This document shows, piece after piece, positions 1-64,000 of a DNA stretch of 64,000 nucleotides. The notes beneath the pieces were generated by a model. The model was given only the letters and a program-made list of their open reading frames with translations, was not told where the DNA came from and did no database searches. The translations under genes and the position numbers were made by a program. Each line of letters starts with the position of its first letter. The first letter of the stretch is position 1. The stretch comes from Trichoplax adhaerens (Eukaryota; Animalia; Placozoa): NCBI RefSeq assembly GCF_000150275.1, contig NW_002060969.1, positions 1 through 64,000 on the forward strand, in the 5' to 3' direction.

Positions 1-892
1 CGGAACATCCTAACAACCAGTACCCAATGATTTTATCCGATGCCCCGAGATCTCGTGTCTTACCAATTTTGTTACAAAATCCCTATAAGAGCAAGCATTC
101 AAATACTGATCAGTTTCTTTTTGATTTTGGTTAGAAAAATTCTGTAAGAAAAAGCTGATACTGTACATCATAACTAGCACAAAATGTTGTATAGGTAGAA
201 CATTGGAATTGTACCTTCCTCAAAGTTAAACGAATTCGGAAGTAATCTGTACATAATTGAGAAGTGACTTTCGGAATACGAGATATTTGAAAAATCTATA
301 AAGTAACCCGTATACAATGGAAAAAAACCGCTGTTAATTATACAAAATCGTACTGTAGTGTGTTGCAAAACAAGAGAGCTTACGCATCCAATAGATGTTT
401 AATGATTAATTTTAATTTCATTTTATTTATTTTAAAATGCTGCACGAGTAAGCTCGTATTGCTGTACTCGTATCACGCTCGAGTAATCTTGCAAATATCG
501 CTCTTGGCAATGAAAGTCGGTTATTATAGTTAAAGATCATTGAAATAAATAAATAGTGAAACAGTCGTACGTGCACGCACTTGACCACGGAGAAATGCTG
601 CCCTGGAAAGCAACTTGGATGACATTGCGAGTTTACAATTATACTTTCTCTTCAACTTTAATTAATTATAATTATTGAAGGATTCTTTCTTTCTGCCCGA
701 GGTCCTTGCAGAGTTCGAAGAGTTTGCAACTTACTGTATAATTGCAGTACAGACTGTACACACTTGTCACTTGTGTGAATTAGGCCACCCAGCCAGCAAA
801 CACCTGGTTAGCCTAATGTGCATTCATACAAATGCAATGATAATGCCTTAATTCCTGACAGGACTCAACCCGATAAAGGACACTGGCTAGCG
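1..892 (-). repeat. Inverted near-identical copy of 15563-16454 (COX15 upstream region and 5' exons)
   Basis: Position x matches the reverse complement of 16455-x from base 1 to the gap at 893. The ORF track shows identical 64-aa ORFs at 174..368(-) and 16087..16281(+). One substitution was noticed (167 vs 16288). Confidence 0.95.
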
Positions 893-942
893 NNNNNNNN
901 NNNNNNNNNNNNNNNNNNNNNNNNNNNNNNNNNNNNNNNNNN
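893..942. other. Assembly gap (50 N)
   Basis: Run of 50 N in the sequence. Confidence 0.99.
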
Positions 943-1307
943 ATCTTGAATAAACTTTCCGCAGAACAAAATTTAAATGATCTAATAAAGTGAGACACTT
1001 ACCGTAAAACTCCAGTCATGAACAGAGCAGATGAACTACAGTATATAATAACACTATTTCGAACTTTCTAAGCGATGCCAGACTTTAATTTCAGAATTAC
1101 TACTTTACTACGGTGTAAAAGTATAAAACAGTGTAACCTTTAGCTAGTAACCCTAACCGAACCCTATTGCACGTTTATGTTTAAAAACAATCGAGTATTA
1201 CCATATAAATGAGCTCGGTATGTACAAATTTTGCGGTAGCACAGTACAGTAACGTGACAACGTAAATGAGAATATGAGATGTACCGTACATACAGTACCA
1301 TACTTAC

Positions 1308-1388
1308 ATTTCTTTTACCAGCTATGGTGCTGGAATTAAAATAACGCTGCCAACCTTGAAATTGTTGTGGAGGGCCTGCTTCCGACAT
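1308..1388 (-). CDS. ATP5MK: ATP synthase membrane subunit k / DAPIT (USMG5), first coding exon; rest of gene not resolved
   Basis: MSEAGPPQQFQGWQRYFNSSTIAGKRN followed by a GTAAGT donor (1307-1302). It matches the DAPIT motif QFTGIKKYFNSYTLTGRMN. No convincing second exon before the gap. Confidence 0.75.
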
Positions 1389-1554
1389 AGCACGATATAA
1401 TAATGATGTCCCAACTCTAAAAAAAATCTTCTAACGTTTGTAAAGTTCTGCACTGCCGTTTGCTGTTAGTGCAGTATAGTTTCGAACCTGTACAGTACCG
1501 TAATTTCAGTTGACCTTAAATAGAAGTGCGATTGAGGTTGAGGAATCTGGTTTG

Positions 1555-2255
1555 CTGTACAGTACAGTACTGTACTGTATTAGTTAATTAAACAACACTA
1601 GATGCACTGTACAGTACAGTACAGTACTCTAGTGTACGGTGCCTAATACTGTACACCGTATCATCATCACACGTGCGATGACTCAACTTCACTAACTCAA
1701 GCAGTCTTTGCTACGGTACAGTAGTAACACGGTACTAACACCAACCCGCCTAAGTTAGTTAGCATCCGCACTTATGTACTGTAGTACAGTACAGTAAGCT
1801 TTACCGCCATGGACTACTAGAGTCTTCTTCTAGCAGCCTATGGTACAGTACAGTAGTAAGTATACTATGTTTCTTTCCATGATAAACCTGGAGGTTCAAC
1901 ATTTTATTTTTTTTTATTAACACTAGTACAAACTCCCGTCGCTTTGCTGACGGTTTACGATAATGTTACTCTAGGCTTCCCCTGAAACCAACCAAAGTGA
2001 CTCTTAAGATCATTGTAAGCCTCACCTACATCAGTTTAAGTTCTAAACGAAGCAATTTAAAAGTCATACGTACAGTAAACAGGGCCTACTCATGAAAAAA
2101 TTTATACTTCTCTCCCAAAATCCCCCTGCCAGCCAATATTGAAAGATATTGAACGCATATGATATGAAATGATACATACTGTACAGTACTGTACACTGTA
2201 CAGTGTACAGTACAGTATGTTACGTACTATACAATGTACGAATGTACAGTACGTC
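1555..2255. repeat. (CAGTA)n/(TACTG)n pentanucleotide clusters in the ATP5MK/WDR6 divergent intergenic region
   Basis: Runs such as gtacagtacagtactgtactgta at 1557-1580, 1608-1628 and 2177-2217. Confidence 0.85.
1923..1971 (-). mobile_element. Helitron-like 3' terminus (copy 1)
   Basis: On the minus strand: hairpin CCGTC-AGCAAAGC-GACGG, then GAGTTTGTA, then CTAG followed by T. A near-identical copy lies at 28956-29003. Confidence 0.6.
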
Positions 2256-2507
2256 ACGTGAAAACGGATGGCCGGACACCCATCTGAAAATGATGGTATA
2301 TTACTTTATTAAACAACTGTATATATGTCGCGGTCTGTCAATACTACAATAATAAAATTACTTAATAATACTAAATACTGCAATAAAAAGTAATAAAAAC
2401 ATAAAGAGCCAATTGCTATATACTGCACAGTAGTATACGACACACTGCTGCAGCATCTAGTAAAAACTTTTGGTGTACTACTGAATACTAGACACTAATG
2501 CAAGAGT

Positions 2508-5500
2508 ATGGCCAAAGAAGTGATTGCCAAGCAGTTAGCAATATCATCTCCAATAACCGCCATTCATTTCTTGCAATCATCTCATTTACTGGCCGGTACA
2601 TTATTATATATACAGTATATGCAAAATGATAACATGCACTATGTTTCATACGTACACTCTGTAACATACTCATGGATAATTTGTTATGTAAAGTAAAAAC
2701 TTCTAATATTTTAACTGCAAATAGGAGATACAGTTCGTACTTATCCTATGTGCTGTGTGCTTGCATCATTTATAATAACACAAGCACATTTTAAGTGGAT
2801 ATGTGTGTTTTACATGCAGTTGTCGCATCAAGCTTTAAATTTAGGTATACACGTACGTATATGCAAGATATTTTAATCTTAATCGTTATAAATTTGCGCA
2901 ATTTAATTTAGGTGAAGGAGAATACTTACATCTTTTCGATGTTTTAACTGGTTGTAAGCAGAACACATCAAAAGTATTGCATGGTTGTAATATCCATGGA
3001 ATACGATCAGGTTAACCATACGCGTATACATGATAGCATAGAATCGGTGTAATTAGCAAACACTAAAAAGTAAAATAATAAATGGCTAAGAATCGATACT
3101 GTGCTGTTGTGGATTTGTCGCTTACATTACTATAACTCTATGATTTCCTGCTGGCATAAATCGATCCATTACGTCTTGTCAGAGTACTATTTTAAAATAT
3201 TTTCATTAATGTAATACCGTTTACTGCAATGAAGACGTACAAAGTATGAAAATGCGATCTTTGAGTTAATTACATCTTTTCACGTTAAAATAATTAAAGT
3301 AATCCGATGTTGACATACAGTTTCGGATAAGTACAGTACAATAGGTACGGTACGTCCGTAGAGCTCACTATTAGGCAATACTGCAGCTCGGCAGATTAGT
3401 TTAAAAAGATGTAATATTGTAGTTGTCGGCGAACTCCAATGATGATTGCTTGGGCATGGGTAAGAAATGTTTTGACGACTATTTTGTATATTTAAAATCA
3501 GCTTTTTCTAATAACGATTATGTCGTGGCAATATTTGGTGAAAAATGCCTCCGAATCATCAACGTTATTGGAAGTAGTGATCGTTATTTGTTTGAGTAAG
3601 TTCAAGTATCTATCCTGTGTGGCTACTAAACTATACCGCTTATTTATCTTATCCTGTATATTGAAATATGTGTAAAATGTGTGAATACCGAATTACCCTT
3701 AGCATGTAGATATCGCCCTTCATCTTATACGGCGTAAAATGTAAATGTATGTCAGTAGACGAGTGCATGTGATTATACTTTTCCATTATTATTATTTTGA
3801 CACTTAATATTCAAGCGGCTATCAACTTCCAGTAAATAAGGACGTTGCCAATTGCATGATTACACCAATCACTAGTAATTCCTCACTACTCTGAAAAGCG
3901 TTTACGCTGTTTTTTTTGCATTTTTACTTTCTAGCCATCTAAAGGTCTTTAGTCAGTCAATAATGTTTCGGTATGTACTATACCTTTACCGTATTAACAT
4001 CGCAACGATAATTCCATCATGATTAAGCGTTTCCTTCGCCCAAATTTGTATCCTCAATTGTAATTTACCCTAATTCCGTAGTTAGAAACGATCATGACTG
4101 TAACTTATTTGTATGACCCAGAATGGACACTTTGACCTCGGTATTCAATGTGAAATCTTGGATATGGGATGCTGCATGGATTTATGATAACAATAAAGAC
4201 ATCAGAACGAAGGTATGACAACAAGAATAATAATTATCTGCTCCTATGCAATGCAATTTTGCTAGTAATCATAATTCCAAATTGTAAATCGTGATTGAAA
4301 ATTATCGCTGAATTAAATTTGAGATAACTTCATGTGCTACCTTATACGCTACTTTCAGGAGCCTATCCTCCTAGCTCTTGTGACTGGGTTAAATGCCGTT
4401 GTTATAGTAGAATGGAAAACCCTAAATGTACGTTACGTCGTGCAATGCAACCAGCAGTGTATGTTGTATCAGACTTTGGTGATTTATTACTTTATGAAAT
4501 AGTACAAAGTTTCCACCACAGTTATTACTAAATTATCTTCCTTAATCGATCATGTAAATAAAGATATTCTGCCAGCTTCGTCAAACATAACTGTACTTTG
4601 CTCGAGCTAGCGCTGGGAAGTGGTACAGTTTATAATCAGATTTTATTATGGCGAGCCTTTTCTTCCAAGGAATCATTACAAGAAAAGAAACAAGTAGCAG
4701 AAGTTTCCATAAAGCTGATAGGACATGAGGTAATATTCTACTGCAGCTGTAATAAACCTTTAATCAATTACTTAATATATCCATATAAGAGTATGAATTA
4801 TGTCACCATTTTAAGCACACTATATGAGCAGTGTAATTTCCAAATTAATTCACTTGTAGGGTGCTATTTTCTCAATTACTTTCGCTAATGAAAATTATCT
4901 CTGCTCTGCGTCCGATGATCGAAGTATACGATTGTGGCAAGTAAATGAAGATTGGATTTCAGATCCCAGAAAAGAAAGAAAGCCAGTAATATTATCTCCG
5001 TTAAAGACCTTCTATGGTCATAAGGCACGAGTTTGGGATGCGTACCTACTGTCTGATTATGTCATAAGTATTGGAGAGGTATTCAGAAATTTCTGATCCG
5101 TATAGATCACGACGAATTTTAAATTTGTCTCCTCTTGTTTTCATACAATTTGAATCTTCATGTCAGGATGCCTCTTGTATACTTTGGGACCTGGAAGGCA
5201 ACATGATCTATTCGTTTAATGGACATATAGTACGTTTATTTGAGTATTACAATCTTTGATTTAGATATATAAACGTAGAGTCTTACAAAATATTATTTAC
5301 GTCCTTATCAATTCAGGGAAAAAATATTTGGAGTATGGCAATTTCTCCTGATGGATCTCTTGCGGTAGATACAATTGATCTTTTAAGAATCGATGAGATT
5401 TCTGATGCTCTTATTTTTTATCTAATGGCATGACAGGCTACTGGTGGTGGAGATGCATCAATACGTCTCTGGCCTATTCTTAATTTTCATCCGCTTGGTA

Positions 5501-8500
5501 AATCTTCATTTTGGTTTCGTAATCAAAAATTTTAAGCCACAAGCTTTACTTGTCAACAAATTTACACTAGTGTTCCAATTCTCTTTTCAAAGTTGTCAAT
5601 CAAACAATTACTTTGCCCGTTAATCTCGACGAAAGTGTTAAAACTGAATCTAAGGTAAAACTAATCGTATGTAAGTGTAGTTATTTAATCATATAGTACG
5701 GTATACATTGACAGCTTATCAAAGAATTGTTGAAAGGATTTTCCAAGATCGCTTGCTTTGTGGAATGCAACTTCAATACTGCTAATGACAGATAAGGGGT
5801 GAATATATAATCTTAAAATTTGACTTACTACATCATCACAATATTTGACACATTTGATCTTATTAGAGTTTTCGTATACATATCTGTCTGTTAGTTACTT
5901 GTATCAGTATTCTTGGGAGGTACAGCAACAAAATCCTGTAAGGAACGTCTGGAAATTATTATTTAAAAATATAAATTATGCATCGTATAGCATAATTTCC
6001 GTAAATAGACCACACAGGTTGATTGCGATTGGTAACCTTAGCGGAAGCATTTACATATCTTCGATTGGTATGATTAACGCATTAATCAGTTATTAAATTT
6101 GTAATAATTATAACTAGATACTGTTACTTTGTACGTCTGGTGACGGTAACGTCTTTAGGTTCTAACAGCAAAGCAGTCGAATTAGAAAATTACTTTTCCG
6201 GTAAAGTTTTAAGTCTGGTTTGGGCAATCGGTTACACTGACCACGAATCTGTTAACTTAATTGCTACAGGTCCAGAAGGAGTTATGGTATTATAAGTTTC
6301 ATGCATTAGTTTTCTTAATTAATAAAAGTATTGAGACCGAGCATAATAACATGGTTATACGTATAATTTTTTAGGTTTGGTTTACAATTGTTAGCACGAA
6401 AGATGGATTGAAGACTTACCTTATGAAGAGCATGAATTTGCCTAATTGTAAGCATCGCTGGGTAACCTGTGCACAAATCATCAGCATTTCTAGTGTTAAT
6501 GATTTAAGTCTTGGTAGTACGAGTAGCAACCGTACAAAGCGGAAGACATGTTTTATCATCTGTGGGGACAGACATGGAACTGTTCATGTATACGATGGAA
6601 ATGATACTGATACTAGCGAAGTTCATCATAACATTAAGGAGGTATGATGTCATAAGATTCTGTCTTTGCTAATGGTCATAGTATGTTGTTAGTTTAATAA
6701 TTATACATGCATCACTGATACTTTGCTAAATAGTGGACGAGTGATTTTATTTCATAATACCTACAATTATCAACTTGAATTCCTGATGATATCAGTTATC
6801 AAGAATTTAACTTGTTTTATAACCACTGTGGTTATTGCTGCTTTCTTTTCACTATAGGGTATTCTTCCGATTAATTCATTCCGAAATTTGCATGGAGACA
6901 ACGGTGTTACGTCGATATGTAGTTCTAGAAATCATGTTTTTACTTGTGGTAGAAACGGAATGTATTGCAAGTTTCTAAAAACAGAACGTGGTATTGAGCT
7001 AATTGAAAAACTTAAGGTAAATGACTACCGCTTGTATTGCTGTATTTTAATGATACACTTTTGGCTAGCTTTTTAGAAACTTAGCTAGATTTTTGAAAGT
7101 TTTATTCGTTATGTAACTAGGTTCCGTTTAAAGGGTTGACTTGGATAGAACGTTTAATTACAATCAGTAATGGCAACTTAATAATAATCGCGTTTCGTTC
7201 GAGCAATCTTGTTATTTGGCATGTGGAAAGAAATGAAGTTATTTTTCAAATGGAATGTGGAGGAGGGCATCGTGGCTGGGATATTTGCCTAATCGAAGAA
7301 GTCCGCTTTAATTGATAAATATTTTAATATTCGATATTTGCCTTTAAAAGTCTTAACATAGTACGTACTCAAAATATTGATTTTCCGTTTTATCGGTTCT
7401 GAAAGGATGGGGGTGTAAGAGGTACCTTCGCTTATATTAAAGCAACAAAAGCCTGTATTTGCAACTTCACTTTGACAAAACCTACTTGTAAAGTAATTTT
7501 AAAGGTACTATGCTAATACGGTAGTAAAATCCTTGAGTTTACTGAAGATATTCAAGAAAATTATACGAAATTATCCCGCCTATTTGTAATTAGGAATCAC
7601 TTCATGGCAGAGAAATTACGGATATTTATCTTTTGGATTGGCGGCGAAAACCTCTTGGAGCTAGTAAGAGATCTGTACAGTATTGTATTTAATTCTTTTA
7701 TGTAGAATAAGAATCACATTTTTATATTCATCGTATTTTTAAGTTTGCATTCGTAATAATCTATGTCACTAAAAAATCATGAACTCATGTTTGTGGAATA
7801 AAGCAACATCGCAACATTCAGGGATAACGGTCACTAGTAGCGAAGATACAAATATGACTATTACAGCGCGTATCCAGTGAAGTTACTAAATACCGAAGTA
7901 TTTACAACAGTTTACTGTTTAGCGTTCTTCAGTAGACAGTTTACTTTTAGAGTGTTCAAAATTAAATTATTAGATAATTCTGAAAGAGTTATATGCTATC
8001 GGATATGCCTTAACATCAATAAAGTTACTGGAAATGAGGGATTTCTAAGAAGATTGAAAGTATGCCGAGACCATATTTCGAGTATTCGAGCAATCGTGGG
8101 CTCACGCCTGCAAAGTAATCTTGATGGTTCTGAGCGAGGCCGGATTATCATTTTATTTACTGCTGGTGGACGAATGCTTCTAAAGGCCTGGAAGGTAACT
8201 CTGCCAGCTTGTGGCGATGGTGACGTTGCACTGAGTCAGAATTATAACGACTCCGATGTTACTCTTATTTCTGAATTATCACAAAATGAAATAAATTTCC
8301 GTAAAAAAGTTAAAACACAGCAAGATTCATCATTGGAAAGCCGTATCATGGCTCTTGCATCTTTTTGTATTGATCAAACCATTTATAGCAAGTTTACTGA
8401 CGAAAGCATATACTTCGTTGCTGCCGCTTGCTCTGACGGATTAATTAGGTACCGCTGCATATTTTAAAGATAACAATAATTGTTGATATTTACGTTCTTA

Positions 8501-9816
8501 ACTTTTTTTATCGATGTACTGCATTTCAGACTATACGGGTTTTATGCAATCAAGAAAAAATTTAAGTTTATTGGGCAATTGAGTTATCATCAGCATTGCA
8601 TTCTTAGTATTGATTACTTCATCTATAGCTCAGATGCAAACCGTTATTCTATCCCCTTTTTACTTAGTGGTGCGACTGATGGCAAAATTGCTATTTGGCA
8701 AGTCGACACTGCATTATTGGACCAGTTTTCCTTATCACAAGAAGAAGTCTTGCTTGATCCTAAATGTAGTTAGGAAATTTGACGCTATTACTTGCTAAAA
8801 TTATATAATAATCGTAAAGTCTTCTGAGATGAAACGGGTCTATGTTATTAAGATTATTTTATGATGTGTGCGTGTATTTCTCAGTGAACTAATACTGAAT
8901 TTCTGTAGATAAACCTGACGTCCTGAAAGCCCATGCCTGTGGTGTTAATAAAATCAATGCGATGCGAGATCCTGGTAAGAAATTACACTTGTGTTGATTA
9001 ATTATCATGTGATTATAAAAATTTTTGTCAGAGTGCAATTGGAGTTATTTTACAAGAAGTCTGGAATGAAAACGATCTTAAGTCATGTCCATCAATTTTG
9101 TTCTAATATGACAATACAAGTAATAACGAATAGGTATCAGATAACTAGCGCAGGAGACGACACAAAAATCTTTCTGTGCTGCATTATCATAAATGAGAGC
9201 GGTAATGGTTGCGTTACTGTCTTGAATTCTCAAATTATCGACTCTGCACATACTGCTTCAATAACCGGTTCGTCAAGTGATGTAAATTTAACCGTAATTA
9301 AATACTTTAAATTATTAAATGTCTAAAACTCCTTTTATTACAACGTAGGTATCCAGTTCTTGAGCCCTACATATATAGTTTCTGTATCAATTGATCAACG
9401 TTTAAAAATTTGGTATATCCCAACTGATGCCAAAGTAAAGAACTCTTCCTAGTTGTACTCATATTTAGAATATTTATTAGTAATTGTAATTAATCACTTA
9501 TAACATATTGTAGTTTTGTTCAGTAAAGCGGATATTCTCCAGTTTTGTTAATGTTGCCGACGCTTCAAATCTACATGCTTGTCCAATCGGGTAAGAAACA
9601 TTTAGCTTTTTTAGGTTATTAAAGCAAAAAAATTGAAAATTTCGCACGAATAGTCAATGCGAAACGATATTTCTGGTTATAAATTTCTTTTAGAGCAAAT
9701 GCTTATTGAGAAATTGTTTCACTTAATTTTGTGACAGATGCAATGAATGGATAATAGGTATTTGCGGCACTGGTATAGAAATTTTTCACGTTACTATAAA
9801 GCCTGATGAACAGTGA
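2508..9816 (+). CDS. WDR6: WD repeat-containing protein 6 (Trm734 homolog, partner of the tRNA 2'-O-methyltransferase FTSJ1), multi-exon
   Basis: Spliced exons give CMLYSA, GSGTVYNQILLW, GHEGAIFSI..SASDDRSIRLW, YGHKARVWD, GEDASCILW, GKNIWS..ATGGGDASIRLW, GGGHRGW, LHGREI, HISSIRAI, AACSDG, ending GICGTGIEIF..PDEQ* at 9814-9816. Confidence 0.9.
4466..4563 (+). other. U12-type-like intron in WDR6 (phase 2)
   Basis: Donor GTATCAGA, branch TTCCTTAAT at 4538-4546, acceptor AAG|AT. Splicing restores C-M-L-Y-S-A in frame. Confidence 0.65.
7870..8024 (+). other. U12-type-like intron in WDR6 (phase 1)
   Basis: Donor GTATCCAG, branch GCCTTAAC at 8007-8014, acceptor AAG 10 nt later with no polypyrimidine tract. 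Splicing joins SSEDTNMTITA-L-TGNEG in frame. Confidence 0.75.
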
Positions 9817-10353
9817 AAAATTCTTGATTCCATGTTTTAATCCGAAGTTTATTCATAAACTCATCGGCGTTAAAATACATCAATAAACGGTCGATCAATT
9901 AGCGGAATAATTGATATTCCATCTCCCTTATTATTTTATACAGATATGCACATCACTATTAGCCGTATAGCTAGGGATTAAGATAGCGCAATCTATATAA
10001 CACGTCCTATATTCATCAAGAAAAAACCTCAATCAAACAAAGGAACGATGAATTGGAAGTATTTCGGATTAAATTTCTATTATATAACTAATCATTCAAC
10101 TTATATATATACGTAGCCTTTATTACCGACGACAGTTAAACGCAACTCGATACTAGATCGCTACCTCACATAGCAGATGTAATTATACAGCATTACCCAT
10201 ATTACGGTATCCATTGCGAAAATCCTGCATATTAATCAATTGCTAATACTACAGTATGTTGTGAATACGCGTATCAAGAATTTCGATCGATATTAATATG
10301 ACTATACCATACTATATAAATTAGGTCTTAGGATCTTTACGTTAAAATAAATT

Positions 10354-14635
<4,282 letters not shown>

Positions 14636-15000
14636 ACCTCCTAGCACCGTCCGTAACATTTCGTGATTGCCCATTAGATCTTAAAAGTTATTGTCAATAT
14701 TTTAACAATTGGAAAAGTTTAGCCTGATTTTTTTCATCACGTGCAAAGAACTTTTTCTTTCATATTTAATCCATTGCAAAGATTATATCGTATGTCATGC
14801 ATAGTATCTAACGCTAAGGTAATAAAAGAAGCTTTGTCTCATACCCAACGTCCAATCTTTTTTTTTTGGAATCAACCCGAGAAGACGGTTCCACATCAAT
14901 TCGCCGTTTTTGATTTTCAGACATGGCTATTCCACTTATAGCTCAGGGAGCAATCACTATCGGTATCTGATGGGTATAATTTACGTTATAGTTACGGTTC

Positions 15001-15550
15001 ACTGTACTGTACAGTACAGTACAATACCGTCTTACTTTACTGTACTGTACACTGTACAGTACGTACTGTACTGTATGTAAAAAAAGGTGTCCAATGTTAT
15101 TTGTTCACAATACTGTGCACTACAGTACTGTACTGTACATTACTGTGAGCAGAAGGCTTTTCGCTGCAGCTTACAGTACGGTACAGTACAGTATATAACA
15201 TTAAACATTATTATCAACAACGCTGAGTACTGTACTGTACAGTACAGTATTTCCACATTGCCTGTACTGTACAGTACAGTACTGGCTGCACTCGATACAG
15301 TAGTCTGTACTGTAATTATACTGTACAGTACAGTACTGTACTGTACTGTACAAACTGGAAAGAGAAGAGTGACAACGCTTTGTACAGTACTACAGTATGA
15401 GTACAGTACTCCTGTTCATGGTTGTACAGTATACAGTGCAGTACATGTACTGTACAGGTAAATTATTCGGTTTAGCGCTGCTCGCCATTTAGCAATACTG
15501 TACAGTACTGTATTCTCCGCATTGTCGATCTGCATGGACTCTTCCGTACT
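15001..15550. repeat. Dense (CAGTA)n/(TACTG)n array between the divergent DHX15 and COX15 genes
   Basis: Many alternating-orientation runs, e.g. ctgtacagtacagtactgtactgtactgtac at 15321-15351. Confidence 0.9.
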
Positions 15551-16159
15551 GTCGTGAAACTCCGCTAGCCAGTGTCCTTTATCGGGTTGAGTCCTGTCAG
15601 GAATTAAGGCATTATCATTGCATTTGTATGAATGCACATTAGGCTAACCAGGTGTTTGCTGGCTGGGTGGCCTAATTCACACAAGTGACAAGTGTGTACA
15701 GTCTGTACTGCAATTATACAGTAAGTTGCAAACTCTTCGAACTCTGCAAGGACCTCGGGCAGAAAGAAAGAATCCTTCAATAATTATAATTAATTAAAGT
15801 TGAAGAGAAAGTATAATTGTAAACTCGCAATGTCATCCAAGTTGCTTTCCAGGGCAGCATTTCTCCGTGGTCAAGTGCGTGCACGTACGACTGTTTCACT
15901 ATTTATTTATTTCAATGATCTTTAACTATAATAACCGACTTTCATTGCCAAGAGCGATATTTGCAAGATTACTCGAGCGTGATACGAGTACAGCAATACG
16001 AGCTTACTCGTGCAGCATTTTAAAATAAATAAAATGAAATTAAAATTAATCATTAAACATCTATTGGATGCGTAAGCTCTCTTGTTTTGCAACACACTAC
16101 AGTACGATTTTGTATAATTAACAGCGGTTTTTTTCCATTGTATACGGGTTACTTTATAG

Positions 16160-18599
16160 ATTTTTCAAATATCTCGTATTCCGAAAGTCACTTCTCAATT
16201 ATGTACAGATTACTTCCGAATTCGTTTAACTTTGAGGAAGGTACAATTCCAATGTTCTACCTATACAACATTTTGTGCTAGTTATGACGTACAGTATCAG
16301 CTTTTTCTTACAGAATTTTTCTAACCAAAATCAAAAAGAAACTGATCAGTATTTGAATGCTTGCTCTTATAGGGATTTTGTAACAAAATTGGTAAGACAC
16401 GAGATCTCGGGGCATCGGATAAAATCATTGGGTACTGGTTGTTAGGATGTTCCGGATTAGTTTTTGGAGCCGTTATTCTTGGTGGAATAACCCGTTTGAC
16501 AGAATCTGGATTGTCTATGGTTAGATGGCATATTATCAAAGGTATGAAACCCCCAAGTTGTCATGAGGAATGGTTAAAGGAGTTTGAGACTTACAAGTTG
16601 TATCCGGAATACAAATTGTAAGTATGTTACTAGATCTTCAGATATGTAATTCAAACTTTTACAGTAATATTTATGTTTTAAATTAACTGTAAATTCGCTA
16701 TTGATCCAATAGATATCAGGGTTGGTGTACTAAATCTTTTTAAAGAATAATTTGTTTATGATTATAGCTCGATCATATGAGCGTACCTTTATAATATAAT
16801 AATAAAGCAGAAAAGGAAATGTTAATCTTCTGTTCACTAAAGTAGTATGCAATAACTTTTCTTATTAAATTAGTGGAATACTACAGTAGGCACGATAGTA
16901 TCTCATTCGCGAAGCTTCGATTTGGCTTAGTATGCTTTACAGTTCTATAAACATGGTCATCTGTTTCTGTACTATACGGTAGCTGATGCTTGTAAATAAA
17001 TATAAATTAAATATAATGGTGAATGGACAGTAACAAGGAATTTCGTACTCATGGTAACAGTGATAACATGCCAATAAGCTTTTTGGGTTGATAAAAAAGT
17101 GTCATATCATTTCGTTTGATTTAAATGGGATTTAAGCTTACTGTAATTCACTTTATAACTATGATAAAGTATTGCATTTACAGTTAGATTTGTGATGTAA
17201 AATTTTTTGGTATTTATTTCTTACAGCTCGAAACATAATATTACGCTGGAAGAATTCAAACGAATCTTTTACATGGAATATTTGCATAGAATGTGGGGTC
17301 GCTTAATTGGAGTTGCTTTCGCGGTACCAGCGGTATATTTCTTAAGTAGAGGACGAATCTCGAAGGCTATGAAACCTAGACTCGCTATATATTTTTCTTT
17401 GCTAGTTTTTCAGGTATTAACGTATAAATTTTATTCTCGTCCTAAACGCTACATGAACTGCAAATTGTTCATAATGTGGTTAATGAGCATTTCTAATGCT
17501 GCTACCTCAGGGTTTACTTGGATGGCATATGGTCAAAAGTGGTTTAGTGGAGGATAATCGGACACGTAGTATACCTCGTGTGAGTCAGTATAGACTTATG
17601 GCTCATCTAGGGTCAGCTTTTCTGTTGTATGCCGGCTTATTTTGGAGTGGACTATCGTATCTTATCAAGCCTAAACAAGTATGGTTTGTTCGCTTTTGAT
17701 CCTGAAATCTATATATTGATACGAACATTTGCATTTATTGAAATCTAGCTATCAGAGAGCCCAAAATTAAAAGCGCTGCGAATTCTAAGCCATGGAAATT
17801 TAGGAATAATTTTTACCACAGTTTTAGCCGGTTAGAATTTACAATTTGTTTAGAGTTTCAGGGTTCTATATATGGATCTCTCTAGATAATAATTAAACTT
17901 TCACAGTTGTTTGATACCTGCGGTAAACTTAATGCATTCTACATCACTACAATCCTTGTTGAGAGTAGGTGCAATTGTGGCTGGTTTGGATGCCGGCTTG
18001 GTGTATAACTCATTTCCAAAAATGGCTGGTAAGTGGATACCCGAAGACATTATGGCCATCTCGCCAAAATGGAGAAATTTTACGGAAAACTCAACAACTG
18101 CTCAATTCACCCATCGTGTTCTAGTTAGTTCTTAACGTCTTAATGTCCTATTATAAATAATTGGTCATAGTAAATGCTTCAATGAGCAAGAATATAACAG
18201 TGCATATTAGATTGATACTGGCTATGTACGTATGTATTTACTGATCTAATATACACGAAATTTTGATTTAGGGTCTAACAACTCTTACAAGTATTTTTGG
18301 TTTATGGTGCTTTGCCAGGCCATTGACGTTACCGAGGCGAGCTCGTCTAGCGACGAACTGCTTATTAGCTATGTCTGGAGTGCAGGTAAATACTACATAA
18401 ATCATTTCAAATAATTATAACTATACTTACCGAATTTAATCATTTTTTAATTATAATAAACTCAAAGGTTTCACTGGGAATTACTACGCTGCTGTACTAT
18501 GTACCAACCCCGTTAGCAGCTTCCCATCAAGCTGGCTCATTGCTTTTATTTACGAATGCGTTATGGCTTGCGTACGAACTGAGAAAGATGAAATTTTAA
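16160..18599 (+). CDS. COX15: Heme A synthase COX15, multi-exon; start codon unresolved (upstream of or near 16160)
   Basis: [80 protein letters not shown] with TAA at 18597-18599. Confidence 0.93.
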
Positions 18600-19207
18600 A
18601 TCTCTTTCTATATAAATCATGCAGCTTCTACCGAAGATGGATGTTAATTGTAGCGGAAATCTAAGTAGTCTGCGTGCAAGCTTAGATTCATACAATAAAC
18701 TGAATCATCTTTTCGTCTGATAGGTCGGTGAAAAGTAGCCGAAAAGATAAATTTATTTATTGTCTTAAAAAATCTGATGGGTTGTGTAATAGAACAGATA
18801 CACATTAGAGAAGTTTAATGGTTATCACTCTCATGAGAACCTTTTTAGGCTATCTACAAGAAATAGCTGGGATGGGTAAATTATAAAAGAGTCAAGGAGT
18901 TATCATACAGTGAATTAATTCGCACTTTTAAAATATCGAAATCGTAATTAGATGAATGTAAAACTTTATTATAGATCACTGATAGATTATAGTTATAAAT
19001 ATTAAAACTTTTGAATACAATTTAAAGATTTTTAAATTCGGATATACATCTGAAACGTAGGAGAGATGTATAAAAATTTACCATAAATCTTCATAAAGAG
19101 TGGTACGGTATTATTTGCACGCGTCTATATGACATAACCAGATATACATCATGAATGATTAGAGCCTTGTAATCAATGCAACAAGCTTGTAACTTATTTT
19201 TACATTG

Positions 19208-22200
19208 TTATAGTAAAAATACTCGTTTTAATTCGCTAAACGGGTAACTAGTATTAGTTCGTGGACAGATTACTGTTCCATGGTTAGAATCGGCTAATTT
19301 CAGTAGAGCCTGTATAAACATACGAAGTCAAAAAGCTCACGACAAATCACAAGAAATTCTAATCTTTGGCATAAATAAAACCATCAAGGAAATTCAATTA
19401 TTTTTCGTTATGTCGCACCTTCTCGCTGTAAACCATTCCATTTGGCAACATCATTGGAGGATTGTTACCATTCATTTCTTCGCCACTTATTCTGCATACC
19501 AAGCGTGAGTGAGAACAGTGCGAAAATGGCAGAGTTCGAGCTATTTCATTGAAGTTACTGCTACATATTGGACATTGCAAACTCTTCTTGTTTTCGTCGT
19601 AGCAGTCACTGTGCATCCGTAGTTAAGGAACTAAAATCTTGCAGTAGCAATCTTTACTGTTATAAAATATATCTTATGCAGTAACTTCAGTACAATTTAC
19701 AGCTTTTTAACTTAAGTAAATACAGTACAACAATATAGCTAAAACTGCGTAATGTTGACATATGATACGGAGTTTTTAAAGACGCCAGACCAACTTGAAG
19801 GATAACAGAGAACATTGATCGTTCTTTAAGTTGATACAAGGAAAAAATATCATCCCGAAACTGTCGCAGTAACATTTTCCATCGCTGTGGATCATACATA
19901 TCCTAAAGAACAATATCATTATTTTACAACAAACACAGCACTGAGTTGCTTCATGGTACCGTAATGTACATATTTCTTTACAAAATTTTGCTGACGAAAA
20001 GAATCATACCAGGACTACTGAAGATAAAGAGTCGTTTTCTGTCTCCCTTTTGCTTCAGTAGTCCCTGCCGTATGCAGCGTGATACGGGTGCAGTTATAGT
20101 GTTTAAATATAGGCCTATGACATAAAGTATACTAAACTATCAGCTGTATGTACACATGTGTTTCCAGATACCAATTTACTGTTACGTACAAATCAGAGTC
20201 GACTATGGGTACAATTGTACTTCGTGCAGTCATTAGGAAATGATAGTAAGGTTAAGGGCAGAAAAGATACATAGACAATAGATTATTACAGTATAACTGT
20301 AGCTTGCAAGTGAAAGCGAAGGAAATAGTAAACATTTTCTAAAAGAAAGTGCGATGAAGTGCATGATGGTATTGATATCAAGACAGTATACACGATCATA
20401 AACGTACTTGGTACGGTTGACAATTGGTATCTATCTGAAAAGCCAATAACCCCATTGCACGCTTCATTAAGTCACAGCTGCTTGAATCTATATTAGAAAA
20501 GTGTCGCCTTGCGTACCTGCATATTGATCAATAATTCATACTTTTAATTGCAGATTACACTATATGTGGTCAAACATGAAGATAGTATTGTAATATACGC
20601 TATACTCATTGCTTACTTTACTGCATCTAATCGCTTTCCTTCCCGGATGAGTTCGATAAATTCTTGCATTCGTAAATTAAACTCTAACGTGCTCTAAACG
20701 TGATGTAATTCCGTTTTGTAATCATTATAAAAACAAACCCGTATAAATAGGTATAAAGTGAAATCGTGGTACCAATAAATGAACGATACTAGCCTAGCAT
20801 ACTTATATTCAATTCTACGTACAGTACCTTAATTTTTTTTAATCTGGACCTATTATCAATACACCAGTTTAAGCATAAAGTGATATTATTAGCTTGCAAG
20901 GAAGCTTCAATTTTTCGCGCAACGGTGAAGATTTCGATGTTGCACAGCCCCTAAAATTAGTAATGTTAAAATAAAAATCTTTAGGATAAAGCTACGAAAA
21001 TTAACTACTTAATTAGTAAACACTGGCAAGCATCTTACTACGATGTCAATTACAGCTAGGCGCAATAATTACTTAATAGTTCGTTAACTGAACAGCACAT
21101 TGCTGTATATTGCATCAAACCTCAATATCAGATTCTTCCATGAGATCAATTGCAGCCTTGTAATATCCTTGTCGTAATAGATGATCAACTATAAAACGAT
21201 TGCAGCGTTTCCTCTGCCACATAGTAACTGTAAAATCATTTTCAGGCAAATCTTTCCTGACTTGATCCATTCTATCTTGCAAATGGCTAATTCTTAATTT
21301 ACAGTTCTTAATACATCCTTGCTCTTGCTGGTAACAATCATCAGCCTTTAGGAATAAAGGATTATTAGTTGTTGAACAGTGAGATCTTTAGCGATATGAA
21401 TACTGTCTAAATATAACAAAATTTAGCTCCTTCTCTTAAACATTTTAATTAACCTTTCTTTTCAAAGCAGTTAGTTTCTGAACAACACCTCCTAGAAAAT
21501 CGGCGACTGAATCGATAGACTGGTTCTGTGAATCTGAAGAGCAATGTAGTATATCATTACTTCCTCCTAACACATTAGCAACTTCTCTATCGATTGCCTT
21601 TTGAGCAGTTCTGAATTTCTTGTTGAGGATCTCGTACGGTACCTAAGTAACGGTAGTTTATTTACAGTTAATAAGTTAAAAGTAATACCAGTATAGCTTA
21701 TAGCTAGCTATCGGATACTGACAATAACAGTACTTCCGATCCTAGAGAAATCATCTACGATCTGTAGTGTACATTCGTAACGTTAACGACTACCATATCT
21801 TTGGCCGTAAGGTGATATACAGCTTATTAAGTGTAAATAATGGCATGAGTATAATAATTTTTACACTTTTTTTACTGTGATTTTAAACAGGATTCTTTCA
21901 TCACACTGGCACAGTATTTGGATCATATGCAAGTATTTATTTTATATGTAGTGCTGGTATAAAATTACGAACTGCATTGTCTACAAAATAACCAGAACCA
22001 GCGAAAGACGCCAAAAACTCTGTATTAACCTACGTGTAATTGTTATTACAGGTAATTGAAATTTTTGGCAGTAAGCGGAACAAATGTCGGACGATTTGGT
22101 ACAGTGTTAATTTTCATATTTAGTATAATAATATAGCAAGTAAAGAAAGTACTGCGAACAAAACATTCAACCATTCTACCATCAAAAGCAATTGTCGTCC

Positions 22201-22374
22201 ATCTGCACTCACTTTACTGCACTAAATAGCAAAGGAGTAACTGGTTTATAAAATTTCTCGTACAGCAGATTAATTATATAGTTATCCGTTCATTGCAGTT
22301 CCTACTTTTAATGTTGAATGTTCCAGGGCTCGGATGTCAGGATATTCCCTCCTTGCAGCTTCTTTATCAACCAT
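19208..22374 (-). CDS. MAEA: Macrophage erythroblast attacher (CTLH/GID E3 ligase subunit, Gid9/Fyv10), multi-exon
   Basis: [13 protein letters not shown]|[21 protein letters not shown], LisH ([13 protein letters not shown]), CTLH ([13 protein letters not shown]), [31 protein letters not shown], ending VFLL* at 19208. Confidence 0.92.
19609..19768 (-). other. U12-type-like intron in MAEA (phase 2)
   Basis: Minus-strand donor GTATCATA, perfect branch TTCCTTAAC (19630-19622) ending 13 nt before the exon. Splicing gives L-K-T-P-D-C-Y. Confidence 0.7.
20010..20067. mobile_element. Short MITE-like hairpin (CAGGGACTACT family) in a MAEA intron
   Basis: Perfect 12-bp inverted repeat GGACTACTGAAG ... 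CTTCAGTAGTCC, with the same termini as the element at 45382-45516. Confidence 0.6.
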
Positions 22375-22497
22375 CTCTTTTCAAGATTCCTTACTGGCAG
22401 TCTCTTAAGATTCCTATTTGCTAAAATGCCTGAAGTACAATCACTGTCAGAATCTTAGAAAAGGTGCATCACGAAATGACGCTAGTGTTATTCTTAC

Positions 22498-22702
22498 ACT
22501 GTACTGTACGTACGTACTGTACTATCGTACAGTATTAGTACAGCGTAACTCCATTTTATTGATAAACAAATCCAATACAGTATACAGTACAGGGTACAGT
22601 ACACAGTACTGTACTGTACAGTGTACATGCTACTGTAGCCAGCCAACTTGGTGGCTACTTTTGATAGCTTGTCAGCAGTCAGCACTACTACAGTAAGTAC
22701 TA
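22498..22702. repeat. (CAGTA)n cluster upstream of MAEA
   Basis: Runs such as gtacagtacacagtactgtactgtacagtgtac at 22594-22626. Confidence 0.85.
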
Positions 22703-22805
22703 CAATTACCGACGTGCACTCGAACAAAGAGTGGTGTCAATGTAGTTAAAATGGCTAGCAAAAAGTCGACCTATTTTTCTATACGATATTGATGCGGTCT
22801 TGAAG

Positions 22806-22862
22806 CATGGAATACTAGAAGAAGAAGGCAGGGTCTCCTTCGTTTTCTTCTAGTAGTCCATG
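22806..22862. mobile_element. Short MITE-like hairpin (CATGGACTACT variant of the same family)
   Basis: Inverted repeat CATGGAATACTAGAAGAA ... TTCTTCTAGTAGTCCATG. A degenerate relative lies at 1808-1842. Confidence 0.5.
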
Positions 22863-23165
22863 GTCTTTTTCAAAATGTGCCATGTACATTGTACGGTATA
22901 CCAGGCCAGGGTAACAGAAAGAAAGAGGGATTGTTAACGATTTTCATTGAAAAATGTGATCGCTGACTGTTTTGCTAGTCATTTCGCTATATCGGAAGAC
23001 TGGAACCGTATACTATGCGTAACCAACATGGTAGCTACTTCGGACTTCGGAGCATAGCCGTAAACAGTACTGTACTGTACTGTACTGTATACGTACAATC
23101 GTCGTACAAGTTAGACGGTAAGCCTCTTTGATGAAAGTAATAGTAATTTAGTGTACTGTACTGTA

Positions 23166-23694
23166 CAGTTCGAAACTGACGCACGGGATATACGATTGTA
23201 CTGTATACTGGAGTTTCTAACCTTAAAATAGCTGAAAAGCTGACATTTGCATATATTAGAAAAATTAAAATTTTAATTTAATAATGTAATATTTTTGATT
23301 GAAATCCAAGTTGTGTACTTTTTAAGGTATCATTGACTGATCGTTAAGCGAAAAAATAATCCAGATTTGATATCGACAATGCAGTTTAAATCGATATCAA
23401 AGAGGTGCGATTAGCAGAATTTCCTCGCAAAATGGCACAAAACGATGCTAAATCGCTCAAATCGCACTCCTTCGAGATAGATTGAAACTATACCCTCGGT
23501 ATTAAATGTGGATTTTTTACATTTAGCAATCAGTCAATGACTATCTTAAAGTACACAACTTAGATTTCAATCAAAGCATTGCGATATTAAATTATTCTAA
23601 TTTATGTAAATGTCAGTTTTTCAGCTGTTTTAAGGTTAGAAACTTCCTAGCCAATCGTACAGTATACCACGTGCAGTACGTCCATTTCGAACCG
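23166..23694. mobile_element. 529-bp foldback MITE with TA flanks (Tc1/mariner-like, non-autonomous)
   Basis: The arms are imperfect reverse complements over roughly 240 bp, e.g. gtttctaaccttaaaatagctgaaaagctgacattt / aaatgtcagtttttcagctgttttaaggttagaaac and tcattgactgat / atcagtcaatga. Ends are TA|CAGTTCGAAA ... TTTCGAACCG|TA. Confidence 0.8.
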
Positions 23695-24808
23695 TACACT
23701 TAACTGATGTACACCGTGTCATCTACAATAGTATGCACTTATGCAAATGAGCTTTGACATCACTATGAAAATGAAAATATAAGACCCCTATTTTAGCCTT
23801 CAACTTAATTAGATCTTTTAATTTTTCAAAGCATTTACATTAAATTTGGCTCAAATTCCACATAAACTTTATTTCATTTCTTTGAAATTCTAATATAAGC
23901 CAATAGTCACTGGTACATGGTCGGTCGGTTCTACCAGCATACAACTCACGCCTTATAACAGTGGTCTTATATAAATAAATTAATTAATTGCTGTCGCGGT
24001 CCGTAAGTAATACTACAGTAAATCCCATTAAAAGGCCTGTTGCTGAGCTCTACTTGGAAGCGGCAGCTTTAGATCATAAACGTTATTCAAATTAATTAAT
24101 TCGAGTGATTTAGAAAACGGACACGAAAGATCCACACTGAGGAGAGTGTCCAGTGTACACTGTCCAGTCCAGGTATATTCCTAGTGGGTCAGGGTACATT
24201 GTCGTATTCATATGCATGCACAGTGCGAAGTGACAGTGATAATTATAATGTCAAGTAAAAAAGTACATGCATTTGGACATTTTCGTGATATTATCATGCG
24301 TTTCAGTAAAAACTAATTTGACATAAAAATTTGTTCGAGCTTCATAATTTTCGAAAAAGAAATGTTGGAAAATGTCTAGAGAACGGTTTCAGGCGTACAG
24401 TAGCTTGGATTTATTCATTTATGTCACGTTTTAGATTTCAGCAAACAACGCTGTTATAACTGCAGCATTAACGAGATACGTGTATAGTGAGAATATAATA
24501 TAAAAATTTTATTAACTCGAAATGCACAGCTAGCTCCGGGCGATGAGTGTAGATAAATTAGGTATGCACTCATAATGCATATAAAATTTGTATTATTATT
24601 TGTATAATATTATTGTTATATTATTGTCTACTATGCATTTTCCTTTCATATTGCTGCGGAATCTTTACACCTAACAAGGTAATGTGTAACACTATGAATA
24701 CGTATGTAGTATCGTACTATATATTGTAAAAACTTAAAGTCCTAAGGGTAGGTTTAGTATACTGTAACAATTTAGTAAGTAGGTACAGTACATTAGTATA
24801 TGCTAGCG

Positions 24809-27800
24809 TCACATTTTCATTAATCCCTCTGCCACAGCCAAATTTATAAGAAATTTTTCCTTGGACGCGGTTAGATTTCTAGATGTAATGCAATCTGGAG
24901 ATAACATTCCATTTTGGTCGGAAGCCAGTGATTTTAAATTACTAATTAAATCCCCTATCGTTGATGACAGTTCCTTTGAAAAATAATTGCAATAATTCGT
25001 TCAATTAAGATTTTACGCTCACTCATGTAAACATATCAAAAGAAAATTCTCCTCGCATTTTGCAATTTCATGTATTCGATTAAATTAGGAAAATCAATGA
25101 TTTTGTATAGCATGTGGTACCTGAACTATGTCTTGATTTGAACACTCGTCATTTTGGGCAAGGGACACCAATTGCGAAGCGATATCTTTGTGAATCTTAC
25201 TGAGCACAAAATTTTCTAAGGTATGATGCAAATAATATAGTGGTATCAATCGTTTAGTAACTCACTTTACACAGCACCATACTGGACTGCAACTCTGTAG
25301 CATACCAAATATAGAATTACGTTATGCGAAAACTTTGTAATAAATGTTCAAAAGCATTCAAAAATTTATGATGAACCTTAATGTAAGCAAAAATTTCCAT
25401 AAAACTTTACTATCAACGCTTAACTGCAAGATCTCAATGCAATCACGTTTACCTTTTGCATGTGAGGCTACATAAATTTCACGACGTGGCACTAAACATA
25501 TAATTAGTAATATTGTTATAATAAATTTATAGTATAAAACAAGCTGACTAATAACTGAGCTATCTGGAAAGATAGCTTACTATTAACTAGTACATCGAAA
25601 AGATACTCCTTATCTTCGATGCTGGGATCTGTTACTCCAGCGACGTAGTGTTGCAAGCTCTTTAGGTTAAAAACTTCATTAGTTTTACTTAAGTCTATAA
25701 ACGGATGTACAATATCCCAATTTTGTCGATGCCATGATAGCAAAGGCATAGTTCTAAATGTTAATAAGAGGTTACTGTTAACAACTCATTCGAATTTCTT
25801 AATATTCTTTTACTGATATGGCAGATCAGAAAATAGTTTTAACCTGGTACTATCCAGAAGAAATCTAAGGTTTGAATCAAAAATAACAATTCGTTTCTTT
25901 AATAGCAATGCGACACAGATAAGAATTATTTCCAACCCGAATTCCAGAATCAGTCCTAAGTTTATCGTTAAATGAAATGGAACATTAACAAAATTAGGCT
26001 TTCTATGATTAGACAATTATAATTACATCAGTTTCGGTCGAAGGAAAAACAGCCAGCAATAAAGTAAAGCAACAAGCGTCAGGTGAAAGCTTTTCACACT
26101 TGTTTCAATCGGTAAAAATCTTCCGTATCATCAATATACGTACTTTAAGAAATTTTAACATCTGTATGCTTAGTTAATAACAAACTGGAGATGTACTACA
26201 AATGTCTACAATTAGCATTACTGCATGTACGTAGAGCATACGTCATTTTACGGTTCCTAGGGAACATTCGTTAGTCAGTGTACTTTAATACAGCATTTGT
26301 CTAATTTTAAAATGAAATGCATAACCCAGTAGCGATTTTCTAGAAAATATGATGTTACCTAGGAAGTTTAGATACCTGTCTTTGCAGGCATCAAGGAATA
26401 AGAGCTACTTTTTGCTAGAGAGATTATACTGAAGATCTGCTAAATTTAGGAGCGCCTAGCACCCAAATGCTACTTTTAGTTTAAAGTGTTTGGGTAAGTT
26501 GTTAAGTTAAAAGAAATCAATATTACCTAATGTTAGGCTATCAAGACACCAGTAACGGAAATGTTTTACGATATTTCGAAAAATCTAGAAAAGTATCCAC
26601 TTCAGCAGCTTACTCTGTAGAGTATTTGGAAATTAGTGGAAACTGTTCATTGTACAATTTTTAGAGTGTAAGTGTGTAAGCATATCATACAATGGTTGAA
26701 TATTACTGTACTGTATATCAGTCTCTTAGTACCGTATATTGTAGAATCTAGATAAAATTTCAAGACAGTAATCTGAGGAGAAATATAGGATTTAGCATTA
26801 AAGTTGCGCAGTAAGCCTATCTAGTACTGTAATTCTGCATTTGATGGTATAGTTCACTATGGTGACAGACCGCTAGAAAAATCATATAGTTCTTCTCCGG
26901 TCGAATCATACAAGTCATAAAGCCTCTTAGACTCTTAACTGACAGTTGGGATTTAAGAATCGACAACATTCATAGATATACAGTATATAATATGCTATCG
27001 ACACCGCATCCTATAACTTTCGCATGTTGTCCAGGCTGTCAAATGCCGAAACAAAAGGTTGATTATTGTACGAATCTTTAGAAGTCCTCGTTCACCTTAC
27101 ACTCAGTAAAGTATTATAACAAGTAGTTAGCGGGTATCTAATGCTTAACAACAGCCATAAGACAATAAATACTGAATATATACTGTACTGTAGCTTCACC
27201 GCATAGCATGGAATAGTTGATGACTGCATAACAAAATAAGATCGCGGATAATTTCTTTTACTGGATATCTAACGATAAGTACCGTTACCGTAGCTTTCAT
27301 AATTATAATAATATCGTTACCTCGCATGCATGCGGACGTTGCATAAAACGCAGACACAGTGGTAAACTTATCAAAATTAAAAGTACCAAATTGCTCGTGA
27401 TTCCAGAAGCCATGTACATTGACTGATATAAAAGCTGTAGCCATTAGCGATGGATTTCCACAAATGTTATATATATCCCCAAGAAATTTGCAGAATTCTT
27501 GATACTTTTCTGGGTGAAAGTCCTAAACTTGATGAAAAGCACCATGCGGCTTAGGAAACAAATGTGACTACTTGTGCTTTTAATACATTAAAGTGTAATA
27601 CTATTTAAAATTTAGACAGCAAGCATATGCAGTGAGCAATAATTACAACTTGTCTATAATGCCCCATCAATATTTGAATCAAAGTTCCGAAAGAACATTA
27701 AAACAAATACGAGTATGTAAGTCATACCACAGAAGCTAGCAATTCTCGTTGCATGCGAATGTAGAAAGCCATACGTTTAGTTAATTAATTTTACAGCGAA

Positions 27801-28388
27801 CTACGAAAAATTGCACTACAAACCTTGCATCTAAGTATCACACAAAATTGTTTCACCTATAAAGAGTACAAAAATAGGAGAAATTTGTTTAGTAACTGTA
27901 CTGTACTGTATACTCCCTGCTGTAACGTATCCATTTCACTATCTGCATTTAATAATTACCGTGTGTACAGTTACAAGGACTGCATTTGCTAGATTGTTAG
28001 GGTACTGTACACTGTACAGTATACAGTACAGTACGTACAGTAATAGTAGAAAGGTTGCATAGTTCTATCATTATACTGTACTGTCTAGAATCAAAGAAAC
28101 GCAAACAGTAACCTGAGAAAGTTGTTCTTTCGCGAATGGCATTGCTTGAATGTAATACCAGTCATGCAAATGTCTACCGAATATAAAGTCAATTGTATTT
28201 TTTCGGGAAGCATTCATTAATTTTGATCTCGACAAGATTAAGTCAGAGAATGATTGATTACTTGCGGGAAAAGACCAAGTTATTAATGAATCTCCATTAA
28301 CATCGGATTCTGCGATATTGTGGTAGCAGAAATGCAGAGATGTTAAAGGTTTCCCTGAGCATACACGCGTAAATTCATTAATTAACAT
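24809..28388 (-). CDS. DENND10: DENN domain-containing protein 10 (FAM45A), multi-exon; 5' end approximate
   Basis: ESDVNGDSLITWSFP, FIFGRH..WYYI, VKQFCVILRCK|DFHPEKY, EFGLEIILICVALLLKKRIVI, WHRQNWDI, YVAGVTD..LFDVLVN, KEKFLINLAVAEGLMKM* with TGA at 24811-24809. Confidence 0.88.
26024..26138 (-). ncRNA. Candidate intronic box C/D snoRNA
   Basis: Sense to the host gene: TATA-T-TGATGA (C box, 26133-26128), internal CTGA (D'), CTGA (D box, 26031-26028) then TGTA forming a 4-bp terminal stem. It ends about 70 nt upstream of the 3' splice site at 25956. Confidence 0.4.
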
Positions 28389-28579
28389 CAGTACCTATAA
28401 TATGTAAGCTATGCAATTTCAAACTTCTACTCATCTCGTAGTAAAAATTAAAAGTTCTCGCCTTCCTTTCACTTCTTTACAGGACTTTAATCTAAATTAA
28501 TAATTTTTAATCTTAAACTCTGCTATAAACGTTTCCACATTCACTGCTAAGAATCTCTAAGTTACTGTATCCCTAATGT

Positions 28580-29232
28580 TTACTGTACTGAGTAGTACCT
28601 GTAGCTACTGTAGTGTCATACTGTACTGTACTGTACTGTACAGTACAAGTACAGTACAGCTATCATGAACTCAAGTACTCAACGATGCTGTCTGGCAGCA
28701 ACATAGCATAGCAGCATAGAACTTTAAACAGTTTTTAAACTTACTGTACTGTACATACCATACATTATAGTACTGTACATTTAAAACCGTACAGTACAGT
28801 AATGTACAATATACTGTACTGTACTGTACTGTACACTGTGCACAGTAGTACAGACCGGTATTACGTTGTAAAACGGTTATACACAGTACACGGTATAAAG
28901 TTACTGAACCTCTGACAGGTCTACGACAAATGGTAATACTATCTGTTAATTAAATGAGCACATTATCGTAAACCGTCAGCAAAGCGACGGGAGTTTGCAC
29001 TAAAATTAATTATTCAATACTACAATACAGTACTGTATAGTGCACTTGTGCACTAAATGTGCAGTTTGCTGTACTGTAGCATTTACGGCTACACTCTCCA
29101 AAGTAGCTACCAATAATACCGTACACTGTACCGTACTGTACTGTACAGTACATATGTACAAAGTTGTCTACAAACTATTAATTGACGGTTACTCTGAGAG
29201 GTACTGTACTGTACTGTACTGTACCGTACTCT
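28580..29232. repeat. (CAGTA)n/(TACTG)n array between the divergent DENND10 and DCTN1 genes
   Basis: Runs at 28619-28659, 28812-28853, 29120-29160 and 29201-29230. Confidence 0.88.
28956..29003 (+). mobile_element. Helitron-like 3' terminus (copy 2)
   Basis: cattatcgtaaaccgtcagcaaagcgacgggagtttgcacta is the reverse complement of 1924-1965 with one mismatch. The terminal CTAG is degenerate (CTAA). Confidence 0.55.
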
Positions 29233-29313
29233 ACAAATTTCACAAAAATTTCTTGAATATCCCTAAATTTGCAACTCACAAGTTTGCAAACGTCTTAAAT
29301 ACCATTTATTACT

Positions 29314-32300
29314 ATGTCGGAAAAAAGTATCAAACTTGGTCAAAAGGTAGAAGTACCCGGTCGTGGATATATAGGCACTGTTGCGTATATTGGCTCTACC
29401 TCCTTTGCTCCGGGTAAATGGGTCGGGATAATTTTGGATGAGCCAAAAGGCAAAAATAATGGCACAGTACAGGGCAAGCGATATTTTACATGTGAAGATA
29501 ATTTTGGCATGTTTGTAAGACCTACACAAATTAATATTCTTGAAGAAGTACCGTCGACCGACGTAACTTCAAGTTCCGAGAAATTATCGTATGTTAAATT
29601 AACGTAACTAAACATTGCTACTGGTGTTATCTATTTTAACAAATTCAAAATTTATCGATACAGGCTGCAGTGCACAGTGCAGTACAAGGCGCAGTCACTT
29701 AGTTAAGGCTAATTATAAGTACGCGTATTGCGTGATGAAAAATATTGATATGTTACTATGCTAATTTTTTCTATGAAAGTACGATTTTACGCACTGTTAT
29801 AACGAAACTCGAAATAGTTACTTTGAGCTAATAAGATAACGTTTTGGATATTCTTGCCTTCAGCTCTGTCATTGTTAATGATCATTAGTCTAACTCAAAA
29901 GGGGTTAAGTTCATGGAAATTTGCTATTTAACCTGAGTTAGCAATTTATTTAGTGTATATCATATGGGTATGTCAGACGCCTTGAATGAATTAATCGAAT
30001 AGGAAATCGTAGTTAATTATTACCGTGATCTCTATATTCAGTGTATATTCACATGATTGTTGGGATCAAAGGTCCGGTTTAACCATTTAAATTTTACATT
30101 CAAAAACATAACCACTACTTATGGTATGTAATATTTATGATGGCGTTATTGCGTCGTGCATATAGTGTTCCTGTTGAATCGAAGAGAAGAAACACTGGGC
30201 CATCTTCCCCGACGTCTCCGAGAACTCCTGCAGTGTCCGTTAGTGCAAGTACCAGTACTGAAAAGCTTAAGTGAGTAAGATTACTGAGTACTGGGTTATC
30301 GTTGACTTTAAAATTTTCTGTTTACTTATATGATCATTATTAATTAATTCAATAACATCGAATTTACTTAGCACTGCGGTAGATTTATAATAAGGTTACA
30401 TGGGTAATTTCAGAAGTCTTTAAAGACATTTTTTCGATTCACTCTACTGTACTAATACAGTAGTATGATGTTATGATATTAATAATTTCATAGCGTTCCT
30501 ACGGAATCAAAGCGTCGAAATACCGGATTCTTCTGCCATCGGACCTTCAAAAGATAAATCCACAGTACCTACTGGAGTTAAGACAGGAAAATCCGGGCCC
30601 CAAATATCGGTGATTGTAGCTAAAGATGCAAGCACTAATATTAGCAAACCGCTACCTTCTCCCAAAAATGCTACCAAAAATTCTTCTATTGTCAATCCTG
30701 TATCAAAGCAGCCGTCAATAACCTCTGATGGTCACTCCGTCAAGTGTAAGGTTTCATTCAAAGTTTGTAAAACGTATCTGTCTTATGTAATCCGTAGCTA
30801 AGATTTAATATCGTTGCTTCAAAATTATATGCTAGTGGAAACGTCTACATCCAACGATAATGCGGAGGAATTATTAATCCTGAAGCGAAAACGAGAAGAA
30901 GATGCGTTAAAGATGAAAGATTACGAGAAGCTAAAATTGCAGTTGCAACAGGTTGAATAATATCTAATGTCATCGTTTTTTTATGTTTATTGACGCTAAG
31001 GTCCAATTTTATGTAGTTAAATGAATTCAAAATAAAATGGCAGGAAGCACAATCGGATTTGCAGAAGAAGCTTAAAGAAGCAAAAAAGGTTCAATTTAAA
31101 ATCCTGACGGCAAGTCCGTCATCATGAAAAGATTTTGATTCTGCATATGTATAATATAACGACAGCAATAATAATTTCATTAAACTTTAGGAAGCTAAGG
31201 AAGCTATTGAATTTAAGGAAAAGTTTGAAACGGAAATGCAAGAAAAAGAGGAATTGCTTCAGTTAGCTATGCTAGACAAGGAATTGGCCAATGAAAAGGT
31301 ACAGCATACTTAGACTGGATCAGAGCAGGCACCTTGAAAGATATACTTCTAGAATATTATGCTATATTGCTTCACTGAGTAGCATTGACGAACATCACAA
31401 CTCTTTGTAGGTGCTTGTATTACAGGATGAATGTGAGCAAAGCTTAGAAAATATTGAAGAACTAAAAAGTGAGATTGAACTACTGAAAGGTGAAGTTGAA
31501 GACCTAAAAGGTGAAGTTTTTGTCTTCTTTTAGTAACCCAGATTACAATCAATAAGGCGCTACCAATTACATGATACTTTAATGCTTTACTAATGAATCC
31601 GTAAAAATACTCATTGAACAGCTACCGGGAGTAATAATGATAGTGAAACAACTCATCAGGTCCAGTTACTACAGAAACAACAAAGACAGCTTAAGGATGC
31701 CTTAATTAAGTGCGCTTGATATCACAGATACAATATCGAAAGACAATATTCTATAGTTAATTAATTTAACCTCTATTGTGTTATTGTTCCAACTAGAATG
31801 CGAGAGTTATCTATGTCCGAAAGGCAGGATCACGCCCAAACTGCTGAAGAGTTGAAAAAAAAGTCATCTCAGCTGAAGTCTATAAATGCTGATGTAGCGA
31901 AACTTAGAACAGAACTGGCGGTAGGAGGCTACTATCTCTTTATATACGCGCATATTACTGTTCGAAACGTGTTAAATTGCAAAGTTAACGTTGCATACGT
32001 TTGTGTGTCTTAGAATGCGGAAGAAACTATTGAAATTTTAAAAGAACAAGTTGATGCCGCTGTTGGAGCACAAGACATGTTAGAAAAACTAACAGATAAT
32101 AATTTAGAGCTTGATGAAAGAAACAGGGAGCTAAATGAACAAATCGATGAATTGGTAACAAGTGCTAACAAACGCTAAAGCCTATTGTTAATTGATTAAT
32201 TAATTATATTACAATCGAAATTACTCTGATTTAATTTAATAATAGCAATTAAATAAAATATCTGTCACATCTTTTACCATTTTCATAGGAAGCACTGGTC

Positions 32301-35300
32301 GATATGAACGACGAATTAGAAGAGAACCATCAAGAACTAGAGAGGGACTTGAGAGACGAAATAGCTTCTTTAACGAATGAACTACTTGAGGTATAGATGT
32401 GTACTAAAAAATTGTGAGGATTTTATTTCGAATTTTGACTAGCTGATTTAATCTTTCAATATAAAATCGCAGCTGCCTCATATACAATTGAATAAAGCTC
32501 ATACCTTTGCGGTACATTACTTTCGATCGTTTAATAATTAATCTATTTTCTCATCGAATTTCACGGTGTTAGAGAAACCAACGACTAGAGATAGCAATAA
32601 ATACAACTGCAGATCAATCAAGTACCATCAATAAATTCCGTGACTTAGTACAACAACTACAGGTAATGCTTTTAAAGTCGCAAAGTTAATTAGAATGTAA
32701 TGGAATGTTACTGTCAAAAAGTATAATTACTATCTACTTGATTATACAACTTTGCTAGGAAGAAAATGTGTCTTATCGAGAAAAGTTAGAGTCAAATATT
32801 GTATCAGAAAGCCCTAAAATAAATACTCAAGCCATTGACTACAAACTAAAAATGGCAACCACGAAAGCACACGGCAAAGTATGACCTACAAATTTAACAT
32901 CATTAATAGTCAATTATCCTTAAACTACTTTATCTTTAACCGGTACTTCCTAGGCGATTGATATCGAACTATTAAAAGTAGAGATCTCAATGCTGAACTA
33001 TTATAACGACTTACTACTGACGTTCTTACCAAAATCATTTGTTGACAACGGTGGTAAGATTCGATCACACCATTATTGAAATTTAATAACCAATGGAACT
33101 ATTTTATGATATTTGTTTCACTTTTCGTTAGGCGAACGTGACTGTTTACTAGTTATGACTCTAATGAATCGAGTTTCACGCAAGTCCTCCATCATCTCAA
33201 CACAAGTAAAAGAAAGGGTAAGCATTTTTTGACATTTGTGTTAATATACTTTTTATCTTGTTTCTATGCTTGACTTTAGCTATTAACTTTATTACAGTTT
33301 GCAATAGGTGACGCTCTAGATCTTACCAATGTGGATACTTCGCAATTAGAGAGAGTAGAATTTGGATGTAGAATAATTCAGGAATTTTCAAATCTAATTA
33401 TCATAGTTAACAGAATCGAAAGGTTAGATACTTATTAACTAACTATGTTGGATATTTCATATTACAAATATCAGTTACACTGCATCATTGTATTTTTTGT
33501 GTTATCAGTAATTCTGAGTGTGTGCTAATTATCTAGTGCCATGTCGGTATGCAGTATGGAGATTTTTAGTAAATTAGGAAGTTTATATGCAGACACTCTT
33601 CCTCATGAAAAAGCTATTGATAATATTATAGAATTGCTACGAAAAGATCAGGTCTGAATGAGCATTAATAGAACAGCGCTATGTTTAAAAATGAAGCTGC
33701 TAAATAATTTGTATTTTATATGTGCATAGTTGGACGAAAACTGTTCATTGGATTCTCTGCAGAAATGTTTAGCATTTTTTAAGGTTTTTCAAGTAGAAAT
33801 TAATATTCAAACTTTTACGTCATTAAACTGACAATCTCCATAAATTCGCTGCTTGTGTGATAGCACCTAGTTAACACGCACCTAACAAATGAACCTATCG
33901 ACCATTGTATGTTCCTTTGTGATCATGCAAATTGTTTGGGTTGCTTAGCTGACTATTTGTCCGTGAATCTATCTGGGTTATTGATAATTGGGAAGGTAAT
34001 AAAATAGCGGTACTTCTTAAAGCAGTACGTTTTTTTAATGTGGCCATTATAATTTCCATTTATAAATGATATGCATTGTTTCGAAAGCATGTAGATAATA
34101 GTCATGTTAAGCAATGGCTGACTGATCTATCGAGGATAATTATGAATATCCGACAACACTGCCGAAAGGTAACCGTATTTTAAAACTGTGTTCTTTTTCA
34201 AATCTCACTACTAAACGTAAACAGCATTAAACGATGGAAGAGATTGCAATGTAATATGAATCTGATGAATTATAATTATTAGGTTAAAAGGAACATCCCG
34301 CAAGATGGAAACAGTATAATTGAACTCCCAAAAAAGGTAATGAAAATTACTTCCTTTTGGTATTGTAATATACAATGGATACTTTATAGTTTGATTGTCT
34401 TACAGATTTATGATACATTGTCTGAGCATAATGATTGCTTAAGAACGTTGGGTTTCCTGTTCCAAGATGTATGTTCGAATATTAATGTACAGGCAATCTC
34501 ACCGGGAGGTATGGTCTCACTTACTGATAATGAAAATAATTTCCTTCTGTTAGATAAAGTTCTATTGAGCTGTTATTAAATTTCGGTAATAAAAATTCCA
34601 ATCTTATTTGATGACCTACGGTATCTTAATTGACGTTTTTAGAAGATGTTAATATATCTGAATATGAACTCGAGAATACTATTCTAAAATTGATTCATAA
34701 ATCCTACGGAAGTGAATCTTCCTTGGAATCACTACGGTAATACAAACTGTAGGATTTTATTATTCCTCAGTAGCGTATGTACTATTTGCTTGTTATTTTT
34801 GGCTAGCGTAAGATTCCAATTCCTATTGAGCAAAATCGGCGCTTACTTGCGAATGATTTCACAGGCATTGCTACCGATCTTAGTCTTGGTTTAAACTCGA
34901 ACACTATCGATGTATTTTAATACAACTGTAAAAACTATTTTCTCTTGTATAGTGATTTACTAGAGAAAATTGAATTCGATATGCAAACGATTGCTGATGC
35001 CTTGCAAAGTGGTGAATATGACAATGAAGGCAATAAGGGATACAAGGTTGAGTACACTATAGTATCAGTATGAGTTCATTTCACTTGTATTTTCGTCACC
35101 TACTGCGATAGGAAACATTTGCTTACACTAATTGTTGCAGTAATTTTTTTGAACCACCTAATTGATAGGGAGAGGCCCCTTATTCTATCCGAGCTAAAGA
35201 AATGATTGGAATCATTGACAGTGCTGTTGCAGTTGAAAAGAAGTTAAAAGAGAAAGAAGAAACGGTCACTGAACTTCGAAAGGGTCTTAAGGGAAAGGTT

Positions 35301-37163
35301 ATACTGGATATACTATAAGAAATAAGATTTATGTAAAGCCTATCCTTGCGTTACAGACCCTATAAATGTTACTGTCATATCATGCCTAGAATGATGAAAT
35401 AGGAGAGCTCAAAGTACGAATTAATATGTTGGAGAAACGTGTTGAAAATGCGACAAAAGAGGTGCCCTGAAGAGTGATGAATGCCATTTTTTAAGGCTTG
35501 CTATTAATTGCTATTTTCCGATATTTGTGCAGTCGCAAGCCCACCTTCAGGATTTAGAAAGGAAACTAGAACACACGAAAGAAGAATTGGCTAAGAAGGA
35601 GAGGTTATCAATTATTCAATCGTTGCTTCAGTCTATAATTAACTTAAATTAAAATACTATGAAACTGAATTAGTGTGTTTGAAGCTGCGATGGATGGACT
35701 ACAACAAGACATTGAAGATTTAGAGAGAGAAAAAGAAGAATTAGAGAAAAGGCTGAATACTGTCGCTAAAAAATCGATGATGACTAATATTTCTCAACGT
35801 GGTCCGCCATCTGGAATAGCTGCTATTGTTGCTGGATTAAGCGGATCATCAGGCACTGATCTTAATACTGATAGTAACACTATTACACCTGGATCTATAA
35901 TTGCTGGTGAAACGTCTCAAGTTGTTATCCGAGATTCTGACAGTATTTTGAAACAGGTTCTTAAAATAGCTATGCTTAAAAATTGTACGTGCTTGAACTA
36001 AATCAACTTCATGGAGTCAATATTTTAAAGAATGATACAAAAAATCTTATGCTAGGTGGATATTTTAAAGTCAACGGTTCGCTATCTTAGAAATGAAAAC
36101 CTTCGATTAAAGGGAGAGAAAGCTAAGGTTCTCTATATATGTATTATTATTATTTAAATTCGCTCATAGTGATCTGGCTATTACAGTACTTTTAAACCTG
36201 TATATAACGTTTAAAACAAATTGATTGCATCTGGCTTTGTTAGATTGAATTAGCAAGCCTTCCACCAATAATATTGCCGAATAGTTTAAGTAAGCCTTAC
36301 GATGAATTAGAAGCAGAAAAAGAAGCTGATGGAAACACGGAAACTATAGACGGTAAGGCAACAGATGTTTATAATTTTATTATCTACCTCTAATATAATC
36401 AACTGACGTGTTTTACTAGATGAGCAAGAAAAAGAAACGAAAATTGATGTGAACAAAGAAAATTCTACAGATACAACATTTCAGATTGCCTCCTCGAGAG
36501 CACCCATGCAAATTAAGTCAAGGTCTACCACTAAAACTACTGAATACTCTGTACAATCAGTTGTGCGAGAAATATGTGATGTCCTTCATGTTAGTACTGT
36601 ATTCGTAATATTAAAATTTTTTATTAAGAATTTTCACAACATATATTTTGATTTAAAATTCTTCATCTGTAAAATCTAACCACAGAGAATTGAGTCCGCT
36701 AGTTCAAATCCGATAGTGGTTGATATTAGCAACAGAAAGCCTGGAAATGTACCAGCCTCAGAAAAACAAAAACCTAGTCACCAGCTGGTAAACAGGGTTG
36801 CTTCTCTAAATGAACTGCAATCCTCGTATGACCAACTTCAAAAAAAAGTATCAACATTTGTTGCTAATCGACTTCCTGGTGGTGTATCAAAGACTACATT
36901 TTCTTCATTTGTTACCCCTGTTTTCTCAAAGGTATTTAAATCATACATAAATTTCTTATCTTTACTTTATAATTAAGTCTTTAATACGATAGCATCTTTA
37001 CTCACTGTATTAATCATCCTAGTCATTCTATGAACAAGCTGCTACTCCTGTTATTGGAAAAGTAACGATACCAACTTTGGAGAACGAGTATAAAATGGAC
37101 AGACATAACTTATTGTTACAGCATTCTCAATGGCATGCTCTGCATACATTATTTGTTCGATAG
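29314..37163 (+). CDS. DCTN1: Dynactin subunit 1 (p150Glued), multi-exon
   Basis: N-terminal CAP-Gly domain ([25 protein letters not shown]), Ser/Pro/basic linker, coiled coils ([42 protein letters not shown]), C-terminal FSSFVTPVF ..LHTLFVR* with TAG at 37161-37163. Confidence 0.95.
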
Positions 37164-39731
37164 TTATTGATTCTTGCTACTATCTGTTTTGAAATTTATT
37201 CTATTTGATGTAGATTCTACTATGGATGAGATTATGCGAATTAGTGTTAAACAAAACTTTTTATAAACACTAAAAGATCGATCGACTGCTCGTACTAAAT
37301 TTGTTAATTCATTTACTATTTTGAAAGTTTCTGATATCCTAGTATTGCGTGTTTGAAGTAAAAGTGTTCTACGTATGAGCTATTTTATGCTATTTGTACG
37401 ATCATTAGAAACATTAGAGGCAAATTGTACTGTACGATATTTTCAAACTTTTAAAGTAATTGCGCTACTCTAACTTTGACGATAAAGAGTAAGTTTGTAT
37501 CTTAATGGTTTTAATGAATAAAGCCAAATACTTAAAATTTTTTAACAGTATACAACGTGCGCGTATTACGAAAGCTTTCTTCAAAGTAGGATTAACTTAG
37601 TTTTTTTCATAGAAATTTATTGTTGTCTTTAAACTATACATAAAGTAAATGTCCTGTAATTATTTGAAATAAAGCAATATATGTAAATTTTTAGCATCAG
37701 CTGTTATGTCCCGTTTATACATTTTACAATTATTTCTTTATATAATTCTGAGATACCAAACTTACAGGAAGAAATTAGCATGCTTTACTATAAATTTCGT
37801 ATCTCAGTAAGCGTAGTTTACATTGTTTGCATACACTCCATAATAATATCAATGTGCAGAAAATTTCATTGATAACTCGCATAGACTATATGAGTGATTT
37901 TAATACCGTAAATATGAAAATGGGAGGGAGGACTGTACAGTACATTGTATAAGTTTAGAGCAAGACTGATATCCTAGGGACCGTAAGTGCTGTTATTGAG
38001 GTTCTGAAGTAGTTTTGTTACCAGACATTCAAATGTGTGACTCTTCTTTAAATGTTACTAGTTGAGATAGATAAATATAATTGTTCAGAAAGCTTATTAG
38101 CTAATGCAATGAATTACTAGTAGTCAGCTATTTTTATTATAGAACAGAATACATTCCTACTTAAAATTTATCTTAAGCCCGCGCTTGCAGGAGTATTTAC
38201 GTATACTAGCGGCACGATTATCGGGTAGTGGGATACATAAATTACGGAGAATTCTTCAAACTTGACATTCGAAATTTGGATAAATAATTAATTTACGTGC
38301 AACTAATATTTTTATACCGTAGTGGTGTATGAATCGTAAATTATGTACTGTGCTCATGTTGGTTAATCTGAAATATCAAATACAATATATGCTTCTCCTT
38401 TGCCTTACAGTATTATACATATAAGGAAATTTAGTGGAGTTGATGGATACTAATTTGTTGATTTAATAGAGACAAAAATTACATAGTTTAGAAGTAGTCA
38501 TGTCACAGTAATAAACCGGACAAATATACGAGTAATTGTAGCAGATTATATCGATGAAAAGATTAAGAGCAGTAAAATAAGGTTGGAATAAGATACTTTT
38601 TAAGTCCTTCTAACTGAGCTTAAAACAATCGTACGCATAAATGCATTAAACGATTATCGTATCAAAACCAGTATATCTCGCCAAAATGTATCAGTAAACT
38701 TTTACTAAAAGCCATCGCACTTTGCTAATGCAATACTGTAATATGAATAAATCTGAAATAAAATTAAATTCAAGGTAATATTATAAAGCTATTTCTATAC
38801 TTAGGATTCATTGCGAGCATTTAGCCTACTGTGTTATATCATGTAGTAAAGGACCGGTAGATTTTTTCTCTCCTAGTTTAGCTATTCAGTAACTATGGTA
38901 ACTATAGTATTGATCTACAATCAATTTTAGATTTGATCTCAGTATAAAATCTCTCAGCAAGATAACGCAGAAGGAAAAACTTCAGAATGTATTAAGTAGC
39001 ATTGCCATATTTTAATACGTTTAAACTCGTTGATTAAGCCAAGTAGGAGGACTTGGCTTTAGGCGAAATATACCTTAATAATTTAAAATATTACAAAAAC
39101 TTGACTGTAGTACGATGGATGCTTCTATGTAAGTCAATTCACTAAAGTAATATTACTATTTACTATTACTGTCTAGTGGTAGCCTTAGTGCAATATTTAC
39201 AAAAATTACAGTCGCACAAAAACTACATAGAAAGTTATATGGTGTGTTGAGTTTATTTATTAATGTAATGCATTAAAAACAAGGGTAAGTTAATTATAAT
39301 AATTATAGGTATCTTAAACTAAGTTAAATAGGCATGTGGTCCGCGACTGGAGTCGTTGACGTCAGTAAACAACAGCTGACTGGTTGCGGAATAAGAAATT
39401 TTCATAACTATTACATTTTCAACAAGTATACTTGAAGTCCTCACGTCGAACGTAATAAAAAGCTATGCTGACACAAACACTATCTTACTGACTTTAATTC
39501 AGTACTCATGGTGATTTTCATTTAAAACGGATATTCTTTAGAGCTTAAATTCGAAAAGAACAATCGTATTTGCTACTGAACAGCAGATAGACCATTCTAG
39601 TCACATTACAATTAAACTGTTTGAGTATACATATGTATACATTATTGAATAATATAGGGAATCCGGAATACGTCATTGTAAAAGTACATTAACAAGAAGC
39701 ATCAAGGTATATTTATATTCGTAATCTTATA

Positions 39732-40542
39732 TTATCCCAAAATGCACATTAGCCAAAAACTACCAAATCTACCGCATTTGGATTTATTCTTTTTTGGAGG
39801 CGCTGTTGTTTGATCTTTTTCATTAACATTTCTCGAGGTCCCTTTTTTTGTTAATGAAAGTATCTTGTTTAGCAAGGAGGATCTTCGTTGTGAATCATCT
39901 ATTTATTATAATCATGTAATCTTATATATTAATAGAACTGGAAACACATGATACAATTAAATCATAACCACAGAAATTGAAATAACGGTTGTTCTAGAAC
40001 TATGTACACATCCTACTATTATATAGTATGACATATTCACTATTACTATTCAGCTATTTGAAATAATGTAAAATATAGTACGTGTAGCGTATTTACCTGA
40101 TTTAAGTATATTCGATATGAATTATTAATTTAGTGTTTTTCATTACAGTATAATAAAATATGTCAACGATGGAGTACTTATATATTTATATTCCATCATT
40201 GGAATGAGACTTATTTTCAAGTTAATGTAAAAATTGTTCCAAATGTGAAAAATATTTATAGTAGAAAATGCTCTGAAGGTCTCAATGGTTTTAGTATAAC
40301 TTGATATTAGCGCTATTACCTTTAGGGTGCAGAATTTGACGATTGTAGGGAACATGTCGTATCGATTCCTCCCATCCCTTCGTCAATAGTCTGCTATTTC
40401 CTATGTAATCGTTGAATCGTTTTGGAATTTCGACAAAGCGCTTGTGTTCTACAGATGTAAAGCGACGCGGCGTTGCGTTCGTTAGCTGATAGAACCACAT
40501 GGCACTTATAATCACTACGATAAATTTTTTCATCTTCAGCAT
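39732..40542 (-). CDS. Putative secreted peptide (neuropeptide/hormone-like) precursor, 2 exons (40542-40320, 39898-39732), 129 aa
   Basis: Signal-peptide-like N-terminus MKKFIVVIISAMWFYQLTNA; RR/KR/KR/RR/KK/KK sites; phase-1 GT-AG intron (AAAG|gtaata ... aaatag|AT) joining two open frames; C-terminus KKNKSKCGRFGSFWLMCILG*. Confidence 0.72.
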
Positions 40543-40577
40543 TTTCGAATAAATCTGTTTAAATTGGAAAATCGCAA

Positions 40578-40585
40578 TTTATATA
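40578..40585 (-). promoter_or_regulatory. TATA box of the putative peptide-precursor gene
   Basis: TATATAAA on the minus strand, ending 36 nt upstream of the ATG at 40542. The AT-rich background lowers specificity. Confidence 0.45.
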
Positions 40586-43500
40586 GATATTTATCGAGGC
40601 TTTCTTATTTATAGATAAAATCTTAAATTCTATGTTTGTCTACGGTATCGCATTTATCAATGCACAGCAACTTTGAAGCCTAAATTCAAACAAGTACCTT
40701 TGTGCTTTCATAAAAAAATAGACAAGCGAATAATGCGCTACTGTTATAAAACTAATTGCTATATTTTGAAATAAGCAAGTTCTTTATAAATTTTTAGTGA
40801 TAATCTATACTATTCTTTCAAATATTTTATATAATTCCACTTACATTTATGTAAAGTAATCGGCCCGGTGATAAGATCAGTTCAAGGTGTAGAATGATTA
40901 ATCGATTTGTATCAAAACATTTGCTTTTATAGCTTCTGCACTATTGATTATCTATGATTACACTCGGAATTACGTAATATTATACGTAGTACTTACGAAT
41001 ACTAATGCTATAATATCACTGACAAGAACTAATAAATTACTAGACTATTCGACTACAATAATACGTGTAAACTACGAACAAAGGGTAACAACTGGCTACT
41101 TTTGTTAATAATCCTGAAGGTGCGGATTAAAGTAAACAATGACAGGGAAAGAGGAAGTCGCTGCATAATAGAAGATTATTAAGAAGACTAATTTTTTAAT
41201 CTATAAATGCCAAGGCTTTATAACTTTGTCTATACAAATAAACATAATTCTATTCTTGACGAGTCGTCCCTAACGGTGTTTTAGTTTTAGATTTGTTTTG
41301 TTTGAAGGTGTAAATGTCTGCTGAGGTTATCATACATCTGGAAGCTAAAAATATGTCAGAGTAATCCAAAACATATTTATGCGTAATCAACATACATATG
41401 ATAGAAATGAATGTGAATGTATTGTAAGTCACTGGACACACCGCTGATTCACATCGATCTAATTCACCTTTTATCTATCCCTTCTTATTGCAGCTAACAT
41501 ATAATATCCGCAATATAATTAAATACTACATTTCTTTTTAAAAATGTTAAAATATTAGAATTTATGATTATAAAATATTACTATCATTTATATATAGATA
41601 ATGTATATACGTAAACAATATTGCACCTGTAATCTAACTTTTTTCGAAGTCAAATCATTAAAATCAAGCTGTTATATGGTTCCGATCTATTTAAGAATTG
41701 ATTGTAGAAGTGGATCGAAATACTTATGCAAATATTAAAATGCCCAAATGGCAACGTCATTCCCCAAAATAGAGTGATTGCATATTATACATTTTTTATT
41801 ATCTACGGTATTGTTTAGATTACAATTAAATTTTAGAATCCGAAATATACTGCGTATAAAGAAGCAATCTCACAATTGATTCATAAAAATTTATTAGAAA
41901 GACATTGCCAGCCGTATAGATTAACCTTTGTAGACAAAGTTCTAGCGAAACATATTATTTCAAGATTTAGTATAAATCAAATCTAGCGCCATATTTCGTG
42001 GTTGTTATTTTGTTGTAGCAAATATACTTTGGCAATATATGTTTAATGCCATCAGTATGCAAAATTAAAGATAAATTCTATGGCGTTATAGAATTTTTAT
42101 CTTTATTTAGCATCTTAACCAAATCTTTAAAGGAAATTTCATAATAGAGATAATACTTAAATTTACACCAAGATGCTAAAATATTTAAATTGATATGGCT
42201 ACTGCAAGCATAAGTTTCGATGTTTTGCAGTCTGTATGCTAGTTTAAAGATTAAAAATTGAAGGATCAGGAATCGAAGATATGCTCTACTAAAATCAAAC
42301 TCTAATGAATATAATTTAATTTATTACTTAGATCTGCCGTTATATATAATGGCATAGCCTTAGAAAATCTCAACCAATGTAGGCTACTCTGGATTAAATA
42401 ATAAGGTCCTCGTTGATATGAATTATAGACACATATCGCAATCCTTAAATTTCTTTATCATGGAAATATGTGAACTGTCAAGTCAATGAAACCTTATAGT
42501 CTAATCATGAGTAAATTTTACCTGTGAGGATTTAAGTGATATGTTTTACTACTTGAATTTATCATTATATTGACAGTAGACCCTTACCGTTGTACCTACA
42601 ATACAGTGAGAATCGACCTTTGACAGAAAATTTACGCTTTTAAGAGAAAATTTTTAGTTGAGTGGTCTCTGGTACTGTACAATTAATTACTGTAATTTCT
42701 TAACTGGTCGACTTGATACATGTTTCTCACATGGTCAATTTTAAGTTTTTTGTTCCAGGGTTGGAAGTTCAAGCAATTTGTTAATTTATACTGCTAACGG
42801 AGAGACAAGAAATATATTTTAAAAAAGGCTTTGCTATAATACGTATCGCGTATATCTATTAATAATGATCAAGAATAAATTTTTTTCAAAATATAAATCG
42901 CTGTCCGCAGGTACCGGTAATGAATCAACTGAATAGATTTATTAGTAGACTTTTTAGAAAAGTATACAGTGTCTGTTCATCGTGAATAGGTATTTCAGCT
43001 AGTTTATAAACATGTTATTGTACCAATATTCTGTCGCTTTATGTGAAGTGAGATTGCTTGGATTAGGTGTAAATTTGATATTAATTGTAAATTTTTGTTC
43101 GTGTCCGAACAAGGTCTGTCATTTTCATATATCACAATTCTACTAGAAAACTTCTACAAGATTATGGCCTGGGTTTTCATTGGCTTTACAACAATAGTTC
43201 ATCGATAGAAAATGACGATAGATTTACTGTATACCCAATAAAGTAATGGAGGTGTACCTGCGAATTCTGCTTACCGCAGTTACCGGTAATTTTAGTGCTG
43301 TGCTCATATTGTTTTATGGTAAACAGCAATACACTTAGGAAATTGCTAATAGTGAGATATTTTTAAACCTTTTGTTAATACAAATTAAAATTAGTTGAGG
43401 ATATTCGATGTAAATGCTATAAATAGTGTTACTCACAATTGAGTGAAACCTATCATAATCGTTTTAATAGCGGTTTTGTATAATAACTAAATCAGCCTTT

Positions 43501-44309
43501 CCTTAAGGATTTTAGTGTATGCCTGTTAAAATTTTTAAATATTGGTTAAGGTAAGGCTTGCAGCATCTGATAGAATAATATTAACAGACAGACTTATGAA
43601 TGAAAAAGTACAAAAATAATAATTTCAAATGGATTAATCCGCTTAATCAGAGTATGACACCTGTCATTTTATAATGCCACATGATATCTTTATTTCGTGT
43701 TTCTCAGATAAAGATTTGTAGATGAATTCGTACGTCTAGTCGTCTACTACCGCAGTACAATACCTAATTGCACACTTTGCACTAGCTTCGACTATTTGCG
43801 AGGTTGCTATAGCTATAACGATCGAAACTGGATTGAAATTAAATCTATTAAATCAATTGAAGGTAACAAGCGTTAACCCAGTTTCAAAAAGAAATTTAAG
43901 GTAAAATTTACCGTAATCAAATAGAATCCATAGCGATGGAGGAATAGATAAATATTTATACCCTGGCAACACGGCGAGTAATGTTAGAAAAGATTCTTAC
44001 TTATACAGTACTATGAATTTGCGATATAACGCTATGTAAGTGTTTACTATAGGTTAAAAGATAAGGTGAATCTTCAATTCAGCACGTATATTATTATCAC
44101 TGCAATATACAGTGTTTAAAAGAATTCTAGAGCATAATTTTAAAAAGAGCACGCTATAGTGTCAAGTAATTGTCTTGCATTTTTCCGCAATGTCGTCATA
44201 TCTCCGTTGATGATATACGCCTTTGAATCTTATTAATTGAATATGATTGTACACTTCCGTTCACCATTCGATCTTGCCAAATTCTGATTCATTGACTTTC
44301 ACTAGGAGC

Positions 44310-47300
44310 TTAATTGGCATCACAAATAACTTCTACAATCTATAAATATATTTATGAATTTTAACAAACTATAATTAGGTAGCACAACGGTAAATTTTTG
44401 CTTACGCTTTGTTCCATAAGTAAAGGTTCCAGGCATCGATTTACAGTACTATTCACAACCTCATCCAATAGAAAACTCACTATACTGTTATTAAAATAAT
44501 GTTAAATATTACTTTAGTAACGACTAACATAAAATCATTTATAAAAGAGTATATGAACATCGCACAAGAGTGAACGATCGACTACCTTTCGTCAGAAACG
44601 AATTTCCATAAGTGCAGGTATAAGTAGTATGTGTCGACTTGTATTTGTTGCAGACCATATTTATTAAAAGTGCGCAGTCGGATACACTCAAGAAACGTCT
44701 TGAAGATAAAAGTGCCTCAGTTATAAATACAGTTTACAGTTATTCTAGCATACTGCTAAAGATACATACTTTTAAAGCAATTTTAACTATTCCCGTCATA
44801 ACAGATAATTTACTGAATTCTACGGCACTAAAGATTTCAATCCTTTCTGTAAATAGCTTCTGGATATTAGACATTAAGCTAGTATCAAACGGTGCCACAC
44901 TAACGAAATAAATAATCAAGATGTTAATCGGATGCATTCTGCTTCCTGTATGACACAGAATCGAATTTTAATTCGCTAACTTTCCACTGTATCCCCATTG
45001 TTTAGATTGATTTCTTGAAGGTGGACGCCTCCCTGAATCTTTTCCATAGTAACAAAATATTTACCATATAATTTCGTCAAGATATTCATGAATTAGCTTA
45101 ATTATAATAATAATTATATCCTTTTAAACAGTATAGTGATAACATCGTTTCACCTGAGCCGATATCGTGTCTTGATGCATCTTCAAATAACATTCCAACC
45201 TGCACATCAACAGCGTTGAGATCTTCTACAACTCTTTTCATAACAGAACGGGCATTCCTTGGCTCAATGGTGTTCATCCAGTCGCGCGTTTCAACGCTTT
45301 TTCTTATCATCTAAAATGTAAATCGAAATATAAATGTATACCTACTGCCTAGAATTATGCAACATATAGCCTAGTTGGTGACAGGGACTACTCAAGAAGA
45401 AATTTTGTTAATTTTTCTCTCCTCCCCTTCTTGTAAGGAGAAGGTGGAAGGCTTAGTTTGGCTGGAGGGGATTAGCTTGAGATTTGGGGGACAAATTTTT
45501 TCTTCAGTAGTCCCTGTTGGTGGTCAGTAATCTTATCTACATCAAAATAAACTAGTAATTTATGGTGTGATGTGGGTACCTGAGATATTATTAGCCCTTG
45601 AGTTTTTACGTAGTAATCCAGTAGAGTCTAAAATATTTGAGGTACTTTAATACTAAGATAACGTGAATTGTGATTATAATATTACTATATAACCTGAGCA
45701 GTATCTTTGGTTTGTTGACGTAATTCCATAACTGATAGACTGTTTGAGCTACTATCACCGCCAATAATGTGGGGAAATTTCTCATCTGTTATAGATATCT
45801 GTAAAATTCGCAACAGTAAAATGCTGTAGCAATTAGAGGTACTTCAAGTATTGTAAAAGCTCAATTTGATAAAAAAAATGAAAGGTGCGTGCTTACTATA
45901 TAATTAATAGTCGAATTGTGAAAATCAGAGCAGAGGCGGGAAAGTAGTAGCAATAATTCCGGTGGTATTGACATTCCTTTACCGTGAATGGTCGTGCAAA
46001 AATTCTAAAACGATTAAATCAAAATCTTGACTGCTCCATCGGCGCATTTAAATTATGTAATAAAATTACGAGTAGATAACTTTGATATTCCTAACTTTCG
46101 CTACTATGTTGACATGCTTGATAAAATTGATAACGAATGAATCCCTGACATCGCGACAAAAGTTATTTCGAAAGTATGCTGTGTTGGCTATAGTAGTGAA
46201 ATCCGGGTTTATAAATTCCTGCGATAAAGCAATACATTGTAATGTTATGTGCATTAGTGGTCACTCATTAATACAATGTAATACTGTGTGCCAAATATAA
46301 TGATAACATAATATCGACCTCCAAATGATCGAGGAAGTATTTCATTTTTTGGGTGACAGCTGAAATAGTTCTATGTAATAAATCGATCATTTTAATTTCC
46401 AGCTCTTTATCTTTTTGAGATATTTTGTTACTCGCCATAGTCTGCCTAATATCAGTTATGCAATCTAGTAAGTTAAGAATAGGAAAGTGACGTTAAATAT
46501 CACTCATTATATAAGACTAATTTGAATACAATGAAATATTTTAGCGAACCTGCAAAATACGCTTTCAATTGCTTGAGATAGTGATGTAAACGCTCTCGTG
46601 TTGCATCAAATACCACGTTTAAGCTTATCCTGTAATAATTATAATCAGGATAGAGTCAGATACCAAGATATTTTGTGATCGTGCACAGTTTTAATTTATA
46701 TTGTATATGGTATACGTATCTCTCAGAGTGTCAGAATATTTAGAATGGAAGTTATCTTACTCTTTTATGCCAATATCAGGCAGTAGCTTGTCTAAAGCTT
46801 GTAAACGTCTGTAGAATCTGTCAAGGGCTCTAACTAGGATAGGATTGTCTTCACTATCGGTCTGCAATGAGGCAAAGTAGGCATAGATCACCCATTGTTA
46901 AAGGCTAATGCATCATTAAGCTATTACAAAATGTCGAAACGAAAATGATCTAAAGTGTATCTAGATATAAATTACGTACACAAGGAATTTCCAATAGTAT
47001 AAAATCCTGACAATAGCTTAAATAATCGTTAAACATTTTTTGGACAAACTGTCTGAGTCTTTCAGTTGCCGCATTTTCTGTTTCACGTTGAAGTGGTGTT
47101 CTGTTTTTGATAATGATTTATTGTGAGACTGACATCGCTAGGCATTAAGATACTATAAATGTTTAGTATGCACACCCAATATCACTATGATATTGCATGA
47201 AATTCTCTTTATATGTTGCAATTACAAGACACATGTCGCTTATGAATCCATTACAGCCGCAATCAATAAACTCCAAGATATCCTGCATTCGAACAAGACT

Positions 47301-50150
47301 TATTATGATGTGGCTTCGTGTCATATAATAAAGTATGTGATAACATAATTGTGTCGCAGGAATTTAGTAAACGAATTATATCTGTTTAAGAAACTCACCA
47401 TCGACTGAATATTGGCCGGATTAGCGTTTGGACTATAACTTTTTCTACAAACGTCTGCATTAAGCAAATCATCAGAGGTGGTGATCGCCGAAGTTTCTGT
47501 AACGAAATTGGGATTTTGTTCTCCATCAACACTCACAGTATGCATGTTAAGTTTTCTTGATTGTAGCTAAGAATGGTATTAGAATTATTAATATTGTTTG
47601 TTAACTTAAACAATCTTATACATAAAAATTTAATTTGATAAGCTACTAAAAAAGTTGATTTGCCTTGTCTTTAAATATAATTAAATTCATAGTTACAAGT
47701 TTGTTAAAGCATACTAAAAACTTTATATCAAAAATTACGGACTTGCTGCCTGAGAAACTGTAAATCTTCATCTAGACGTCGCTTAGCGCTGTGTAAGGAA
47801 AATAGCAGTAATTAATTGCGTATCATAGTTCAACAGATGGAACAGTTATAATACTGTACATACTGGTTCAAGAATTTATCATACAGTTCATCAGGTTTTT
47901 CCTTTAATTGCAGTAAAAGTTCAACGCATGTCGTCAATTCCTTAGAGGTAGACTGAAAGTATTGGAAAATCAATCAATGGAGTAATAAACCTAAAATTAA
48001 TAGTTTGAATTCTGTAATAACGTATAAGCTCAGCAACTAAATATATTCGAATATTCTGACCTCCGGATCATCAAACTTCTCCTTTAGAATCTTGCATAGT
48101 TCACCCATAATAGATTGGCAGTCATTGCGTATCCCTTGAAAGGAAGGCTCATGATGATACCGATCGAGAATATCTCTTGTTTTAGTATAATACCTAATCA
48201 TAGTATATGAATATCATAATAATCATTTGATGCTGTGAAGTTAAAACTCTAAATATTAATATCAGGCCAACCTAACTGCCTGCGAAAAGGACTTCATATG
48301 TATACATTGCTTCAGGCGAAATGGAAGCTCAAACAAAAACTGTAGCTAAGAATATATTGATGATATAAAATGTAAGTCAGATTTTCTGATTCTATTTGAA
48401 ATATGTCAATAAGGGACTTCTAGCTCAGATAAAAGCTATACTTCGTTATTTCGTAAATCAGCTATGCAGTGGTTACTTACTTTCTTCAATAATGTATGAA
48501 CTCCCGATAATTTCGTTATTTGTTGACGCCTTTCAGCCAATGTTGAACTAATGTTGCTGCTAAATTCAGTAATTGATGACATTTTGATTGCAAGCTGCTC
48601 CATTTCGTTTTCCATTTTTTTAAAATCATGTTTCATCTATTTAAAGGAAAGGAAAGCAAAGCAACAGGAGAACGCTTACTTATATTTTTTAATGCTATTA
48701 CCAAGTTAGATGATCTCAAATTTCGTGTCTGTCGATTATGCGATATAGTAATGATTAATCTAAGACATCATTTTAGATGGTCCTATCTTATTTTGCGATT
48801 TACAGTCGACAAAGAACGTAATCAAAGCAGAGAAGACATACCTTTTTGATAGTATCCGTTGCACTAATAAATTTGTTGTAGTTTTCATAGACTAGAGTTT
48901 GCATTTCACTGTCCAGGGCTCGAATTTCTGCCATTAAGGTAAAAATCATATGTACAACCATAATATGAATTATATTAATGTAAAGGATAATGAGGGGTAA
49001 AAGTATATATGTGAATTACGTTAGTGTGTTACAGTAGTTCACTGGCAACTAACTAATAAGGTTTTAAAATCATTTTTGACGGAAATATTAAATGCATCAG
49101 AAACGATTATATACCTCAGTGATTTCTAGGGTTACAGTTATACCGTATTTATACGAGGTCGTATTAGTAATAAATACAGTTGGGATAGCGTGATTTTATT
49201 AAATTCAGAAAGGATTCCGTAATAGTATAAAAATTTCAAGTAACTACAATAGGGGGCTAACGATTACAGGATTGTTTATGGAAAGCCTACGGCACTCCAT
49301 ATCATTCATAGGATGTGTCAACAGAATCTCGCGCTATTACTCCATAACATTCCACCGTCAAATTCTGCTATTTCTGCAAATATATTTATAGAACTTTCCA
49401 TCACATTACGTGTATTACTATAGCTTTTGTTGGAGTGAAAAATCGCTACTCTAACATGTCTTTCTGTGGCCCCAACAGGATTGCTCATTACCGTAATCCT
49501 TACACTTTTAAATGACGGGAATACTTTCTAGTTTTATGTCACTATTTTTAAACTTATAATTTACTATTTATTAATAGTAATTATTGTTATCAATGTATAA
49601 AATTTCATCGTTATGACATTCTTAATAAGATTTTTAAGGTTAGGCATGTGAAATTCATTACTAACGTTTGACCATCTCCGTTTCCTTTTCCATTAATTGT
49701 TGAAGTCCATTCTCTCTAAGTTGTTTGGACAGATAAGATTCTACTTTAAATTGGTTACTGTCGATATCCAATGGATCGATTGTTTGTGACCCTCCTTGTT
49801 CTTGCAAACCATAGTATAGCTTCAAAATGCCACGAGTCGGACGACGAGTGGGTTCATCTCCGCCGTCAAAATCTGTACAGAATGGTACAAGAGGGTCAAG
49901 AGTATGCAAGCTGTTGTATCAAACAAGTTAAAGTTTCAATATTACACTAAGAAACTAGAGATGAATTGTGCAAAAACAATTACATCGGTCTAAAACCATG
50001 TTAAGATAGCAAACTGTGGCTCTAGACAGCATTAGAATCTGGATTATACTAAGATCATAACATTGTCATTATATAATTAAAGTTGCGAACTACAGTACTA
50101 GGAATTCATTGAATGGTCCCCGCGGCTGCGTTATTACCTGATGCAGCCAT
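44310..50150 (-). CDS. VPS51: Vacuolar protein sorting-associated protein 51 (GARP/EARP subunit), multi-exon
   Basis: [115 protein letters not shown] at 44310. Exon 1 is ATGGCTGCATCAG at 50150-50138. Confidence 0.94.
45382..45516. mobile_element. 135-bp MITE with CAGGGACTACT terminal inverted repeats in a VPS51 intron
   Basis: CAGGGACTACTCAAGAAGAAATTT ... AAATTTTTTCTTCAGTAGTCCCTG, flanked by a near-duplicated site ttggtga / ttggtgg. Confidence 0.75.
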
Positions 50151-51799
50151 TTTGGAACTTTTATGTAGTATAGAAGACTGTATTTGTTTACCATGAGCTG
50201 TACAGAATTCTACTCGTGATCAGTCATTGAAATTATGGTACGGTGCATATTGTTATGCAAGTCTAAACGTTTTTAATAATTATTTAACAAACAACTACGT
50301 ACATAAATCAATCTTACTTGCTATACTGCAGTATGTCTGCGCAGCATATACCTGCTATTTTAGTAAAACTAAAGTTACTGGTACCAATTGCATGGCACAG
50401 AGGTAAGAAAATGGCCAACTATCGACTTACCCACTGATATTTGTCCGTAATTAGTAATTAATATTGTTGCAGATAGGATCATATGATCAGTGAATTATGC
50501 CATGCTGTACAGTGTACAGTACGTACAACCCTAAATTGTCAGAATTTCAATCACCAGCTGTTCTCGTTTAGTCTCTAATAATTAATTATATTTACTAATA
50601 ATACCGTACAAATGTACACTTGTACAGGTATACGGCGCACCTACTACGTAGTTTTTTTCTGATCTCTCGCATACAGCACTTAAAAAGTACAGTATAGTAC
50701 AGTAGCTATAATTATCCGTGACTTACAGAACTGTACGTACTGTATATCAAAGCTAACTCGGATCTAAGAGATAGGAGTATAAAGATATTTTAAGGGTGTT
50801 ATTGATATTTTGATAGCACAAACTAAGGTTAGGAATTAAATCTTGCCATTCTAACTATTGAAGGGAACTCTTTTCTGTTAAAATCGAAGCTGTTAAACGG
50901 TGTAAGAGGTCATTTACCCGATCTCCAAATGCGTAAATTTATAGTGAATACTCTCCGGATGTGTCTGAGCTAGTGGATGAATTGGCGCATTGACATACGA
51001 ATAATGTAATAGATAGCAACAGGACAGAAGCAAACGCTTACAACAACTTCTGTTAGGAAAAGCTATAATATTGTATATAATAAATGAAATTCGTGTGAAA
51101 ATCGAATTTCATTTATCTCTATAGTGTACTTCTTATCAGGCTAAGCAAACTACAGTATTCTACAGTACATGCCACAAAAATTTAACGAGCAATATTCATG
51201 CACAATACAGTACTGTACTGTACAGTGTACAGCGTTTCAGATTCAGCTGCGTGGATAATTTATAGTTGATTAGTGTACCGTAGACGCATTTTATGGTGAA
51301 GTTATTAGATAAGATTTCAGCGATTTTAAGTCTTAATAAGCTCTGTCGATACACAACAAATCGTGAACGTACTGTACGGTACAGTGCACATATCTACAGT
51401 ACAATGCAATTCATGGAATATGACGGCTGATAAGTGCTATGTAGTACAGTACTTTATATTATACTGGATGTTATCTGTCGTTTTGAAGATCTTTGGTTAT
51501 TAAGAAAGTAAAACAAAATTACTAGTCGAGCCTGCATACAGTGTTTTACGTTATGAATTGATGAACATTTCAACCTCTTACCCGCCATTTGGATGCAAGG
51601 AGATTCGGAAAGGCTATATTTCACATACAGTATGCACACTGCAGGCTGCGGCGGTACCTGATCAGTGATCACGGCATAAGCGTTTATGAAACGTTAACTA
51701 CGCTGTACGCAGCGTTGTTCACAATTAAATGTTTAATGTTATAACCGAACCTTTCTCACGCCTACAGTACTTGGTAGCTACTTTTGTCATGGAAGCATT

Positions 51800-52130
51800 A
51801 ACTGTACTGTACTGTACAGTACAATGCAGCTTAGCATGTGTAATACTTATACAGTACTGTATAGTACACTAATGTACAGTACAGTACAGTACACTTGTAC
51901 AGTACAGTACTGTAAACTGTACACTGTACTGTACAGTAGAGTTAACACTTATCTACTGTACTGTACTGTACTGTACAGTACTGTACCGTACTGTAGTAAA
52001 CTTGCATACAGTACTACAGTACAGTATACTGTACACTACAGGAACGAAGTAAAGTATTCTTAGTACTGTAGATATACAGTACAAGGTATGGTATGGCTAT
52101 ACTGTACTGTACTGAACTGTACTGTACACT
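51800..52130. repeat. Dense (CAGTA)n/(TACTG)n array, with scattered further units over 50500-53300
   Basis: Near-continuous pentamer runs in both orientations. They account for the YSTVQ/LYCTV-type spurious ORFs. Confidence 0.92.
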
Positions 52131-53813
52131 CATGGAAACAGCGTATAGTACTCAGTATTGAATAAGATTTAGAATTTTTACATCAAAAACCAATTCGAAG
52201 TCAATCTTACAAATCCTATGAAATAAGCTAAAACATTTCATTCAGACTTACGCTTAACACATCGTATAAGGAGTAAAACGCACGAAAAATAACATTGTTA
52301 AGCGTATAATTTCCAAATATTTAATAGATTTAAGATTTTTTATTATGTTACAATCCATAAATGGATTCGCCATTTTCATGCAAATCGATACTGTATCATC
52401 AGCCATCTCTGTAGTATGCTACTGATGAAAGCGTAACCATACTGCTTAAAAGCAACTTGGCAGGCTAATAACAGCTGATTTGGATGTCAATCGCAGACTG
52501 TAGTGTGCCATTACAGATATGTGATACAGTTGAAATGACCAAAAAATAATCAGTCTCCACATTATTAGTACAGTATAGTGAACAACCGTTTCCTGTCCCG
52601 TCTCTTTCTGTTTAGTAGTCCCTGATACTATACTGTACTGTACAAGTGTACATGTATTCTGTACCAGAACAGTGGATTAGAAAGAAGGGCCAACATACAG
52701 TTACAGCTGTCGAAGGTTTGGTTGTAGAACCAGCGGCTTCTCGATAAAAATTGAACTTCGGCACTGCTACAGTCTACAGTATTACTGTACAGTACAGCTG
52801 TACTGTAGATATTGTAATCTAGTAATTAGCGGAGGAGTTTGCGCAGTCTAGCGACCTGAGTGTATCACTATATCACGTCCATAGAATTTTTCCTTTTACA
52901 GTTTTACCTCTACGATCACGTCTTTCACTTGAGGTATAGGTACCTCAAGGTTCAGGTATGGCTCGTCACTGGCTATAAGTTCTATACAGTATAAGGTTAA
53001 TATCTGACGTAAAATCGAAGGCGCAGAGACACTGCGAAATCTATTAGGTTAGGGATAGGGTACACACGTACTGTACACCAGAGTTCTTAATCAGATTTAG
53101 CGCCTTGATACGCGGCTAGGCCAGGACGAGGTATGTACTGTAGATTTGAGCTCTACGCTACTTTGTCACAGCGTCGCCAGTTCGTGATAGAAATACAATA
53201 ATAAACTATGCTGGTATATAAAATTGATAGTAATACGCCAAAAAATTGAGTAGACAAATATAACCATCCGTGTACTGTACAGTGTACAGTACTGTAGTAC
53301 TTGTAACAAACTTATCGTACTGCATGTCATAAAACTTCAAAGGGCAACTGTACTTAGATTGATTCATTATATAGCTACGGTAGCTTACCATTAAGAGCAA
53401 AATTCTAAAGCCCAGAAACATTAAGATTAATTTAAGTATCGTCATACATTAGCAAGCCAAGACAAAAATTTCACCATAAATATAAAATAATAGCAGTTTA
53501 TTAGCTATTTTACGGTAGCTACGTAAGTTACCACCATAACATTTATATTTAATAAGGCGTAGATAGAATGTTTGCAATTAACCATCCGAATTATGCCTCA
53601 CATAGGTATTTACTGTTAAAACATTACAGTAGAAATTACGGGAATGTTAGTACATCTTCGATTTAGAAACTACAGTAATGCCTATCGTAGTTTATTAATG
53701 TTTGCAAAATAGCAACAGGGTTTTAAATTATAAAGGTGATAAACTTAATTCCAGAACAATCTCGTAAGCTATTTGCGGAAGGGTTTTACGGTTTAAATTG
53801 TGAAAAAAAGCAA

Positions 53814-64000
<10,187 letters not shown>

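Follow-up and report, generated by a model that had tools for sequence, protein, structure and literature searches.

The stretch of DNA analysed here, referred to as the window, comprises 64,000 nucleotides of Trichoplax adhaerens (contig NW_002060969.1, positions 1 to 64,000) and carries on its reverse strand a small gene with two coding exons. Translation starts at the ATG at 40542 (−), and the coding part of exon 1 (40320..40542, −) consists of 74 codons, the last three of which read HPK (final codon 40323-40321), plus a single G at 40320 that provides the first base of codon 75, giving an intron of phase 1. This intron (39899..40319, −) spans 421 nt and is of the GT..AG type, with its donor GT at 40319-40318, in the context AAAG/GTAATA, and its acceptor AG at 39900-39899. 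The coding part of exon 2 (39732..39898, −) starts at 39898 with the last two bases of codon 75, the split codon being G + AT and encoding Asp, and runs through 54 further codons (76-129) to a TAA stop at 39734-39732. The joined exons are in frame and give a product of 129 residues that ends in CILG and holds two cysteines in all, Cys116 and Cys126. A TATAAA hexamer at 40608..40613 (−), some 70 nt before the ATG, might be a TATA box on the basis of its pattern. The gene stands alone in a long AT-rich spacer: the roughly 4 kb upstream (40543-44600) hold no open reading frame of at least 70 residues on either strand, and coiled-coil-like reading frames lie downstream on the opposite strand (35675-36976, +). 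At the corresponding locus of Trichoplax sp. H2, a dynactin p150-type gene (1326 aa, with CAP_GLY and Dynactin Pfam matches) follows in convergent orientation at a distance of about 2.6 kb. A search of the animal's own genome (a 105.6-Mb assembly in 1414 contigs) finds exon 2 as a single copy and the ring sequence discussed below at its own locus as the sole match, and it reveals no paralogue of either, even at three mismatches.

A protein search with exon 1 gave one match, P0001, the 129-residue "hypothetical protein TrispH2_007822" of Trichoplax sp. H2 (RDD38592.1; also in EukProt). Its residues 1-74 are identical to the product of the window exon 1, it shows the same splice and it differs from the window product at one residue, K93N; the span of the gene, 811 bases, is equal in the two. 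Exon and splice coordinates and the translation, as given by an earlier sequence-only reading, are therefore correct, both on re-reading the window and by comparison with the public H2 protein. The two loci differ at six positions in 1411 nt, three of them in the intron, and the H1-H2 comparison is thus uninformative; so small a distance suits T. adhaerens H1 or a very close relative. The sole coding difference, at nucleotide 39843 (codon 93, 39843-39845; AAA for Lys in the window, AAT for Asn in H2), costs H2 one KK pair of the pro-region. The 90%-identity cluster of P0001 has one member, with no H1 protein record beside it. The gene, which that reading had called hidden, appears to be absent from the public H1 protein set, and this is the only sense in which the word applies, as it is already annotated in Trichoplax sp. 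H2. Neither does it represent the new system that had been suggested: in the accessible part of Table S5 of Najle et al. 2023 (Cell, PMC10580291), the gene is listed among the propeptides of peptidergic cells for which peptides were detected (TrH2_TrispH2_007822, orthogroup OG_910, peptide H2NP041), and the orthogroup is present in all four placozoans considered there, namely T. adhaerens, H2, Hoilungia hongkongensis H13, and Cladtertia H23. The window locus is orthologous to TrispH2_007822 (OG_910). The strings FWLMC and GSFWLMC do not occur in the accessible supplementary text of that study, GRFGSFW does not occur in searchable papers and the locus tag is likewise absent from searchable main texts. 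A literature search found no small cyclic placozoan peptide. What is new here is the conserved ring, as a well-founded prediction of the product, whereas the gene itself is already known.

Searches for relatives were run with the H2 protein P0001 as a whole, and with the window exons separately. HMMER against 1.84 billion representative proteins returned one real relative of P0001, P0002 (80 aa, E 4.5e-7), and no relative outside Placozoa; a second hit, P0003 (1137 aa, repeat-rich, E 1.6e-4), was set aside as low-complexity noise. A word-index search with P0002 led in turn to P0004 (90 aa). Both relatives proved to consist of exon 1 followed by unspliced intron sequence, and they were located, respectively, on two Logan contigs (L003 and L004) and on two ENA metagenome contigs (L005 and L006). 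P0002 matches the H23 peptide pattern and P0004 that of H13, which is no more than suggestive as to the species. Exon 2 alone gave no candidate in a 5.8-billion protein index, and no match to the exon 2 alignment or to a degenerate DNA pattern of the ring was found in JGI metagenomes.

The contigs reproduce the two-exon layout. On L003, exon 1 occupies 2707-2926 (73 codons plus a G, again phase 1) and is followed by a GT at 2927, and exon 2 is open up to a stop codon at 3453-3455, ending in ...SPKKNKSNCGRFGSFWLMCIIG; L004, from a second sample, has an identical exon 2. The acceptor on L003 is a tandem CAGCAG (NAGNAG, 3283-3288), either AG of which keeps the frame, with or without one Ala after ...LHG. 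P0004 carries exactly the sequence QYNVFHSQDRHNG known from Hoilungia mass spectrometry. On its contig, L005, exon 1 ends in ...DRHNG plus a G at 1176, followed by GT (phase 1), and beyond an AG at 1733-1734 the sequence CC TAT GCC GTT CGA supplies the remainder of an Ala codon and YAVR. The Hoilungia peptides that read ...DRHNG-A-YAV thus cross the exon junction of L005, which is proof from protein data of the two-exon splice in the Hoilungia lineage. Neither L005 nor L006 reaches the ring, as both end 12 codons into exon 2.

In AT-rich DNA such as that of the window (34% GC), the open frame across exon 2 is weak evidence when taken alone: 5% of the AG sites in the window precede at least 54 open codons in one fixed frame, and this frequency speaks for the joined frame being a product of chance from which no protein is made. 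We give that explanation virtually no credence, as it is refuted by a public gene model that joins the exons at the same point, by published single-cell expression and peptides, by the junction peptides of Hoilungia, and by the conservation of frame and C-terminus in L003 across a saturated intron. It is this conservation in a distant placozoan, together with the published expression and mass-spectrometry data, that raises the gene model above chance.

The N-terminus has the composition of a signal peptide. Residues 1-23 (40474..40542, −) comprise a basic n-region (MLKMKK), a hydrophobic core, and a c-region ending in TNA, with Thr24 next, and cleavage after residue 23 is predicted by the −3/−1 rule. 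Hydrophobicity (Kyte-Doolittle, nine-residue window) reaches its maximum of 3.07 at residues 7-15 and does not exceed 1.91 outside the signal peptide, and YQLTNA is conserved in L003 and L005. In the rows of Table S5 available to us, the H2 gene is flagged 'signature_wSP_nTM' by SignalP 5/TMHMM, whereas its Hoilungia orthologue, Hhon_g03345.t1, is flagged 'nSP_wTM' (PMC10580291). The N-termini of P0001 and P0004 look alike, and the discrepancy may be an artefact of the gene model or of the predictor. With the caveat of this row, the product shows a cleavable N-terminal signal peptide and no other membrane span, as expected for a neuropeptide precursor. The ESM Atlas model of the precursor (pLDDT 0.57, pTM 0.17) is consistent with a mostly disordered propeptide.

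The expression reported in the literature is that of dedicated peptide-secreting cells. According to the accessible entries of Table S5, the H2 gene peaks in the class peptidergic_lambda, with a maximum fold change of 31.96, and the WPPF precursor is also expressed in lambda cells; WPPF cells correspond to H1 metacell C181, and metacells 181-182 are labelled peptidergic_lambda in the available H1 cell-type sheet (Najle et al. 2023, PMC10580291). These WPPF cells are small and located in the central dorsal epithelium. Peptidergic cells carry a module of processing enzymes, with expression of prohormone convertase, carboxypeptidases, PAM, and glutaminyl cyclase (Najle et al. 2023, PMC10580291). 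Processed peptides have been physically detected for the pro-region, with none from the ring among those listed in the accessible tables of the same study. In H2, mass spectrometry identified pQILHPK (pyro-Glu; Gln69-Lys74, 40321..40338, −) weakly, with 1 PSM and a DeepNovo correlation of 0.32 in Table S5 as available; it was chosen as the representative peptide of the gene, curated as H2NP041, and entered into a docking screen (PMC10580291). The Hoilungia orthologue yielded pQHKSFIKNPE, pQYNVFHSQDR, pQYNVFHSQDRHNGAYAV, pQDRHNGAYAV, and HNGAYAV, with two search engines and several PSMs in the same available data (PMC10580291). The start of the pro-region (40420-40473) carries three basic-basic-Phe units, RRF, KRF, and KRF; L003 has RF, KSF, and ERF at the matching places, and in Hoilungia the peptide pQHKSFIKNPE has its cleavage site immediately ahead of the last Arg-Phe. 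Gene model, signal peptide, conserved two-exon layout, and published peptides all back the original description of the locus as a two-exon secreted prepropeptide.

Comparison of the window with L003 reveals where selection has acted. Amino-acid identity amounts to 47% in exon 1 and 61% in exon 2, and the identity of the intron (0.60) is that of shuffled sequence (0.58). Over the 20 codons from KK110-111 to Gly129 there are nine synonymous-only changes and two replacements (Lys115 to Asn and Leu128 to Ile). Within the ring, CGRFGSFWLMC, all 11 residues are identical in L003/L004, with four synonymous changes and no replacement; the terminal Gly, encoded by GGA in the window, is GGG in L003, a synonymous change; and the alignment shows no variation in DQTT and PKKNKS, the stretches that precede the ring. 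By the Nei-Gojobori method, dN is 0.052 in the tail from KK to Gly (pS 0.89), 0.373 in the pro-region (pS 0.71), and 0.302 in the signal peptide (pS 0.72), that is, the predicted mature peptide is more constrained than the spacers (dN 0.052 vs 0.373), as in neuropeptide precursors. The observed identical run spans 12 residues, a length attained in 1.7% of column shuffles. The ring comparison covers two independent lineages, Trichoplax H1/H2 and L003/L004, and across them strong purifying selection bears on the ring, on the basic residues that precede it, and on the Gly. The expectation, put forward from the sequence alone, that conservation would be concentrated on the Cys ring, its Trp, and the final Gly is borne out by these figures.

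The conserved C-terminal module, Gln104-Gly129 (39735..39812, −), is our candidate for the mature-peptide region and is composed of DQTT, PKKNKS, the ring, and I-(L/I)-G. The ring itself, Cys116-Cys126 (39744..39776, −), is of the Cys-X9-Cys type and would be closed by a disulfide between what are, after removal of the signal peptide, the only cysteines in all three lineages. Gly129 (codon 39735..39737, −) is the putative amide donor according to PAM substrate rules. Two N-termini can be proposed. Cleavage after KK110-111 would leave Asn112-Leu128-amide, of 17 residues (expected monoisotopic mass 1985.979). Paired lysines are, however, often left uncut in placozoan peptides, as in the abundant pQQKKPYNGWPPF (WPPF) and in pQAKKSFHFVEN (PWN), both of which retain an internal KK in the accessible mass-spectrometry data of Najle et al. 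2023, and typical placozoan N-termini are Gln after Asp or Asn; together with the invariant Asp103-Gln104, this suggests an alternative start at pGlu104, giving pGlu104-Leu128-amide, of 25 residues (2820.439). As judged from the sequence, a pGlu start after Asp103 and a cut after KK110-111 are equally likely candidates. Disulfide, amidation, exact N-terminus, and signalling role are all inferred.

The fact that mass spectrometry caught pro-region peptides only, in Hoilungia with two engines and several PSMs as far as the available tables go, and that the authors picked pQILHPK as representative, could mean that the pyroglutamyl peptides of the pro-region are the bioactive products, the C-terminal loop being a structural or sorting (granule-targeting) element. 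Chromogranin B and POMC have granule-targeting loops of this kind at their N-termini. We consider this rather unlikely. The pro-region is poorly conserved (exon 1 47% identical, dN 0.37), and pQILHPK is without a match in the Hoilungia orthologues (counts 0/0 in Table S5 as available). Identity at 11 of 11 residues together with a conserved terminal Gly is not expected for a sorting loop. Moreover, the published search was blind to disulfide peptides: its variable modifications were only amidation, pyro-Glu, and Met oxidation, with a tolerance of 7 ppm, and the available text makes no mention of reduction, alkylation, or disulfides (Najle et al. 2023, PMC10580291). Closing the ring by oxidation shifts the mass of the peptide by 2.016 Da, which rules out a match under such settings, so the non-detection of the ring peptide is uninformative. 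A half-disulfide modification was included for Nematostella by Thiel et al. 2024. Our preferred reading, which we regard as fairly probable, is that of a single-copy two-exon gene for a 129-residue precursor of the neuropeptide type, with the C-terminal ring amide as the selected product.

The composition of the C-terminal peptide brings to mind a further possibility, that of a secreted defence peptide with antimicrobial or anti-predator activity. Its cationic head (NKSK, Arg) and hydrophobic C-terminal disulfide loop resemble 'Rana-box' or bactenecin-type peptides, its net charge is +3, its tail, FWLMCIL, is hydrophobic, and lambda/WPPF cells lie in the dorsal epithelium. Still, the expression peak falls in a peptidergic cell type with a neuropeptide-processing module, and the gene is single-copy and shows no family expansion. 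Rapid change is moreover the usual course for peptides of host defence, yet no residue of this ring differs although synonymous divergence is saturated. All of this makes a defensive role improbable. The last four residues could also be read in another way, since CILG in the window (39735-39746) and CIIG in L003 (3441-3452) formally fit Cys-aliphatic-aliphatic-X, and a CaaX-type lipidation box, or a GPI-type signal, would leave the C-terminus anchored in a membrane. Prenyl transferases, however, are cytosolic and CaaX proteins are cytosolic and lack a signal peptide, whereas the precursor has a signal peptide and gives rise to lumenal pyro-Glu peptides; Gly is besides a poor prenylation residue at position X. 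A GPI signal would call for a much longer hydrophobic tail (the Kyte-Doolittle maximum outside the signal peptide is 1.91), and either form of anchoring leaves the conservation of the first Cys and of the ring interior unexplained. We therefore take membrane anchoring to be extremely improbable; the CaaX fit is probably a coincidence in a secreted protein.

Under the secreted ring amide reading, the following sequence of events can be envisaged. The signal peptide would take the precursor into the secretory pathway of the peptidergic lambda cells, the WPPF-expressing cells of the central dorsal epithelium, where the poorly conserved and largely disordered pro-region would be cut by convertase at single and paired basic residues, leaving pyroglutamyl by-products of the kind seen in Hoilungia and, weakly, in H2. 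Cys116 and Cys126 would close an 11-residue disulfide ring, and PAM would use Gly129 to produce a C-terminal Ile-Leu-amide. The mature form would be either residues 112-128, after a cut behind the KK pair, or pGlu104-128, after a cut behind Asp103, the latter being the usual N-terminal processing of placozoans and cnidarians, and it may be released as a paracrine signal acting on a putative receptor.

The OG_910 entry of Najle et al. 2023 refers to the same gene, a signal-peptide propeptide of lambda cells, for which that study reports pro-region peptides only. In being a secreted precursor of dedicated peptidergic cells, the product resembles those of WPPF, PWN, SIFGamide, RWamide, and FFNPamide (Nikitin 2015; Varoqueaux 2018; Hauser et al. 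2022). These classical placozoan propeptides show pGlu N-termini after Asp or Asn and amidation from a Gly donor, and they are multi-copy, linear, Cys-free, and found by repeat-seeking scripts, which confirmed just twelve multi-copy preprohormones in the work of Hauser et al. 2022. The window precursor, unlike them, carries a single non-repeated Cys-ringed unit at its extreme C-terminus, and the Gly is its last residue, with no basic residues beyond.

In its layout (a signal peptide, a long and weakly conserved pro-region, and one C-terminal disulfide ring) the precursor is similar to those of somatostatin, urotensin II, allatostatin-C, and MCH, and the Phe-Trp inside the ring is as in the somatostatin/urotensin II type. 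The rings of somatostatin, urotensin II, allatostatin-C, and MCH enclose 10, 4, 6, and 8 residues, respectively, that of the window 9. As in somatostatin, urotensin II, and allatostatin-C, the cyclic peptide is C-terminal, with the ring three residues from the stop codon, but the FWK(-Thr) core and the Cys spacings typical of these families are not found, the window having FWL, with Leu in place of the Lys, and Cys-X9-Cys. The candidate would also end in an amidated tail of two residues, a feature mostly absent from somatostatin, urotensin II, allatostatin-C, and MCH. No similarity to somatostatin, urotensin, allatostatin-C, or MCH, nor to any other neuropeptide family of Pfam, was detected by Pfam hmmscan (E up to 10), and none by phmmer against the 1.84 billion representatives, where the matches are placozoan only; FAM91_C, ERG4_ERG24, and STAT1_TAZ2bind appeared in Pfam as sub-threshold noise, and ESM Atlas offered no usable neighbours. 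The caution of the sequence-only reading, which had pointed to the Phe-Trp core and refrained from claiming homology, was right, given these Pfam and HMMER searches without a match. Shared ancestry of the ring peptide with those bilaterian peptides of the somatostatin/allatostatin-C type that have their ring at the C-terminus is a much less likely extension of our reading, which we deem very improbable. As regards the receptors, Thiel et al. 2024 found no stable 1:1 cnidarian orthologues of the SSTR/AstC-R type.

Among amidated ring neuropeptides, the parallel is one of chemistry. Vasopressin/oxytocin, CCAP, and CCHamide are small peptides that combine one intramolecular disulfide with C-terminal amidation, and Koch and Grimmelikhuijzen have reportedly described cubozoan Cys-containing amides. 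Ring sizes, sequences, and precursor positions all differ from those of the window candidate (vasopressin, for instance, comes directly after the signal peptide in its precursor), no sequence similarity to these vasopressin/oxytocin, CCAP, CCHamide, and cubozoan peptides was found, and the likeness is an analogy only.

As the gene has already been annotated and catalogued, the gain from the present analysis is a refined prediction of its product rather than a new system. Taken a step further, the proposal is that the Cys116-Cys126 ring amide is a secreted hormone conserved across Placozoa, the first small disulfide-cyclised signal of the neuropeptide type in the phylum, with a receptor and a behavioural effect of its own, and to this we give even chances. 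If real, the hormone would have been missed because predictors look for repeats and peptidomics is blind to disulfides, and current catalogues would be shown to have a blind spot, due both to repeat-seeking prediction scripts and to peptidomics searches without disulfides. Placozoans coordinate their behaviour by means of secreted peptides and without neurons, and the known repertoire is short, linear, and multi-copy. With a single-copy, ring-closed amide, unchanged between distant placozoan lineages, this repertoire would gain a structural class, and the WPPF/lambda cell type a second and probably more specific signal.
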